A stretch of 64,000 nucleotides of DNA from the NCBI GenBank assembly GCA_015064685.1, contig SVRT01000007.1:5361-69360 (forward strand), read 5' to 3'. The position numbers and the translations under genes were made by a program. Positions within the stretch are counted from its first letter, which is position 1, and the number at the start of each line of letters is the position of its first letter. Origin of the DNA: Oscillospiraceae bacterium (GTDB lineage: Bacteria; Bacillota; Clostridia; Oscillospirales; CAG-272). This document shows, one piece after another, positions 1 to 64,000 of the stretch. The notes beneath the pieces are model-generated. The model saw nothing but the letters and a program-made list of their open reading frames with translations. It did not search any database and was not told where the DNA came from.

Positions 1-356
1 ATATCATTGATGCGGTTGATACAGTGTCTGCCAAGCTCGAAATAATATGTCGTGCGGATGCTATCAGTGTTCCGGTAATCTCGGCTATGGGGGCAGGAAA
101 CAAGACCGATCCTACTATGTTCGCCGTTTCGGATATCAATAAAACAGAGGTGTGCCCCCTGGCGCGCGTAATTCGTAGAGAGCTGAAGAAACGAGGTGTC
201 CGCAAGCTCAAGGTAGTTTACTCGAAGGAAGAGCCCGTTAAGAGCGAGCATGCGGAATTTGAAAACGAAAAGGCTGTGCCCGGAAGTCTTTCGTTTGTCC
301 CGTCGGTTATGGGACTGATAATAGCGGGCGAGGTAATTAAGGATCTGATTAAATAA
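1..356 (+). CDS. tcdA: ThiF/MoeB-family tRNA threonylcarbamoyladenosine dehydratase (TcdA-like), C-terminal part; 5' end lies outside the window
   Basis: Frame 3 is open from position 3 (IIDAVDTVSAKLEI...). The segment PVISAMGAGNKTDP...VCPLARVIRRELKKRG...VVYSKEEP looks like the C-terminal half of TcdA/CsdL-type ThiF proteins. Stop at 354-356. Confidence 0.65.
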   Translation, partial: IIDAVDTVSAKLEIICRADAISVPVISAMGAGNKTDPTMFAVSDINKTEVCPLARVIRRELKKRGVRKLKVVYSKEEPVKSEHAEFENEKAVPGSLSFVPSVMGLIIAGEVIKDLIK

Positions 357-378
357 AAAGTAACGTAACGGAGCAGTA

Positions 379-1398
379 ATGAGTATAAAAATTGGAAACA
401 CAGAGTTGAAAAACGGAATATTTCTTGCTCCGATGGCGGGATTTACAGACTATGCCTTCAGGCTTATCTGCCGTGAGCACGGAGTGGAATATACCGTTAG
501 TGAGATGGTGTCCGCAAAGGCACTTTGCTATGAGCAGGTCGGTAAAAGAAGCGAGTGCAAGACCGCGCCGCTTGCAACTGTCAGAAGTGAAGAGATGCCT
601 ATGGCAATCCAGCTTTTTGGCAGTGAGCCGGAATTCGTTGCACGTGCTGCGAGCCTTATTGAAAGCCGCGAATACAGAGGATGCCTATCCGATGCATCTC
701 CTTCAGCAATAGATATAAATATGGGCTGCCCGATGCACAAGATCGTTGGAAACGGCGAGGGAAGCGCGCTGATGAAAGATCCGCGCCTTGCCGCAAGTAT
801 TGTGACAGAGACTGTCAAGGCTCTCAAAAACACTCCGGTAACTGTGAAGATACGTGCCGGGTGGGATGATGAATCTAAAAATGCTCCGGAAATGGCTAAA
901 TATCTTGAGGGGGCGGGAGCTTCCCTTATATGTGTTCATGCCAGGACCAGGGAGCAGATGTATAATCCGGGAATTGATATTTCAATAATTGAAAAGGTAA
1001 AAAGAGCCGTGAGCATCCCGGTGATCGGAAACGGTGATATTTATTCTGCGAAGGATGCCGCGGATATGATCGATAGGACCGGATGCGACGGAGTAATGAT
1101 AGGACGCGGTGCGCTCGGTAACCCATGGATATTTGAAGAGATAGCCGCTTTTTTGTCGGGAGAAAAATTTGATCCTCCCTCTCTTGCACAGACGGTAGAT
1201 ACTTGCTTGCGACATATTGAGATAATGCGCGAGGATAAAGGCGAATATACCGCATCTGCCGAAATAAAGAAGCATGCGGCGCTTTATATAAAGGGAGTGC
1301 GCGGTGCAGCATCGATGCGAGATGCAATCATGAAGACACGATCGACGTCAGAGGTTGAAGAAATACTTAACGGGCTAAAGAGCAGGAGCGAGGAGTAA
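379..1398 (+). CDS. dusB: tRNA-dihydrouridine synthase B
   Basis: 339 aa. N-terminal LAPMAGFTDYAFRLICREHG, TIM-barrel flavoenzyme blocks (IDINMGCP, VKIR, HARTREQ, GNGDI, GVMIGRGALGNPWIF). RBS-like GGAGCAG upstream. Confidence 0.9.
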   Translation: MSIKIGNTELKNGIFLAPMAGFTDYAFRLICREHGVEYTVSEMVSAKALCYEQVGKRSECKTAPLATVRSEEMPMAIQLFGSEPEFVARAASLIESREYRGCLSDASPSAIDINMGCPMHKIVGNGEGSALMKDPRLAASIVTETVKALKNTPVTVKIRAGWDDESKNAPEMAKYLEGAGASLICVHARTREQMYNPGIDISIIEKVKRAVSIPVIGNGDIYSAKDAADMIDRTGCDGVMIGRGALGNPWIFEEIAAFLSGEKFDPPSLAQTVDTCLRHIEIMREDKGEYTASAEIKKHAALYIKGVRGAASMRDAIMKTRSTSEVEEILNGLKSRSEE

Positions 1399-1399
1399 T

Positions 1400-2056
1400 A
1401 TGAGTCTGTTTGCAAAGATCATCACAGATGATAAACGCTTTGAGAGAATGCTGGCATTGGAGCTTTCCGACCGCGAGGTCGAGGTTCTGGAGGATACACG
1501 GGCTCATGAGCGTCATCTGTCAAAGAAAAACTTTTACACATTGGTCGACTTGGATTTTTGCCACGAGGATGATCTTTTGGATCTTTCAGTTTACTCAAAT
1601 GTGATAGGATTTTCACATGCTTATCAGGATCTTAATAACGAGAATCTGAAGGTGTGCCTTGCGGTACTGCACCGTCCGTTTCTGATGGAAGAGCTCTTTT
1701 CTATCATTTTCAGTGAAGGCAAGCCAACCAATCGCAGATCTACCCGACCGATAAAGACGGAAAAACGGCAGGTCAGAGATAAAAAGGGCTATCTTTGGAT
1801 AGATCATTCATCGAAAAAAGCGGTGTGGGACAACGAGGGAATAGCGCTGAGTGACAGTGAATACAAGGTGCTGACGCTGTTGTGCGAAAAAAGAGGAGAG
1901 GTTGTAAGCAGAAGCGAGATTTCTGAACTTCTTGGTGCTATTGAAGGAAATATCTCTGACGTTTACATATGTATGCTCCGCAGAAAGATAGATAACCGCC
2001 TTGGTGTCAAGCTGATATACACCGTGCGCGGTGAAGGATACACATTGAAAAATTAA
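1400..2056 (+). CDS. OmpR/PhoB-type winged-helix transcriptional regulator with an atypical or degenerate receiver domain
   Basis: 218 aa. C-terminal LSDSEYKVLTLLCEKRGEVVSRSEISELL...MLRRKID...YTVRGEGYTL is a trans_reg_C winged helix. The N-terminal part keeps IITDD, LVDLD and GFS but has RP instead of KP. ATG is 1 nt after the dusB stop. Confidence 0.75.
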   Translation: MSLFAKIITDDKRFERMLALELSDREVEVLEDTRAHERHLSKKNFYTLVDLDFCHEDDLLDLSVYSNVIGFSHAYQDLNNENLKVCLAVLHRPFLMEELFSIIFSEGKPTNRRSTRPIKTEKRQVRDKKGYLWIDHSSKKAVWDNEGIALSDSEYKVLTLLCEKRGEVVSRSEISELLGAIEGNISDVYICMLRRKIDNRLGVKLIYTVRGEGYTLKN

Positions 2057-2084
2057 AACCGTTCGATACTTCGAACGGTTTTTG
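2055..2084. terminator. bidirectional intrinsic terminator between the regulator gene (+) and murE (-)
   Basis: Perfect 10-bp stem AACCGTTCGA/TCGAACGGTT (2057-2066 / 2071-2080), 4-nt loop, A-run upstream and T-run downstream. Confidence 0.7.
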
Positions 2085-2086
2085 GT

Positions 2087-3607
2087 TTATATTTTAAGAT
2101 TTGCAAGATCGGTATGCTCAAGGATCTTTCTTTCCGAGAAAGGGATCCGTTTTCCCATTATGAGCTGATAGGTTTCGTGGCCCTTGCCCGCAAGGAGAAT
2201 ATAGTCTCCGTCTTGCGCGATCTCGTATGCTTTTTCGACAGCTTCGCGTCTATCTTTTATTGTGTATACGGTTTTGTCCGTATCTCCCACCGCTTCACGA
2301 ATATCGGCAATTACCTTTGAAGGATCTTCGTTGTTTGGATTGTCCGAGGTAATGATAAGAACGTCTGCACACCTTTCTGCGACCCTGCCGAGCTCCGCAC
2401 GGCGCTCAAAGGTTCGTCCGCCAACACTTCCAAACACACAAATTATGCGATTTGGATCGTATTCTCTTAGTGAGCTTATCACAGCTTCAAGACTTGCCCC
2501 GTTATGTGCATAATCTATGATAAAAAGAGAATTGGGCTTTGAATAGAGCTTCACTGTTTCAAATCTTCCGGGAACAGAAAGTGTGGCGAGGCATTTTATT
2601 ACGTTCTCGAGCTTTATACCGAGAGTAAGGCATATCGAGATGATCAAGAGACCGTTTTCTACGCTATACAGTCCTGGGATCGGCATAAACACGTCGTAAT
2701 GCTTATTTGGCTTTATCAGGCTTTTATCACTTGATCTCAGTTCAAAGGAGATTCCGGGAATGATTCCGTTTTTCAGCTTTATTGCTTTTGTTGCAGACAA
2801 GGTGCAATTTTCACGTCCGTTGGCTGACGTGGTGATAATATTATTGCATCTGCAATCCGTGATCATTTCAGAGCAATGAGAGGAATCGGCATTTACGATT
2901 ATGCATTTTACAGGATAATCGGTGAAGAGCTTCTTTTTTGATGCTACGTAATGATCGATATCCGGATGCTCGAATTTTCCGATATGATCTCTGTAAAGAT
3001 TCGTAAATGCGCAGGCCTCAAACTCAAGTCCATGCGTGCGCTCTTGCCAGAGTGCCTGAGAGGAGACCTCAAGGAAAACAACGCTGACTCCGTCATTTCT
3101 CATTTCTCTGAGAGACTTTTGAAGCTCCAGAACGTCGGGCGTTGTATTTGCGGTCTCAAATTCCTTTCCGTTATAGTAAATGCCGTTGGTTCCTATGTAT
3201 CCCGCACTGATGCCGTTTGCGAGTGCTATTTTATACGAGGAGATCGCAACGGTCGTTTTTCCCTTAGTGCCTGTGATACCTACGATCTTCAGCTCCTTTG
3301 CGGGATCGTTGTAAAATAAGACAGCGAGTTTTTTGAGCGCATCCGAGGAGCTTGGTGTGATGATCACTGCGGCATCGTCGGGAATATTCAGCTCGCGCTC
3401 GGCAATGAAAATTCTCGCACCATTCGCGTAAGCATGAAAGGCATATTCGTGACCGTCGGAAAGAGCGCCTTTTTTACAAAAGAATGCGCATGTGGGAGTT
3501 GCTCGCCTTGAGTCGTGACAGAGAGATAAGATGACTCTTCTTTTCATCGCATCGGGAATTTTTGCCGATGTGACGTTTATGTTGTTTAGTATATCCTGTA
3601 TTTTCAT
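2087..3607 (-). CDS. murE: UDP-N-acetylmuramoyl-L-alanyl-D-glutamate--diamino acid ligase (MurE)
   Basis: Mur ligase P-loop GITGTKGKTT, DYAHNG, GGR motifs. Start chosen at MKIQDILNN (ATG 3607), because the longer 559-aa ORF adds a non-homologous extension overlapping the upstream gene. C-terminal substrate motif reads DNPN. Confidence 0.9.
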   Translation of the reverse strand: MKIQDILNNINVTSAKIPDAMKRRVILSLCHDSRRATPTCAFFCKKGALSDGHEYAFHAYANGARIFIAERELNIPDDAAVIITPSSSDALKKLAVLFYNDPAKELKIVGITGTKGKTTVAISSYKIALANGISAGYIGTNGIYYNGKEFETANTTPDVLELQKSLREMRNDGVSVVFLEVSSQALWQERTHGLEFEACAFTNLYRDHIGKFEHPDIDHYVASKKKLFTDYPVKCIIVNADSSHCSEMITDCRCNNIITTSANGRENCTLSATKAIKLKNGIIPGISFELRSSDKSLIKPNKHYDVFMPIPGLYSVENGLLIISICLTLGIKLENVIKCLATLSVPGRFETVKLYSKPNSLFIIDYAHNGASLEAVISSLREYDPNRIICVFGSVGGRTFERRAELGRVAERCADVLIITSDNPNNEDPSKVIADIREAVGDTDKTVYTIKDRREAVEKAYEIAQDGDYILLAGKGHETYQLIMGKRIPFSERKILEHTDLANLKI

Positions 3608-3608
3608 A

Positions 3609-3974
3609 TTATTCGTTGCTCTCAAAGTAAGAATTGATTTGTTTTGCGGGTATGATAACATATAATTGCTCAAGCTCTGCGCGGTATTTTGAGATGAAAA
3701 CCGAGTTGTGATCCTCGCAACAGATGAGCAGAGGGGTTGAATACTCGCGCATATCACGCACGGCATCCTGAAGAGTCAGAAGTATTATTGATTCCTCATC
3801 GGATGTCAGTCTGCGGTGCTTGAATCGTATTCTGTTAATAAGAGAAAGCTTTTGCGAAACAACTGTTACCGCAAGAGAGGTTTTTTTCCTTATTTGCTTT
3901 GCGGCAGTGATCGATTCTTTACAGTCACCGAGAATAATCGGAGCTGCGTAATCATTTTCAAAGTAGCTTACCAT
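3609..3974 (-). CDS. hypothetical 121-aa protein; resembles only the N-terminal (pre-ATP-grasp) part of COG3919-type ATP-grasp enzymes
   Basis: ORF with its stop 1 nt before the murE ATG. The pattern PIILGDC..ITAAKQIRKK...V and PLLICCEDHNSVFISKYRAELEQ recalls the Rossmann-like N-terminus of ATP-grasp ligases, but no ATP-grasp domain follows. Confidence 0.45.
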   Translation of the reverse strand: MVSYFENDYAAPIILGDCKESITAAKQIRKKTSLAVTVVSQKLSLINRIRFKHRRLTSDEESIILLTLQDAVRDMREYSTPLLICCEDHNSVFISKYRAELEQLYVIIPAKQINSYFESNE

Positions 3975-4126
3975 TTCACCCTCGTAAATACGTCGTTATT
4001 TGAATTATACCACATATTTCATTATTTTTCTACTGAAAAAGAAAAAAATTGTCTATTTTGGCTTTTGTATTGAAAAAAAGTGAGAAATAGTTTATAATAC
4101 AAGCAGAAAAATTTGTGAGGTAAGAA

Positions 4127-4732
4127 ATGAAAAGGGAATCTGTTTGTAGGATTTTTTCGAATATTCCAACGCTATCGACCGAAAGGATAATTATGCGAAA
4201 AATAACCATAGATGACGTTGATGATATGTATGAGTATTCCAAGGATTCGAACGTTACGAAATATTTGACCTGGTCTCCTCACGCCGATATGGTGTATACG
4301 CTTGAGTACGTGAACTACCTTCAGTCGAGATACAGATCTGGCGATTTCTATGATTGGGGCGTAACGCTCAAGGAAAGCGGGAAAATGATTGGCACCTGCG
4401 GTTTTACGCGATTTGATTATGCTAATAATTCTGCGGAGATCGGATATGTTCTTAACCCGAGATTTCACGGATTGGGCATTGCTACAGAGGTTACGGCAAG
4501 GGTGATAGAATTCGGATTTGAGACGCTTGGACTTAACAGAATAGAATGTAAATTCATGATTGAAAATGCCGCCTCACGCAGAGTAATGGAGAAGAACGGT
4601 ATGACCTTTGAGGGAGTCAGACGCGAGGGAATGCTTATAAAAGGAGAATACAGAAATATAGGTGTTTGCTCAATACTGAAAAGCGAGTATAATTGCAACA
4701 AAGGTAATCCAAATTGCAAAAAAGGAAATTGA
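4127..4732 (+). CDS. GNAT family N-acetyltransferase (RimJ/RimL-like)
   Basis: 201 aa. LSTERIIMRKITIDD...AEIGYVLNPRFHGLGIATE...LGLNRIECKFMIENAASRRVMEKNGMTFEG is the Acetyltransf_3 pattern. GAGG RBS upstream. Confidence 0.85.
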   Translation: MKRESVCRIFSNIPTLSTERIIMRKITIDDVDDMYEYSKDSNVTKYLTWSPHADMVYTLEYVNYLQSRYRSGDFYDWGVTLKESGKMIGTCGFTRFDYANNSAEIGYVLNPRFHGLGIATEVTARVIEFGFETLGLNRIECKFMIENAASRRVMEKNGMTFEGVRREGMLIKGEYRNIGVCSILKSEYNCNKGNPNCKKGN

Positions 4733-4786
4733 TTTATTGATTCACAGTGATATAATGTACTTAATATTTCATTTTGGAGGCGTTTT

Positions 4787-6487
4787 ATGGGGAAATGTTA
4801 TGGGGTGGATATTGATAAAAAGCGAGAGGCGCTCCTGAATAGCGAAGCGGCAAGACGGATTTATTCTCCGATCATCGAAAAAGCCGATGCAGCACTTACT
4901 AAGACCTATCCTGCGCTCAAAATGAGCGACTACATGATGTACGAGGAGACGGGAGATCGCGCGGTTTTTGAAAAGGGTTACTTTGAGAGAAGAAACGATT
5001 GCTCGTATATTCTTGTTGCGTATTGGCTGACCGAGGATGAAAAATACAGAAAGCCGCTTATTGATCTTATCTGCATGATGTGTGATGAATTCACTTGGTG
5101 CCTTCCTGCACACATTCATACCGATCCTCTGCCCGGAGGATATCTTTCAAGCTCGGGTGTTGTTGATCTTTTTGCAGCAGAAACGGCAAGATTACTTGCA
5201 GATATATGTGAAGTTGTTGGTGATAAGCTTCCTGATTTTATACACGAGCGTATTGCGTACGAAATCGATCGCAGAATAACCAAGCCGCTTTTGAAATGGA
5301 AATTTTGGTGGCAGAGATGTACGCACAACTGGGCGGCTGTATGCGCCTCGGGAAGCGCACGTGCGGTTATCAAATTCGCCAAAGATGACGAAATAAAGGC
5401 TCTCATACCCATGTTTGAGACTTGTATGGAGCATTTTCTGTCGGGATACAAGGATGACGGATGCTGTCTTGAGGGATTTGCATATTGGAGATACGGCTTT
5501 GGATATTTTGTTATATACGCCGATTTGATGCTTGAATATACAAGTGGCAGAGTTAACTATTTTGAAAATGAGAAGGTCCGAAATATCGCGATGTTCCCGC
5601 AAAGAATAAGGATGGGCAAGGGAAAGACCGTGTGCTTTTCAGACGGTGTTAACGATTTTACTATCGGATCGGGCATAATCTGCTATTTACGTAAGCAGTA
5701 CGGAGATGCGGTTCAGTACCCGAGCATTGAATATCTCGGGCACAAAGGCAACGTTTTTTCTATAAACGAGCTTTTGTGGTTTGATGCGGAATATAAGGAA
5801 GACGAGTTGAGTGATGCGACCGAGATTTTTGAAGGTGCACAGTGGTATATAACTCGCCGCAAAAATTACAGTTTTGCCGCAAAGGGCGGTCACAATTATG
5901 AGCCGCACAACCATAACGACGTAGGAAGCTTTATGATAGTTGCATCGGATGACACGGTGCCGCTTGCGGATATAGGAGCTGAAAAGTACAGAAAAGAGAC
6001 GTTTACGCTTGATACTAGATACAATTTGCTCAATCATGCGTCATGGGGGCACAGTGTGCCGATTATTAACGGTTGTGGCTATCAGGTCTACGGAAAGGGA
6101 TATGAGGCGAAAAACGTTAGGTGCGGAGAAAATACGTTTTCACTTGATATTGAAGGCGCGTATGAAGCAGGGATAATTGAGAAGATCCACCGAGAGTTTG
6201 AGCTTTCTGATAAGTGCGTGGTTTTGAGGGATAGCTTCGAGTTTTCGGATAAAACCGAGTATGTGACCGAGAGGTTTGTTTCTTGGGATGAGCCCCAAAT
6301 TGCCGCATGTGTAGTTTCGGTGGGAAACGCAAGTGTCAACTTTGATGCGAATCGATATTCGGTTTCCTATTCAACCGCCACCTACAGATCACATAAAGGT
6401 AACGAGCCGGTTAAGGTCTATCTCATAGATTTCAATGGTAAGGATGAGAAGGAAAGCTGCTTTGAATTTGAATTTAAAATGAAATAA
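4787..6487 (+). CDS. heparinase II/III-like (polysaccharide or oligosaccharide lyase family) protein, no signal peptide
   Basis: 566 aa. C-terminal block GGHNYEPHNHNDVGSF typical of the heparinase II/III C-terminal domain. Alpha/alpha toroid-like N-terminal half with W/Y-rich blocks. GGAGG RBS 7 nt upstream of the ATG. Confidence 0.75.
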   Translation: MGKCYGVDIDKKREALLNSEAARRIYSPIIEKADAALTKTYPALKMSDYMMYEETGDRAVFEKGYFERRNDCSYILVAYWLTEDEKYRKPLIDLICMMCDEFTWCLPAHIHTDPLPGGYLSSSGVVDLFAAETARLLADICEVVGDKLPDFIHERIAYEIDRRITKPLLKWKFWWQRCTHNWAAVCASGSARAVIKFAKDDEIKALIPMFETCMEHFLSGYKDDGCCLEGFAYWRYGFGYFVIYADLMLEYTSGRVNYFENEKVRNIAMFPQRIRMGKGKTVCFSDGVNDFTIGSGIICYLRKQYGDAVQYPSIEYLGHKGNVFSINELLWFDAEYKEDELSDATEIFEGAQWYITRRKNYSFAAKGGHNYEPHNHNDVGSFMIVASDDTVPLADIGAEKYRKETFTLDTRYNLLNHASWGHSVPIINGCGYQVYGKGYEAKNVRCGENTFSLDIEGAYEAGIIEKIHREFELSDKCVVLRDSFEFSDKTEYVTERFVSWDEPQIAACVVSVGNASVNFDANRYSVSYSTATYRSHKGNEPVKVYLIDFNGKDEKESCFEFEFKMK

Positions 6488-6579
6488 ATCCAAAGTAATG
6501 AAAAAGGGAATCGAACCTATTTCCAAATTCGCTATGCGAATTGTGGAGATTGGTTTCTCATAAGCCCGTTGGGGATGCC

Positions 6580-6614
6580 AAAAAGGGACAGTCGCAAAGC
6601 GGCTGTCCCTTTTT
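6580..6614. terminator. bidirectional intrinsic terminator shared by the heparinase-like gene (+) and tRNA-Arg (-)
   Basis: AAAAA-GGGACAGTCGC-AAA-GCGGCTGTCCC-TTTTTT; G/C-rich stem flanked by A-run and T-run. Confidence 0.75.
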
Positions 6615-6689
6615 TGGCACCCCCAACGGGAATCGAACCCATAACTAACCCTTAGGAGGGGCTTATTATATCCATTTAACTATGGAGGC
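6615..6689 (-). tRNA. tRNA-Arg (anticodon CCT)
   Basis: The reverse complement folds as a cloverleaf. Acceptor GCCTCCA/TGGGGGT, anticodon stem AGCCC/GGGTT with loop CT-CCT-AA, T-arm ATGGG-TTCGATT-CCCGT, discriminator G and encoded CCA. Confidence 0.85.
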
Positions 6690-6784
6690 GTGCAAATATT
6701 TAATTTGTTCTTCGTGTATTATATCATATTTGTTTTGTTTTTTCAAGTGATATATTGAATTTTTTGATTTTTATTTTTTAAGGG

Positions 6785-6813
6785 TTGAATTTTTGCAAAA
6801 TGGGTAGTATAAT
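6785..6813 (+). promoter_or_regulatory. sigma-A-type promoter for the alpha/beta hydrolase gene
   Basis: TTGAAT (6785-6790), 17-nt spacer, TATAAT (6808-6813). Confidence 0.5.
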
Positions 6814-6870
6814 GTCTTTAGCGGTGGGCAGACGCCGAAATTTCATTTTTACAAAAAGGAGACGCATAAA

Positions 6871-7905
6871 ATGGAAAAGGGATATCTTGATGTTGAGAAT
6901 TTACACCTGCTGGTTAAGGAGACTAAGCCTTCCATGACTTGGGACGGTAAGCAGGATCCTGCTGAATGGCAGAGTGCTGCGAGGGAGAAGCTTTGTGAGC
7001 TTTTGGGTCTTGCTGAGATAGAAAAGAGAAGTACCGATCTTAAAATGGAGATCGAATACGACAGATATTCCGAGGATCTCGGTTGCCGTGAAATAAGATT
7101 TATCTTTGAAACCGAAAAGGGCGTTACCGTTCCTTGTCATCTTGCTATTCCGAACGGTGCGGACAAGCCTCTCCCCGTTGTTATCTGCTTGCAGGGACAT
7201 TCAAGGGGAATGCATATTTCTCTCGGAAGACCGAAATATGACCGCGATCACGAATCGATCGCAGGTGGAGACAGAGACTTCGTTCGTCGCGCCATCAAGG
7301 AGGGCTGCTGCGCCATTGCTCTTGAGCAGAGATGCTTTGGTGAGAGAAGCTCAAAGGTCGATTCTGCAACCGATTGTCGATTTAATGCAACGAAGGCTCT
7401 TCTCATAGGAAGGACACTTATCGGCGAACGCGTTTGGGATATTATGCGCTGTATCGACGTTATCGCAAGAGATTTCGCGGATATTGCTGATCCCGAAAAG
7501 GTTATCTGTCTTGGAAATTCGGGCGGCGGTACTGCAACAATCTACGCATCCGCGCTAGATAAGAGAATAAAGATTTCGGTTCCTTCATGCGCCGTCTGCG
7601 CATATGGCGATTCTATCGCTGCAGTTCCGCATTGCGAGTGCAATTTTGTTCCCAATATTGCTAAATATTTTGATATGGGAGATCTCTGCGCGATGGTTGC
7701 TCCCAGACCCTTGATAGTTGTCAACGGCAAGGATGATACTGATTTTCCGCTTTATGCGGCTAAGGCTTGCGTTGAGGTTGGTCGCAGAGTATACGAAGCG
7801 ATGGGTGTATCGGGCGAGCTTGTACACGTAATAGGCGGTCAAGGACATCGCTTCTACGCTGACGATGCTTGGCCTCACATAAACAGAGCTATTGAGAATT
7901 TGTAA
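6871..7905 (+). CDS. alpha/beta hydrolase (esterase, dienelactone hydrolase/acetyl esterase-like), cytoplasmic
   Basis: 344 aa. Nucleophile elbow GNSGGG, later D and H (GQGHRF) consistent with a Ser-Asp-His triad. GGAG RBS. Confidence 0.75.
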   Translation: MEKGYLDVENLHLLVKETKPSMTWDGKQDPAEWQSAAREKLCELLGLAEIEKRSTDLKMEIEYDRYSEDLGCREIRFIFETEKGVTVPCHLAIPNGADKPLPVVICLQGHSRGMHISLGRPKYDRDHESIAGGDRDFVRRAIKEGCCAIALEQRCFGERSSKVDSATDCRFNATKALLIGRTLIGERVWDIMRCIDVIARDFADIADPEKVICLGNSGGGTATIYASALDKRIKISVPSCAVCAYGDSIAAVPHCECNFVPNIAKYFDMGDLCAMVAPRPLIVVNGKDDTDFPLYAAKACVEVGRRVYEAMGVSGELVHVIGGQGHRFYADDAWPHINRAIENL

Positions 7906-7911
7906 GGAAAA

Positions 7912-8721
7912 ATGACGAACATATATATTCTTGAAAAAATCGTTCGAAACGCGGGAAAAATAATGCTTGGTGTTGACGGCGTTGATGCTGATGGAGATAT
8001 TTGCGCAAAGTCCGGAGATGCCAATTACGTGACCGTATTTGATGTTAAGGTGCAGAATTATCTTATCGGCGAGATAAAAAAGGTATTTCCCGATGCGGTT
8101 TTTCTGGCAGAGGAGCAGGATAATGATCCCTCGGTTTTGCAGGGTGATCATTGCTTTATCATAGATCCTATTGACGGAACCACGAACTTCATCAGAAATT
8201 ACAAGCAGAGCTCTATTTCGGTCGCTATGTTTTCAGGGGGAAAGGCAGTATTAGGAATCGTGTATAATCCGTATCTTGATGAGCTTTTTTCTGCGACGGA
8301 AGGCAACGGCGCTTTTTTGAACGGAGAAAGGATATTCGTTTCTGAAAAATCACTTTCAGAGGCGGTGATAGGATTTGGATCGTCGCCGTATTACAAGGAG
8401 GAGCTTGGCAGAAAGACGTTTGACAGCTTATTTTCAATTTTTATGCGTTGCGCCGACGTCAGAAGGACAGGATCGGCGGCAATTGATCTTGCCAACGTTG
8501 CGGCAGGTAGAATTGACGGATTTTTTGAAATGAGGCTCTCTCCGTGGGACATTGCCGCAGGATATATTCTCATAAAGGAAGCTGGTGGAGTGATCACTGA
8601 TTTATATGGTAAGGATATGGATTTATCAGCACAATCATCCGTGGTGGCCGGTTCCTTGAAGGTGCACGGAGCACTACTATCATGCCTTAAACAACACCGT
8701 AATCGGTGGTCGTGGCTTTGA
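7912..8721 (+). CDS. inositol monophosphatase family protein (SuhB-like)
   Basis: 269 aa. FLAEEQ, IIDPIDGTTNF and WDIAAG motifs diagnostic of the IMPase family. Confidence 0.85.
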   Translation: MTNIYILEKIVRNAGKIMLGVDGVDADGDICAKSGDANYVTVFDVKVQNYLIGEIKKVFPDAVFLAEEQDNDPSVLQGDHCFIIDPIDGTTNFIRNYKQSSISVAMFSGGKAVLGIVYNPYLDELFSATEGNGAFLNGERIFVSEKSLSEAVIGFGSSPYYKEELGRKTFDSLFSIFMRCADVRRTGSAAIDLANVAAGRIDGFFEMRLSPWDIAAGYILIKEAGGVITDLYGKDMDLSAQSSVVAGSLKVHGALLSCLKQHRNRWSWL

Positions 8722-8753
8722 GAGTACACGGCGCATTACTATCATTACATAAC

Positions 8754-8792
8754 AAAAAATTGCTTTCCCATGTGGGAAAGCAATTTTTGTTT
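8754..8792. terminator. bidirectional intrinsic terminator between the IMPase gene (+) and the acyl-CoA synthetase gene (-)
   Basis: AAAAAA-TTGCTTTCCC-ATGT-GGGAAAGCAA-TTTTTGTTTTT. Confidence 0.75.
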
Positions 8793-10508
8793 TTATTTGA
8801 CGAGCTGTCTCTTGATCTTCTTCGTAGTAGTCTTTTCGAACTCGGTCTTTCTGATCTCGACAGCCTTGAGCTGCTTATAGGTGGGGAGCTTCTTGTTTAC
8901 GAGGTTGACTGCCTTCTTGATTGTTTCGTATACAGTGTCGTCATCAACGTCGGCGGGGAACTTAGAGTAGTCGGGATATGCTACGAGAGTAAGCACGACC
9001 TCGTCGGTCTCTTCGTTCTTTCTGCCGATTACACAGCACTCGCTGATGGTTTCGATGGTATCGAGATATTCTTCGATCTCCTCGGGGAACACGTTCTTTC
9101 CGTTTTCAAGCACGATAACGAATTTGATGCGTCCTGTGATATAAACGTACTTGTCGTTATCGAGGTAACCTACGTCACCTGTGCGGAACCAACCGTCCTC
9201 GGTAAATACAGTGGCGTTTGCCTCGGGATTATTATAGTAGCCGAGCATTACGTTATCCCCCTTGACCTGGATCTCTCCGAGATCGTAGCCCTCCTCGGTC
9301 TTCTCACCGTTAGGATCGATCCTTATCTCACAGCAGGGAACGCTGGGGCCTATCGTACCGAGCTTTCTCTTCGTATAAGGTGTAACAGCAACGAGAGGTG
9401 AGCACTCGGTAATACCGAAGCCCTCGTATATCGAAATACCCATATCCTCGAATGCGACGATAAGCTCGGGATTGAGCTTTGCTCCACCGCAAATTATATG
9501 ATCAAGTCTTCCGCCAAAGGAATCAATGACCGTCTTGAAAAGCTTCTTTCTTACGTCGATGCCTACTGCGCGGAGAGCCTTGGAGAGCTTAAGACCGGTT
9601 TTGAGAGTCTTTGCTCTGCCGGTTCTTTCAGCCTCGGACCAAATGCGCTTATAAATCGTATTTACAAACATAGGAACGAGAACGAGTCCCGTAGGCTTGA
9701 AGAGTGCGAAGTTCTTCATAACGTGACGGAGTGAATCATTGATGCCGATCTCCATACCGAGAGACATACCCGAAAGGAGGCACATAAGCTCATAGGTGTG
9801 GTGAACGGGAAGGACGGACACGATTGTATCCTCCTTTGTAAAGTAAACGGTATCAACTGCGGAGCTTACTGCAGCAAAAATATTCTTCTGAGAGAGCATA
9901 ACGCACTTACTTGTACCCGTTGTTCCGGATGTGAAGAGCATCTCACACATCTCTTCGGTATTTTCATGCTGCTTTACCTTGAATCCGTTATCGATCTCTG
10001 TCTGTCCCATTTCAACGAGAGAGGAAAAGGGAAGGATCTTGTCAGACACGATCTTTTCGTCGGGAGTTACTGGAATAAAGTGCTTGAGAGTGGGGTGAGA
10101 CTCCATAGTGGTCACGAACTTCTCGTTGAATCCCTTGGAGTAAACAATAGCCTCAGCCTCTACGATCGTCAAGAACTTTTCGATTTCGGGGAGAGCAAGC
10201 TCCTTATCCATAGGAACGATGATAGTTCCTGCAGCAAGTGCGCCTACGTAGGTTGCAAGCCACTGGGGAGAGGTGTCTCCAATAACGGCGGCACGCTTTC
10301 CGACGAGACCCATCTTAGTGAACGCTGCGGCTACGCGGCACGCGGTATCGTGAAACTCGATGTAGGACATTTCCTTGAGTTTATTGCTTTCGAAATACTT
10401 GTATACGATCTTATCGCCGTGTGATGCGATATAAGAAAGAAGATCGTTTACGTTGTTTACCTTCGGGGAAGGTCTTGTAAGGGGCTTTCTGTTAGGTAGC
10501 TGATTCAT
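8793..10508 (-). CDS. AMP-dependent long-chain acyl-CoA synthetase/ligase (FadD-like)
   Basis: AMP-binding signature LFTSGTTGTSKCVMLSQKN, plus YGITE-like GFGITE and TGD blocks. Start set at ATG 10508 (MNQLPN), 7 nt after AAGGAGA; ATG 10514 is an alternative. Confidence 0.85.
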   Translation of the reverse strand: MNQLPNRKPLTRPSPKVNNVNDLLSYIASHGDKIVYKYFESNKLKEMSYIEFHDTACRVAAAFTKMGLVGKRAAVIGDTSPQWLATYVGALAAGTIIVPMDKELALPEIEKFLTIVEAEAIVYSKGFNEKFVTTMESHPTLKHFIPVTPDEKIVSDKILPFSSLVEMGQTEIDNGFKVKQHENTEEMCEMLFTSGTTGTSKCVMLSQKNIFAAVSSAVDTVYFTKEDTIVSVLPVHHTYELMCLLSGMSLGMEIGINDSLRHVMKNFALFKPTGLVLVPMFVNTIYKRIWSEAERTGRAKTLKTGLKLSKALRAVGIDVRKKLFKTVIDSFGGRLDHIICGGAKLNPELIVAFEDMGISIYEGFGITECSPLVAVTPYTKRKLGTIGPSVPCCEIRIDPNGEKTEEGYDLGEIQVKGDNVMLGYYNNPEANATVFTEDGWFRTGDVGYLDNDKYVYITGRIKFVIVLENGKNVFPEEIEEYLDTIETISECCVIGRKNEETDEVVLTLVAYPDYSKFPADVDDDTVYETIKKAVNLVNKKLPTYKQLKAVEIRKTEFEKTTTKKIKRQLVK

Positions 10509-10592
10509 AATCATTCTCCTTAAATATAGCCTACAAGGCTGTTTTTGTTTTTTCGACACGAATGTGTTCGGGTGTGCAAATTTTTACATTTT

Positions 10593-10631
10593 ATTATAAC
10601 ATATAGACCGTTGATTTGTCAACAAATCAAC
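10593..10631 (-). promoter_or_regulatory. promoter of the acyl-CoA synthetase gene with an overlapping 10-2-10 palindromic operator candidate
   Basis: On the minus strand, TTGACA (10623-10618) and TATAAT (10598-10593) are 19 nt apart. The inverted repeat GTTGATTTGT-CA-ACAAATCAAC (10610-10631) covers the -35 box. Confidence 0.45.
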
Positions 10632-10695
10632 ATCTCGTTAATATTTTATTTACATTTGCGGTTTTTCGGGCGAAAAATAATTTTGCTAAAAGTCA

Positions 10696-10724
10696 TTTAC
10701 AAAAAGAGGAAAATGTGGTATAAT
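10696..10724 (+). promoter_or_regulatory. sigma-A-type promoter (extended -10) for the pseudouridine synthase gene
   Basis: TTTACA (10696-10701), 17-nt spacer, TGgTATAAT (10716-10724). Confidence 0.55.
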
Positions 10725-10758
10725 ACCCGTATATTATACTGAACGGAAGTTGTTAAAA

Positions 10759-11490
10759 ATGCGTCTTGACAAATTTATTGTTGAATCGGGGCTTGCGACA
10801 AGAACCGAGATCGCCAAGGCGGCGAAAAACGGTGCTATCACGGTTAACGGTGAAATTGTGCGTCGTCCGAGTGGGCATATCGACCCGGTTTGTGATGTTA
10901 TAACTTTTTGCGGAAAAAAGGTGATATACCGCGAATTCACCTATATTATGCTCAATAAGCCGGAGGGATATGTGAGCGCGAGGAGTGACGATCTCTCTCC
11001 GACCGTGATTGAGCTTCTTCCTCCCGAGCTTCAGCGTATTGGACTTTTTCCTTGCGGAAGACTTGACAAAAACACGCTTGGGCTTATGTTGCTTACAAAC
11101 AACGGTCCACTTTCGCACAAGCTCCTGTCTCCGAAAAATCACGTTGATAAAAAGTATTATTTCGAGGTGAAATTTCCGATAAGTGTCGATGACGTAAAAT
11201 CGCTTGAGTCGGGAGTTGACATCGGAGGATATATGACCGCGCCGTGCAAGGTGGAGATGCTCGATGAAAAGCACGGACACATCACCCTGACCGAGGGCAA
11301 GTACCATCAGATAAAGCTTATGGCAGAGGCGGTACACAATCAGATAACATTTCTTGAGAGGGTGACCTTCGGGCCTATTCTGCTTGACCGCTCGCTTGAG
11401 CGAGGAGAATGGCGTTATCTGACGAATGAAGAAGAAGAATTACTCGAGGCACGCGGAGTAGCAGCCTCGGGAAGCAATAATCAGAAATAA
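10759..11490 (+). CDS. pseudouridine synthase, RsuA/RluB family (S4 domain + catalytic domain)
   Basis: MRLDKFIVESGLATRTEIAKAAKNGAITVNGE is an S4 domain. The catalytic motif GRLDKNTLGLMLLTNNG is present. ATG 10759 lies 9 nt after GGAAG. Confidence 0.85.
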   Translation: MRLDKFIVESGLATRTEIAKAAKNGAITVNGEIVRRPSGHIDPVCDVITFCGKKVIYREFTYIMLNKPEGYVSARSDDLSPTVIELLPPELQRIGLFPCGRLDKNTLGLMLLTNNGPLSHKLLSPKNHVDKKYYFEVKFPISVDDVKSLESGVDIGGYMTAPCKVEMLDEKHGHITLTEGKYHQIKLMAEAVHNQITFLERVTFGPILLDRSLERGEWRYLTNEEEELLEARGVAASGSNNQK

Positions 11491-11506
11491 GGCAAAAGAG
11501 GTACAA

Positions 11507-13660
11507 ATGGATATTATCAAAACACTTTCAGAGGAATTCAAGCTTAAGGAAGAGCAGGTCGCGAAGACAGTTGAGATGATCGACAACGGCGACACGATAC
11601 CATTCATCGCACGATACAGAAAAGAGGTAACGGGAAGTCTTGACGACGCTATCCTTCGTGATCTCAACGACAGACTTGAGTATCTTCGTAACATAGAAAA
11701 GAGAAAGGAAGAGGTCAAGTCTCTCATCGAAGCGCAGGGTAAGCTTACCCCTGAGATCGAGCAGGCTATCCTCAATGCAAAGACCATAACCGAGGTGGAT
11801 GATATCTACCGCCCATTCAGACCTAAGAGAAAGACCCGCGCGTCTGTCGCGAGAGAGCGCGGACTTGAGCCTCTCGCGATTCTTATTATGGAGCAGAGGA
11901 TCAAATATGAGCCTTTGATCGAGGAGGAGGCTGAGGCATTCGTTGATGCCGAAAAAGACGTTCCCGACGTTGCTGCGGCATTAGCTGGTGCTTGTGATAT
12001 TATCGCGGAGGATATTTCGGATAACGCAGAGTACAGAAAGGCTCTCCGTTCTCTCACATTCGATCACGGTATGCTTAACGTAGTCAAGGCTAAGGATGAG
12101 GATTCGGTTTACGCACAGTATTATGAGTATAGCGAGCCTCTCAACAAGGTTCCGGGACACAGAGTTCTTGCCATCAACAGAGGAGAGAAGGAGGAGTACC
12201 TCAAGGTATCTGTCGATATCTCGTCGGATATCGTGCTCAATTATCTACATAATTGCGTTGTTACAGAGCCGACGAGCCCTGCTTATAAGTACGTGTCCGC
12301 CGCTGTCGTTGACGGTTATGAGCGTCTGATCGCGCCTTCTATCGAGCGCGAGATCAGAAACGATATTTTTGACAACGCTTCAGAGGGAGCTATAAAGGTC
12401 TTTTCCGACAATCTTGGTCATTTGCTTATGCAGTCTCCCCTTAAGGGCAAGACCGTGCTTGGATTTGATCCCGGTTACGTGAACGGATGCAAGCTTGCGG
12501 TAGTTGACAAGACGGGCAAGGTCCTTGATACTGCGGTCATTTATCCCACAAAGCCAAAGCAGAGAACCGAGGAGGCGACGAGAATTGTCAAGGGTCTTAT
12601 CAAGCGACATCACGTTGACGTTATCGCGATCGGTAACGGAACGGCATCTAAGGAGAGCGAGATCTTCATCGCTAATCTTCTCAAGGAGATTCCCGAGGCG
12701 AATTGCAAGTACATCGTTGTCAGTGAGGCGGGAGCTTCGATTTATTCCGCGTCCAAGCTTGCGACGGAGGAATTTCCAGAGTTTGACGTTATGCAGAGAT
12801 CTGCCGTGTCCATCGCGCGCAGACTCCAGGATCCTTTGGCTGAGCTTGTTAAGATAGATCCCAAGTCTATCGGTGTCGGTCAGTATCAGCACGATATGAA
12901 GCCCGCGAGACTTGACGGAGCATTGACCGGTGTCGTTGAGGACTGTGTTAACTCGGTCGGCGTTGACGTTAATACCGCGTCATATTCGCTTCTTTCTTAT
13001 ATATCGGGAATTAATACGACTAGCGCGAAGAACATAGTAAAGTACCGTGAGGAGAACGGAGAATTTACTTCAAGAAGTCAGATAAAGAAGGTTCCGAGGA
13101 TCGGAGACAAGGCATACGAGCAGTGTGCAGGCTTCCTTAGAGTTCCGAATTCAAAGGAGATCCTCGACAATACGGGCGTTCATCCCGAGTCGTACGCGGC
13201 TGCCAAGGCTCTTCTCGAAATGTTTGGATACTCACTTGAAGACGCAAAGCAAGGACAGCTCAAGAACCTGAGAAATGACGTAAATAAAAAGGGAACAAAG
13301 AACGTATGCGAAGCCATCGGAATCGGAGAGCCCACGCTTATAGACATTATTAGCGAGCTTGAAAAGCCCGGACGTGATGTACGTGACTCCTTTGCGCCTC
13401 CCATCCTTCGAGATGATATCCTCGATATGGCGGACCTTAAGCCCGATATGGAGCTTACGGGAACTGTCAGAAACGTTATTGATTTTGGTGCGTTTGTTGA
13501 TATAGGCGTTCATCAGGACGGGCTTGTTCACATATCCCAGATCTGCAACAGATATATCAAACACCCGTCGGAGGTTCTATCCGTCGGTGATATTGTTAAG
13601 GTTAAGGTTTTGGCGGTAGACGTGAAGAAAAAGAGAATTTCTCTCACTATGAAGCTTTAA
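11507..13660 (+). CDS. tex: Tex-like transcription accessory protein (S1 RNA-binding domain protein)
   Basis: 717 aa. Tex N-terminal block IPFIARYRKE, YqgF/RNaseH-like centre (VLGFDPGYVNGCKLAVVD), HhH region, C-terminal S1 domain (GTVRNVIDFGAFVDIG...GDIVKVKVLAVD). Confidence 0.9.
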   Translation: MDIIKTLSEEFKLKEEQVAKTVEMIDNGDTIPFIARYRKEVTGSLDDAILRDLNDRLEYLRNIEKRKEEVKSLIEAQGKLTPEIEQAILNAKTITEVDDIYRPFRPKRKTRASVARERGLEPLAILIMEQRIKYEPLIEEEAEAFVDAEKDVPDVAAALAGACDIIAEDISDNAEYRKALRSLTFDHGMLNVVKAKDEDSVYAQYYEYSEPLNKVPGHRVLAINRGEKEEYLKVSVDISSDIVLNYLHNCVVTEPTSPAYKYVSAAVVDGYERLIAPSIEREIRNDIFDNASEGAIKVFSDNLGHLLMQSPLKGKTVLGFDPGYVNGCKLAVVDKTGKVLDTAVIYPTKPKQRTEEATRIVKGLIKRHHVDVIAIGNGTASKESEIFIANLLKEIPEANCKYIVVSEAGASIYSASKLATEEFPEFDVMQRSAVSIARRLQDPLAELVKIDPKSIGVGQYQHDMKPARLDGALTGVVEDCVNSVGVDVNTASYSLLSYISGINTTSAKNIVKYREENGEFTSRSQIKKVPRIGDKAYEQCAGFLRVPNSKEILDNTGVHPESYAAAKALLEMFGYSLEDAKQGQLKNLRNDVNKKGTKNVCEAIGIGEPTLIDIISELEKPGRDVRDSFAPPILRDDILDMADLKPDMELTGTVRNVIDFGAFVDIGVHQDGLVHISQICNRYIKHPSEVLSVGDIVKVKVLAVDVKKKRISLTMKL

Positions 13661-13856
13661 TAAATTAAAAAAACGAGGCTGATTTTTTATGCGTATTTTG
13701 ATGTATGTATTATCTGTTGTGTAAATTGCACAAATTTGTTACATCAACTTTGGTGAATAATGCTCTTTAATTTTCTGCTTTTTTTTGGTAAAATTATAAT
13801 GTTAAAAAATGGCGGGGTTTTTGCTCGCAACAATGATTCAGGAGGAATAAAACAGT

Positions 13857-14969
13857 ATGGCAAGCTTGTCTCTCAGACATATTTATAAGAAGTATCCCGG
13901 TGGTGTTACCGCGGTTTCCGACTTCAACCTTGAAATCAAGGACAAGGAATTTATAGTTCTCGTAGGACCTTCCGGATGCGGAAAGTCAACAACTCTTCGT
14001 ATGATCGCGGGTCTCGAGGAAATATCCGAGGGTGAGCTTTTCATAGGCGACCGTCTCGTAAATGACGTTGCTCCTAAGGACAGAAAGATCGCGATGGTTT
14101 TCCAGAACTACGCTCTTTATCCTCATATGACCGTTTCCGAGAACATGGCGTTCGGTCTTAAGCTCAACAAGACTCCTAAGGAGGAGATCAAGAGACGAGT
14201 TGAAGAGGCTGCAAGAATCCTTGACATCACACACCTTCTTGACAGAAAGCCGAAGGCTCTCTCCGGAGGTCAGAAGCAGCGTGTTGCGCTCGGTCGTGCT
14301 ATCGTTCGTAACCCCATGGTATTCCTTCTTGACGAGCCGCTTTCCAACCTCGATGCTAAGCTCCGTGCAACGATGAGAACCGAGCTTACAAAGCTTCACC
14401 AGAGAGTTGAGACAACGTTCGTATACGTTACTCACGACCAGGTAGAGGCTATGACAATGGCGTCCAGAATCGTTGTTATGAAGGACGGTCTTATCCAGCA
14501 GGTTGATACTCCTCAGAAGCTTTACGATTACCCCGTAAATATGTTCGTTGCAGGATTTATCGGAACTCCTCAGATGAACTTTATCAACGGTACGCTCGCT
14601 AAGAACGGCGACGACGTATACTTCGAGTTTGAGGGCAACTCCATTAAAGTTCCCGCAGACAAGGCAACAGCTCCCGAGCTTCAGGATTACATCGGACAGG
14701 AAGTAGTTGTAGGTATCCGTCCTGAAAGTATTCATGACCAGCCCGCACAGATCTCCGCTCTTGAGGATAGCACTGTTGATGCGTATGTTGAAGTTACCGA
14801 GCTTATGGGTGCCGAGATCTATCTCTATCTCGTTATCGGTGAGACAAAGCTTACTGCTCGTGTATCTGCAAGATCTACTTCTCGCGCAGGTGACACTATC
14901 AAGATCGCTCTTGATACTGCAAGAATGCACATCTTTGACAAGGACACCGAAAAGTGCATCGTTCACTAA
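13857..14969 (+). CDS. sugar ABC transporter ATP-binding protein (MsmK/MalK/UgpC type), encoded without cognate permease genes
   Basis: 370 aa. Walker A GPSGCGKST, Q-loop, signature LSGGQKQR, Walker B FLLDEP, and a C-terminal MalK-like regulatory (TOBE) domain. Confidence 0.9.
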   Translation: MASLSLRHIYKKYPGGVTAVSDFNLEIKDKEFIVLVGPSGCGKSTTLRMIAGLEEISEGELFIGDRLVNDVAPKDRKIAMVFQNYALYPHMTVSENMAFGLKLNKTPKEEIKRRVEEAARILDITHLLDRKPKALSGGQKQRVALGRAIVRNPMVFLLDEPLSNLDAKLRATMRTELTKLHQRVETTFVYVTHDQVEAMTMASRIVVMKDGLIQQVDTPQKLYDYPVNMFVAGFIGTPQMNFINGTLAKNGDDVYFEFEGNSIKVPADKATAPELQDYIGQEVVVGIRPESIHDQPAQISALEDSTVDAYVEVTELMGAEIYLYLVIGETKLTARVSARSTSRAGDTIKIALDTARMHIFDKDTEKCIVH

Positions 14970-14985
14970 TTCGGTAGAATATTTA

Positions 14986-15021
14986 ATATCGGAGTCTATA
15001 AAAGGCTCCGATATTTTTTTG
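14986..15021 (+). terminator. intrinsic terminator after the ABC ATPase gene
   Basis: ATATCGGAG...CTCCGATAT stem followed by TTTTTTT. Confidence 0.7.
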
Positions 15022-15093
15022 TTTTCTATTGCATTTTTTCTTTTTTTGTGATATAATGCAAAAGTAAATTGAATTTACCCCTTGGAGAAGGAT

Positions 15094-15999
15094 ATGAATA
15101 TTGGGAAAAAGATAAAAAATATCAGAACCGAAAAGCTGATGACGCAAAGTGAGCTTGCAGGTGACGTTATCACGAGAAATATGTTAAGCCAAATTGAAAA
15201 CGGAAGCGCACAACCGTCCTTGTCTACTGTAAAATATCTTGCGGGCAAGCTTGGTGTGCCGGCAGGATATTTGCTTTCCGAAGGCGATGAGGAATTCGTT
15301 TATAACAAGACGCGAGTTATGAGAAACATAAAAAAGGCGTATTCGGATAAAAGCTTTGAAATTTGTCGAGAGATGTGCTTGTCATCCTTCGACGAATTTG
15401 ACGATGAGCTTGAGCTAATTCTCACTGACTGCTGTATAGGCGAGGCTGAAGAGCTTATTCGTGAAGGAAAGCTGAAAGCCGCCTGCGAGCTTTTAGACGA
15501 GGGCTTGTCGCACGCGAATAACACGATCTATTCGACCGTCACACAGATAAATCGCGCATATATAATGTTTCATTTGTTGAAGTCGATTTCTCCGGCTCTT
15601 GATTCGGACATTATCGATACCGAGATAAGTGCGGATATGCTACACCCATCACTTTTCGGAGACGTGTTCTGTAAATATATAACGGTAGTTTTCGGCTCGG
15701 AAAATTATATAGAAGCAGATAGCATGACACATAATCTCAGTAAAGAATTGTCTGATTATGACAAGCTTTTTGTTGCCCACATCAGGGCAAGAGCGTATAT
15801 TGCATCTGGAGAATACAAGAAGGCATCAATGGTGTTGCGTTCGATAATCGACGGTGATACTGTTCCTCAGCGGCTTCTTTTATATATATGCTGTGAGGAT
15901 ATGGAAAAATGCTGCAAGGAAATGGAGGACTATAAGGGAGCGTACGAATTCTCCAATAACAAGATGGAGATACTTGAGCATATGCTTATGGATATGTGA
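15094..15999 (+). CDS. XRE-family helix-turn-helix regulator with a long helical (TPR-like) C-terminal domain
   Basis: N-terminal IKNIRTEKLMTQSELAGDVITRNMLSQIENG is an HTH_XRE domain. A ~230-aa alpha-helical repeat-like region follows. ATG 15094 follows GGAGAAGG. Confidence 0.8.
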   Translation: MNIGKKIKNIRTEKLMTQSELAGDVITRNMLSQIENGSAQPSLSTVKYLAGKLGVPAGYLLSEGDEEFVYNKTRVMRNIKKAYSDKSFEICREMCLSSFDEFDDELELILTDCCIGEAEELIREGKLKAACELLDEGLSHANNTIYSTVTQINRAYIMFHLLKSISPALDSDIIDTEISADMLHPSLFGDVFCKYITVVFGSENYIEADSMTHNLSKELSDYDKLFVAHIRARAYIASGEYKKASMVLRSIIDGDTVPQRLLLYICCEDMEKCCKEMEDYKGAYEFSNNKMEILEHMLMDM

Positions 16000-16012
16000 C
16001 CCGAGACTGACT

Positions 16013-16435
16013 ATGAAGAGAATTATCATTGGTTTTATATCTGCTTTTTTACTGTTATCCGTTATCCTGTCTTTGTCATCGTGCGATTTCGACGAGTCAG
16101 AAAAGAATTTCTCGGGAGGAGAGCTTCTTGATAGGGAAAGACTGTCCGAAATCAAGGGAGAGCTTTCAGAAAGCGAAAAGGAAAGTGCGCCGGAAGAGCG
16201 TGAGACTGAATCCGAAAGGATCGAATCAAACACCGAAACCGAAGCTGAGGCCACCACCAAGGCTGATGAATCCGACATTAAAACGGAAACGGTGTATTGG
16301 ACGGAAGGAGGTTCCGTATGGCACCTGACTCCCCAATGCTCGCGCCTGAGCAAGAGTAAAGAAATTATCAGCGGAACCGTAAGTGAAGCAAAGGAAGCGA
16401 AAAAGGAACGGGTTTGTTCATTCTGTGGTAAATAA
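16013..16435 (+). CDS. secreted acidic lipoprotein with a C-terminal Cys-containing (C-x17-CxxC) domain
   Basis: MKRIIIGFISAFLLLSVILSLSSC is a signal peptide plus lipobox (LSSC). An E/S/T-rich low-complexity linker follows. The C-terminus is VYWTEGGSVWHLTPQCSRL...GTVSEAKEAKKERVCSFCGK. The longer 193-aa ORF overlaps the upstream gene and is rejected. Confidence 0.7.
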   Translation: MKRIIIGFISAFLLLSVILSLSSCDFDESEKNFSGGELLDRERLSEIKGELSESEKESAPEERETESERIESNTETEAEATTKADESDIKTETVYWTEGGSVWHLTPQCSRLSKSKEIISGTVSEAKEAKKERVCSFCGK

Positions 16436-16521
16436 TAAGAGAACAAACTTGTAATTTTGGACAAAATATAGTAAATTCCAACAAAAATTCAAATAAAAAT
16501 AAAATTTATCTTCCAATTCCA

Positions 16522-16550
16522 TTGACAAATTTAAAAAAATATGATATAAT
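16522..16550 (+). promoter_or_regulatory. sigma-A-type promoter (consensus -35, extended -10) for mgsA
   Basis: TTGACA (16522-16527), 17-nt spacer, TGaTATAAT (16542-16550). Confidence 0.6.
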
Positions 16551-16627
16551 ACTTGCATCATCAAGTTAGGATGAGAACTTTTTTTATTTTGGTGATATTC
16601 TGAAGTTTAAAATGGAGGAATGGCGAA

Positions 16628-17056
16628 TTGGAAATAGCAATCATAGCACATGACGTTAAGAAGGAATTGATAACTCAGTTTTGTATTGCTTATTGTGGAA
16701 TCCTCAGTAAGCACAATATCTGCGCGACCGGAATAACCGCTAAGTATATATCCGAGGCGACCGGACTCAAGATCGAAAAGCTCCTCAGCGGAGAGCAGGG
16801 TGGAGAGGAACAAATCGCGTCCAGAATAGAATACAACGAGATAGATATTCTGATCTATTTCAGAGACACTCGGCCGACCGGCGGGTTCTCTCAGCACGAC
16901 GAAATTGAGAAAAAGCTTCTTTTGGCGTGCGATAGATATAATGTGCCCGTTGCAACCAATATCGCGACTGCCGAGGTCATTATTATGGCGCTTGACAGAG
17001 GAGATCTTGACTGGCGCGAGCTTGTAAATCCCAAGTCTGTGTACAACAGAAAATAA
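16628..17056 (+). CDS. mgsA: methylglyoxal synthase
   Basis: 142 aa. (M)EIAIIAHDVKK...ATGITAKYI...SGEQGGEEQIAS...IDILIYFRD matches the MgsA fold pattern. TTG start 9 nt after GGAGG; there is no in-frame ATG upstream. Confidence 0.8.
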   Translation: MEIAIIAHDVKKELITQFCIAYCGILSKHNICATGITAKYISEATGLKIEKLLSGEQGGEEQIASRIEYNEIDILIYFRDTRPTGGFSQHDEIEKKLLLACDRYNVPVATNIATAEVIIMALDRGDLDWRELVNPKSVYNRK

Positions 17057-17061
17057 CGTAA

Positions 17062-17250
17062 AAGACAAGTCTTATATGATAAGGCATACACAGAGAGAAA
17101 GCAATTGGTGAAAGCTTTTTATGCTTACGTATAGGGTACCACTTTTGCGAGCAATTCAATAATCAATGAGATAAAAGCTCGGGTGGAACCGTGCGTAAGT
17201 TATGCACCCCGAACACAGGATGACTGTGTTCGGGGTATTTTATTTTGTTG
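17062..17250 (+). promoter_or_regulatory. T-box riboswitch leader (Thr specifier ACC) controlling thrS
   Basis: Stem I elements (AGAGAG, GGTGAAAG). Candidate specifier ACC-A at 17138-17141. T-box core GCTCGGGTGGAACCGTGCG (17178-17195). Terminator CCCCGAACACAG/CTGTGTTCGGGG (17207-17235) plus a T-run. Confidence 0.8.
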
Positions 17251-17287
17251 GAAAATTTTTTATATACAATCAAGAAAGGCGAAAAAA

Positions 17288-19228
17288 ATGAAAATCAATT
17301 TTGGTTCACAGATTTATGAATCTGATGCTCCCGTTACGGTGTACGATGCCGCAAAGGAAGCGTTCGGAATGGTAGAGAGAAGCGTTATTGCCGCCAGTGT
17401 AAACGGCGAGACGGTTGCTCTCAATTACGAGATCGGCAATGATGCTGACGTTCAGCTGCTTACGTTTGCTGACAAGGAAGGCGCACACGTATTCAGACAC
17501 ACTGCGTCTCACATTCTTGCGCAGGCGGTCAAGAGACTGTACCCCGAGACGAAGCTTACTATCGGTCCCGCTATTGAGGATGGTTTTTACTATGATTTTG
17601 ACAGCGACATCGCTTTCACACCCGACATTCTCAAAAATCTTGAGGGAGAGATGAAAAAGATCGTCAAGGAAAATCTCAAGATCGAGCGTTTTGAGCTTCC
17701 TCGAGATGAAGCTATCGCATTTATGACAGAGAAGAATGAGCCCTACAAGGTTCAGCTTATCGAGGAACTTCCTGAGGGCGAGGCCATCAGCTTCTACCGT
17801 CAGGGTGAGTTTACAGACCTTTGCGCAGGTCCTCATCTTTTCGCAACCGGTGCTGTAAAGGCGTTCAAGCTTACTCAGTGCACAGGTGCTTATTGGAAGG
17901 GCGACCAGAACAACAAGCAGCTCCAGAGAATATACGGTCTTGCATTCCCCTCAAAGGACGAGCTTAACGCATACGTAACTATGCTCGAAGAGGCAAGAAA
18001 GCGCGACCACAACAAGATCGGCCGTGAGCTTGAATATTTTACGACGGTCGATTCTATTGGTCAGGGACTTCCCATTATTATGCCTAAGGGCGCGCGTGTT
18101 GTTCAGACTCTCCAGAGATGGATCGAGGACGAGGAGCAGAGAAGAGGCTACCTTCTTACAAAGACACCTCTTATGGCAAAGCGTGATCTTTACAAGATCT
18201 CGGGTCACTGGGATCACTACCGTGACGGAATGTTCATTCTAGGAGATGCTGACGATGAGACGAAAGAGTGCTTTGCGCTCCGTCCTATGACTTGCCCCTT
18301 CCAGTATCAGGTATTCCTCAACAAGAAGCGATCCTACAGAGATCTTCCCATGAGACTTGGCGAGACCTCTACGCTCTTCAGGAACGAGGATAGCGGTGAG
18401 ATGCACGGTCTTATCCGCGTTCGTCAGTTCACTATCTCAGAGGGACATCTTATCCTTCGTCCCGAGCAGCTTGCAGAGGAGTTCAAGGGTTGTCTTGACC
18501 TCGCTCTCTATTGCCTTGATACTCTCGGACTTCGCGAGGATTGCTCCTTCCGTTTCTCACAGTGGGATCCCAAGCGTACTGATAAGTACGAGGGTACGCC
18601 CGAGCAGTGGGACGAGGCACAGGGAATCATGGAAAAGCTCCTTAACGAGAACCTTGGCGAGGGTAACTATGCGATAGGTATCGACGAGGCTGCATTCTAT
18701 GGTCCCAAGCTTGATATCCAGATAAAGAACGTCTTCGGTAAGGAGGATACTCTCATTACCATCCAGATCGATATGCTTCTTGCTAAGAAGTTTGGTATGG
18801 AATACGTTGATTCCGATAATACTCTCAAGACTCCCTATATTATTCACCGTACAAGCATGGGATGCTATGAGAGGACTCTTGCACTCCTTCTTGAGAAGTA
18901 CGCAGGCGCGCTTCCCACATGGATGGCTCCTGTTCAGGTAAGAATGCTTCCTATTGGTGACGAACAGGTAGCATACTGTGAGGAGATCGAGAAGAAGCTT
19001 ATCGCTCTCGGTGTTCGCTGTGAGGTAGATCGCAGAAACGAGACTATCGGTTACAAGCTCCGCAATGCACAGCTTGAAAAGCTGCCATACATGGTCGTTG
19101 TCGGTGCTAAGGAGGTTGAAAGCAACACGGTTGCCGTTCGTTCCAGAAAGGATGGCGAAAAGGGCGCTATGAGCGTTGATCAGTTTATCAGTGAGCTGCT
19201 CCTTGAAATAGCAGAGAAAAGAAGATAA
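17288..19228 (+). CDS. thrS: threonine--tRNA ligase
   Basis: 646 aa from MKINFGSQIY. TGS domain, editing domain (HTASHILAQA), class II core (FRNEDSGEMHGLIRVRQF) and anticodon-binding domain. The 681-aa ORF extension runs through the T-box terminator and is rejected. Confidence 0.9.
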   Translation: MKINFGSQIYESDAPVTVYDAAKEAFGMVERSVIAASVNGETVALNYEIGNDADVQLLTFADKEGAHVFRHTASHILAQAVKRLYPETKLTIGPAIEDGFYYDFDSDIAFTPDILKNLEGEMKKIVKENLKIERFELPRDEAIAFMTEKNEPYKVQLIEELPEGEAISFYRQGEFTDLCAGPHLFATGAVKAFKLTQCTGAYWKGDQNNKQLQRIYGLAFPSKDELNAYVTMLEEARKRDHNKIGRELEYFTTVDSIGQGLPIIMPKGARVVQTLQRWIEDEEQRRGYLLTKTPLMAKRDLYKISGHWDHYRDGMFILGDADDETKECFALRPMTCPFQYQVFLNKKRSYRDLPMRLGETSTLFRNEDSGEMHGLIRVRQFTISEGHLILRPEQLAEEFKGCLDLALYCLDTLGLREDCSFRFSQWDPKRTDKYEGTPEQWDEAQGIMEKLLNENLGEGNYAIGIDEAAFYGPKLDIQIKNVFGKEDTLITIQIDMLLAKKFGMEYVDSDNTLKTPYIIHRTSMGCYERTLALLLEKYAGALPTWMAPVQVRMLPIGDEQVAYCEEIEKKLIALGVRCEVDRRNETIGYKLRNAQLEKLPYMVVVGAKEVESNTVAVRSRKDGEKGAMSVDQFISELLLEIAEKRR

Positions 19229-19233
19229 ATAAC

Positions 19234-19264
19234 AAAGGGACGGATGCAGATCCGTCCCTTTTGT
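19234..19264 (+). terminator. intrinsic terminator after thrS
   Basis: GGGACGGAT-GCAG-ATCCGTCCC followed by TTTTG. Confidence 0.7.
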
Positions 19265-19389
19265 GAAAAAACAGGGTATTTACCAGAACATATAGTATAA
19301 TTATTAAAATATTTACAAATAAGATATTTACAAATTGAGGAAAATGTAGTAGAATTAATAGGTAAATCTATATGCTTAGGAGAAGTGCT

Positions 19390-20106
19390 ATGTCGACCCC
19401 TGTTTACAAGCGTGTTTTAGTTAAAATTTCGGGTGAGGCTCTCAAAAACGGTTGCGAGAGCGATATCCTCGATTTCGATTTTATGGACAAGGTAGTTTTA
19501 TCCGTTGGCAAGTGCCTCGATGCAGGCGTTCAGGTCGCAATTATCGTAGGTGCAGGCAATATCTGGAGAGGCGCGAGGAAGGGCGTTGGAATGAACCGTG
19601 CAAGAGCAGACCATATGGGAATGCTTGCGACAGTCATTAATGCTTTGGCGCTTCAGGATGCGTTTATCAGAAACGGTCGAAAGGCAAAAGTGCTTTCGAC
19701 GGTTGAAATGAACACCTTTGCGGATTTCTATACGCAAAGAGATGCCGACGAATATCTTAATGCCGGAAATGTAGTTATATTTGGTGGTGGACTCGGTGCT
19801 CCGTATTTCTCAACAGACACACCCGCTGTAGTGAGAGCTGCAGAGATCAATGCCGACATCGTCCTTATGGCGAAGAATATTGACGGTCTTTACACAGCCG
19901 ATCCCAAAAAAGACCCCAATGCGACGAGATACGATGATGTGACTTATGCCGAAATCCTTGAAAAGGATCTTAAAGCATTCGACCTTACAGCGATTTCATT
20001 CTGCAACGAGAACGGAATTGACAGTTTCGCGTTCGGTCTTTCGGATCCCGATAACATATACCGCGCCGTTATGGGCGAGGCAATCGGAACAAAAATGCAT
20101 AAATAA
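19390..20106 (+). CDS. pyrH: UMP kinase
   Basis: YKRVLVKISGEAL, GAGNIWRG and GGGLGAPYFSTDT motifs. ATG 19390 lies 7 nt after AGGAG (alternative start 19372). Confidence 0.9.
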   Translation: MSTPVYKRVLVKISGEALKNGCESDILDFDFMDKVVLSVGKCLDAGVQVAIIVGAGNIWRGARKGVGMNRARADHMGMLATVINALALQDAFIRNGRKAKVLSTVEMNTFADFYTQRDADEYLNAGNVVIFGGGLGAPYFSTDTPAVVRAAEINADIVLMAKNIDGLYTADPKKDPNATRYDDVTYAEILEKDLKAFDLTAISFCNENGIDSFAFGLSDPDNIYRAVMGEAIGTKMHK

Positions 20107-20134
20107 TTTTTCAAACATAGAAAGGAATCCCATT

Positions 20135-20689
20135 ATGAAGTATAATACAAGAGACGTTGAAGACAAGATGAGCAAATCCATCGCTTCCTACGAGACAAAC
20201 CTCGCATCTATCCGCGCAAGCCAGGCAAATCCCGCAGTTCTTAACAGAGTTACGTTTGATTACTGGGGATCCCCCGCCGAGATCACTTCTATGGCTAACG
20301 TAAGAGTTGCTGACGCCAAGACACTTGAGATCATTCCTTACGATGCAAGCACACTTAAGGCTATGGAGAAGGCAATTCAGACAAGTGATATCGGTATCAA
20401 TCCTTCCAATGACGGTAAGATCATCCGTCTCGTGTTCCCTCAGCTTACTGAGGAGCGCAGAAAAGAGCTTGCTAAGCAGGTTCAAAAGATGGGTGAGGAG
20501 TGCAAGGTTGCAATCAGAAACATCAGACGTGCTGCTAACGATGACATCAAAAAGCAGAAGAAGGATAACATTCTTACAGAGGACGACGTAAAGGATGCCG
20601 AGAAGGCTGTCCAGGATATCACAGATAAGTATATCAAGAGCGTAGATACGATCACAGCTGCTAAGGAGAAGGAGATCATGAAGGTCTGA
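20135..20689 (+). CDS. frr: ribosome recycling factor
   Basis: 184 aa from MKYNTRDVEDKM. NLASIRASQANPAVLNRV...IPYDAS...INPSNDGKIIRLVFPQLTEERRKEL is canonical Frr. The upstream part of the 247-aa ORF overlaps pyrH. Confidence 0.9.
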   Translation: MKYNTRDVEDKMSKSIASYETNLASIRASQANPAVLNRVTFDYWGSPAEITSMANVRVADAKTLEIIPYDASTLKAMEKAIQTSDIGINPSNDGKIIRLVFPQLTEERRKELAKQVQKMGEECKVAIRNIRRAANDDIKKQKKDNILTEDDVKDAEKAVQDITDKYIKSVDTITAAKEKEIMKV

Positions 20690-20722
20690 TCCCCCTTTGT
20701 CCGTTATCAGTAAATACGGTAT

Positions 20723-20756
20723 AAAGCGGAAGTGAACAAAAGCTTCCGCTTTATTT
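20723..20756 (+). terminator. hairpin plus U-tract between frr and uppS (probably a partial terminator)
   Basis: AGCGGAAG (20725-20732) / CTTCCGCT (20743-20750) followed by TTATTT. Confidence 0.5.
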
Positions 20757-20781
20757 ACAATTTAAAAGGGAGTGAGTAAGA

Positions 20782-21483
20782 GTGGATAGGGAAAAGGTTA
20801 TAGAGATAGATGACCGCCTTCAGCATATCGCCTTTATAATGGACGGCAACGGTCGTTGGGCAAACAGGCGCGGTATGCCACGTGAGTTAGGGCATAAAAA
20901 AGGTGTTGAGGTTTTTACCGACATAACAGAATACTGTCATAAAATCGGAATAAAATATATTACGGTGTATGCCTTTTCAACCGAGAATTGGAAAAGACCT
21001 CAAAAAGAGGTCGAATCTATTATGAAGCTGCTTGATGAATATCTTGACAAAAGTGCTTCAGAGGATGCTTGCGTGCGTTTTATAGGTGACAGTAGCAGAC
21101 TTGATCCGGCACTGGCAGAAAAGATCAGATTAATGGAAGAGAAGACCCGAAACGGTACGAGGGTGTTAAACGTTGCCTTGAATTATGGCTCCAGAGCTGA
21201 GATCGTCAATGCTTTTAACAAGCTTGCTGCGGCAGGAAAAAGAGAAATAACAGAGCAGGATATATGCTCTGCACTCTATACGTGCGGATGTCCCGATCCC
21301 GATCTTATAGTCAGGACGGGCGGAGACCTTCGAATATCCAATTTCTTGCTTTGGCAAGCGGCTTACTCCGAGCTTTATTTTACCGATACTCTTTGGCCCG
21401 ATATGACGTCGAAGGACGTTGATCTCGCGATAGAGGATTTTTATTCAAGAAAAAGACGCTTTGGCGGTCTTGATAAAAAGTAA
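20782..21483 (+). CDS. uppS: isoprenyl transferase (undecaprenyl-diphosphate synthase)
   Basis: HIAFIMDGNGRWA, AFSTENWKRP and RTGGDLRISNFLLWQAAYSELYF. GTG start after GGGAG. Confidence 0.9.
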   Translation: MDREKVIEIDDRLQHIAFIMDGNGRWANRRGMPRELGHKKGVEVFTDITEYCHKIGIKYITVYAFSTENWKRPQKEVESIMKLLDEYLDKSASEDACVRFIGDSSRLDPALAEKIRLMEEKTRNGTRVLNVALNYGSRAEIVNAFNKLAAAGKREITEQDICSALYTCGCPDPDLIVRTGGDLRISNFLLWQAAYSELYFTDTLWPDMTSKDVDLAIEDFYSRKRRFGGLDKK

Positions 21484-21503
21484 TTTGGCAGAGGTTATGT
21501 GAA

Positions 21504-22361
21504 ATGTTAAAAAGAATAATCACCTCAATTATTGCGGTAATGATATTTATTCCCATACTTGTGTTCAGCAACACGTGGGTTTTTCCGATAGCGATGTCAT
21601 TTGCGTGTCTTGTTGCATGCTTTGAAATGATGTCCTGCATAGGTCAGAAAAAGAATATTTGGTTGATGATCCCTATTTGCTTGATAGGACTGGCATTTCC
21701 TATAGGTATGCGATACGCTTACCTGATGAGTGCTCAGCATCCGAACACATTCTTTGAGGTCATTAAGCTGGCTATGGGTATTTTCTTTATCCTGGCGTTG
21801 TATATTTTCAGCGTAGCGGTCTTTGACCACAAGAAATTACCTATTACCGATGCAGGTCTTATTTATGCATCGATCGCGTATATAGTTGCCGCATTTACGT
21901 CAATTGTTTACATACACGATTTCATTGATTACGGTGGATACATCTATCTGCTCGTATTCATCTGTGCATGGATCACAGATACTTTTGCATACTTTACCGG
22001 AAGATTCTTTGGAAAGCATAAGCTTATTCCCGAGGTAAGTCCCAAGAAGACTGTTGAAGGGGCAATCGGGGGAGTTGTTTTCTGCGTTATCTCCGCAATA
22101 ATCTTTGCGATTGTCGTTGAGAATTTCTTTATTGGTACGGGAAAGGCAAACTACCTCGTGCTTGGAATAAGTGCAGTGTTTATTTCCGTTGTTTCTCAGA
22201 CAGGAGACCTCATAATGTCGGTTATCAAGAGACACTACGGAATCAAGGACTACGGCAAGCTTTTCCCGGGACACGGCGGAATTCTTGACCGCTTTGACTC
22301 GGTATTGGCAGTATCGATTTTGTTTGCGGTTATTTGCACCTACTTCAATATGTTTTCATAA
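21504..22361 (+). CDS. cdsA: phosphatidate cytidylyltransferase
   Basis: Polytopic membrane protein with the CDS signature SPKKTVEG...S..KRHYGIKDYGKLFPGHGGILDRFDS. Confidence 0.9.
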   Translation: MLKRIITSIIAVMIFIPILVFSNTWVFPIAMSFACLVACFEMMSCIGQKKNIWLMIPICLIGLAFPIGMRYAYLMSAQHPNTFFEVIKLAMGIFFILALYIFSVAVFDHKKLPITDAGLIYASIAYIVAAFTSIVYIHDFIDYGGYIYLLVFICAWITDTFAYFTGRFFGKHKLIPEVSPKKTVEGAIGGVVFCVISAIIFAIVVENFFIGTGKANYLVLGISAVFISVVSQTGDLIMSVIKRHYGIKDYGKLFPGHGGILDRFDSVLAVSILFAVICTYFNMFS

Positions 22362-22370
22362 GGAGAAGCA

Positions 22371-23546
22371 ATGAACAAAGCACCTGATATGATCGTTCTG
22401 GGATCTACCGGATCGGTCGGAAAACAAGCAATAGACGTTGCGCAGCAGTTAGGAATAAAGGTCAACGCGCTATCCGCAAATAAGGATGTTGAAACGGTAG
22501 AGTCACAGGCGAGACAGTTTAACGTCAAGGCGTGTGCTATGAGTGATGAGAGTTCGGCAATGGATCTTCGCCAAAGACTTTCCGATACTGAAATAAAGGT
22601 ATATTGCGGCAGTGCGGGAATCTGTGAAATGATAGCAGAGACCGGTACCGATAACGAGAATGGGCAGGTAGTCGAAAACTCAATTCTCGGAGAGGCGGGG
22701 CTTAAGCCGACGCTTGCAACGCTCAAAAGCAAAAAGAAGCTCGCATTAGCTAATAAAGAATCGCTTGTCGTTGGCGGTGAGACGGTAATGAAGGCTGCAA
22801 GGGAAAGCGGAAACGAGATACTTCCCGTAGACAGTGAGCATTGCGCCATTTTCCAATGTCTCAGATCGGGAAGGCACAAGGAGATCAAGAATATTATCCT
22901 TACCGCATCGGGCGGACCGTTTTTCGGATATACCACGGAGATGCTCAGGGACGTTACTCTTGAGAGAACACTTGAACACCCGACATGGAATATGGGTGCG
23001 AAAATTACCGTTGATAGCGCTACGCTTATGAATAAGGGCTTTGAAGTTATCGAGGCTGTTCACCTTTTTGGAGTCAGACCCGAGCAGATAAAGGTCGTGG
23101 TTCACAGAGAGAGTATAATTCATTCAGCCGTTGAATATATTGACAATAGCGTGATCGCACAGATGTCTGTTCCCGATATGCGTCATTGTGTGCAATATGC
23201 GGTTTCCCATCCCGAAAGGTGCGAGGCGACGACAGAGGAGCTGGACCTCTTTTCAATCGGCAAGCTCACTTTTGCAAAGCCGGATACGGATACGTTCGTT
23301 CTTCTCAAAAAAGCTTTTGAGGTTATATCATACGGCGGAGCTTTGCCTGCGGTTCTCAACGCGTCAAACGAAGAGGTGGTTGCGGCATTCCTTGTCGGCA
23401 AAATTGACTTTTATCAGATACCTGGAATCGTTTGTGATGTGGTAGACAGATTCAAGTTTGCATCGACTGAGCACGATCTCGACGAGATATTGAGGATCGC
23501 GCAAGAATCAAGAGACGTTGCAAACGATCTTATTTCAAGAAAATAA
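22371..23546 (+). CDS. dxr: 1-deoxy-D-xylulose 5-phosphate reductoisomerase
   Basis: GSTGSVG NADPH motif, LANKESLV, PVDSEH, HPTWNMGAKITVDSATLMNKG. Confidence 0.9.
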   Translation: MNKAPDMIVLGSTGSVGKQAIDVAQQLGIKVNALSANKDVETVESQARQFNVKACAMSDESSAMDLRQRLSDTEIKVYCGSAGICEMIAETGTDNENGQVVENSILGEAGLKPTLATLKSKKKLALANKESLVVGGETVMKAARESGNEILPVDSEHCAIFQCLRSGRHKEIKNIILTASGGPFFGYTTEMLRDVTLERTLEHPTWNMGAKITVDSATLMNKGFEVIEAVHLFGVRPEQIKVVVHRESIIHSAVEYIDNSVIAQMSVPDMRHCVQYAVSHPERCEATTEELDLFSIGKLTFAKPDTDTFVLLKKAFEVISYGGALPAVLNASNEEVVAAFLVGKIDFYQIPGIVCDVVDRFKFASTEHDLDEILRIAQESRDVANDLISRK

Positions 23547-23573
23547 TTTTTATTTCGAGGTTCCCATAGATAT

Positions 23574-24734
23574 ATGAATACTTTGTTGTATTTGCTTTTG
23601 ACACTGTTACTGTTGAGTATTATGGTCGTTATTCACGAGCTTGGTCATTTTCTTTTTGCCAAGCTTTTTCATGTAACCGTTCTTGAGTTTTCGGTTGGTA
23701 TGGGACCGGCAATTTTTTCAACAAAAAAACGTGATAAAAAGAAGCTCAGAAGCGATGAATTTGAGATTGCGGGAACCTTCAGATCCACAGATGAATCAAA
23801 GGATGAGCAGTTGAATGTTGACGCCTTGAGGGAAGACGGCGAAGCTCCCAAAACCGTATTCAGTATAAGGGCTTTGCCTATAGGCGGTTATGTCAGTATG
23901 GCTGGCGAGGATGAAGCCTCAACGGATGTAAATGCCTTTTGTAATAAGCCCGTGTGGCAGAGATTTATTATTACTGTTGCAGGCGCAGTTATGAATATAC
24001 TGCTGGGTGTTATTTGCATGTTTACCCTGGTGGGAATCGAGAGCGCGCAGGACGGATATCTCGCATCGAATACCATATATGCCTTTCAGGAGAATTCCGT
24101 ATCCGACAAATGCGAGTCTCCTCTAATGGCTGGAGACACCGTTATCAAGGTTGATGGTGTAAGAGTTCACACGGGTAATGAGCTCGTGTATGAAATAATG
24201 AACAGCGGATACGAGCCGATCGATCTCGTCGTCCTTCGCGACGGCAAGCAGATCACACTCAAAGACGTGGAGTTTCCCACTGAATCGAGTGCCGGTGCAA
24301 CGTTTGGCAACTATGATTTTGTTATGCTTGCGGAAGAAGCGAATTTCAAAACAGTTTTGAAGCATTCATTCTTCAGGTCTTTTTCAACCGTCAAGGTAAT
24401 AATTGACAGTCTTGCTGATCTGATCGGGGGCCGTTACGGTGCCGAGGCGGTGTCAGGCCCGGTCGGAATGGCGGATGCGGTAGGTGAAGCCACGAAAACA
24501 GGATTTAATTCTATTCTGTATTTGTTTACATTGATAACAATGAACCTTGGCGTTTTTAATCTGTTGCCTCTTCCTGCGCTTGATGGCGGAAGACTTATCT
24601 TCCTGATAATTGAGGGAATAAGAAGAAAGCCGATCAAAAAGGAGATAGAGCAGGCTATCAATACCGTAGGAATAATGCTTCTTATGGCATTGATGCTGCT
24701 GGTTACCGTTAAGGATATTTTCAATTTGTTCTGA
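23574..24734 (+). CDS. rseP: RIP metalloprotease RseP (site-2 protease, M50 family)
   Basis: HELGHF zinc motif in TM1, PDZ-like central region, C-terminal NLLPLPALDGG motif. Confidence 0.9.
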   Translation: MNTLLYLLLTLLLLSIMVVIHELGHFLFAKLFHVTVLEFSVGMGPAIFSTKKRDKKKLRSDEFEIAGTFRSTDESKDEQLNVDALREDGEAPKTVFSIRALPIGGYVSMAGEDEASTDVNAFCNKPVWQRFIITVAGAVMNILLGVICMFTLVGIESAQDGYLASNTIYAFQENSVSDKCESPLMAGDTVIKVDGVRVHTGNELVYEIMNSGYEPIDLVVLRDGKQITLKDVEFPTESSAGATFGNYDFVMLAEEANFKTVLKHSFFRSFSTVKVIIDSLADLIGGRYGAEAVSGPVGMADAVGEATKTGFNSILYLFTLITMNLGVFNLLPLPALDGGRLIFLIIEGIRRKPIKKEIEQAINTVGIMLLMALMLLVTVKDIFNLF

Positions 24735-24748
24735 TAAGAAGGCTTAAT

Positions 24749-25840
24749 ATGATATATAACGATATAAGACGTAAAACAAGAGAAATAACTGTTGGTGACG
24801 TAAAGCTTGGCGGAAACAATAAAATAGCTATACAGTCGATGACCAATACCGACACAAGGGATGCGGATGCAACCCTAGAGCAGATCAAGCGTCTTGCGAG
24901 TGCGGGATGTGATATCGTTCGTATAACAGTACCGGATGCTGCTGCCGCCGAAACGGTGAGGATCATCAAAAAAAGCGGTATTAGGACTCCGATAGTGGCT
25001 GATATCCATTTTGATTACCGCGCCGCGCTTAAATCTGCAGAATATGGGGTGGATAAGATACGAATCAATCCCGGCAACATTGGAGATGAGGATCGGGTCG
25101 TCGCAGTAATAAATGCGTGCAAGGAGAGGAATATACCCATAAGAATCGGTGTTAACAGTGGCTCGCTTGAAAAGCATATATTGGAAAAGTATGGCGCACC
25201 TACTCCCGAAGCGCTTTGTGAAAGCGCGCTCTATCACGCGTCTATACTAGAAAGATACGGTTTCTATGATACAGCGATTTCAATAAAATCATCCGACGTT
25301 GCGTCAATGATTAAGGCAAACAGACTTGTCGCAGAGAGGTGTGATTATCCCATACACATCGGAGTAACCGAGGCGGGAGATGAGCAAAGCGGAGCAATTA
25401 AGAGCGCGATCGGTGTTGGAGCTTTGCTTTGCGACGGAATCGGTGATACTCTCAGAGTATCTCTGACCGCCGACCCCGTGCGTGAGATTGCCGCTGCTAA
25501 GGAGATACTTAATGCATTGAATATCGAGGGACAGTGCGGAATGAATATAGTCAGCTGTCCGACGTGCGGAAGAACAAAGATCGACCTCATTGACTTGAGC
25601 AGAAGATTCAAGCAAGCGATCGAGGCAGAAGGACTTACAGATCTTCCGATAACAGTTGCGCTTATGGGATGCATTGTTAACGGACCCGGTGAGGCTCACG
25701 AGGCAGATATAGGAATCGCGGGTGGAGTCGGAGAGGCCCTTTTGTTCGCTCACGGAGAGACAGTAGGTAAAATTTCGGAAGAGGACATTATTCCCGTGCT
25801 GATCAGGGAAATTAAAAAAATAAAGAACGAAAGAAACTGA
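24749..25840 (+). CDS. ispG: 4-hydroxy-3-methylbut-2-en-1-yl diphosphate synthase (flavodoxin)
   Basis: IAIQSMTNT, RINPGNIG, and the C-terminal 4Fe-4S cysteines CPTCGR...GCIVNGPGE. Confidence 0.9.
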   Translation: MIYNDIRRKTREITVGDVKLGGNNKIAIQSMTNTDTRDADATLEQIKRLASAGCDIVRITVPDAAAAETVRIIKKSGIRTPIVADIHFDYRAALKSAEYGVDKIRINPGNIGDEDRVVAVINACKERNIPIRIGVNSGSLEKHILEKYGAPTPEALCESALYHASILERYGFYDTAISIKSSDVASMIKANRLVAERCDYPIHIGVTEAGDEQSGAIKSAIGVGALLCDGIGDTLRVSLTADPVREIAAAKEILNALNIEGQCGMNIVSCPTCGRTKIDLIDLSRRFKQAIEAEGLTDLPITVALMGCIVNGPGEAHEADIGIAGGVGEALLFAHGETVGKISEEDIIPVLIREIKKIKNERN

Positions 25841-25844
25841 CAAA

Positions 25845-28800
25845 ATGGCAAAAACATTTTTACAGATTTTTGAAAAATACACGGCAAACGATTCTCAAAG
25901 GGAGATTCTTGCCAAAGCAGAGAATATAAAAATACAAGCGGACAGGGAAAACAGGATGCTCAACGCATCGGTCGATTTTCCCACGCTTGTATCAAAGGAC
26001 GAGCTTTATGAGATCGAAGCAGGGATAGCTAAAGCGTATCAATTGAATCTAGTCAAGATCATGCCGCACTATCCCGCATCATTTTTTGACGAAAGCTACG
26101 TTCCGGAGCTCATAAAGGAAACTGAAGCCGTTGGCATAGTTGCCAAGGGTTTTTTCAGCCAATACAGATTCAAGCTTGAGGATAACACGCTGACCTTTGA
26201 GATACCATTTTCGAAGGACGGTGTTGCGCTTCTTCACGATGCAAGAACCCCTGCAGTGATGCAAGCGATTATCTTTTCGGAGTTTGGTATTAATATAAAA
26301 GTCAATATTATTCATACGAATGACGAGGAGTTTCTCGCAAGCAATAATTCCTTGCAGCGAATGCTTGAGGAATACGATAAAAGGATGGCGCAGCAGGCAC
26401 GTGAATATGCTTCACATACGGCAAATGCTCAAAAATCTGAGCCTGTGGCTGAAATGCTCCCTAGAAAAACGACTTTGTATGAGGAAAACGCACACGCCGA
26501 CGTTAACGACGGAATATGCGTGATAGGAAACGCAAAATTTGATATTTCATCACCCGAATACGTAATTGGAGAGCCGTTTATTATTTCGCCCATATCAATT
26601 GCCGAGATAACAAGTCCGCAGAGAAATATCGTTATAGTCGGAACGGTTTTCGACTATACCCAGGAGCCTAACCGCGCGGGAGACAGAATGAATATTTCTT
26701 TCTCAATTACCGATCAGACCTCGTCGGTTGAGGTGAAATGCTTCGCTCCTATCGCCGAGGCAGACGAGATATCATCCAATATAAGCAACGGCGCTGTCCT
26801 CGCTATGAAGGGATATGCTAAAAAGGAGTTGCGAAAGGACAAGACCGAGGGAACTGATTTTCAGTTTTACTTCAACAATGTTGCGAAGATCAAAAAGCTT
26901 AAGCGAGAGGACAATGCACCGGTAAAGAGAGTCGAGCTTCATCTTCATACCAATATGTCTCATATGGACGCGCTGATCCCTCCCGACGTTGCGGTAAAGC
27001 AAGCAAAGGCGTGGGGGCATCCCGCAGTTGCTATTACCGACCACGGCACAGCACAGGGATACCAGGATGCAATGCTTGCATCGGAAAAGATAGGACAGAA
27101 GGTCATATACGGACTTGAAGCATATTTTGTAAATGATACCGCAGGTGCGATTTACGGCGCGTATAATGAAAGCTTTGATGCTGAAACGATAGTTTTTGAT
27201 ATTGAGACAACCGGTCTTTCTGTGCAGAATTGCAAAATAACCGAAATTGGAGCAGTAAAGATCAAGAACGGCGAAATAATCGATACATTTAACACGTTTG
27301 TCAACCCCGAGGCCCCGATACCCGAGGAGATCGTTGAGCTCACGTCGATTACCGACGAAATGGTAGCAGATGCGCCGAAAGTCAGAGAAGCGCTTGAAAT
27401 GTTTTTTGAGTTCATCGGTGGCGGCAGAAAGCTGCTCGTGGCTCACAATGCAAACTTTGATACCGGTTTTATCAGATATGCGGCAGAGGAGTGCGGTATG
27501 GAGTTTACAAATCCATATCTCGACACCGTCGCACTATCAAGATACATAAATCCGAGCTTAAAAAAGCATAAACTTGATGTTCTCGCCGAGTATTACGGGC
27601 TTGGCGATTTCAATCACCACAGAGCGTGCGACGATGCCGCTATGCTTGCAGCGATATACTTCAAGATGATCGAATCGATGCGCGAGCAGGATATAAAGAG
27701 TTTTGACCAGCTCAAGCGTGATATGAGTGCGAACTCTAACCCCTTGTCCCTTAAGCCATATCACCAGATCATACTTGTAAAAAACAAAGTCGGTCTTAAG
27801 AACCTCTACAAGCTTATTTCGTACGGTTTTTTGAAGTACTATAAGAGGCATCCGAGAATTCCGAAGACCGAGCTTGAAAAGCACCGCGAGGGACTGATCA
27901 TCGGATCTGCGTGTGAGGCGGGAGAGCTTTTCACAGCGATTCTCAATAACAAGCCCGAGGCGGAGATTGAAGAGATAGTCAACTTTTACGACTACCTCGA
28001 GATACAGCCTATATCAAATAACAGATTCCTGATAGCAGAGGAAAAGGCAAAGGACGATGAGGATCTTCGCAATTTTAACCGAAGAATCGTCGAATTGGGC
28101 GAAAAATACAATAAGCCCGTCGTTGCAACCTGTGACGCACATTTTCTCAACGATGAGGACGAGCTTTACAGAAAGATATTGCTCGCCGGTCAGAAGTTCA
28201 AGGACTTCGACAAGGAATCGCACCTTTACTATCGCACAACCGAGGAAATGCTAGAGGAATTCTCCTATCTCGGAGAGGAAAAGGCCTACGAAGTCGTTGT
28301 AACAAATACGAATATGATCAATGATATGATTGACAGCGACATTCGTCCCTTCCCGAAGGGAACTTTTACTCCCGCAATGGAGGGAGCAGAGGAGGATCTG
28401 ACCAGAATCTGCTACGAAAGAGCAAAATCCATGTATGGAGATCCGCTACCCGAGCTTGTCGCAAGCAGACTTGACAAGGAGCTGACTTCAATTATCAAAA
28501 ACGGCTTTGCGGTGCTTTATATGATCGCGCAAAAGCTTGTTTGGTACAGTGAAAGCCAGGGATATCTTGTTGGCTCGAGAGGATCTGTCGGCTCCTCTTT
28601 CGTTGCGTCTATGGCAGGTATATCAGAGGTCAACCCTCTGCCGCCGCATTATTGGTGCCCGAACTGTCGGTATAATGACTTTTCCAATCCCGATAAAGCG
28701 GGATCCGGATTTGACCTTCCCGATAAAAACTGCCCCAAGTGCGGCACAAAGCTCAATGCTGACGGACATCATATCCCGTTCGAAACCTTCCTCGGATTCT

Positions 28801-30248
28801 ACGGAGATAAATCCCCCGATATCGACCTTAACTTCTCGGGTGAGGTTCAGGGTAAAGTCCACAAATACACAGAGGAGCTTTTCGGAGCAGAGAACGTGTT
28901 CCGTGCAGGAACGGTAGGCACGCTTGCTGATAAGACCGCGTATGGATATGTTATGAAGTACCTTGAGGAAAAGGGAATCAGCCTTCCTCGCGCGGAGGTC
29001 AACAGAATAGTATCAAATTGCGTCGGCGTAAAGCGTTCAACGGGTCAGCACCCGGGTGGAATCGTCGTTGTGCCGAAAGAGTATGAGATATACGATTTCT
29101 GTCCCGTTCAGCACCCCGCAGATGACCCGAACTCTGATATAGTTACGACGCACTTCACATTTGAGTATCTCCACGATACACTTCTGAAGCTTGATGAGCT
29201 CGGACACGATATTCCGACCAAGTACAAGTATCTTGAGAAGTATTCAGGCAACACAAACGTTATGGAAGTTCCGATGAACGATAAATCTGTCTACGAGCTT
29301 TTCCTATCGACTAAGCCGCTTGGAGTTACTCCTGAGGATATCGGCTCATCGGTAGGAACGTACGGGCTTCCCGAGTTTGGTACGAAGTTTGTTATAGGAA
29401 TGATCGAGGAAGCAAAGCCGAAATCATTCTCAGACCTTTTGCAGATCTCCGGCCTTTCACACGGAACCGACGTATGGCTCGGAAATGCGCAGGAGCTTAT
29501 CAAAGATGGAATATGTGATATTTCACACGTTATCGGATGTCGTGATAACATAATGAACGACCTTATCGCATACGGTGTTGAAAAATCACATGCCTTCAAG
29601 ATAATGGAATCTGTTCGTAAAGGTAAGGGACTCACCCCCGAGTGGGAGGAGGAAATGAAAGCAGCAGGCGTTCCGGATTGGTATATCGGATCCTGTAAGA
29701 AGATCAAATACATGTTCCCGAAGGCTCACGCGGCTGCATACGTTATGTCGGCTATACGTCTTGGATGGTATAAGGTCCATATTCCGATTGCTTTCTACTG
29801 TGCAATGTTTACTGTTGCCCCGGGTGGATTTGATGCAGCAATAGTTATGGGTGGAAGACAGAAGGTCAGAGCTACAATCCAGGATATTGAGCAGAGAAAC
29901 AGAGAAAAGAAGGAAGTAACGCCTAAGGAGCTTCAAAGCATTCCTACGTTGCAGCTTGTCAACGAGGCAATGGCGAGAGGAATAAAGTTCCTTCCGATTA
30001 ATATCGTTAAATCCGAAGCATCTGCCTTCGTTCCCGAAAACGGAGCGATAAGAATGCCGTTCTCGGCACTCTCGGGACTCGGTGAAAATGCCGCAGCTAA
30101 TATTATCGCGGCACGTAATGAAGAGCCATTCTTCTCGATCGAGGACCTGCAGATAAGAGCAAAGTTGACAAAATCGGTCATTGAAGTGCTTCGAGCCAAC
30201 AAGGTGCTTGACGGACTTGATGAGACCGACCAGCTTAGCTTTTTCTAA
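25845..30248 (+). CDS. polC: DNA polymerase III PolC-type (Gram-positive replicative polymerase with 3'-5' exonuclease)
   Basis: 1467 aa. PHP domain (VELHLHTNMS), DEDDh exonuclease inserts (VFDIETTGL, HNANFDTGF, HRACDDA), Zn-finger CPNC...CPKCG and the pol III alpha core. Confidence 0.95.
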   Translation: MAKTFLQIFEKYTANDSQREILAKAENIKIQADRENRMLNASVDFPTLVSKDELYEIEAGIAKAYQLNLVKIMPHYPASFFDESYVPELIKETEAVGIVAKGFFSQYRFKLEDNTLTFEIPFSKDGVALLHDARTPAVMQAIIFSEFGINIKVNIIHTNDEEFLASNNSLQRMLEEYDKRMAQQAREYASHTANAQKSEPVAEMLPRKTTLYEENAHADVNDGICVIGNAKFDISSPEYVIGEPFIISPISIAEITSPQRNIVIVGTVFDYTQEPNRAGDRMNISFSITDQTSSVEVKCFAPIAEADEISSNISNGAVLAMKGYAKKELRKDKTEGTDFQFYFNNVAKIKKLKREDNAPVKRVELHLHTNMSHMDALIPPDVAVKQAKAWGHPAVAITDHGTAQGYQDAMLASEKIGQKVIYGLEAYFVNDTAGAIYGAYNESFDAETIVFDIETTGLSVQNCKITEIGAVKIKNGEIIDTFNTFVNPEAPIPEEIVELTSITDEMVADAPKVREALEMFFEFIGGGRKLLVAHNANFDTGFIRYAAEECGMEFTNPYLDTVALSRYINPSLKKHKLDVLAEYYGLGDFNHHRACDDAAMLAAIYFKMIESMREQDIKSFDQLKRDMSANSNPLSLKPYHQIILVKNKVGLKNLYKLISYGFLKYYKRHPRIPKTELEKHREGLIIGSACEAGELFTAILNNKPEAEIEEIVNFYDYLEIQPISNNRFLIAEEKAKDDEDLRNFNRRIVELGEKYNKPVVATCDAHFLNDEDELYRKILLAGQKFKDFDKESHLYYRTTEEMLEEFSYLGEEKAYEVVVTNTNMINDMIDSDIRPFPKGTFTPAMEGAEEDLTRICYERAKSMYGDPLPELVASRLDKELTSIIKNGFAVLYMIAQKLVWYSESQGYLVGSRGSVGSSFVASMAGISEVNPLPPHYWCPNCRYNDFSNPDKAGSGFDLPDKNCPKCGTKLNADGHHIPFETFLGFYGDKSPDIDLNFSGEVQGKVHKYTEELFGAENVFRAGTVGTLADKTAYGYVMKYLEEKGISLPRAEVNRIVSNCVGVKRSTGQHPGGIVVVPKEYEIYDFCPVQHPADDPNSDIVTTHFTFEYLHDTLLKLDELGHDIPTKYKYLEKYSGNTNVMEVPMNDKSVYELFLSTKPLGVTPEDIGSSVGTYGLPEFGTKFVIGMIEEAKPKSFSDLLQISGLSHGTDVWLGNAQELIKDGICDISHVIGCRDNIMNDLIAYGVEKSHAFKIMESVRKGKGLTPEWEEEMKAAGVPDWYIGSCKKIKYMFPKAHAAAYVMSAIRLGWYKVHIPIAFYCAMFTVAPGGFDAAIVMGGRQKVRATIQDIEQRNREKKEVTPKELQSIPTLQLVNEAMARGIKFLPINIVKSEASAFVPENGAIRMPFSALSGLGENAAANIIAARNEEPFFSIEDLQIRAKLTKSVIEVLRANKVLDGLDETDQLSFF

Positions 30249-30251
30249 ACC

Positions 30252-30287
30252 AAAAAGGGTTGAAGCCATACGGCTTCAACCCTTTTA
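30252..30287. terminator. bidirectional intrinsic terminator between polC (+) and the LRR gene (-)
   Basis: AAAAA-GGGTTGAAGCC-ATAC-GGCTTCAACCC-TTTT. Confidence 0.8.
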
Positions 30288-30289
30288 CT

Positions 30290-30949
30290 TTATGATACCT
30301 TTTTAACGTTACTTTCAAAAAATGAGTTCTGGTTCAGTACGGTACTACCTGAGATTTTAATTGATCCTATCGAATAGCAATACGCGAAGGCGAATTCATC
30401 AATATAGCGTAAAGACTGCGGAAAAACTATTCTTGAGAGATTTGTACATGCGTAAAACATACCGCTTGAGATTATCTTGAGACTGTCCGGAAGTGAGACC
30501 TCAAGAAGAGATGTGCATCCCTCAAATGCGGATGCGCCAATTTCTAAGATCCCATTAGGAAGAACAGCGGATGTCAACTCCGAGCAATAAGCAAATGCTT
30601 TTTTGCCTATTCTTTTTACTCTTGAGCCGATGCCTATGTCTGTCAGCACACCACATCCCATAAACGCCTTGTCGTCTATCTCGATGACGCCCGAAGCTTT
30701 GATAAATTCAAGCTTTGAGCACCATGAGAATGCCTGCTTTCCGATTCTTGAAACGGTATAGGGAAGAGTAATGCTGATAATTCGGTCACAGCGGCAAAAA
30801 GCCTTATCGTCCACTTCAGTGACGGTCTTTCCGTCAACGAATTCCGGGACAATTATGTGCTTGTCGTTACACGAGCCGACAGATGTGAGAATAGCGGTTC
30901 CGTTTTTACCGTAACGGAACTCAAGACCCGATGAAAAGCCGAAATTCAC
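30290..30949 (-). CDS. leucine-rich repeat protein (BspA-type LRR_5 repeats), no signal peptide or anchor
   Basis: 219 aa made almost entirely of ~23-aa repeats of the form I..(K/S)AF..C..L..I.LP..(L/V)..IG. GGAGG RBS. Confidence 0.75.
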   Translation of the reverse strand: MNFGFSSGLEFRYGKNGTAILTSVGSCNDKHIIVPEFVDGKTVTEVDDKAFCRCDRIISITLPYTVSRIGKQAFSWCSKLEFIKASGVIEIDDKAFMGCGVLTDIGIGSRVKRIGKKAFAYCSELTSAVLPNGILEIGASAFEGCTSLLEVSLPDSLKIISSGMFYACTNLSRIVFPQSLRYIDEFAFAYCYSIGSIKISGSTVLNQNSFFESNVKKVS

Positions 30950-31182
30950 AGTACTCTACCTCCTTTCAAGAAGCATTATTAAGCTACTATTTAGTACATT
31001 TTACACCAAAAGCTTCTTTTTGTCAACCCCAAACGCGTTTTTTATTGTTTTTGAGGGGACTACTCTGTAAAAATTCTATGATAATTATACATTTTTTATA
31101 ACAAAAATCTCATTTGTTAATTATTTTGTAATTATTATTTGTTAGAATGTAAGGTGAAGTAAAATGCAATCAGAGGTTGTAT

Positions 31183-31626
31183 ATGAGGACTAGGATTGAA
31201 ATAAAAAAACTTAATGAAAAAGCAATTATTCCCACCTACGGAACAGAGTTTTCGGCAGGTGCCGATATTTATGCACTGCTTGATGAGCCGGTAACTATTG
31301 CTCCCGGTGAAACGGTGTTCATCCATACCGGAATCGCGATCGCAATTCCCGAAGGACTCGTTGGATTGAACTTCGCACGTAGCGGAATGGCGGCAAAGCG
31401 CGGTCTTGCTCCTGCCAATAAGGTTGGAGTTATTGACAGTGATTACCGCGGAGAGGTCATGGTGGCTCTTCACAATCATGGCAAGGAGCCACAGACCGTC
31501 GAGCACGGAGACAGAGTGGCGCAGATGGTGTTTGTTCCTTACTATGCGGCAGATTTTGTTGAGGTGGATGAGCTTGATTCGACTGTTCGCGGAGAGGGCG
31601 GCTTTGGATCAACGGGAACGAAATAA
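31183..31626 (+). CDS. dut: dUTP diphosphatase
   Basis: SAGADIYA, RSGMAAKRGL, GVIDSDYRGE, RVAQMV and GGFGSTG are the five dUTPase motifs. ATG 31183 lies 6 nt after AGAGG. Confidence 0.9.
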   Translation: MRTRIEIKKLNEKAIIPTYGTEFSAGADIYALLDEPVTIAPGETVFIHTGIAIAIPEGLVGLNFARSGMAAKRGLAPANKVGVIDSDYRGEVMVALHNHGKEPQTVEHGDRVAQMVFVPYYAADFVEVDELDSTVRGEGGFGSTGTK

Positions 31627-31661
31627 AAAAACATAAAATAAATGAAAGTGAGAATATAAAA

Positions 31662-32879
31662 ATGACAAGAATTGATATTTTTTCGGGCTTTTTGGGCTCT
31701 GGTAAGACAACACTTATAAAGAAACTTCTCGAGGAGGCATATTCGGGCGAAAAGATCGTCCTTATAGAGAATGAGTTTGGTGAGATCGGAATTGACGGCG
31801 GATTCCTCGCAGAAGCCGGAATTCAGATAAATGAGATGAACTCTGGCTGTATCTGCTGCTCGCTTGTCGGTGATTTTGCCGCGGCTCTTCAGAAGGTGAT
31901 TTCCGAGTTCGCTCCTGACAGAATCCTCATCGAGCCCTCTGGAGTAGGTAAACTTTCCGATGTTATCAAGGCGGTCCAGGGAGCTGATACAGAGGGTGCA
32001 GTACTCAATGGGTTTACAACTGTCGTAGATGCGAAAAAGTGCAAGATGCATATGAAGAACTTTGGTGAGTTCTTCAACGACCAGGTTGAGAATGCCGCCT
32101 GCATCGTACTCAGCCACACGCAGAGCATAACCGATGAAAAGATCAAGGAGTGCGTTGAGCTTCTAAAGGCCCATAACGACACTGCAGTTATAGTTACCAC
32201 ACCTTGGGATCAGCTCACGGGTGCACAGCTTCTTGAGGCTATGGAGCGCAAATCTACGCTTGAGGCTGAGCTTAAGAGACTTGAAGAGCAGGCTCACGAA
32301 CATCACCATCATCACGAGCATCACCATCACGACGATGAGTGCTGTCACCACGATCACGAGCATCACCACCACGACGATGAGTGCTGTCACCACGATCACG
32401 AGCATCATCACCACGATGGAGAGTGCTGCCATCACGATCACGAGCATCACCACCACGACGGCGAGTGTTGTCACCACGATCACGAGCATCACCACCACGA
32501 CGGCGAGTGTTGTCACCACGATCACGAGCATCACCATCATCACGAGTATGATGAGCACGGAAATTGCTCTTGCGGACATCACCATCACGATGCCGATGAG
32601 GTGTTTGTAAGCTACGGCGCTGAAACTGTTAAGAAGTTTAATGCTGACACGCTTAGAGGCGTTCTTGAGAGCTTTACAGATACCGAGAAATACGGAATGG
32701 TTCTCAGAGCAAAGGGAATCGTTGCGGGAGATGACGGAAAGTGGATCCACTTTGACTATATTCCCGGAGAGCCCGACGTAAGATTCGGTTCGGCATCTGT
32801 AATAGGCAGACTTTGTGTCATAGGCTCGGGTCTCAAGAAGGATGCTATATCCGAGGCTATCGGTGTTGATTTTAAGTAA
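31662..32879 (+). CDS. COG0523-family (CobW/ZigA/YjiA-like) metallochaperone GTPase with an internal His/Cys-rich tandem-repeat insert
   Basis: Walker A GFLGSGKTT, metal-binding GCICCS, EPSGVG switch, and a CobW_C-like C-terminus (VLRAKGIV...IHFDYIPGE...RLCVIGSGL). A ~95-aa His/Cys/Asp/Glu stretch sits between the domains. Confidence 0.85.
   Translation: MTRIDIFSGFLGSGKTTLIKKLLEEAYSGEKIVLIENEFGEIGIDGGFLAEAGIQINEMNSGCICCSLVGDFAAALQKVISEFAPDRILIEPSGVGKLSDVIKAVQGADTEGAVLNGFTTVVDAKKCKMHMKNFGEFFNDQVENAACIVLSHTQSITDEKIKECVELLKAHNDTAVIVTTPWDQLTGAQLLEAMERKSTLEAELKRLEEQAHEHHHHHEHHHHDDECCHHDHEHHHHDDECCHHDHEHHHHDGECCHHDHEHHHHDGECCHHDHEHHHHDGECCHHDHEHHHHHEYDEHGNCSCGHHHHDADEVFVSYGAETVKKFNADTLRGVLESFTDTEKYGMVLRAKGIVAGDDGKWIHFDYIPGEPDVRFGSASVIGRLCVIGSGLKKDAISEAIGVDFK
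32316..32525 (+). repeat. five tandem 42-bp coding repeats (EHHHHD[D/G]ECCHHDH) inside the COG0523 gene
   Basis: The unit GAGCATCACCACCACGACG(A/G)(T/C)GAGTG(C/T)TGTCACCACGATCAC repeats head-to-tail five times. Copies 4 and 5 are identical, and copies 1-3 differ at only a few positions. Confidence 0.9.
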
Positions 32880-32901
32880 GTCAGTAAGAAAGGTGTAGAT
32901 T

Positions 32902-33852
32902 ATGCAACAGCCAACTATTCCCGTATATCTTTTTACGGGATTCCTTGAGGGTGGAAAAACCCATATAATTCAGGAATCTATGTGTGATGAGCGCTTCAAT
33001 ACGGGTGAAAAAACGCTTATCATTCTCTGCGAAGAGGGTATTGAGGAGCTTGACCCTACCTCCTTCAGCGGACAGAATATTTATCTGGCAACTCTTGACA
33101 GCGAGTCCGACGTGACCGTGGATAAGCTTGAAGAGTGTCGCGCGGGACACAAGATAGACCGAGTTATCATTGAGTATAACGGAATGTGGCAGCTCGGCAC
33201 TCTTTATGACAATCTTCCTGCGGATTGGTTCATTTTCCAGAATATGATGTTTGCGGATGCCAACACATTCTTTACCTATAACCAGAACATGAGAAGTCTT
33301 ATGGTAGACAAGCTTATGGACTGCGAAATGATAGTTTTGAACCGTACTCCCGACAACATCGACAAGGAGGAGGTACACAAGATTGTCCGCGGTGTCTCGA
33401 GACGTGCAACCATTACCTATGATTATCCCGATGGACACGTTGAATACGATGAGATCGAGGATCCGCTACCTTTTGATATCGACGCTCCCGTGATCGTTAT
33501 AGACGATGAGGACTATGCGGTATGGTATCGCGATATGAGTGAGGAGATGGAGAAATACGAGGGAAAGACGGTGAAATTCAAGGGAATCGTTGCAAGAGAC
33601 TTAAAGCTCGGCAAGGATGCTCTCGTTATCGGACGTCACGTTATGACCTGCTGTGTTGAGGATATCGCATATCAGGGACTTGTGTGCAAATTCAAATCAA
33701 ATGTGGCATATAAGACGCGCGATTGGATAAACGTCCAGGGAAAGATAAAGATAGAGAAGAACAAGCTCTATGGCAGACCGGGTCCCGTTATTTATGCTGA
33801 AACGAGTGCTTATACCGATAAGCCCGAAAAAGAGGTTGCGACGTTTTATTGA
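32902..33852 (+). CDS. COG0523-like P-loop NTPase lacking the CxCC motif, fused to a YcgQ/DUF1980 (TIGR03943)-like C-terminal domain
   Basis: N-terminal VYLFTGFLEGGKTHII (Walker A GxxxxGKT). No GCxCC equivalent (LILCEEG). The C-terminal ~110 aa (GKTVKFKGIVARD...LVIGRHVMTCCVEDIAYQGLVC...WINVQGKI) resembles, from memory, the conserved C-terminal domain of DUF1980 proteins with its xCCxxD motif. Confidence 0.65.
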   Translation: MQQPTIPVYLFTGFLEGGKTHIIQESMCDERFNTGEKTLIILCEEGIEELDPTSFSGQNIYLATLDSESDVTVDKLEECRAGHKIDRVIIEYNGMWQLGTLYDNLPADWFIFQNMMFADANTFFTYNQNMRSLMVDKLMDCEMIVLNRTPDNIDKEEVHKIVRGVSRRATITYDYPDGHVEYDEIEDPLPFDIDAPVIVIDDEDYAVWYRDMSEEMEKYEGKTVKFKGIVARDLKLGKDALVIGRHVMTCCVEDIAYQGLVCKFKSNVAYKTRDWINVQGKIKIEKNKLYGRPGPVIYAETSAYTDKPEKEVATFY

Positions 33853-33853
33853 T

Positions 33854-33885
33854 AAAAAATGCTCTCTTCTGAGAGCATTTTTTTA
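33854..33885. terminator. bidirectional intrinsic terminator between the second GTPase gene (+) and the araC-type gene (-)
   Basis: AAAAA-ATGCTCTC-TTCT-GAGAGCAT-TTTTTTT. Confidence 0.75.
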
Positions 33886-34683
33886 TTTGTATTCTTTATT
33901 ATGTATTTGAAATCTTTTAGGTGACACTCCAAAATACTTTTTAAACTTCAATGAAAAGTAATTACTGTCATTAAACCCACAAGACTCGGCAATTTCAGTA
34001 ATAGGTGCGGTGTTTAACTGTTTCAACATCTGCTCTGCCTTCTGAAGCCTTAAAATATTCAGATATTCGCTGAAATTAAAGCCCGTCCTTTGTTTGAACA
34101 CTCGTGAAAAATGCTCGGGGCTGACAAAGTATCTTGATGCTATATCCGAAAGAGTGATATCGGATGTGAAATTCGTTTGCAGGTATTCAAGAGCATAGTC
34201 GATATAATGTCTGTCCTCCTGCGGAGAGCAGAGATTGGGATTGCGAAGAAGCAGAAAAAAAAGCATTGAGGTATAGCACTTGAATATCTCCTCGCTCATT
34301 TCATCTGTGTTGGCGTATTCTATCTCGATCTTTTTGAATATTTCACTTATTTCATCGGCAATATTCGGGTTTCTATAAAGGTGAAGAAGGGAATCAAGCC
34401 TCGGCTTTGCGATCTCGGGGATAAAGTGATCCGAACAACTTATAAGCATACGGGAATACACGGTATTCTGATATTGTGTGTTGTGCATAACACCTGCCGG
34501 GATCATAATTATGTCGCCCGGCATCAGGTGGTAGACCTTATTTTCAATAAAGTAAACGCAATTGCCCTTTGTGATGAAATATATCTCGAAATGCGTGTGG
34601 CTGTGTTTGCGCATAGTACGCTTGCCTATCTGCTCGATCTCGTCGTCTCGGTCAAAATAAAATTCCTTAATCTGGTCGTTCAT
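33883..34683 (-). CDS. AraC family transcriptional regulator (cupin sensor + HTH_18), divergent from the hexuronate operon
   Basis: N-terminal cupin (HSHTHFEIYFITKG...GDIIMIPAGVMH). C-terminal AraC HTH (LSDIASRYFVSPEHFSRVFKQRTG...ITEIAESCGFNDSNYFSLKFKKYFGVSPKRF). Confidence 0.85.
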   Translation of the reverse strand: MNDQIKEFYFDRDDEIEQIGKRTMRKHSHTHFEIYFITKGNCVYFIENKVYHLMPGDIIMIPAGVMHNTQYQNTVYSRMLISCSDHFIPEIAKPRLDSLLHLYRNPNIADEISEIFKKIEIEYANTDEMSEEIFKCYTSMLFFLLLRNPNLCSPQEDRHYIDYALEYLQTNFTSDITLSDIASRYFVSPEHFSRVFKQRTGFNFSEYLNILRLQKAEQMLKQLNTAPITEIAESCGFNDSNYFSLKFKKYFGVSPKRFQIHNKEYK

Positions 34684-34865
34684 ATATCAAAAAATCCTTG
34701 TATTTTTGTTTGATATGCTTATTTTATCATAAAATATCAAAAAAATCAAGAAAAACCACTCAATTAGTCAAATGTTTTAAGGAAATTTCTGTTTTTTTGA
34801 TATATAATTTATATATAGAGAGATGTTTCTATGTATTTAAAAAAATATGTACGGAGGTAACGGAT

Positions 34866-36134
34866 ATGAAGGAAAGAGTTATTCAGTTTGGCGAGGGAGG
34901 TTTTCTTCGCGGATTTGCAGATTGGATGCTTCAAATAGCGAATGAAAAGAATGTTTTTGACGGCAAGGTCGTCGTTGTTCAGCCTATAGAAAAGGGTATG
35001 TGTGATATGCTCACGGCTCAGGGATGCGTTTATACTCACCTCTGCCGCGGAGCTGAGGGTGTTGACGTCAAAAGGATTGACGTGATCTCCCGTTGTGTAA
35101 AGCCATACGATGATTTCGACGGATATATAGCTCTTGCGCAGAATACCGATTTCCGATTCATTATATCAAATACTACCGAGGCGGGAATCGCGTTCGTTGA
35201 TACTGATAAGATAACAGACAGACCTGCAAGCTCTTTCCCGGGAAAGCTTACACAGCTTCTTAAAGCACGCTTTGATGCGGGACTTGACGGATTCGTTTTT
35301 CTTCCTTGCGAGCTTATTGATAAAAACGGAGAGAATCTTAAAAAATGCGTCCTTCAGTATGCAGACCTTTGGGAGCTTGGCGAGACGTTTAAGTCTTGGA
35401 TAGAGAATGAAAATATCTTCTGCAACACTCTTGTTGACCGTATTAATACGGGATATCCCAAGGAGGAGAAGATTGAGGTCGGATTTGACGATAAGATGAT
35501 TAATACAAGTGAGTATTTCCATCTTTGGGTCATTGAGGGATATAAAGGTCTTTTTGAGGAGATTCCATTTGATAAGTGCGGACTCAATGTGATACTCACA
35601 GATAATCTCGAGATGTACCGCACAAGGAAGGTGCGCATACTCAACGGCGCGCATACGTCATTCGTGCCTTACGCTCTGCTTTCGGGCTTTGATACCGTAA
35701 AGAGCTGCATCGATGATGAAAATATGCTTTCATACATCAAAAAATGCGTATATGAGGAGATCATTCCTACGCTTGATCTGCCCCGCGATGAGCTTATCGA
35801 ATATGCTAATAACGTTATTACGCGTTTCTCAAATCCCTATATAAGACATATGCTTATTTCGATCGCGCTCAACAGCGTAAGTAAATTCAAGGTGCGAGTG
35901 CTTCCGTCGATCCTTGAGTATATCAAGAGATTTGATAAAATGCCAAATACGCTCTTATTCTCCTTTGCAAAGCTTATCGATTTCTATATGACCGACATGA
36001 CGAACGATGATCCGTCTGTTACTGCATTTATGAAATCCGCCACGGTCGGGGAGATACTTGCTAATGAAAAGCTATGGGGAGAGGATCTCTCTTTCCTTGA
36101 AAAAGAGGTAGCAAAGTATGTTGTTAATAAATAA
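34866..36134 (+). CDS. uxaB: tagaturonate reductase (altronate oxidoreductase), mannitol dehydrogenase family
   Basis: Starts MKERVIQFGEGGFLRGFADWM (typical UxaB N-terminus); RILNGAHT block. The upstream part of the 478-aa ORF is AT-rich promoter sequence. GGAGG RBS before ATG 34866. Confidence 0.8.
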   Translation: MKERVIQFGEGGFLRGFADWMLQIANEKNVFDGKVVVVQPIEKGMCDMLTAQGCVYTHLCRGAEGVDVKRIDVISRCVKPYDDFDGYIALAQNTDFRFIISNTTEAGIAFVDTDKITDRPASSFPGKLTQLLKARFDAGLDGFVFLPCELIDKNGENLKKCVLQYADLWELGETFKSWIENENIFCNTLVDRINTGYPKEEKIEVGFDDKMINTSEYFHLWVIEGYKGLFEEIPFDKCGLNVILTDNLEMYRTRKVRILNGAHTSFVPYALLSGFDTVKSCIDDENMLSYIKKCVYEEIIPTLDLPRDELIEYANNVITRFSNPYIRHMLISIALNSVSKFKVRVLPSILEYIKRFDKMPNTLLFSFAKLIDFYMTDMTNDDPSVTAFMKSATVGEILANEKLWGEDLSFLEKEVAKYVVNK

Positions 36135-37491
36135 GCTCGATAACGTCGAGGTTAATATCGACGACGGGCATAAGTATGCGAGAAGAGACATCGCGTGTGG
36201 AGAAAAAATAATAAAATACGGTCAGCCTATCGGACATGCGACCGCTGATATCAAAAAAGGCGAGCACGTCCATACACATAACGTAAAGACGAATCTTTCG
36301 GGCAAGATTGAATATAAATATGTCCCAAGCGAGGTATACGGCGATAGAGTGGATACCGATCTCACTTTTATGGGCTACGTCCGAAAAAACGGTGACGTAG
36401 GTATAAGAAACGATATCTGGATCGTCAATACGGTAGGATGTGTGAATAAGGTTGCAGAAAAGCTCGCCACCCTCACAGGTGCAAAAGCTTTTTCTCACCC
36501 GTTTGGATGCTCACAGCTCGGTGATGATCAAACTACAACGCAAGCAATATTGCGCGGCATGGTCAATCATCCAAACGCGGGTGGAGTGCTTGTTTTGGGA
36601 CTTGGATGCGAGAATAATAACCTTGAAGTGTTTAAAAAGTTCCTCGGCGAATGGGACGGCGAACGCGTAAGATTTCTCAATACACAGGATTTTGACGATG
36701 ATATCGCCGAGGGTGTTCGCCTGATAAATGAGTTGAAGGAATATGCTTCAAGCTTCAAGCGTGAGCCTGTACATATCTCAAAGCTGCGCGTTGGTCTTAA
36801 ATGCGGCGGAAGTGATGGCTTCTCGGGAATTACGGCAAACCCATTAGTTGGTAGATTCTGCGATAAGCTTGTATCCTTTGGCGGCTCTTGTGCCTTGACA
36901 GAGGTCCCCGAAATGTTTGGAGCAGAGCATCTTCTTATGAACCGTTGCGTAGATGAAGCGACGTTTAATAAGACAGTCTCACTTATAAATGATTTCAAGG
37001 ATTATTACACACGGTATAATCAGGTTATATACGAAAACCCCTCTCCCGGAAACAAAAAGGGAGGAATTACTACACTTGAGGAAAAATCCCTCGGCTGCGT
37101 TCAAAAGGGCGGACTGTCTCCCGTTGTTGACGTTCTGTCATACGGTGACAGAATCGAGAAGAACGGTCTTTCGCTTCTGAACGGTCCAGGAAACGATATA
37201 GTCGCCTGCACAAATCTTATGGCCGCCGGAGTTCACCTGATACTCTTTACAACGGGTCGCGGTACACCTCTCGGAACTGCCGTACCGACGGTTAAGATAG
37301 CGACTAATCACTCGCTTGCAGAAAGAAAGAGCAATTGGATAGACTTTGACGCCTCTCCAATGCTTGACGGAGTTGATCCCACAGATGATCTTTTGTCGTA
37401 CGTTCTTCGGGTAGCCGACGGAGAGCAAACGAAAAACGAAATTAACGGTTACGAAGAAATATCAATATTTAAGGACGGTGTTACGCTATGA
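36118..37491 (+). CDS. uxaA: altronate dehydratase (UxaA family, SAF domain + dehydratase domain)
   Basis: N-terminal SAF block DNVEV...IACGEKIIKYGQPIGHATADIKKGEHVHTHN; GCENN, LKCGGSDGFSGITANP and FTTGRGTP blocks. Overlaps the uxaB stop by 17 nt. Confidence 0.8.
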   Translation: MLLINKLDNVEVNIDDGHKYARRDIACGEKIIKYGQPIGHATADIKKGEHVHTHNVKTNLSGKIEYKYVPSEVYGDRVDTDLTFMGYVRKNGDVGIRNDIWIVNTVGCVNKVAEKLATLTGAKAFSHPFGCSQLGDDQTTTQAILRGMVNHPNAGGVLVLGLGCENNNLEVFKKFLGEWDGERVRFLNTQDFDDDIAEGVRLINELKEYASSFKREPVHISKLRVGLKCGGSDGFSGITANPLVGRFCDKLVSFGGSCALTEVPEMFGAEHLLMNRCVDEATFNKTVSLINDFKDYYTRYNQVIYENPSPGNKKGGITTLEEKSLGCVQKGGLSPVVDVLSYGDRIEKNGLSLLNGPGNDIVACTNLMAAGVHLILFTTGRGTPLGTAVPTVKIATNHSLAERKSNWIDFDASPMLDGVDPTDDLLSYVLRVADGEQTKNEINGYEEISIFKDGVTL

Positions 37492-38717
37492 GTTTTATAA
37501 CAAATGAGTTTATGCTAAAAAACAAGACCGCAGTTGAGCTTTACGAGCACGTAAAGGATCTTCCGATCATCGACTATCATTGCCATATCAGCCCCAAGAT
37601 GATCGCTGAAAACCACAAGTTCAAGAACGCCTACGAGCTCTTCCTCGGCGGAGACCACTACAAGTGGAGACAGATGAGAACTAACGGTGTTGACGAGAGA
37701 TACATTACAGGTGACGCTGATGATTATGATAAGTGGATGGAGTTTGCAAAAACTATGCCCATGCTTCTCGGCAATCCGCTCTATCATTGGACTCACCTTG
37801 AGCTTAAGAGATATTTTGACATCGACGAGACGCTCAACGAGAATACCGCAAAAGAGATTTGGGACAAGATAAATGCTTGCCTTGAAAAGGACGAGTACAG
37901 AGTGCAGGGGCTTATCAAGATGAGCAACGTTGAAACAATCTGCACTACCGACGCGCCCTACGATACACTTGAGTATCACAGACAGATAAAGGGAATCGCA
38001 GGCTTTGATACAAAGGTCGTTCCCGCATTCCGCCCCGATCTGACAAAGATAAACAGTGATTTTCCCGAGAGACTTGATTTCTTCCACGAGAACGGTTGCC
38101 GTCTATCCGACCACGCGGTCGATTCTATGGACGATGATACCATCGAGAAGCTCGTATATCTCGGCGAGGAATACGCAAAGAGAGGCTGGGTATGGCAGCT
38201 CCATATCGGTGCGCTCAGAAATAATAACACAAGAATGTTCGAAAAGCTTGGACCCGATACAGGCTTTGACAGTGTAAACGATTTTCAGATTGCTGAGGGA
38301 CTTTCCAAGATCCTTGACAGCCTTGATAAAAAGGATATGCTTCCCAAGACCATTCTTTACACGCTCAATCCCAAGGATAACTATGTCCTCGGCACTATGC
38401 TCGGTAACTTCCAGGGCGGCGGTGTCAAAGGTAAGATCCAGTTCGGCTCGGGCTGGTGGTTTAACGACCAGAGAGACGGTATGGAGAGCCAAATGAGAGC
38501 ACTTGCAAATCTCGGTATGCTCTCGCGCTTCGTGGGTATGCTTACCGACAGCCGTAGCTTCGTTTCCTACACCAGACACGAATATTTCCGCCGAATACTC
38601 TGCAACCTTACAGGAAAGTGGGTAGAGGACGGAGAATATCCTCGCGATATGGAAACTCTCAAAAAGATTGCTGAGGGAATCTGCTATTACAACGCTAAAA
38701 ATTACTTCGATTTCTGA
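37488..38717 (+). CDS. uxaC: glucuronate isomerase
   Basis: LPIIDYHCH...GDHYKWR.MR.NGV...GNPLYHWTHLELKRYF...LHIGALRNNN...GSGWWFND is the UxaC signature. ATGA overlap with uxaA. About 409 aa, shorter than the ~465 aa I recall for enteric UxaC. Confidence 0.85.
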   Translation: MSFITNEFMLKNKTAVELYEHVKDLPIIDYHCHISPKMIAENHKFKNAYELFLGGDHYKWRQMRTNGVDERYITGDADDYDKWMEFAKTMPMLLGNPLYHWTHLELKRYFDIDETLNENTAKEIWDKINACLEKDEYRVQGLIKMSNVETICTTDAPYDTLEYHRQIKGIAGFDTKVVPAFRPDLTKINSDFPERLDFFHENGCRLSDHAVDSMDDDTIEKLVYLGEEYAKRGWVWQLHIGALRNNNTRMFEKLGPDTGFDSVNDFQIAEGLSKILDSLDKKDMLPKTILYTLNPKDNYVLGTMLGNFQGGGVKGKIQFGSGWWFNDQRDGMESQMRALANLGMLSRFVGMLTDSRSFVSYTRHEYFRRILCNLTGKWVEDGEYPRDMETLKKIAEGICYYNAKNYFDF

Positions 38718-38746
38718 TAAACCGGATTCCCGGAAAGGAGAAATAA

Positions 38747-41497
38747 ATGAATTACATCTCGTTTTTACTCAACGGTTCCTGGTATATGGACTATAGTACC
38801 GAGAAGTATCTTGGAGAAGAAAATCCCTGGTCGAAAGAGGAGAATCTTATTGATAATGCAGTTCCTGGGTATTGGGAGGATATGACTGGTGCGTTTGCAT
38901 GTGCAAGCTTTTATCCAAGGCTCAGAATGAATCCCGAATACGGAATCCAGCAATATCCTATGACGGCTCTTCCTCCGGATATGGCGCTTCCAAACGTTAT
39001 AGGTAACTTCTTTTATAAAAGAATCTTTAACTGCGAAAATATCACAGGTCCCTGTTCGCTTCATTTTGTTGGAGTTCAAAATGCGGTTTCGGTTTGGATA
39101 AACGATGAATATCTCGGCAGACACGAGGGGTATAGCGCACCGTTTGATTTTGATATTCCCGATGGACTTATTCATGACGGTGAGAATACTATCGTTCTAT
39201 CCGTCTCTAACCACCGACTTGAAGGCTTTAACGGTCAACCCGTATCGGGTCTTACCTCAAGAGCTGCAAACGAGGGTACGGGAGGAATCACCGGAGACGT
39301 TGAGCTTCGAGTTTATACCTGTCCTTTGAGAAATGTATCTGTTATCATATCGGAGGATTGCAGAGAAGCATATGCGAGCGTTGAAGCAACCTCTGAATGT
39401 GAGTTGAATTGGCATGTTCTTGATGGAGAGCGAATTGTCAAACTGGGAAGCGCAAAAGGAGATTTTGCAATTGATACCGAAGGGCTCGAGCTTTGGAGTC
39501 CCGAAAGTCCGAAGCTATATACACTTGTCGTAGAGTGTGAGGGTGGTAGCATAGAGCATCGATTCGGCGTGCGGAGACTGATTTCAAGGGACGTACACTT
39601 GGAGTTTAACGGAAAGCCGTATTATTTGCGCGGTATATGCGAGCATTGCTATTTTCCGATAACTGTCCATCCCAATCACGATCTTAATTTCTACCGTGAC
39701 GTGATCAGAAAGCTAAAAATGCTCGGATTTAATTTCATTCGTTGCCACACCTTTGTACCCGACGAGGAGTATCTTCAGGCAGCAGACGAGCTCGGTATTC
39801 TGTTCGAGATCGAAAGCCCAAATAATACAAGCTTTGACGAGTGGAAATATATCGTTGACTTAGGTCGCAGGCATACTTCTGTCGTAATGTATTCCTGCGG
39901 TAACGAGGTTTATATTCACGACGAGTATCTTGAGCATATGAGGAAGATAGCGAATGACATCCATGCAAGAACAGATTCGTTATTCTCTCCGATGAGCGCG
40001 CTTCGCGGCTTTGAGTATGCCTTCCGTTCTGAGGATGAAAAGGATATGCTTCTTAAGCCATTCAGACATAATCCGCGCCGTTTCAATATTGCAAAGGAGT
40101 TTGTTGACGTTTATAACAGCTACACGCTCAACAGAAACAGCTACGCGTCCTTAAATTGCGATCCCGACGAGGTTGATAGCTGGAGCGACGTTTACGGAAA
40201 ACCTCGACTCGCTCACGAGATCTGTATAAGCGGAACCTTTACCGACCTTTCTCTAAAGGATAGATACAAAAACACACGAATAGGAAAAACAGATATGTTT
40301 TCCTCACTTGAAAGACACCTCTCCGATGCAGGTGTAATTGACAGAGTTCCTCTCTATTTCAAGAATTCATCCGAGTGGCAGAGGAGAGTCAGAAAATACT
40401 GCTTTGAGACTACGCGAACAAGTAAAAAGCTTGCAGGATACGATTTTCTCGGACCTATAGATACGCATTGGCATACCTTTGGTTATGATGTTGGTATGAT
40501 GAACGAATTCTACGAGCTCAAGCCGGGTGAGACGGTGCGTAACGTACTGATGTATAACTCGCCTTCAATACTTGTAACAGATCTTGGTCTTAACGTCAAT
40601 TTCGAGTGCGGAAGCCGTGTTGCTTTTAAGATCTCCTGTGCTCATTATGAGGATGACGATCTCTTTGATGCAACACTTAACGTAAAGCTGATGGAGGACG
40701 GCAAGGTATTAGAGCGTAAAGTCTTCAATATCGACAGGGTAATTTGCGGTGAGGTTCAGAAGCTTGCAGATTGTTATTTCGATCTTCCCGTATCCGATAA
40801 GCCCCATGCGTATAAGATATATGCAACGCTTGACGGTGGAGCGACGTTTGTTGAGAACGAGTGGGAGATCTACTCCTTCCCGAAGACAGAGCTTTGTGAA
40901 TTGAATGAAAATGCAGAGATTATTAATGGCGATACAAGTCTGGAAGAAATTAAGACCTGTCTTAGATCCGGTAAGGATGTAATTCTGATTGGCGAAAAGA
41001 CTCCGTTCGTTACAAATACGACTCAGTTCCAGATCGCTCTTGCGGGTCGAACGTCGGGAAATCTAGCAACCGTAATTAATGATCATCCGATAACACGCGA
41101 CCTTCCTCATGAAGGGTTCTGCTCCTGGCAATTCCGTCAGCTTATCGAGCAGGGAAGCGCAGTATGCTTTGCGGATAACAAGATGGAGTTTGATCCCATT
41201 ATTGAGATAGTTGCGGCTCATAAGTGCTTTGTCAAGCAGGCCGCAATGCTCGAATTCAAGGCGCTTGGAGGAAGGGTGTTCATTTCCTCGTTTGCATTCA
41301 AGGATACAGATCCTGCAGCAAGCTGGCTTAAGAACCGTATACTTGAGTACGTTAACAGTGATGAGTTTGAGCCCAAGATCGAATATTCCGAGACAGAGCT
41401 TGAAAGCTTTGTCTACGGAAAGATCGCAAAGGCAGAGGCTAATACTAACTTCGCGATCAATCCCAACGACAAAACGTCTGTGATGATCAAAAAATAA
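38747..41497 (+). CDS. glycoside hydrolase family 2-like protein (sugar-binding, Ig-like and TIM-barrel domains plus a long C-terminal extension), cytoplasmic
   Basis: 916 aa. GH2 N-terminal block LHFVGVQNAVSVWINDEYLGRHEGYSAPFDFDI..G.NTIVLSVSN. TIM barrel FNGKPYYLRGICEH...GFNFIRCHTFVPDEEYLQAADELGILFEIE with candidate acid/base YSCGNE. About 400 further residues are unassigned. Confidence 0.7.
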   Translation: MNYISFLLNGSWYMDYSTEKYLGEENPWSKEENLIDNAVPGYWEDMTGAFACASFYPRLRMNPEYGIQQYPMTALPPDMALPNVIGNFFYKRIFNCENITGPCSLHFVGVQNAVSVWINDEYLGRHEGYSAPFDFDIPDGLIHDGENTIVLSVSNHRLEGFNGQPVSGLTSRAANEGTGGITGDVELRVYTCPLRNVSVIISEDCREAYASVEATSECELNWHVLDGERIVKLGSAKGDFAIDTEGLELWSPESPKLYTLVVECEGGSIEHRFGVRRLISRDVHLEFNGKPYYLRGICEHCYFPITVHPNHDLNFYRDVIRKLKMLGFNFIRCHTFVPDEEYLQAADELGILFEIESPNNTSFDEWKYIVDLGRRHTSVVMYSCGNEVYIHDEYLEHMRKIANDIHARTDSLFSPMSALRGFEYAFRSEDEKDMLLKPFRHNPRRFNIAKEFVDVYNSYTLNRNSYASLNCDPDEVDSWSDVYGKPRLAHEICISGTFTDLSLKDRYKNTRIGKTDMFSSLERHLSDAGVIDRVPLYFKNSSEWQRRVRKYCFETTRTSKKLAGYDFLGPIDTHWHTFGYDVGMMNEFYELKPGETVRNVLMYNSPSILVTDLGLNVNFECGSRVAFKISCAHYEDDDLFDATLNVKLMEDGKVLERKVFNIDRVICGEVQKLADCYFDLPVSDKPHAYKIYATLDGGATFVENEWEIYSFPKTELCELNENAEIINGDTSLEEIKTCLRSGKDVILIGEKTPFVTNTTQFQIALAGRTSGNLATVINDHPITRDLPHEGFCSWQFRQLIEQGSAVCFADNKMEFDPIIEIVAAHKCFVKQAAMLEFKALGGRVFISSFAFKDTDPAASWLKNRILEYVNSDEFEPKIEYSETELESFVYGKIAKAEANTNFAINPNDKTSVMIKK

Positions 41498-41504
41498 AAA
41501 TATG

Positions 41505-41542
41505 ACCCGAGGGAACAGAATTCCCTCGGGTTCTCTTTTTTT
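41505..41542 (+). terminator. intrinsic terminator ending the hexuronate/GH2 operon
   Basis: CCCGAGGGAA-CAGAA-TTCCCTCGGG followed by TTCTCTTTTTTT. Confidence 0.8.
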
Positions 41543-41628
41543 CAGTAACATATACTCTTATTCGACATAAAATAGTATTGAGAAAGCTATTCTGCTTTCT
41601 ATAAAACAAACATATGGGGGAAATATTT

Positions 41629-42459
41629 ATGCAGGATAACAGATTTGCGTGCGGCATGGGCGTGGGCAAGGAAACTGTGTGTATAGAAACCAACAGAATA
41701 CTTGACTCGTGCAGAGACCGTGACTGTTATGAAAACGTAAGAGTCTTTCTGACAGAATGCGGAAAGGAAATTGTTGAGCACACAAGTGCGGTAAGAGTTA
41801 AGAGCGCATGTATCAAGCAGGCTAATATCGTGCTTGATCCGGTTCAGTTCAACAGAGGATTTTATTCAATAAACATCAGATTCTATATTAAGCTGACGTT
41901 TGAAGCATGTGTAGGTAACGGACGCTCTCAGGAGTTCGACGGTGTTGCGGTGCTTGAAAAGAGGGTTATTCTCTACGGTGGAGAATGTAATGCTAACGTC
42001 TTCCGCAGCAGCGGAGATTTTTCGGATTTCTGCGCATATCCCGAGCCCTGTAAGAAAGAGATGAATCTTCCAACGGCGGTAGTTGAGACGGTAGAGCCTA
42101 TCGTTCTTGGTGTCAACGTTCTTGAGAACGTCAATGAATGCTGCTGTTGCTGCTGCGCGTGTGATATACCCGAGTCGGTAGTAGCATCGCTTAACGGTGA
42201 TCTTCCTTACGGTGATGATGACAGAAGATATCTTGCGGTATCAATCGGTATCTTTTCAATCGTAAGGATAGTCAGACCTACACAGCTTGTTATAAACGCG
42301 TCTGAGTATGTCATTCCCGACAAGGAATGTATCTCTCCGTCAAACGACGACCCATGCAGTGTATTCCGTTCCATGGCATTTCCTGTTTCCGAATTTGGTT
42401 GCTCGATCGGGCATCCTCATAACGAAAAGGGAAGCGGAAAATGCGGTTGCGGAAGCTGA
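41629..42459 (+). CDS. cysteine-rich hypothetical protein (about 22 Cys in 276 aa, contains CCCCCCAC)
   Basis: A monocistronic unit between two strong terminators. ATG 41629 lies 7 nt after GGGGGA (alternative ATG 41614). No signal peptide or TM segment. The N-terminal motif is VCIETNRILDSCRDRDCYENVRV and the tail is KGSGKCGCGS. Confidence 0.7.
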   Translation: MQDNRFACGMGVGKETVCIETNRILDSCRDRDCYENVRVFLTECGKEIVEHTSAVRVKSACIKQANIVLDPVQFNRGFYSINIRFYIKLTFEACVGNGRSQEFDGVAVLEKRVILYGGECNANVFRSSGDFSDFCAYPEPCKKEMNLPTAVVETVEPIVLGVNVLENVNECCCCCCACDIPESVVASLNGDLPYGDDDRRYLAVSIGIFSIVRIVRPTQLVINASEYVIPDKECISPSNDDPCSVFRSMAFPVSEFGCSIGHPHNEKGSGKCGCGS

Positions 42460-42461
42460 TA

Positions 42462-42502
42462 TAAAAAAAGGCGAAAGCGTATTACGCTTTCGCCTTTTTT
42501 TA
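42462..42502. terminator. bidirectional intrinsic terminator between the Cys-rich gene (+) and the thuA-like gene (-)
   Basis: AAAAAAA-GGCGAAAGCGT-ATT-ACGCTTTCGCC-TTTTTTT (12-bp stem). Confidence 0.85.
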
Positions 42503-43246
42503 GTTATTGAATTCGTCTGTGACCTTTGTCAGAATCTGCGGAGCGCCGTTCGGTATTTCATATCCGAAGTCTGCGGGCTTTGCCCACTGAATGGCGTTTT
42601 TGATGATTCTTTGAATATAGGGATTATAGTACGCCTTACAATATTCGTGACCGGGCTGAAGGTAGAAGATCTTGCCGGCTCCGCGCAAGAAGCAGCATCC
42701 GCTACGGAAGATAAATCCATCCTCGTACCAGCCTCCGAATACAAGTGCGTCGGGCTGAGGAATATAAAAGGGCTCGGCATATAATTCTTCTGATTCAAGG
42801 GTGAAATGGTCGGGAATTCCTGCCGCGATAGGATGTGCAGGCATAAGATTCCAGATTACCTCCTTCTGATCGCGTCCCCAAGAAAGATTTCCGGTCGCAC
42901 CGACTACGGATTTGAATACCTTGGAGTGATGCCCCGAGTGGAGAACTATAAGTCCCATTTTTCCTGCGTATACGCGCTGGCGGATCTTTTCAACAAGTAC
43001 ATCGTCTACCTCTCCGTGTGCCATGTGTCCCCACCAGAAGAGTACGTCTGTCTGTTCAAGCAATTCGTCTGTAATTCCCTGATCAGGATCGTCTAGCGCA
43101 GCGAGTGTGACGTTGAGGTTTTCATCCTCTTTGAGAAAATCTTTGATAAAAGCATGTATACCGTTGGGATATAGAGCAGTCACAACGGGATCAATCTTTT
43201 CATGTCTGAATTCATTCCAAATAACAATATTCAATTTCTTTGACAT
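42500..43246 (-). CDS. ThuA (trehalose utilization)-domain protein, class I glutamine amidotransferase-like fold
   Basis: 248 aa. IVIWNEFRHEK...YPNGIH...DVLFWWGHMAHGEV...GLIVLHSGHHSK...QPGHE pattern typical of ThuA-like proteins. Confidence 0.75.
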   Translation of the reverse strand: MSKKLNIVIWNEFRHEKIDPVVTALYPNGIHAFIKDFLKEDENLNVTLAALDDPDQGITDELLEQTDVLFWWGHMAHGEVDDVLVEKIRQRVYAGKMGLIVLHSGHHSKVFKSVVGATGNLSWGRDQKEVIWNLMPAHPIAAGIPDHFTLESEELYAEPFYIPQPDALVFGGWYEDGFIFRSGCCFLRGAGKIFYLQPGHEYCKAYYNPYIQRIIKNAIQWAKPADFGYEIPNGAPQILTKVTDEFNN

Positions 43247-43343
43247 ATAGACCTCCTAAAAATGGATTATAAAATCATTATAAGATATTTTTTCCGATTC
43301 TTCAAGACATATCAGTAATTTTTCAGGACATTTCTTGCTAAGA

Positions 43344-44087
43344 TTACAAGCCGGAAAAATCTCTGTATTTTAGAGGGGAATATCCGGTCCTTTTTTTAAA
43401 GATCCTGGAAAAATAATTGGCATCGTCAAATCCGACCGCGGTTGCAATTCTCGCGCATGACATCGAGCTTTCGGATAGGAGCTTTTTTGCAGCGTTGACA
43501 CGAACGTCAATCAGATAATTAATAATTGATTTTCCGGTGGTCTTCTTGAACTCGTTTTCGCAGTAAGCTGCGGAGTAAAACGTCGCCTGACTTATATCGT
43601 TAAGTGTGATCTTTTCGGTATAATGGCTTGAAATAAATGATATTATTTCTGCAGAGAGAGGAGATGTGTAGCTGTCGTGAAGATTGTCCGTGATCTGCAT
43701 AATAATAGTTTCAAGTGTAAGCCTCAGTTTTGCTTGAAGGTCTGTGGACGGTGAGGAGAAGGCAGTCTCAAAATAATTGAGGAGCAGCTTGAGCTCGTTG
43801 TTTATGCAATTTTTGATAATGGTATCAAAATCCAGTGGGGAATCTGCATGAAAATTGATGCTTAGATAGTCGTTTAATACGTCACCGATCTCTCTTTTAC
43901 GAATGCTTCCCGGGGGGAGGTATATGATATCTCCGCTGGTCAAGATATGCTTTACGTCATTAACGTAGTAGGTCATCTCTCCCGAGATGAGAAAGGTGAG
44001 CTCGTTAAATTTTATCTCGTGACGCTCAATTTGCTTTTGTGTCGCAAATTTATTGTGTGAAAAATATGTAATTTCGCCAATCATGAC
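43344..44087 (-). CDS. AraC family transcriptional regulator, upstream of the thuA-like gene and divergent from the SDR/TIM/Gfo operon
   Basis: Start at MIGEITYFSH (ATG 44087). Cupin-like N-terminus (GDIIYLPPGSIR). C-terminal HTH_18 (LNDISQATFYSAAYCENEFKKTTG...CARIATAVGFDDANYFSRIFKKRTGYSPLKY). Confidence 0.85.
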   Translation of the reverse strand, partial: VMIGEITYFSHNKFATQKQIERHEIKFNELTFLISGEMTYYVNDVKHILTSGDIIYLPPGSIRKREIGDVLNDYLSINFHADSPLDFDTIIKNCINNELKLLLNYFETAFSSPSTDLQAKLRLTLETIIMQITDNLHDSYTSPLSAEIISFISSHYTEKITLNDISQATFYSAAYCENEFKKTTGKSIINYLIDVRVNAAKKLLSESSMSCARIATAVGFDDANYFSRIFKKRTGYSPLKYRDFSGL

Positions 44088-44148
44088 ACATTTTCTCCTT
44101 ATATCATAATATTGTGCTAAAATTATTTTAATTATTATCAATTGTCCA

Positions 44149-44205
44149 TTGAAATTGTATTAAAAAGTGCTATAATAATTATATCATGACAAATTGTGAT
44201 TGTCA
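44149..44205 (+). promoter_or_regulatory. candidate promoter and downstream inverted repeat for the SDR/TIM/Gfo operon
   Basis: TTGAAA (44149-44154), 16-nt spacer, TATAAT (44171-44176). The inverted repeat TGACAA-N7-TTGTCA (44187-44205) lies just downstream of the -10 box. Confidence 0.45.
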
Positions 44206-44307
44206 ACACTTTTTTATTGGTCTAAGTGAGTGAAAATAACCTGTGGTTTGGCAATATGATAAAAGTCAGAGCAAGAAAAAATTTTTTTTATAAAGGATGG
44301 TAACAAA

Positions 44308-45132
44308 ATGAAAAAGGTTTGTGTTGTAACCGGTGCTGGCGGCGTGCTTTGTGCCGAGTTTGCAAAGGAGATGTCCAAAAACGGATATGCAGTAGCTCTT
44401 CTCGATATTAACGAGGCTGCCGCAAAAGCAGTAGCTGACGAGATCTGCTCTTGTGGTGGACTTGCAAAGGCATACAAGACAAATGTTCTTGACAAAGCTT
44501 GCCTTGAGGAGGTTCATCAGAACGTTCTCTCTGAGCTCGGCAAGTGCACTGTTCTTATAAACGGTGCAGGTGGAAACAGCCCCAAGGCTACCACAGCTCA
44601 CGAGTATTTCGAAAAGGGCGACGAGAGCCGTGACGATATTCTTACGTTTTTTAACCTTGATAAGGCAGGATTTGATTTTGTTTTTGACCTTAATATTAAG
44701 GGAGTTCTTCTTCCCACACAGGTATTTGCAGTTGATATGATCGGAGAAGAGGGATGCTCGATAATCAATATTTCTTCGATGAACGCGTATACTCCTCTTA
44801 CCAAGATTCCCGCATACAGCTCTGCGAAGGCTGCGGTATCCAACTTTACACAGTGGCTCGCGGTTCATTTCGCAAAGGAAGGAATCAGAGTTAACGGAAT
44901 AGCTCCCGGATTCTTCTCCACAAATCAGAACAGGGCTCTTCTTTGGAACGCAGACGGAACTCCCACTGCAAGAACCGGTAAGATCCTTGCAGCTACTCCT
45001 ATGGGACGCTTTGGAGAGGCTACCGAGCTTCTCGGCGCACTCAAGTTCTTAGCTGACCCCGCAGCATCCGGATTCGTTACAGGTACGGTCATTCCTGTTG
45101 ATGGAGGCTTCTCCGCTTACTCGGGAGTTTGA
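44308..45132 (+). CDS. SDR family oxidoreductase (sugar or sugar-acid dehydrogenase-like)
   Basis: TGAGGVLC cofactor motif, NGAGGN, catalytic S...YSSAKAA, and a PG motif (IAPGFF). Confidence 0.85.
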   Translation: MKKVCVVTGAGGVLCAEFAKEMSKNGYAVALLDINEAAAKAVADEICSCGGLAKAYKTNVLDKACLEEVHQNVLSELGKCTVLINGAGGNSPKATTAHEYFEKGDESRDDILTFFNLDKAGFDFVFDLNIKGVLLPTQVFAVDMIGEEGCSIINISSMNAYTPLTKIPAYSSAKAAVSNFTQWLAVHFAKEGIRVNGIAPGFFSTNQNRALLWNADGTPTARTGKILAATPMGRFGEATELLGALKFLADPAASGFVTGTVIPVDGGFSAYSGV

Positions 45133-45151
45133 TTTTTAGGAGGATATCCAA

Positions 45152-46003
45152 ATGAGTACTGAAAAGATTATTCTTTGCGGATTTGCAGACGAGGCAGATC
45201 CGATGCTCGACGGTCAGATAGAGGCCCTTAAGGCAAACGGCATTTCTTTGCTCGAGATCAGAGGTGTTGACGGCAAGAGTATTGTTGACGTGACCGTTGA
45301 AGAGGCTAAGGAGATCAAGGCAAAGCTTGATGCAAATGGTATTGAGGTGTGGTCGCTCGGATCCCCCATCGGTAAGATAAAGATCGACGATGATTTTGAT
45401 AAAGAGATAGCAAGATACAGAAATCTGCTTGAGGTTGGAAACATCCTCGGCGCAAGATGCGTTCGCCTTTTCAGCTTCTACGGAACCGATGCTAAGCCCG
45501 AATATTTCGAGACTGTTTGCGAGAGACTCAAGAAGTACGTTGAGATCGCAAACGAGTACGGAATCGTACCTTGCCATGAGAACGAAAAGGGAATTTACGG
45601 AGAAAAGGCTGCACAGTGCCTTGAGATACACAAGGCGGTTCCCGGACTTAAAGCTGTATTCGATCCAGCTAACTTTGTTCAGGCTGATCAGAACACTCTC
45701 GAGGCTTGGGAAATGCTTGAGGAGTACGTTTACTACGGACACATCAAGGATGCGGACAAGGACAAAAAGGTGGTTCCTCCCGGATGCGGCGAGGGTCACA
45801 TAGCCGAGTATCTTCCCAAGTTCGTTGCAAAGGGCTGCAAAGTGCTTACCCTTGAGCCTCACCTTACCGCCTTTGTTGGGCTTGCCGACCTCGAGGAGGA
45901 GGGCGCTAAGAGCGACGTTGGCTCTGCTATCAAGTTTGAAAGCAACCGTGCCGCTTTTGATTACGCGGTTGATTCGCTTAAAGCAATAATTGAAAACATC
46001 TGA
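45152..46003 (+). CDS. sugar phosphate isomerase/epimerase (xylose isomerase-like TIM barrel)
   Basis: 283 aa. EIRGVDG, VRLFSF, HENEKGIYG and FDPANF metal-ligand-like blocks characteristic of AP_endonuc_2/xylose isomerase-like barrels. Confidence 0.75.
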   Translation: MSTEKIILCGFADEADPMLDGQIEALKANGISLLEIRGVDGKSIVDVTVEEAKEIKAKLDANGIEVWSLGSPIGKIKIDDDFDKEIARYRNLLEVGNILGARCVRLFSFYGTDAKPEYFETVCERLKKYVEIANEYGIVPCHENEKGIYGEKAAQCLEIHKAVPGLKAVFDPANFVQADQNTLEAWEMLEEYVYYGHIKDADKDKKVVPPGCGEGHIAEYLPKFVAKGCKVLTLEPHLTAFVGLADLEEEGAKSDVGSAIKFESNRAAFDYAVDSLKAIIENI

Positions 46004-46021
46004 CGTAAAGGAGATTTTGCT

Positions 46022-46786
46022 ATGATTTTAGGTGCTCAGTTTTATACGTTGAGAGATTATTGCCAGGATCTTCAGGGACTCGACGAGTCTATGAAGAAGG
46101 TTGCGGATATCGGTTTTAAATCCATCCAGCTTTCAGGTGTTTGCGATTATGAGGGCGAGTGGGTCGCTGAGAAGATAAAGGAATACGGTCTTACAGTTGA
46201 CATTACCCACACTCCCGCTGCAAAGATCGTTGATGACACCGATAATACGATCAAGCTCCACGATGCAATGAACTGTAAGTGTATCGGTCTTGGCTATTCC
46301 GAGCTTGTTAGAACTCCCGAGGGGATTGAGGAGTTCTATAATACAATGGCTCCCGCAATCAAGAAAATCACGGATGCGGGACATAAGTTTATGTATCATA
46401 ATCATCATTATGAATTTGCAAAGTGTGGGGACAAGACCGCGCTCGAGCTTTTGTGCGAGAAGTTTACTCCCGAGGAGTGCGGTATCACGCTCGATACATA
46501 TTGGGTACAGGCTGCAGGCGGCGATCCCGCGGCTTGGATCAGAAAGCTGAAGGGAAGACTTGACAGAGTACACTTCAAGGATATGGTCTTCTCGCTTGAA
46601 GACAAGAAGTCTGTTATTGCCCCCATCGGTGAGGGTAATATGAATTACGATGCGATCATCGAGGCTTGCCTTGTGTCCGACGTTGAGATCGGATACGTCG
46701 AGCTTGACGATTGCCACGGAGAGGATCCCTTTGATTGTATGAAGCGCAGCTACAATTATCTCACTTCGAGGTATGGGCTGAAATAA
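46022..46786 (+). CDS. sugar phosphate isomerase/epimerase (xylose isomerase-like TIM barrel), second copy, divergent
   Basis: 254 aa. LGAQFYTLRD, YHNHHYEF, LDTYW and HFKD blocks typical of this fold. Confidence 0.75.
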   Translation: MILGAQFYTLRDYCQDLQGLDESMKKVADIGFKSIQLSGVCDYEGEWVAEKIKEYGLTVDITHTPAAKIVDDTDNTIKLHDAMNCKCIGLGYSELVRTPEGIEEFYNTMAPAIKKITDAGHKFMYHNHHYEFAKCGDKTALELLCEKFTPEECGITLDTYWVQAAGGDPAAWIRKLKGRLDRVHFKDMVFSLEDKKSVIAPIGEGNMNYDAIIEACLVSDVEIGYVELDDCHGEDPFDCMKRSYNYLTSRYGLK

Positions 46787-46812
46787 CCTCTCTTTTCGAT
46801 ATGGAGAATGAT

Positions 46813-48012
46813 ATGAAAAAGGTCAGACTTGGTATTATCGGGCTGGGAAATATCGGTTCCCAGCATTACAGAAACGTTTTAAACGGAAAATGTCCGGAGA
46901 TCGAGATAACGGCGGTTGCCGATATCAATCCCGACAGACTTGAATGGGCAACGAATACCTGTGGATCCTACAGAGATTCTGATAAGAGCATCCCGCTTCC
47001 CGCACTTTATTCAGATGCATCTGAAATGATGAGAAGCGGAATGATCGATGCCGTTGTTATCGCCGTTCCTCATTATGAGCATCCGAGATACGCTATTGAG
47101 GCGTTCGAATGCGGTCTGCATGTAATGTGCGAAAAGCCCGCAGGCGTTTATACATTGCAGGTAAGAGAGATGATGGCTGCAGCGGACAAGCATCCCGAGC
47201 TTAAGTTTGGAATGATGTTCAACCAGAGAACTAACTGCGTTTATCGCAAAATGAAGGAGATCCTTGATGGCGGTGAGCTCGGTGAGCTTCGCAGATCTAC
47301 CTGGATAATCACGAATTGGTATCGCCCTCAGGCGTATTATGATTCGGGTGAATGGAGAGCAACGTGGGCAGGAGAAGGCGGCGGCGTGCTGCTCAATCAG
47401 TGTCCTCACAATCTCGACCTTTGGCAATGGCTTTGCGGCATGCCCTCTAAGGTGTATGCTAAAATAAGCTTTGGCAAATGGCATGATATAGAGGTTGAGG
47501 ATGATGTTACCGCGTGTGTTGAGTATCCCAATGGTGCTACCGGTACGTTCATTACTACTACTGCGGATATGCCCGGAACGAACAGGCTTGAGATCGTCTG
47601 TGACGGCGGAACTCTCATTTGTGAGAATGATAAGCTTACGTTGAGTAAGCTCGAGGTTCCCGAGTCCGAGTTTACAAAGAGCAATAAATCTCCCTACGGT
47701 ATGCCTAAGTATACCACGGCAAAGGTTGAGACCGATGGAATGAACATTCAGCATCCCGCGGTTCTCAATGCGCTCGCAGGCGCTATACTCAGAGATGAGC
47801 CGCTCGTAGCAGACGGAAGAGAGGGAATTAATGCCCTAATGATTTCTAACGCTATGCATCTTTCCGCATGGCTCGGAAGAGAAGTGGAGCTTCCGATCGA
47901 TGAGGAGCTCTATAAATCGTTGCTTGATGAACACGTCAAGACCTCGAAGCGCAAGGAAAATATTACATACGTATTTTCCGATTTCAATGAAACTCATAAA
48001 ACAATTCTATAA
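46813..48012 (+). CDS. Gfo/Idh/MocA family oxidoreductase (paralog 1)
   Basis: MKKVRLGIIGLGNIGSQH is a Rossmann N-terminus; CEKPAG motif; C-terminal alpha/beta domain. ATG 46813 (alternative 46801). The longer ORF overlaps the upstream gene. Confidence 0.85.
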   Translation: MKKVRLGIIGLGNIGSQHYRNVLNGKCPEIEITAVADINPDRLEWATNTCGSYRDSDKSIPLPALYSDASEMMRSGMIDAVVIAVPHYEHPRYAIEAFECGLHVMCEKPAGVYTLQVREMMAAADKHPELKFGMMFNQRTNCVYRKMKEILDGGELGELRRSTWIITNWYRPQAYYDSGEWRATWAGEGGGVLLNQCPHNLDLWQWLCGMPSKVYAKISFGKWHDIEVEDDVTACVEYPNGATGTFITTTADMPGTNRLEIVCDGGTLICENDKLTLSKLEVPESEFTKSNKSPYGMPKYTTAKVETDGMNIQHPAVLNALAGAILRDEPLVADGREGINALMISNAMHLSAWLGREVELPIDEELYKSLLDEHVKTSKRKENITYVFSDFNETHKTIL

Positions 48013-48035
48013 TTATTTAAAGGAGCATTATTGTT

Positions 48036-49238
48036 ATGAGAAAGGTAAAATTAGGTATTATCGGTATTGGTAATATGGGTTCATCCCACCTTCAGAACAT
48101 CTGGCAGGGACAGAATCCTGAGATCGTTGTAACTGCAGTTGCAGATACAAATCCCGAGAGAATCGAATGGGCTAAGAAGGCTATTGTTGAGCATCGTGAG
48201 AAGTATCCCGAGAGCGACATCCCGGATATGGCTTATTTCGCAGACGGTAGCGATCTTATCAAGAGCGGTGCTTGTGAGGCTATACTTATTGCAGTTCCTC
48301 ACTACGATCACCCCAGATATGCGGTTGAGGGACTTGATAACGGTCTCCACGTAATGTGTGAGAAGCCTGCAGGCGTATTTACGCTTGAGGTTAGAAAGAT
48401 GATCGAGGCTGCTGACCGTCATCCTGAACTCAAGTTCGGTATGATGTTCAACCAGAGAACAAACTGCGTTTACAGAAAGATGAAGGAGATCATCGAGAGC
48501 GGAGAGCTTGGAGAGATCAGAAGAACAAGCTGGATCATCACCAACTGGTACCGTCCTCAGTCCTACTACGATTCCGGCGCTTGGAGAGCAACTTGGTCCG
48601 GAGAGGGCGGAGGAGTGCTTCTTAACCAGGCACCTCATAACCTTGACCTTTGGCAGTGGATCTGCGGCATGCCTTGCAAGGTAGACGCCAAGCTTCACTT
48701 TGGTAAGTGGCACGACATCGAGGTTGAGGATGACGTTACTTGCTACGTTGAGTATCCCAACGGCGCAACTGGTACGTTTATCACAACAACCGGTGATGCT
48801 CCCGGTGCAAATCGCTTCGAGATCGTTTGCGACGGCGGTACTCTCATCTGTGAGGGCAACAAGCTTATTATGAAGAAGCTTGAGATGTTTGAGACTGAGT
48901 TTACAAAGACATGGACAGGCCTCTTTGGCGCACCCAAGTGCGAAGAGATCGTGGTTGAGACAGACGGAAGAAATCGTCAGCACACCGAGGTTCGTGAAAA
49001 GTTTGCTGCAGCTATCCTCAGAGATGAGAAGCTTGTTGCAGACGGACGTGAGGGTATCAACGGACTTACAATTTCCAATGCAATGCATCTTTCTGCATGG
49101 ACGGGCAAGACCGTAGAGCTTCCGTTCGACGAGGTTCTTTATAAGGATCTTCTTATGGAGAGAGTTAAGACCTCAAGACGTAAGGTTGAGACAGGAAAAT
49201 CGGCAGTAGCAGATCTCTCCGATACCTATAACGCATAA
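48036..49238 (+). CDS. Gfo/Idh/MocA family oxidoreductase (paralog 2)
   Basis: MRKVKLGIIGIGNMGSSH; CEKPAG. Shares long identical blocks with paralog 1 (HPELKFGMMFNQRTNCVYRKMKEI, WIITNWYRPQ, FGKWHDIEVEDDVT, VEYPNGATGTFITTT, EIVCDGGTLICE). Confidence 0.85.
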   Translation: MRKVKLGIIGIGNMGSSHLQNIWQGQNPEIVVTAVADTNPERIEWAKKAIVEHREKYPESDIPDMAYFADGSDLIKSGACEAILIAVPHYDHPRYAVEGLDNGLHVMCEKPAGVFTLEVRKMIEAADRHPELKFGMMFNQRTNCVYRKMKEIIESGELGEIRRTSWIITNWYRPQSYYDSGAWRATWSGEGGGVLLNQAPHNLDLWQWICGMPCKVDAKLHFGKWHDIEVEDDVTCYVEYPNGATGTFITTTGDAPGANRFEIVCDGGTLICEGNKLIMKKLEMFETEFTKTWTGLFGAPKCEEIVVETDGRNRQHTEVREKFAAAILRDEKLVADGREGINGLTISNAMHLSAWTGKTVELPFDEVLYKDLLMERVKTSRRKVETGKSAVADLSDTYNA

Positions 49239-49250
49239 TTATCAAAGAAT

Positions 49251-49288
49251 AAAGGCAAACCGACATAATTTATGTCGGTTTGCCGTTT
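49251..49288 (+). terminator. intrinsic terminator ending the SDR/TIM/Gfo operon
   Basis: GGCAAACCGACAT-AATTT-ATGTCGGTTTGCC (13-bp stem) followed by GTTT. Confidence 0.75.
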
Positions 49289-49538
49289 AGTGTTTCTTAA
49301 AGACAATTATTTTTTCGTTAATAGTATGGGGGAGAATAAGGTTAATTAACATTAAAACATGAAGAAATGAACTTAAAAAGGGCATTAATAATTTATACAG
49401 ACAGATAAATAAAATTATACAAAAACAAAATTTTGTATAATTTAGGGCATTGAAAATGCCCTAAAAACACCTCAAAACTCGCCCAAACCCTTGATTTACT
49501 CATTTTTGCAACTTTCCATGATTTGGCCTTGTTTTTTG

Positions 49539-49796
49539 TTATTTTCTCACCAAATACTTTTTCTTTGTAGCTTCTCCTCCTCGAAGATGTCTCTCTTCTT
49601 TATTTTTCTCTAAAACACTTTTAACGTCAAGATACAGTGATCTGTTTATATTTTTCAAGCTTTGAGTTACGTCTTTATGTACTGTGCTTTTACTGATCCC
49701 AAATCTTAATGCAGTGGCACGTACAGTCGTATTATTTTCAACAATGTACAAGCCAAGTACCACGCATCTTTCTTTACCGGATGCCAAATACATCAT
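49539..49796 (-). CDS. spoIIID: sporulation transcriptional regulator SpoIIID
   Basis: 85 aa. LGLYIVENNTTVRATALRFGISKSTVHKDVT..L..IN..L...V..VL..NK.ERHLRGGEATKKKY is the highly conserved SpoIIID HTH sequence. Confidence 0.9.
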   Translation of the reverse strand: MMYLASGKERCVVLGLYIVENNTTVRATALRFGISKSTVHKDVTQSLKNINRSLYLDVKSVLEKNKEERHLRGGEATKKKYLVRK

Positions 49797-49914
49797 TAAT
49801 AGTACCTCTGATCATTTTGTTGTTATAATACATTTTATGTGTATATGCTTGTACATATTATTAATTAATCCCTAAATTTGCTTATTACTACTTTATTTTC
49901 AAAGGAATATATAT

Positions 49915-50706
49915 ATGTTTGATATCAATACCGTTATCCGCGATCCTTCTTTATACGACATTTTTGAAGGCATGACGTCTATATCCGCTCTTATCAAATC
50001 TATTGGATCCGGATCAAGTGACCGTCGGATTTTTGCTGTGTTATATGATTCATCGCGCGCAGATCATAAATCTCGAGAGCTTTCCTTTCTTAAAAGAAAT
50101 GCTGAGTCTCTCCGGTTTGATCTTTGTGAAACCACGTCCGATGTTATTTCTTCGCTTACTTCCGGCGATACGCACGGTGGAATTATTGCTGTAACGACGA
50201 AGCGTTCCTTTTCGGATGTTTTTGTGAATTATTTAACAAGCGGATCATTTTTTGCCCTTATTGAAGGAATCGAGGATCCGTATAATTTCGGATATTCTAT
50301 AAGATCCTTGTATGCTGCCGGTGTCGACGGAATTGTTTTGCCTCCCCGTAACTGGATGGAGTTTTCGGGCACTGTTGCACGCTCGTCTGCGGGTACGTCC
50401 GAACTTTCAAACATCTTTGTTTCTGATCCCGAGACCGCCGTAAAAACCTTCAAGGAACACGGATTTAAGGTGGTTTGTGCATCAATAAGAGATTCTGTTT
50501 CTATATACGATTATGACTTTAATTGTCCGATTTTGTTGGTTGTAGGAGGCGAAAAAAGGGGTATTTCGAGAAAGATTCTCGATCTCTCCGATGCTAACGT
50601 CAGAATTGATTACGGCCGTGAATTTATGGGATCACTTCCCTCTGCTTCTGCAGTTTCGGTAATTGCTTTTGAGATCGCACGTCAAAAATCATTATTTAAG
50701 CAGTAA
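49915..50706 (+). CDS. TrmH/SpoU family RNA 2'-O-methyltransferase
   Basis: GIEDPYNFGYSIRSLYAAGVDGIVLP, LLVVGGEKRGISRKIL and SLPSASAVSVIAFEI are SpoU motifs 1-3. Confidence 0.8.
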   Translation: MFDINTVIRDPSLYDIFEGMTSISALIKSIGSGSSDRRIFAVLYDSSRADHKSRELSFLKRNAESLRFDLCETTSDVISSLTSGDTHGGIIAVTTKRSFSDVFVNYLTSGSFFALIEGIEDPYNFGYSIRSLYAAGVDGIVLPPRNWMEFSGTVARSSAGTSELSNIFVSDPETAVKTFKEHGFKVVCASIRDSVSIYDYDFNCPILLVVGGEKRGISRKILDLSDANVRIDYGREFMGSLPSASAVSVIAFEIARQKSLFKQ

Positions 50707-50804
50707 ATTTTACAAAAAAGTTGGATTTTGTTGAAAATTTTATACAGAACTTAAACCTATAAGTGATATAATGAATCTAATGAGTTTTTTATTCGGGGAT
50801 ATCT

Positions 50805-51653
50805 ATGCGTAAAAAAATTGCTTTTATCGGTGTTGGAAATATGGCGACCGCAATTCTCTCGGGGATCACTTCAAGGAGCGTGGCGCCGATTCTTTGGTCG
50901 GATATAGTGCTCTATAACCGCCATATCGAAAAAATAACTAAATATGAAGCGATGGGTGCTTGCTTGGCAGGATCGCTCAATGAAGCGGTTGAAATAGCCG
51001 ATTGCGTGGTGCTGTGCGTAAAGCCGCAAAGCTTTGCAGAGATTCTGCCTGAACTGTCAAAATGTAAGGATGTTGAAAAAAAGCTTTTTGTTTCGATAGC
51101 AGCAGGAATCAGTAGCGATAGTATTTCGCGCGCAACAAACGGTGCCCCGGTCGTCCTTGTAATGCCTAATACGCCAATGCTTATAGGTCAAGGTGTAAGT
51201 GCGATTTGTAAAAATGACGCAGTAGCGGAAGCTGATCTTGATTTTGTATCTGAAATGTTTGCGTCCGCAGGCAAAGTGATAAGAATCAATGAGGATGAGA
51301 TGAACCGTATTATCTCCGTAACTGGATCATCGCCTGCATACGTTTTTATGATGATCAAAGCAATGTATCAGGGCGCGGTTGAACAAGGACTTTTGCAAGG
51401 AAATGATCTTACCAAGGGGCTTCCCGAAAAAGATCTCTTGGATAGCATTTGTGATACGATAATTGGTGCTGCAATGCTTATGAAATCAGGCAACAAGACC
51501 CCGGATGAGCAAATTCAAACCGTTTGCTCAAAAGGCGGAACGACCGAACGAGCTGTTGCTGAGCTTGAAAAATATGATTTTTATCAAGCCTTCTCCACTG
51601 CGATGCAAAAATGCACCGACCGTGCAGATGAGCTTAGATCGTTAAATAAATAA
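50805..51653 (+). CDS. proC: pyrroline-5-carboxylate reductase
   Basis: IAFIGVGNMATAI, VKPQ, MPNTP, GSSPAYVFMMI and SKGGTTE blocks. Confidence 0.9.
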   Translation: MRKKIAFIGVGNMATAILSGITSRSVAPILWSDIVLYNRHIEKITKYEAMGACLAGSLNEAVEIADCVVLCVKPQSFAEILPELSKCKDVEKKLFVSIAAGISSDSISRATNGAPVVLVMPNTPMLIGQGVSAICKNDAVAEADLDFVSEMFASAGKVIRINEDEMNRIISVTGSSPAYVFMMIKAMYQGAVEQGLLQGNDLTKGLPEKDLLDSICDTIIGAAMLMKSGNKTPDEQIQTVCSKGGTTERAVAELEKYDFYQAFSTAMQKCTDRADELRSLNK

Positions 51654-51674
51654 CAAAGGAAAAGGAATAAGGTC

Positions 51675-52631
51675 TTGGAACAACTGAACAAGAAAAAATT
51701 CAAGCTGTTTGATATGAACAGAGACGGAAAAGGTGTTGATCCCGGCGAGGATACGACACCCAATCTGAAATTCTTTTTCAAGCTGCTTTGGAGAAAGCTT
51801 TCAAAAATAATTACACTTAATATGCTCGCGATAGTACAGATTCTGCCGCTTCTTGCGTGTCTCTATCTCTATTTCATCGCAACACCAACAACTCCGACAC
51901 AGTATTATCCCGAGTATGCTGCGCTTTACGGTATGCAAGAGGCAGCGTCAAGTGCGACAAGCTCACTGGGAGTGTCACTCTTCTCTTTCCAGCATCCTCT
52001 TCCCACCTATAATACCTACATTTATTGGGTTATAGGCGTCCTACTTCTCTTTCAGGTAGTAACTTACGGATGGCAGAAGGTTGGCGTTATCTATGTTACG
52101 CGCGGTCTCGTACGCGGTGATAGCGTGTTTGTATGGTCGGATTATTTCTATGCAATAAAAAAGAACCTCAAGCAGGGCTTTATCCTCGGTCTTATCGACT
52201 GTATTGCAATGTTTGCGCTCGCCTTTGACATTTATTATTTCTATACGTCTCCCCAGACCGGAATGAATAATTTTATGTATGTGCTGACGATTGCGCTTAT
52301 CGTTTTGTATATCATATTCCGCTTTTACGTTTATCTTATGGCGGTCACATTCGATATGAAGATCGGTAAGATATTCAAAAACGCTTTGATATTTATAGTC
52401 TTGGGAATCAAGAGAAATATTATGGCTCTTTTGGGACTTGCGATATTGACTGCATTTGCCGTGCTCCTTGTAGTACTGTTCTTGCCTATGGGACTTGGAG
52501 TAACTATCGTCCTGCCCTTAATATATTACCTGGGCGTTTGCGCATTTATTTATACCTATGCGGCATATCCGGTAATAAAAAAATATATGATCGACCCTGT
52601 TGGACCCACAGCCCCCACAGAGGAAGAATAA
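51675..52631 (+). CDS. YesL-like (DUF624) polytopic membrane protein
   Basis: 318 aa, about 6 hydrophobic segments. The N-terminal FFKLLWRKLSKIITLNMLAI pattern resembles DUF624. TTG start as given by the ORF track; in-frame ATG at 51714 is an alternative. Confidence 0.6.
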   Translation: MEQLNKKKFKLFDMNRDGKGVDPGEDTTPNLKFFFKLLWRKLSKIITLNMLAIVQILPLLACLYLYFIATPTTPTQYYPEYAALYGMQEAASSATSSLGVSLFSFQHPLPTYNTYIYWVIGVLLLFQVVTYGWQKVGVIYVTRGLVRGDSVFVWSDYFYAIKKNLKQGFILGLIDCIAMFALAFDIYYFYTSPQTGMNNFMYVLTIALIVLYIIFRFYVYLMAVTFDMKIGKIFKNALIFIVLGIKRNIMALLGLAILTAFAVLLVVLFLPMGLGVTIVLPLIYYLGVCAFIYTYAAYPVIKKYMIDPVGPTAPTEEE

Positions 52632-52668
52632 ATAAAATACACGCCGATTCTTAAATGAGTCGGCGTGG

Positions 52669-53418
52669 TTACTTTGTGTCGATAAGCTCGCTGATTACAA
52701 CGAATTTATACCCCATCTCGATCAGCTTTGGTATAAAAATATTCATTGCTTCGCATGTTGGGCTGTTGCTTCCGATATAGTCGTGCATGAGGATGATCGA
52801 TCCCGGCTTGATATGCTCGATCACGTTTTTTGCAATATCCTCTGCAGGTGTATGCGCCCAATCCCTCGTATCAATATCCCATAGGATCACTCTGTAGTCC
52901 AGCTCTCGAACTATTGCCAGAATACTTGAATCGATCATTCCCTCCGGCGGGCGAAAAACTCTGGTCCTCAGATCTGTTACTCCGTAGACTGTTTCTTCGC
53001 ATTGAGCGATTTCTTCTTTAAGATGATCATTATCTACTTGGTTAACGTGAGGATGTGAGAAAGTGTGATTCCCTATCTCATGTCCTCTTTTTGATACCTC
53101 TCTTAGCGTATCAGGGTAGTAATAAGCGTTAATTCCTACCGCGAAAAAGGTTGCTTTAATACGGTATTTATCAAGAATATTCAATATCTGCGGGGTGTAT
53201 TTTGGATGAGGTCCGTCATCAAATGTCAAGGCAATCTTCATACAGTCATTATCGTGATTTCGGTATATATCAATATCAGAAACGCATTTTGCCTCACAGA
53301 ATTTATTATCTGCATAGGAATACAATGAAAAAAGGTTGAGAAAGAATATAAATGAAAGTATTCCTGATATGATCACCGGTACTACACGTTTTTTCTTAAA
53401 GCTCGTCAAGTGTTCCAA
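52669..53418 (-). CDS. polysaccharide deacetylase family protein (NodB homology domain) with an N-terminal membrane anchor
   Basis: TM segment VPVIISGILSFIFFLNLFSLY. NodB motifs LTFDDGP, HEIGNHTFSHP, RPPEG and ILMHD. Confidence 0.85.
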   Translation of the reverse strand: MEHLTSFKKKRVVPVIISGILSFIFFLNLFSLYSYADNKFCEAKCVSDIDIYRNHDNDCMKIALTFDDGPHPKYTPQILNILDKYRIKATFFAVGINAYYYPDTLREVSKRGHEIGNHTFSHPHVNQVDNDHLKEEIAQCEETVYGVTDLRTRVFRPPEGMIDSSILAIVRELDYRVILWDIDTRDWAHTPAEDIAKNVIEHIKPGSIILMHDYIGSNSPTCEAMNIFIPKLIEMGYKFVVISELIDTK

Positions 53419-54163
53419 ATCTATATCCCTGCTCTTTGAGTTCCCTGATTATTTCAGCTAGTATCTCTGCGTTTGTTGCCGAGGTTGGATGCAGAAGCAT
53501 TATTTCTCCGTTGTGAACGTTCTCGAGGATTTTTTGCTTTGCTTTTTCGGCAGATAATTGGGCATTATTATCCCAATCAGCATACGCGAAGCTCCAAAAA
53601 ACCGTTTTGTATCCTAAATCCTGAGCATATTTAAGAGATTGCTCATCAAATTTACCTTCAGGGGGACGATAGTACTTTGATAGGTTTCTTCCCGTTTTTT
53701 CAAGACATATTGTTTCAAGTGAAGATAGCTCTTCCTTGAATTCCTCCGCGGTTTTCCCTGTCATTTTTTTGTGAGAAAACGTATGGTTGCAAACAAGATG
53801 CCCACTGTCAAACATTTGTTGAACAAGATCGGAATTTGCATCAATAAAGTGACCGAGAACAAAAAAAGCACCCTTCACACCTTCACTATCAAGAACATCA
53901 ACTATCCTCTTGACGTTACCGTTCTCATATCCTGCATCAAAAGTCAGATAGATCACCTTATCATCGTTTCCATCCCCGTGCTTTTTGTCAATATAGTACC
54001 CTCCGTAATTCTCAATGAAGGAAATCGTAGGGTCAGCTACAGGTTGTAAATGATCTTTTCTATGAACGCAAAACCAGTTGTATTCGTTGCAGTTTGCATT
54101 AACAGAAAGGGTAAATAATAAAAGAAAAAGAATAAGAATAAAAAGAAAAACAGTCTTTTTCAC
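53396..54163 (-). CDS. polysaccharide deacetylase, PdaA-like (candidate delta-lactam-biosynthetic de-N-acetylase)
   Basis: GTG start 54163 after AAGGAGA. Signal/anchor KKTVFLFILILFLLLFTLSVNA. LTFDAGYENG (the Asp-Ala-Gly variant I associate with PdaA), HLVCNHTFSH, RPPEG, MLLHP. Overlaps the downstream deacetylase gene by 23 nt. Confidence 0.75.
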   Translation of the reverse strand: MKKTVFLFILILFLLLFTLSVNANCNEYNWFCVHRKDHLQPVADPTISFIENYGGYYIDKKHGDGNDDKVIYLTFDAGYENGNVKRIVDVLDSEGVKGAFFVLGHFIDANSDLVQQMFDSGHLVCNHTFSHKKMTGKTAEEFKEELSSLETICLEKTGRNLSKYYRPPEGKFDEQSLKYAQDLGYKTVFWSFAYADWDNNAQLSAEKAKQKILENVHNGEIMLLHPTSATNAEILAEIIRELKEQGYRFGTLDEL

Positions 54164-54334
54164 CGTATCATCTCCTTTCGTGATTATTTTTTCCCAATGA
54201 TATTTTTTTATAAAATGTAAAAGCTGAAAATGTTTCAATTTTATTGCAAAAAGAGTCATTTTTTACTCGAAAAATATTGACAAAAAATCAATTATGCGAT
54301 AAAATATATATATACAGCATTTGGAGATCTTGCA

Positions 54335-54613
54335 ATGGATATATTAGGAATTTTTTTAGGTTTTTTCATCGGCGCTCTTTGCGGGGTCGTGCCGTTGCTT
54401 TTCGGTATTCTGACCAAGCATAGATTTTTAGGCATTATCGGAATAGTATCCAGTGCTATTTCGGGAATAATATTTGAGTTGTTTCAAAAGTCACCCTTTA
54501 CGGCTATAGGAGTCGCATTCGTTTTTGCAATAGCAATCTTTGCAAAGAACAAAAATAAAAATAGACCCTCACACGACGATCACGACGATCACGATATTTA
54601 TTTGGGTGAATAA
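54335..54613 (+). CDS. small membrane protein (3 predicted TM segments) with an HDDHDDHD tail
   Basis: 92 aa. Gly/Ile/Phe-rich hydrophobic segments, then KNKNKNRPSHDDHDDHDIYLGE. GGAG RBS. Confidence 0.6.
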   Translation: MDILGIFLGFFIGALCGVVPLLFGILTKHRFLGIIGIVSSAISGIIFELFQKSPFTAIGVAFVFAIAIFAKNKNKNRPSHDDHDDHDIYLGE

Positions 54614-54749
54614 TAAGGCGTATCAGCAGGTTTGTGCAGATATGCTTTATTTTTTTGCTACAAATTAGAAAAAACTATATACAAAAAGAGATTATTATGT
54701 TATAATATATAATAGTATATTATTATTCGAATGTTAACGGAGAAATAAA

Positions 54750-55613
54750 ATGGAAAAGGACAATAAAAAAAGATACAGCGAAAAGAAATACGGAGCTCAA
54801 AACAAAAAAAGCAGATCGTATGATGATAATCGATATGCGCAGAAGCGCCCTTCCCCTTTAAGTGATGCAGAGACTGAAGACACCGGTCTTGTGATAGGAC
54901 GAAACGCAGTTCGCGAACTTTTGAAATCGGAACGCGAAATAGACAAGATCCTGGTTCAACGCGGTGAACGTGAGGGCTCTATAGTTGTACTGGTAGCAAT
55001 GGCGATCGAAAAAGGAATTCCGGTCGTTGAGACAGATAAGAATAAACTTGATTCTATGTCGGGATTCGCCCCGCATCAGGGTATAATCGCAATGGCTTCT
55101 GAAAAGGAGTATTGCGCCGTAGAAGATATTTTGAATATCGCCCGGGAGCGCGGAGAGGCGCCCTTGATCGTAATCGCAGATGGAATAACTGACCCGTATA
55201 ATCTCGGCGCGCTTATCAGGTGTGCTGAAGGTGCGGGAGCGCATGGAATAATCATTCCCAAGAGAAGATCAACAGGACTCACACCGCTCGTTTCAAAGGC
55301 ATCTGCCGGAGCTATTGAGCATATGGCTATAGCCAAGGTCGCAAATATTTCCAATACAATACGTTATTTGAAGGAGCAAGGCGTTTGGATATTCGCGGCA
55401 GAGGCTGGCGGCAAGCCCTATTACGAAACGGACTTTAAGGGCGCATGTGGTCTGGTATTTGGAAGCGAAGGAAACGGGGTCTCGCAGATCGTGATTGAAA
55501 ATTCGGATGCACTCACGTCAATACCGATGTACGGAAAGGTAAATTCATTCAACGTATCCACCGCCGCTTCGGTCATTTTATGTGAGGTAGCAAGACAGAA
55601 TCGTACAAAATAG
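54750..55613 (+). CDS. rlmB: 23S rRNA (guanosine-2'-O)-methyltransferase RlmB (SpoU family with an N-terminal basic extension)
   Basis: GRNAVRELL substrate-binding domain, then GITDPYNLGALIRCAEGAGAHGIIIP, GLVFGSEGNGVS and SFNVSTAASVIL. Confidence 0.85.
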   Translation: MEKDNKKRYSEKKYGAQNKKSRSYDDNRYAQKRPSPLSDAETEDTGLVIGRNAVRELLKSEREIDKILVQRGEREGSIVVLVAMAIEKGIPVVETDKNKLDSMSGFAPHQGIIAMASEKEYCAVEDILNIARERGEAPLIVIADGITDPYNLGALIRCAEGAGAHGIIIPKRRSTGLTPLVSKASAGAIEHMAIAKVANISNTIRYLKEQGVWIFAAEAGGKPYYETDFKGACGLVFGSEGNGVSQIVIENSDALTSIPMYGKVNSFNVSTAASVILCEVARQNRTK

Positions 55614-55630
55614 TTATAACGGAGGTCAAA

Positions 55631-58621
55631 ATGGGTAGACAAAAGAAAAACGAATTGGATGCTATTCTTGAACAATTAAAAAAATCTTATGCTACCGATG
55701 TTGATGAGGAACTTGAGGACTCCTTGCTTGAAACCGAGGAATCCGAGGAGGATGCGGAGCTTGCATCGGTATTGGAAAAAATATTCGCATCAGGCTCTGA
55801 TGATGTCAATGAAGCACCTGCAGAAGAAATACCTTCAGAGGATGCGGAAGAAATAAACGGACTGACGCATGAAGATCAGACTGTTGAAAATATGGCTCCG
55901 GAGGAAATGGAAATCATAGTAACGTCGGATGACAACGAAACGATTAATTCGGTATCCGACCTTGATGGCAATAACGTTGAAGAAGAAATTGAAGACATAT
56001 TCCCCGCTGAGTTGCAAGAAATGGCGGAGAATACCGAATCAGATGTTGCTGAGAGCATAGAAACATACGAGGATGAAGATCAATCCGATATGCAATCTGA
56101 GGACAACAGCTTTGAAGAAGATCGAGTTGACGATGTCCTTAGAATGATGTTCCACCAAGACGCAGAAGATGCATCCGATGTTGCAGTTCAGGATCCTGAA
56201 GATATTGAATCTTCGGATGAGGGAAACGGTTCCCTCTATGAGAATGATGATCCTGCCTTCTCCTTGGATACGGATGCCTTTAATGAGGAGGACGCAGATC
56301 AAGTAGAAGCTCCGGAAGAATACGGCACAGACGAGGATGAATTTAGTGAAGAGACAATCGAGCAGTCTTATGACGAGGATCAAGCTGTTCTTGATGAGGA
56401 TAAGTACGATTCAGCCATCTTCTCTTCTGAATATGACGAATTTGATGAAGAAATCGATATAGATGAGTGCGATGAATTAGGTGATATTTATATCGACGAG
56501 ATCATTGCTGAGGATGAAGAAGCCGAAGAAGACGAGCCTGTAAGCAAAGCGAAACTGGTATTGTCTCCGGACGATTACACAGAAGACGTCCTCCAGTACT
56601 CGCTTTGTGATATGTCAATATTCAAGCCTGAAAAGGATATGGATTATTCGATGCACGATAACCGTGAGTCAGTGGAGGACGAAGATACATCGTATGCCGA
56701 AGAATCTGTCCGTAAAACGCCAACGTCAGAAATAAGTGATAATGATGTTTCACTGTTATTGAAGTTAGGCTACGGTGGAGAGGTAGCCTCAAGTATCAGC
56801 GATGAGCATGCCAGAGCCGTCGTAGTAGAAAAGAATAACGAGTACGTACCGCAAAAGCATAGGATTACGCACGGATTTAGCGGAAGAGAGTTTTCGGGAA
56901 ATACTAATCAGATTTCCGAAATCAATAAAAAGTATAAAACAGACAAAGTGACACTCCTTGTTGTCAGTATGATAATGTCTGTAATTGCAATCACTATGTT
57001 TATAGTGGACATTTTGGCTTCTCAGGCACAAAGTGATAGCGACTATGCTGTGTTGATCTTCTTCGAAGTGTTTTTAGTGCTGGCAATGATATTGACGCTA
57101 CTGTTCACAAAACGATTAATCATAGGATTTTTGGGAATAGCTCGATTTGAAGCAAATTCGTATTCAATGCTATGTCTGACAATGGCTGAATATCTAATCT
57201 ACTGCATAGCCATTGGATTTGTGTATGCACTGTCTCCAGATTATACGCAAAATGGAGTATATGTAGCCTTTGGCGGATATGTCTCGATTTATGCATCGTT
57301 TGTTTCGTGGGCAGAATATATTGATTGCTATAAAGAGAGTCAGGCATTCAACATAGTCAGCCGCGGAGATCTTCATTGCATTTTGGAGAAAAAGATTGGC
57401 GGAAAAGGATCGTCTAATGAAAAGAGTCAAAAGCATACAAAGATTACATACAACGTAAAAAGAAGCAGATTTGTGAGTGGCTATTTCAGAAGGATAATAG
57501 ATAAAGAAACTACCGGAATGAAAATCGTATTGGTTGTCGGTGTAGTTCCCTTTGTTGCGATCTTGGCGTGTTTAATAACAGCTTCAATGACTGAGAACGC
57601 CATTCTGGGTATAAATGCCGCAGGATATATTTTGTTTTCAATAGTGCCTCTGTCTGCTATTCTCTCACCTGCATTGATTGAATTGATACATAGCCTCAGA
57701 CTTTTTAAATCCGATAGCGTCTTTATCGGTGAGGACTCTGTTTCCGAGTATGCGAGAGTTAATTCTATTGCATTTGGTGATTATGATGCCGTTGAGATAA
57801 CTGCTATTACTGAGATAAATCCGAACAATAGCGAGGAAAGCTCCAAAAAGTGGATCAATATTGCCTGTAATGTATTTGACGCATTAGGCGGACCTCTATC
57901 CAAGACTATTAAAGGAAACCAGAAAGCAGAATCTAACGTTGGTCACGAGATTACGATCAATTCAATTGCTGAAAATGGAATAGATATTTATTTTGATTCG
58001 TCAATGAATGTGCTTGTTGGTGATCGACAGTATATGTTAGCTCACAATATTAAGGTCAAAACCGATACGAATCTTTCAACAGCGATAAAGGGCGTTAACA
58101 GAACAGTTCTCTATCTGGCATTTGACGGTGTTCCCCAAATTGGCTTTATTATCACAAGCAAAATTAAACCCGGCTTCTTAGAAACGGTTGAACTGCTTGA
58201 AAAGAACAAAATAAAGATCGCGATCAACACTTATGAACCTGAAATCAATGATTTTTATTTTGAATCCAACAAAGTCGAGAACGCACTGACGGTACAAAAA
58301 AACGATAATTACGAGCATGCCGAGCCGTCATTTATTACGGATTCGGGCATTGTTGCACCGGATCCTCATAAGCTTTGTGGCGCCATTGTCTACAGCAGAG
58401 AAATAATGAAGGATAGAAAGCTGTCCAAGAAAATCAGAATTATCCAGACGATAGTCGGAATTGTGATCGCAGCTCTGCTTGTGACGGTTTCCTGTATACC
58501 TTCAGGCTCTCAATTTGTGACGTTTGTTCAATCAAACTCATTACTTATTTTCTATGCCGCAGCATTTCTTGGAATGATACCGAACGTTGTTCAAACCGTG
58601 AAGCTGATCATGAAAAAGTAA
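55631..58621 (+). CDS. large membrane protein: ~440-aa hyper-acidic N-terminal region fused to a degenerate P1B-type (heavy-metal) P-type ATPase-like body lacking catalytic motifs
   Basis: 996 aa; GGAGG RBS 7 nt upstream. The D/E-rich low-complexity N-terminus is followed by 8 hydrophobic helices in a 4 + 2 + 2 arrangement, with a ~330-aa soluble domain between helices 6 and 7. By eye, this domain is collinear with CopA-type P/N domains. Confidence 0.7.
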   Translation: MGRQKKNELDAILEQLKKSYATDVDEELEDSLLETEESEEDAELASVLEKIFASGSDDVNEAPAEEIPSEDAEEINGLTHEDQTVENMAPEEMEIIVTSDDNETINSVSDLDGNNVEEEIEDIFPAELQEMAENTESDVAESIETYEDEDQSDMQSEDNSFEEDRVDDVLRMMFHQDAEDASDVAVQDPEDIESSDEGNGSLYENDDPAFSLDTDAFNEEDADQVEAPEEYGTDEDEFSEETIEQSYDEDQAVLDEDKYDSAIFSSEYDEFDEEIDIDECDELGDIYIDEIIAEDEEAEEDEPVSKAKLVLSPDDYTEDVLQYSLCDMSIFKPEKDMDYSMHDNRESVEDEDTSYAEESVRKTPTSEISDNDVSLLLKLGYGGEVASSISDEHARAVVVEKNNEYVPQKHRITHGFSGREFSGNTNQISEINKKYKTDKVTLLVVSMIMSVIAITMFIVDILASQAQSDSDYAVLIFFEVFLVLAMILTLLFTKRLIIGFLGIARFEANSYSMLCLTMAEYLIYCIAIGFVYALSPDYTQNGVYVAFGGYVSIYASFVSWAEYIDCYKESQAFNIVSRGDLHCILEKKIGGKGSSNEKSQKHTKITYNVKRSRFVSGYFRRIIDKETTGMKIVLVVGVVPFVAILACLITASMTENAILGINAAGYILFSIVPLSAILSPALIELIHSLRLFKSDSVFIGEDSVSEYARVNSIAFGDYDAVEITAITEINPNNSEESSKKWINIACNVFDALGGPLSKTIKGNQKAESNVGHEITINSIAENGIDIYFDSSMNVLVGDRQYMLAHNIKVKTDTNLSTAIKGVNRTVLYLAFDGVPQIGFIITSKIKPGFLETVELLEKNKIKIAINTYEPEINDFYFESNKVENALTVQKNDNYEHAEPSFITDSGIVAPDPHKLCGAIVYSREIMKDRKLSKKIRIIQTIVGIVIAALLVTVSCIPSGSQFVTFVQSNSLLIFYAAAFLGMIPNVVQTVKLIMKK

Positions 58622-58644
58622 AAATGTCTTCAAGGAATTATAAT

Positions 58645-60501
58645 ATGAACGAAAAGTTAAACTCAATTTTAAAGCAAGTCTCAAAGCCCGGAAGATATTC
58701 TGGCGGTGAGTACGGGCAGATCATTAAGGATAAATCAAAGGTTAAAGCAAGGTTTGCCTTTGCTTTTCCCGATACGTATGAGATCGGTATGTCCAATCTC
58801 GGTGTAAGAATACTGTACGAGTGCCTCAACCGCGAGGAAGATATCTGGTGTGAGAGAGTGTACGATCCGTGGGTGGATATGCAGGAGAAGATGAAGGAAA
58901 ACGGGCTGCTTCTCTGGGCGCACGAGAGCAAGGACAACGTCAAGGATTTTGATTTCCTTGGCTTTACCCTTCAGTATGAAATGTCATATACTAACGTTCT
59001 CAACATGCTCGAGCTTGCAGGCATTCCTCTCAGAAGCGCTGAGCGCGGAGAGGAGTTTCCCCTTGTCATTGGAGGCGGTCCCTGCGCGTATAACCCTGAG
59101 CCTGTGGCGGATTTCTTTGATCTGTTCAACATAGGAGAGGGTGAGAGCCTGCTCGTAGAGATAGTACGTCTTTACATACAGATGAAGGACGAGGGCAGAT
59201 ACTCAAAGGCAGAGTTTTTGCACGAAGCCGCAAAAACTATTCCGGGTGTATACGTTCCCTCTCTCTACGACGTTGAATACAATGCTGACGGTACGATCAA
59301 AGCATATAAGCCCATATATGATGACATTCCCACTAAAATAACCAAGAGAATCGTCGAGGACCTCGACAAAGCAATATTTCCTGATTATGCGATAATGCCT
59401 TACACCGAGGTAGTCCACGACAGAATAATGCTTGAGGTCTTCCGCGGCTGTATCCGCGGCTGTAGATTCTGCCAGGCGGGTATGATATACAGACCTGTCA
59501 GAGAGAAATCTCCCGACGTGCTCAATGAGCAAGCAAAGTGTATCTTTGAGAACACAGGATACGAGGAGATATCTCTTTCCTCGCTTTCAATAAGCGACTA
59601 TACGGGGCTCCCCGAGCTTACCGATAAGCTTCTTGAATGGACGAAGGATAATATGGTCAGCTTTTCCCTGCCATCTCTCCGAGTCGACAGCTTTACAAAG
59701 GAGCTTATGGAAAAGGTCGCATCGGTCAGAGCATCATCTCTCACGTTTGCTCCCGAGGCGGGATCGCAGAGACTCAGAGACGTTATTAACAAAAACGTGC
59801 AAGAGGATGACCTTATGAGAGCGGTCAACGTTGCTTTTGATGCGGGCAAAACACAGGTAAAGCTCTATTTTATGCAGGGACTTCCCACAGAGACGGAGGA
59901 GGATCTTGCGGCTATACCGAAGCTCGCTAAAGACGTTATCGAAGCCTTTTATGCTAATCCCAACCGTAACCGCGCAAAGCAGCCTCAGGTGACCTTCAGT
60001 GTGTCGCCATTCATTCCCAAGCCCTTTACCCCGTTCCAGTGGGAGCCTCAGGATAGCCTTGAGACAATGAAAGAAAAGCAGAGCTTCGTCGGAAGCTGCG
60101 TGACGGATAGAAAGATCAAGTATCAGCATCACGATGCAGAAATATGCCGAATCGAAGCAGTTATGGCTCGCGGAGACAGAAAGCTCTGCAAAGCACTCGA
60201 GCTTGCCTGCCGAGAGGGCTTTAAATTTGACGCGTGGAGCGAATACTTTGATTATGATAAATGGATCGAAGTATTTGAGAAAAGCGGCGTAGATCCTGAT
60301 TTTTATGCTAACAGACGATATTCCTTTGATGAGGTGCTTCCGTGGGATATTATTGACTGCGGAGTTGACAAGAGCTTCCTCGTAAGGGAGTGTAAAAAAG
60401 CGTATGAGGATCAGACAACGCCGAGCTGCCGTGAAAAATGCTCGGGCTGCGGAGCAAATAAGCTTGGAGGTGAAAGAACGTGTTGTCCGAAAAGAAAATA
60501 A
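58645..60501 (+). CDS. TIGR03960-family B12-binding-domain radical SAM protein
   Basis: MNEKLNSILKQVSKPGRYSGGEYG N-terminus. Radical SAM cluster motif CIRGCRFCQAG. Start at ATG 58645 (AAGGA RBS); the ORF track's 58624 is an alternative. Confidence 0.8.
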   Translation: MNEKLNSILKQVSKPGRYSGGEYGQIIKDKSKVKARFAFAFPDTYEIGMSNLGVRILYECLNREEDIWCERVYDPWVDMQEKMKENGLLLWAHESKDNVKDFDFLGFTLQYEMSYTNVLNMLELAGIPLRSAERGEEFPLVIGGGPCAYNPEPVADFFDLFNIGEGESLLVEIVRLYIQMKDEGRYSKAEFLHEAAKTIPGVYVPSLYDVEYNADGTIKAYKPIYDDIPTKITKRIVEDLDKAIFPDYAIMPYTEVVHDRIMLEVFRGCIRGCRFCQAGMIYRPVREKSPDVLNEQAKCIFENTGYEEISLSSLSISDYTGLPELTDKLLEWTKDNMVSFSLPSLRVDSFTKELMEKVASVRASSLTFAPEAGSQRLRDVINKNVQEDDLMRAVNVAFDAGKTQVKLYFMQGLPTETEEDLAAIPKLAKDVIEAFYANPNRNRAKQPQVTFSVSPFIPKPFTPFQWEPQDSLETMKEKQSFVGSCVTDRKIKYQHHDAEICRIEAVMARGDRKLCKALELACREGFKFDAWSEYFDYDKWIEVFEKSGVDPDFYANRRYSFDEVLPWDIIDCGVDKSFLVRECKKAYEDQTTPSCREKCSGCGANKLGGERTCCPKRK

Positions 60502-60530
60502 CACCCGGCGAAAAAAAGCTATCCCTTCCA

Positions 60531-61208
60531 ATGCTTGATAACCCGGTTACCGTGCGTATTAAGTTTTGTAAGATAGGTACTCTTCAGTTCGTTTCACACC
60601 TCGACCTGCAAAGAACATTTCACAGAGTACTTGTCAGAGCCAATATACCGATGTGGTATACGAAAGGATTTAATCCACACGCCAAGCTCGTATTCGGTCT
60701 TCCCTTGTCTGTTGGTACCGAGAGTATGTGCGAAATGGCTGATTTGAGGATCGAGAGAAAGATTGCGCTTGAGGATATAAAGAATCAGCTTAATGCACAG
60801 CTTACGGACGAGATGTACGTGCTTGATGCGTATTACCCCACTACGAAATTTGCTGACATTGCATATGCTGATTATACTATCACGCTTAAAGCGCCAAATA
60901 TTGATGAGAATAGTGCGCTCAAGGCAACAAGCCGCTTTATGCTGCCTATTATGATGATGAAAAAATCAAAATCAGGCGAAAAAGAGGTAGATATCACAAG
61001 CTTCATCAAAAAGATCGAGTTTGAATCAAAGGACGGTTGCCTTACGGCAAAAGCTATTCTGTCAGCCGGTAGTGCCGATAATTTGAATCCCGAGTATATC
61101 GTTACAGCGCTTCGTGAATGCGAGGAGCTTCGGAATGATCTAAGCGATCTTACGTATCGCATAATGCGAAATAAGGTGTATGACGGCTATCTCGTCGAGT
61201 TTAAGTGA
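60531..61208 (+). CDS. TIGR03936-family (DUF2344) radical SAM-associated protein
   Basis: VRIKFCKIGTLQFVSHLDLQRTFHRVLVRANIPMWYTKGFNPHAKL matches my recollection of the DUF2344 N-terminus. Its position right after the TIGR03960 gene is the usual pairing. Confidence 0.75.
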   Translation: MLDNPVTVRIKFCKIGTLQFVSHLDLQRTFHRVLVRANIPMWYTKGFNPHAKLVFGLPLSVGTESMCEMADLRIERKIALEDIKNQLNAQLTDEMYVLDAYYPTTKFADIAYADYTITLKAPNIDENSALKATSRFMLPIMMMKKSKSGEKEVDITSFIKKIEFESKDGCLTAKAILSAGSADNLNPEYIVTALRECEELRNDLSDLTYRIMRNKVYDGYLVEFK

Positions 61209-61276
61209 CATAATATACAAAATTAGTATGTATTTATGTGCAATCATACAAAAAGCGATGCCGAAAACAAAAAGCA

Positions 61277-61305
61277 TTGATTTTTTGTCGAAAAAATGAT
61301 AAAAT
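61277..61305 (+). promoter_or_regulatory. sigma-A-type promoter (extended -10) for the 140-aa hypothetical gene
   Basis: TTGATT (61277-61282), 17-nt spacer, TGaTAAAAT (61297-61305). Confidence 0.5.
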
Positions 61306-61347
61306 GTAAATAATACGGAAGAAACCGTTAAAATGGAGGAAAAAACA

Positions 61348-61770
61348 ATGGCAATCAAAATGAGAGTTCTCTGCTATCCCGAGAACAATAAGAAGCTCCG
61401 CTCAATCGCTGAGATGATCAAAGCGGAGTACGACCTTAACGTCAACTCTGTTGACAGAATTCCCCCCGCATATTCCTGTGATAAGGAAAGACTTGTTATC
61501 CTTGCAATTCAGATCAAGGGCTCCCTTCCCGATAGCTACAGACTTTTCGTTCGCGAGCTTACAAAGGCAAGAGCAGCAAACGTAGCTATTATTTATGCAG
61601 GAGACGAAGCATCTGTTACAAAGACTCAGGATCTTCTCCGTGAAGCCGGAACAAATGTTATTGAAGAAGCAAAATTCGTTAAGGTAGGACTCTTTAACAG
61701 CAAGGTTAATGACGAGGAAAAGGCAGATATCCTTGCATGGGTAAAGAACTGCGTGGATAATCTTGCATAA
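61348..61770 (+). CDS. hypothetical protein, 140 aa (possibly a flavodoxin-like alpha/beta fold)
   Basis: ATG 61348 lies 7 nt after GGAGGA. Alternating beta/alpha-like pattern (MRVLCYP..., LVILAIQIKG..., VAIIYAG...). No motif recognised. Confidence 0.55.
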   Translation: MAIKMRVLCYPENNKKLRSIAEMIKAEYDLNVNSVDRIPPAYSCDKERLVILAIQIKGSLPDSYRLFVRELTKARAANVAIIYAGDEASVTKTQDLLREAGTNVIEEAKFVKVGLFNSKVNDEEKADILAWVKNCVDNLA

Positions 61771-61787
61771 TCGGTTCAGATCAATAA

Positions 61788-61818
61788 TAAAAACCCGCCG
61801 TAATTGGCGGGCTTTTAT
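61788..61818. terminator. bidirectional intrinsic terminator
   Basis: AAAAA-CCCGCC-GTAATT-GGCGGG-CTTTTATT. Confidence 0.7.
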
Positions 61819-61834
61819 TATTATCTTGTTATGA

Positions 61835-62416
61835 TCAAACGATATTCGGGGAAACAAAAGACTCCTTGTCTTTTGAGTAGCTTTCAAAATTCTCCATAAT
61901 GATTGCAACAACCTCATCGGGGGTGCGGGAGGTAGTATCGACAACGATGTTAAAATTATTATAATCGTAGTAATCAACACCGTATATATCAACGAATCTG
62001 TCACGCTCAACACGGCTTCTCTCAACAAGCTTTTCGCAAGCCTCTTCAACGCTCTCGTAATGCTCCTCTGCGCCGCGTTGATTCAGCATAACTCTTCTGG
62101 CTGCCTCCATTGGATCGATGGTCAAGAATATCTTGAACGTATTCTTTGCAAAATGCCATGCCATTCTTGAATCGAAAATTAATTTATCGTCCTTGCGCTC
62201 CTCAGAGAGCTTTGTAACTGTACCGTCGATCTCGTGATCAAGAGCAGGATCTTCCTTGAGTCTTTTGTTAAGCTCAAGAGTGGTGATGCCGAGTCTGCGG
62301 GCGAATTCTCGATTGATGACACCTGTGCTGAATATCTCGAATCCGTATCTTTCCTTCATAATGTTGCAAACCGTGGATTTTCCGCTGCCGAGTCTGCCTG
62401 TGATAGAAATAAGCAT
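61835..62416 (-). CDS. cytidylate kinase-like family P-loop kinase
   Basis: Start MLISITGRLGSGKSTV (Walker A), ATG 62416. (d)CMP kinase-like layout with a LID-like RSRVERDRF segment. Confidence 0.75.
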   Translation of the reverse strand: MLISITGRLGSGKSTVCNIMKERYGFEIFSTGVINREFARRLGITTLELNKRLKEDPALDHEIDGTVTKLSEERKDDKLIFDSRMAWHFAKNTFKIFLTIDPMEAARRVMLNQRGAEEHYESVEEACEKLVERSRVERDRFVDIYGVDYYDYNNFNIVVDTTSRTPDEVVAIIMENFESYSKDKESFVSPNIV

Positions 62417-62509
62417 TATTATGTATCCTCCAATTTGATATAAGAAAGACGACCTTTCCCAAATACCGCATAAACGGTAGATTTGCGAAAGGTCGGCTAA
62501 AATCATATT

Positions 62510-62983
62510 TTATTCTTCCTCAGCAATAAGCATTACCGTGAAAACATCTCCGTCCTCGAGGAGTGTCTCACTCATTTTTCCGTCACTGAGATCGTCCAGA
62601 ATATCGTCCTTGCTAAGATTTATGCCTCCATCAACAAATCCCCAATACTCACCGTTGTTTTTGTTGGCTTTCATACCACCTATCTGGGTGATGGAATTTG
62701 TTTTGTCGACTTTGCACACGTAATCAGCTACCACTGAGAGGTAAGTTTTGAGAACGTTAAGGATAGTGGGCGTTTCATGACCCTTGTATAGGTAATCAGT
62801 TGCTTCAAGTACAGTTTTTCCCGTAGCATCCTTGATCTGGAAGGAGACGGTTACCTCGTAAAGCTCTCTTTCGGGAAGATCGGGAGCCTCTCCCGCGTTC
62901 TTTCCTGCGCCGTCACAAGCAACGAATGCAGAGGAAAGCATAAGCAATGCCAAAAGCATGGAAAGTATTTTTACGGTTTTCAT
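62510..62983 (-). CDS. DUF4430-domain lipoprotein
   Basis: MKTVKILSMLLALLMLSSAFVAC is a signal peptide plus lipobox, ATG 62983. The C-terminal YWGFVDGG...LEDGDVFTVMLI pattern resembles DUF4430 (transcobalamin-like beta-grasp). Confidence 0.7.
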   Translation of the reverse strand: MKTVKILSMLLALLMLSSAFVACDGAGKNAGEAPDLPERELYEVTVSFQIKDATGKTVLEATDYLYKGHETPTILNVLKTYLSVVADYVCKVDKTNSITQIGGMKANKNNGEYWGFVDGGINLSKDDILDDLSDGKMSETLLEDGDVFTVMLIAEEE

Positions 62984-63084
62984 TTGAAATATCCTCCGGA
63001 TTGCAAAAATAACTGTAATAATTATACAATAAATATTCCCCTTTGTCAATAGTTATTTTTGTAAACATTGGCGAAATTCAATGA

Positions 63085-63591
63085 TTAATTGTGTAAAAAA
63101 ACAGAGAAGCTTAAAAGAAGATTGTAAAACTGCCAAATTGTAAACCCCAATACCGTTACGGACGATACACGCGGATAAGCTTTATGCCAGATGATCGAGG
63201 TTATCAAGGAGCATAAAGCACATATGCAGGATAACAAGAGCGCGATGAAGAGGCGACCTGCATAAAACAAAAGAAAGTGTCTGATTATCGATAGCCAAAA
63301 GGCTGAAATGAGAAACGCACCGCCCTTGTGAGCCGCAGTTTCAATGTCACCCGAATTAATCCTCCTTGTATTTGCTTCGAGTATTGCTCCGTAAGCTGCT
63401 CCGATAAGAAAATACCACACCGTTGAGATGAGATTATATATCCATATAGGCGGAAAAATATTCATTCCCCGTAATACGTTAATTGAGCAAAGCGGAGCGC
63501 CGAAAAGAACTAAAGAGGCAATGCCTGTTATTGCGCAAGCTATTCCGCATAAAAGTGCGATCGGAGTGAAAAAAACGTTTTTCTTATTCAT
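63085..63591 (-). CDS. integral membrane protein, 5 predicted TM segments (possibly TspO/MBR-related)
   Basis: 168 aa, aromatic-rich helices. FPPIWIYNLISTVWYFLIGAAYG loosely recalls the TspO PPxWxFxxVWxxLY motif. Family assignment is tentative. Confidence 0.5.
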   Translation of the reverse strand: MNKKNVFFTPIALLCGIACAITGIASLVLFGAPLCSINVLRGMNIFPPIWIYNLISTVWYFLIGAAYGAILEANTRRINSGDIETAAHKGGAFLISAFWLSIIRHFLLFYAGRLFIALLLSCICALCSLITSIIWHKAYPRVSSVTVLGFTIWQFYNLLLSFSVFLHN

Positions 63592-63645
63592 TTGTCCCTC
63601 GTACAGTAATTTATATCAAGACACTATATGAGGGTATCTATCGAT

Positions 63646-64000
63646 TTATTCCGGATCGGAAACCTTAAACCAGCCTTCTTGTTGCACGGCAGGAGAATCA
63701 AACACATTTGGCGCAAGCCCTGTAGACGAGTCGTAGTTGAGCTTTTTTACGTTGTGAGGTATAGTAAATGCTTTATTATCATATGAATTCGTCCTTTCAT
63801 AGATCATATTCATCACGTCGTCCCAGATAACGGCTGAATAGTTTACTCCTGCGTATTCAAGAGATCTTGGCATATCGTATCCCTGCCATACACCTGCTAA
63901 GAGAGAGGGGGTGTAACCGACAAAGTATTTGTCGCAGTTGTTTTGGGTGGTTCCTGTTTTCCCTGCCACCTCTACTCTGTCTGTGAGAGTAATTAGTCCT
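63646..64000 (-). CDS. penicillin-binding protein, C-terminal end of the transpeptidase domain; 5' part lies outside the window
   Basis: AGKTGTTQN is the KTG(T) active-site motif. The frame stays open to the window edge upstream of the listed Met. Stop at 63646-63648. Confidence 0.75.
   Translation of the reverse strand, partial: GLITLTDRVEVAGKTGTTQNNCDKYFVGYTPSLLAGVWQGYDMPRSLEYAGVNYSAVIWDDVMNMIYERTNSYDNKAFTIPHNVKKLNYDSSTGLAPNVFDSPAVQQEGWFKVSDPE

Follow-up and report, generated by a model that had tools for sequence, protein, structure and literature searches.

Few membrane enzymes are as well understood as the P-type ATPases, and the P1B pumps LpCopA (3rfu/4bbj), E. coli CopA, ZntA (4umv), CadA (7qbz) and ATP7B share an eight-helix topology and a class-specific platform made up of helix MA and the kinked helix MB. 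The actuator domain of these pumps comprises about 120-130 aa and contains a TGE(S) loop. No described family with the pump scaffold but without phospho-Asp, nucleotide site, ion ligands and actuator was found in the profile libraries or the searchable literature, in agreement with the first-pass annotation of the locus presented here, and literature searches on pseudo-P-type ATPases, DKTGT-less proteins, TIGR03960 and DUF2344 returned nothing relevant.

The window analysed is a stretch of 64,000 nucleotides from an Oscillospiraceae genome, and at 55631..58621 (+) it contains an uninterrupted, ATG-initiated reading frame of 996 aa with a Shine-Dalgarno sequence, GGAGG, located 5 nt ahead of the ATG (55621-55625, +). 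The encoded protein consists of a disordered polyacidic tail of about 370 aa followed by a module of about 625 aa, and it is probably derived from a P1B-type (heavy-metal) P-type ATPase but no longer a pump. All membrane elements of a P1B pump are preserved (MA, the kinked MB and its platform helix, M1-M6, and the M4 proline break), as are the P- and N-domain folds. The phospho-Asp, the His-Pro motif, the metal ligands of M4, the metal-binding domains at the N-terminus and almost all of the actuator have been lost. A pseudo-enzyme with the pump fold had been suggested in the first-pass annotation, and this appears to be the best reading, with the qualification that a conserved polar pocket (D717, D/E719, S/T867, E869, K890, D904) remains.

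Hydropathy and the secondary structure of an AF2 model (pLDDT 80-95 across residues 370-996) gave eight transmembrane helices in the order 4 + 2 + 2, which bears out the P1B topology originally read from the sequence. A conserved juxtamembrane segment (residues 371-436, 56741..56938, +; pLDDT 70-89) runs into helix MA and, as seen in the alignments, carries the motif NDISLLLKFGY ... HGFxGKEF ... KYKxDK, which was found in distant members too. Helices MA, MB, M1 and M2 (residues 437-566, 56939..57328, +) were assigned from hydropathy and the AF2 helices 425-465, 472-491/493-504, 510-534 and 548-577; MB is kinked, with an invariant G499 (kept in 176/179 sequences superfamily-wide) and an amphipathic basic platform helix. 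M3 and M4 (residues 628-693, 57512..57709, +; HMMER alignments and AF2 helices 632-654 and 657-670/678-693) are followed by a large soluble insert, M4 being broken around the conserved P673. This insert, the look-alike of the P- and N-domains (residues 694-930, 57710..58420, +; delimited from alignments, Foldseek and dN/dS), comprises about 240 aa and not the roughly 330 aa first estimated. The protein ends with M5, M6 and a C-terminal amphipathic basic helix (residues 931-996, 58421..58618, +; hydropathy, AF2 and conservation), a region in which P984 is invariant within the close family. When PDB was searched with Foldseek, the top 50 matches were all P-type ATPases with P1B pumps leading; the best match was LpCopA (4bbj, E = 6.4e-13, 699 aligned columns), and ATP7B, KdpB, ZntA and CadA came after it. 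The TM-scores against the pumps were moderate (0.33-0.47), as expected because multi-domain proteins differ in domain orientation.

In sequence comparisons the kinship with P-type ATPases was visible only via family profiles. Searches with the single sequence gave no significant match in Pfam, including the E1-E2_ATPase, Hydrolase and HAD models, or with phmmer against PDB. The NCBIfam model TIGR01525 was matched collinearly (E = 1e-3) with 16.1-17.7 bits against a cut-off of 346.25. With a family profile built from the trimmed module, the top four PDB matches were P1B pumps (best E = 0.0025), the profile of the full-length alignment being weaker (CadA, E = 0.63), and hhalign against E. coli CopA and ZntA gave E = 1.9e-4, so that the structure, PDB profile and hhalign comparisons all led to P-type ATPases.

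Four independent sequence/profile alignments (HMMER against LpCopA, CadA and ZntA, and hhalign) agreed on a register in which residue 716 corresponds to the phospho-Asp, G754 to the His of the HP motif and T867 to the T of TGDN, and they confirmed that the soluble domain is collinear with the P and N domains of CopA and ZntA. For CopA/ZntA/the 996-aa protein the spacing was 43/43/43 residues from the M4 proline to the Asp, 39/39/38 from the Asp to the His and 150/147/151 from the Asp to TGDN, i.e. within 1-4 residues of the pumps. DSSP applied to the model gave a strand at 712-716, a turn at 717-720 and a strand at 721-729, with residue 716 at the strand end, and this predicted pattern fits the strand, squiggle and flap of a HAD fold.

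The replacement of DKTGT by GDYDA, of TGDN by TYEP and of GDGxND by TDSGIV, as listed in the first-pass annotation, was reproduced by all four alignments. The invariant phospho-Asp of DKTGT is Gly at position 716 of the window protein and no intact DKTGT was revealed by the alignment of homologues, the position being variable in the family (Asp in 10/49 close-family sequences; at superfamily level, Asp in 17/79 close (about 22%) and 41/100 distant members). The nucleotide-binding His-Pro motif SEHPL reads L752-G753-G754-P755-L756, with an invariant Gly at the His position. The equivalent of the M4 CPC, earlier placed at L678-S679-P680, is instead V672-P673-L674, given that P673 is kept in 48/49 close sequences and 80% of the distant ones and P680 in only 22/49; the residues flanking P673 are aliphatic. 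Between M2 and M3 the actuator is reduced to a stub of about 60 aa (residues 567-627, 57329..57511, +; delimited by AF2 strands and conservation) that forms a beta-hairpin (AF2 strands 582-588 and 606-616). Neither the sequence nor the AF2 model of this stub contains a TGE, found in genuine pumps at CopA 374 and ZntA 288, and this matches the original description of an actuator cut to some 65 aa without TGE. The stub carries the conserved residues F573 and E586 (family consensus Y-T-A-E-K around E586), and the HMM alignments to the pumps stop short of it. At the N-terminus HMA/CxxC metal-binding domains are absent and the disordered tail with its conserved terminal helix is found instead.

The statement that every catalytic signature had been replaced goes a little too far. 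Across the family TGDN has become [ST]-Y-E-P (T867-Y-E869-P in the window protein), with the T and the acidic residue retained and the G and N lost; the motif-III Lys is retained (K890); and GDGxNDxP has become D904-[GS]-x-[VI]-[VI], in which the first Asp is kept and the N-D pair lost. The conserved residues of the P/N lobe are D717, D/E719, E722, LGGPL 752-756, G783, G797, T867-Y-E869-P, K890, E895 and D904. One explanation of this conservation, which we regard as unlikely, is that the P-like domain is a working classical HAD phosphatase or phosphotransferase with a one-residue shift in register (DxDx[TV]), in which D717 would be the nucleophile, D/E719 the general acid/base, and S/T867, K890 and D904 motifs II, III and IV. 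The acid at D+2 would then make the TGE actuator needless for dephosphorylation and explain its loss, and the remodelled N-like lobe would serve as a cap choosing a new phospho-substrate at the membrane. This is consistent with the presence of D717 in 47/49, D/E719 in 49/49, [IVL]721 in 47/49, S/T867 in 48/49, K890 in 49/49 and D904 in 43/49 sequences, with the retention of most of these residues in distant subfamilies and with the dN/dS of the P/N lobe, which is the lowest in the protein (0.07-0.11). However, although D717-x-D/E719-A-[IV] is conserved, the four alignments, the motif spacing and DSSP all put 716 and not 717 at the strand end where the nucleophile belongs, and about 17% of the distant members (e.g. 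the P0050/P0167 clade) carry Ala or Ser in place of D717, which would be odd for a catalytic nucleophile. Furthermore, the second acidic residue of HAD motif IV is missing (V/I at position 908) and the Pfam HAD and Hydrolase models were without match.

The membrane domain could also be a passive channel, a uniporter or a ligand sensor in which the P1B ion pathway (the M4 kink, M5 and M6) is re-used unpowered and the cytosolic lobe and tail gate the pathway or report on it. The strong retention of P673, the near invariance of the MB-kink residue G499 and a dN/dS of 0.11-0.19 in the transmembrane core, tighter than a plain anchor needs, are in favour of this idea, which we nevertheless consider rather improbable given that the positions flanking P673 (672 and 674) are aliphatic and offer no conserved polar or metal-ligating side chain, that constraint is weaker in the transmembrane region than in the soluble lobe and that the gene context gives no pointer to transport. 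That the protein is still an active ATP-driven pump with extremely divergent motifs is very improbable, as the sequence already contradicts it: the protein does have the complete fold and topology and IMG tags one distant member 'Cation transport ATPase', but the variable phospho-Asp position, the absence of the A domain and TGE, the change of HP to GG and the loss of the CPC ligands are family-wide, and the TIGR01525 score falls far below its cut-off. That the ORF is spurious or a pump pseudogene in decay is hardly credible, and this reading was rejected, since even though non-synonymous evolution is 4-20 times faster than in the operon neighbours, the gene is preceded by a good Shine-Dalgarno site, was found undisrupted at full length in 29/29 loci, has thousands of homologues with conserved architecture and shows a dN/dS well below 1 in every region (0.15-0.20 overall and 0.17-0.31 in the disordered tail).

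The gene is accordingly not decaying and is under purifying selection in all relatives examined. The superfamily comprises at least 2,690 cluster representatives (50% identity clusters, E<=1e-3), all of them from Clostridia MAGs and labelled 'hypothetical'. We propose a new family, 'rlmB-linked pseudo-P1B-ATPase', defined by a module of about 600 aa after a variable disordered tail, by a gene directly downstream of rlmB and by the signature G499, P673, F715, D/E719, G753-G754, G783, G797, [ST]-x-[DE]-P at 867-870 and K/R890; all defining features are present in the window protein.

The first-pass annotation had placed the ORF between rlmB and a radical-SAM pair with its stop codon 2 nt before the ATG at 58624, and the sequence and profile matches confirmed this arrangement. 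The rlmB gene (54750..55613, +; TIGR00186 E = 1.4e-60, PF00588 and PF08032) encodes the 23S rRNA Gm2251 2'-O-methyltransferase, and upstream of it a sigma-70-like promoter candidate, TATACA-17-TATAAT with a TG (54678..54706, +; a consensus match only), is the probable start of the operon. Downstream of the ORF follow the gene for the TIGR03960 B12-binding radical SAM protein (58624..60501, +; E = 5.8e-280), the TIGR03936/DUF2344 radical-SAM-associated gene (60480..61208, +), which overlaps the former by 22 nt, and the final gene of the predicted operon (61333..61770, +). The latter encodes a 145-aa protein without a match in Pfam and with 68-89% identity across 24 loci. An intrinsic-terminator-like hairpin, CCCGCCG...GGCGGG with a T-rich tail (61794..61821, +), was the sole strong plus-strand terminator downstream of rlmB in the sequence scan, none being found between rlmB and 61794.

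The rlmB gene was located directly upstream of the family gene in 31/31 loci, including members with only about 20% identity, and in locus L005 the two genes overlap by 4 nt. The other half of the expected synteny was less regular: TIGR03960 lies downstream in the close clade and in loci L029 and L031 and is absent in L005 and L030, and the radical-SAM pair does not qualify as an obligatory partner, since the P0051 and P0196 lineages lack it downstream. The universally conserved neighbour of the family is therefore rlmB, the link to the radical-SAM pair being weaker. The steady adjacency to rlmB may reflect operon inertia and not functional coupling.

The N-terminal 370 aa contain 37% Asp+Glu, have a net charge of -121 and are predicted to be disordered. 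They begin with a conserved amphipathic helix (residues 3-27, KKNELDAILEQLKKSY, 55637..55711, +; identified from alignments and as an AF2 helix with pLDDT of about 60-80), and motifs related to it occur even in distant subfamilies. The polyacidic linker that follows (residues 28-370, 55712..56740, +; defined by composition, pLDDT and dN/dS) has a pLDDT below 50 for residues 56-160, 175-307 and 338-366 and holds small conserved helical islands at about 39-53, 160-173 and 316-322. The 'giant acidic domain' of the first reading is thus indeed acidic, but it is a disordered linker with short conserved helical motifs rather than a folded domain. Throughout the close clade the tail is acidic and 207-420 aa long; in L029 it is near neutral and Pro-rich, and in distant subfamilies it is rich in Pro, Lys and Ala. 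The acidic character is hence specific to the lineage of the window protein, and the variation in tail composition between subfamilies argues against a specific electrostatic role. RlmB of the window has a Lys/Arg-rich N-terminal extension of about 49 aa, and an electrostatic partnership between this extension and the tail was examined by comparing their charges and received no convincing support: the extension has a charge of no more than +2 to +6 in the acidic-tail clade, is Arg-rich in L029, where the tail is neutral, and is absent in the P0051 clade.

A non-pumping P1B descendant of this kind would be unable to run the E1/E2 phospho-enzyme cycle and would therefore not be an ATP-driven transporter. 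The eight-helix core would act as a membrane anchor and the remodelled cytosolic P/N lobe as the working part, because no other region is as constrained as this lobe, which also contains a pocket of conserved acidic and polar residues (D717, D/E719, S/T867, E869, K890, E895, D904). Given the strong conservation of the former catalytic pocket, the protein probably still binds something there, the likeliest candidates being a divalent cation, a small phosphate-bearing ligand or a partner protein, and residual chemistry would be possible. The long disordered tail with its conserved amphipathic end helix may be a flexible tether that either recruits a partner to the membrane or bends back onto the P/N lobe or the basic platform of MB. 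The protein probably works together with the RNA-modification genes of the operon, given the predicted co-transcription and, in some lineages, predicted translational coupling with rlmB. More tentatively, and with a lower probability, the protein may be the first example of a large, hitherto undescribed bacterial family in which a P1B pump was turned into a non-pumping membrane platform that works physically with the ribosome/RNA-modification machinery, the tail tethering or regulating RlmB and/or TIGR03960/TIGR03936 at the membrane, or in which the P-domain reverted to a HAD DxD phosphatase; the latter, if true, would account for an actuator domain that is no longer needed.

The family can serve as a natural experiment on the possible uses of a pump scaffold that has no catalytic cycle. 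With thousands of members among the Clostridia of gut and rumen, it is constrained and tied to rlmB, and it provides a handle on the other unknowns of the operon, i.e. the widespread TIGR03960/TIGR03936 radical-SAM pair and the 145-aa orphan. Family members should not carry a cation-transporting ATPase annotation.

Compared with the known systems, the 996-aa protein has in common with the P1B pumps the M4 proline break, the P/N folds and motif spacing, the T and acidic residue of TGD, the motif-III Lys and the first Asp of GDG. Unlike these pumps, it has no phospho-Asp, TGE, CPC cysteines or HMA/CxxC domain, and LGGPL stands in place of SEHPL. KdpB, the P1A subunit of KdpFABC, formed the second-best structural match group (E = 1e-10 to 1e-7) and is a compact P-type core that works on or through a partner and does not alone carry the main substrate path; unlike the window protein, KdpB is fully catalytic (DKTGT and TGES) and has seven transmembrane helices, lacking both the MA/MB pair and a disordered tail. 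Since the P-domain has the HAD fold, D717-x-D/E719-A-[IV], S/T867, K890 and D904 resemble motifs I-IV of classical HAD phosphatases and phosphomutases, but this likeness needs a one-residue shift unsupported by the alignments, is not accompanied by a HAD profile match and occurs on a P-type membrane scaffold. The C-terminal half of E. coli RNase E is a membrane-anchored disordered scaffold and, although the two proteins have no sequence or fold relationship, a possible analogy of working mode, not of membership, lies in that both combine membrane attachment, a long disordered region with short conserved helical motifs and an RNA-metabolism gene setting.

The open reading frame at 55631-58621 (+ strand) runs for 996 codons without interruption and is preceded by GGAGG 5 nt 5' of its ATG. 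Its stop codon lies 2 nt ahead of the ATG of the next gene and, by hydropathy, its hydrophobic helices fall into groups of 4 + 2 + 2, both as described in the first-pass annotation. The soluble inserts between these groups were about 60 aa and about 240 aa, the approximately 330 aa earlier given for the larger one being an overestimate. Residues 1-370 of the product (below called X) contain 37% Asp+Glu, with a net charge of -121.

Single-sequence methods are almost blind to the pump likeness of X: the single sequence had no match in Pfam, phmmer found none in the PDB, and the NCBIfam model TIGR01525 (heavy-metal P-type ATPase) scored only 16-18 bits (E about 1e-3), collinear over approximately 200 residues. 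With the C-terminal 576 aa as query, 49 clear homologues were found (31-99% identity, lengths approximately 850-1000 aa), none of which had a Pfam domain (0/49). When a profile built on the trimmed module (A3) was compared with all PDB sequences the top four matches were all P1B pumps, namely LpCopA (3rfu, E = 0.0025, 230 collinear residues) followed by CadA, ATP7B and ZntA, and alignment of the family with E. coli CopA and ZntA by hhalign gave E = 1.9e-4. An AlphaFold2 model, with 51 sequences as input, had pLDDT of about 80-95 at residues 370-996, while most of 28-366 was disordered. Comparison of such a model with known structures had been proposed at the outset, and in the Foldseek search against the PDB the top 50 matches were P-type ATPases only, the best being LpCopA (4bbj, E = 6.4e-13, 699 aligned columns, target-normalised TM 0.47), followed by ATP7B, KdpB, ZntA, CadA and HMA4. 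All three comparisons point to P1B pumps, as the first-pass annotation had claimed by eye, and the fold of X is settled as that of a P-type ATPase, P1B-like.

HMMER (with LpCopA, CadA and ZntA) and hhalign (with E. coli CopA and ZntA) gave one common register. The Phe/Val preceding the phospho-Asp of pumps corresponds to F715, the phospho-Asp of DKTGT to position 716, its Lys to D717 and its Gly to D719, the His of SEHPL to G754, the C-P-C of transmembrane helix M4 to V672-P673-L674, T-G-D-N to T867-Y-E869-P and the first Asp of GDGxND to D904. The motif spacings, which agree with those in CopA and ZntA, also speak for this register, with 716 at the phospho-Asp: from the M4 proline to the phospho-Asp position 43 residues in CopA, ZntA and X alike, from there to the His position 39, 39 and 38, and from the Asp to the Thr of TGDN 150, 147 and 151, respectively. 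DSSP assigned a strand at 712-716, a turn at 717-720 and a strand at 721-729, which in the predicted structure matches the strand, squiggle and flap of the HAD fold with 716 at the strand end. A one-residue shift of the register would turn D717-x-D719-A-[IV] into a textbook HAD motif I, whose D+2 acid would make an actuator domain dispensable, so that the P-like domain might retain residual HAD-type phosphatase chemistry. However, the alignments, motif spacing and DSSP pattern all stand against such a shift and D717 is lost in the distant P0050/P0167 clade, and we regard this explanation as unlikely.

Position 716 is Gly in X and D/N/S/K/R/E/G among the 49 family members, and in 179 superfamily representatives Asp occupies it in only a minority (close members about 22%, distant members 41%). 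The segment between M2 and M3, occupied in genuine pumps by an actuator domain of approximately 120-130 aa, comprises only about 60 aa in X, is modelled as a beta-hairpin and lacks TGE, and CxxC metal-binding domains are absent from X. The initial statement that every catalytic signature had been replaced is too strong, since some signature residues survive in the family: in TGD the Thr/Ser and the acidic residue, in motif III the Lys (K890, 49/49) and in GDG the first Asp (D904, 43/49). The replacement of CPC by LSP was wrong, since the equivalent is VPL, whose P673 is conserved in 48/49 members, the LSP proline (P680) being present in 22/49. In the stub of the actuator domain (window 57376-57390, residues 583-587) the family consensus is Y-T-A-E-K and X itself has I-L-E-K-K; E586 is conserved in 75/79 close and 50/100 distant members, and this motif may be a vestige of the TGES loop, although profile alignments stop short of the segment.

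The most conserved stretch is the N-domain look-alike with the adjoining P-domain strand (INSIS-NGID-YFDSS-NVLIGD-YM-HNIKVKTD ... FDGVPKLGFI ... SYEPQIND). In the 49-member family D717, D/E719, E722, S/T867, E869, N873, K890, E895 and D904 are kept in the former active-site pocket, and most of them also persist in distant subfamilies. This conservation pattern speaks in favour of a binding function having been kept at the former catalytic centre. That the membrane domain serves as a passive channel or sensor appears slightly less probable even than residual phosphatase chemistry, and a divergent yet active pump is very improbable.

The reading frame was intact in 29/29 loci (840-1047 aa). In genome pairs with unsaturated synonymous sites dN/dS was 0.15-0.20 for the whole of X, 0.17-0.31 for the disordered tail, 0.11-0.19 for the transmembrane core and 0.07-0.11 for the P/N-like lobe, compared with 0.012-0.067 for rlmB, the radical-SAM gene and DUF2344; purifying selection on X is thus strongest at the P/N lobe. 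The intact frames and these ratios indicate that X is maintained by selection and is not a dead relic. With dN/dS well under 1 in every region, the chance that it is a pseudogene is negligible. The non-synonymous rate was 4-20 times that of the operon partners, and the identity of the X module between genomes was just 31-58% where that of RlmB was 75-90% and that of the radical-SAM protein 87-95%. Within one operon across L001-L028, loci of relatives, X likewise showed 31-58% identity versus 68-95% for the RlmB, radical-SAM and DUF2344 proteins.

An exhaustive profile search over 1.84 billion cluster representatives gave 2,690 family proteins at E<=1e-3, of which 1,075 reached E<=1e-30. All share a module of approximately 600 aa, preceded by an N-terminal extension of almost nothing to about 880 aa. 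In the close clade this tail was acidic without exception, with 28-41% D+E and a net charge of -46 to -133 at lengths of 207-420 aa, whereas distant tails are Pro/Lys/Ala/Glu-rich and not polyacidic, retaining a short conserved starting helix and the juxtamembrane motif D-I-x-M-L-x-E-L-G-Y-E. The "giant acidic domain" first described is therefore a lineage-specific form of a variable linker; its strong acidity stands, but in the AlphaFold2 model it is disordered. Every named source was a MAG from a gut or rumen sample, assigned to Clostridia, Eubacteriales, Oscillospiraceae or Ruminococcaceae, and the proteins were labelled "hypothetical protein" with one exception (IMG "Cation transport ATPase"). 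As had been presumed for this architecture, no record describing the family was found in Pfam, NCBIfam or the searched literature.

Profile matches agreed with the neighbours initially named, rlmB upstream (TIGR00186, E = 1.4e-60) and a radical-SAM gene (TIGR03960, E = 5.8e-280) followed by a TIGR03936/DUF2344 gene downstream. When the suggested synteny was examined, rlmB was directly 5' of X in 31/31 loci, a position it kept even beside members of about 20% identity, with a 4-nt overlap between the two genes there. The TIGR03960/DUF2344 unit followed X in the close clade and the distant lineages L029 and L031 but was absent from the P0051 and P0196 lineages, and the conserved partner is therefore rlmB and not the radical-SAM pair. 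A promoter-like site 5' of rlmB (54678-54706, +) and the only strong + strand terminator (61794-61811), 3' of a 145-aa orphan gene, predict a five-gene operon of rlmB, X, the radical-SAM gene, DUF2344 and the orphan.

The orphan (61333-61770, +), last in the operon, is 68-89% identical in 24 related loci and has no Pfam match. The radical-SAM and DUF2344 genes overlap by 22 nt (60480-60501) in the window, whereas L029 (8996-11638) has one fused protein of 880 aa. RlmB has an unusual Lys/Arg-rich N-terminal extension of about 49 aa (54750-54890, +); in distant lineages (L029 3939-4250; L031 3782-4170) the extension reaches 105-130 aa and is rich in Arg, Gly and Asp, and in the P0051 lineage it is absent; no clear co-variation of its charge with the X tail was found. 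Just 5' of rlmB most related loci keep a 92-aa predicted membrane protein (54335-54613, +; 41-63% identity) with a His/Asp-rich tail end (PSHDDHDDHDIYLGE) and no significant family match. Further upstream are two tandem polysaccharide deacetylase (PF01522-type) genes with a 23-nt overlap (52669-54259, -) and a DUF624 membrane protein (51675-52631), forming a conserved neighbourhood that in relatives extends farther in the upstream direction to spoIIID and a second SpoU methylase. Downstream of the operon and convergent to it (61835-63591, -), and also found in L001 and L002, are genes for a cytidylate-kinase-like protein, a 179-aa protein whose N-terminus is putatively lipoprotein-like, and a membrane protein of the TspO/MBR family. 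The sole Rfam match across the 64-kb window was a tRNA gene (6618-6689, -).

These results bear out the observation of the first-pass annotation and support its pseudo-enzyme interpretation (716 variable, no TGE, CPC and His-Pro lost), with corrections to insert length, CPC site and surviving residues, and add the universal rlmB link, the family's size, fast evolution and variable tail, and the conserved residual pocket. X, co-operonic with rlmB in the predicted operon, would neither cycle nor pump; its membrane core would act as an anchor, and the former active site in the remodelled P/N lobe would bind a ligand or partner. The disordered tail, which bears a conserved helix at its end as well as helical islands within, could be a flexible tether that either recruits a partner or folds back onto the basic platform of helix MB, and activity might be coordinated with the co-transcribed RNA-modification genes. 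We consider this combined picture of a non-pumping anchored scaffold, binding lobe, tethering tail and coordination with RNA modification reasonably probable.

Compared with known P1B pumps, the model of X keeps the class-specific extra N-terminal helix pair, the second helix kinked at the invariant G499 into an amphipathic basic helix, and the M4 break around the conserved P673. With its motifs and actuator domain lost, X retains the P1B fold and none of the functional attributes of the class: it is a pump scaffold without phosphorylation site, nucleotide site, ion ligands or actuator domain, and its widespread, unannotated family derives from P1B-ATPases and is probably non-catalytic.
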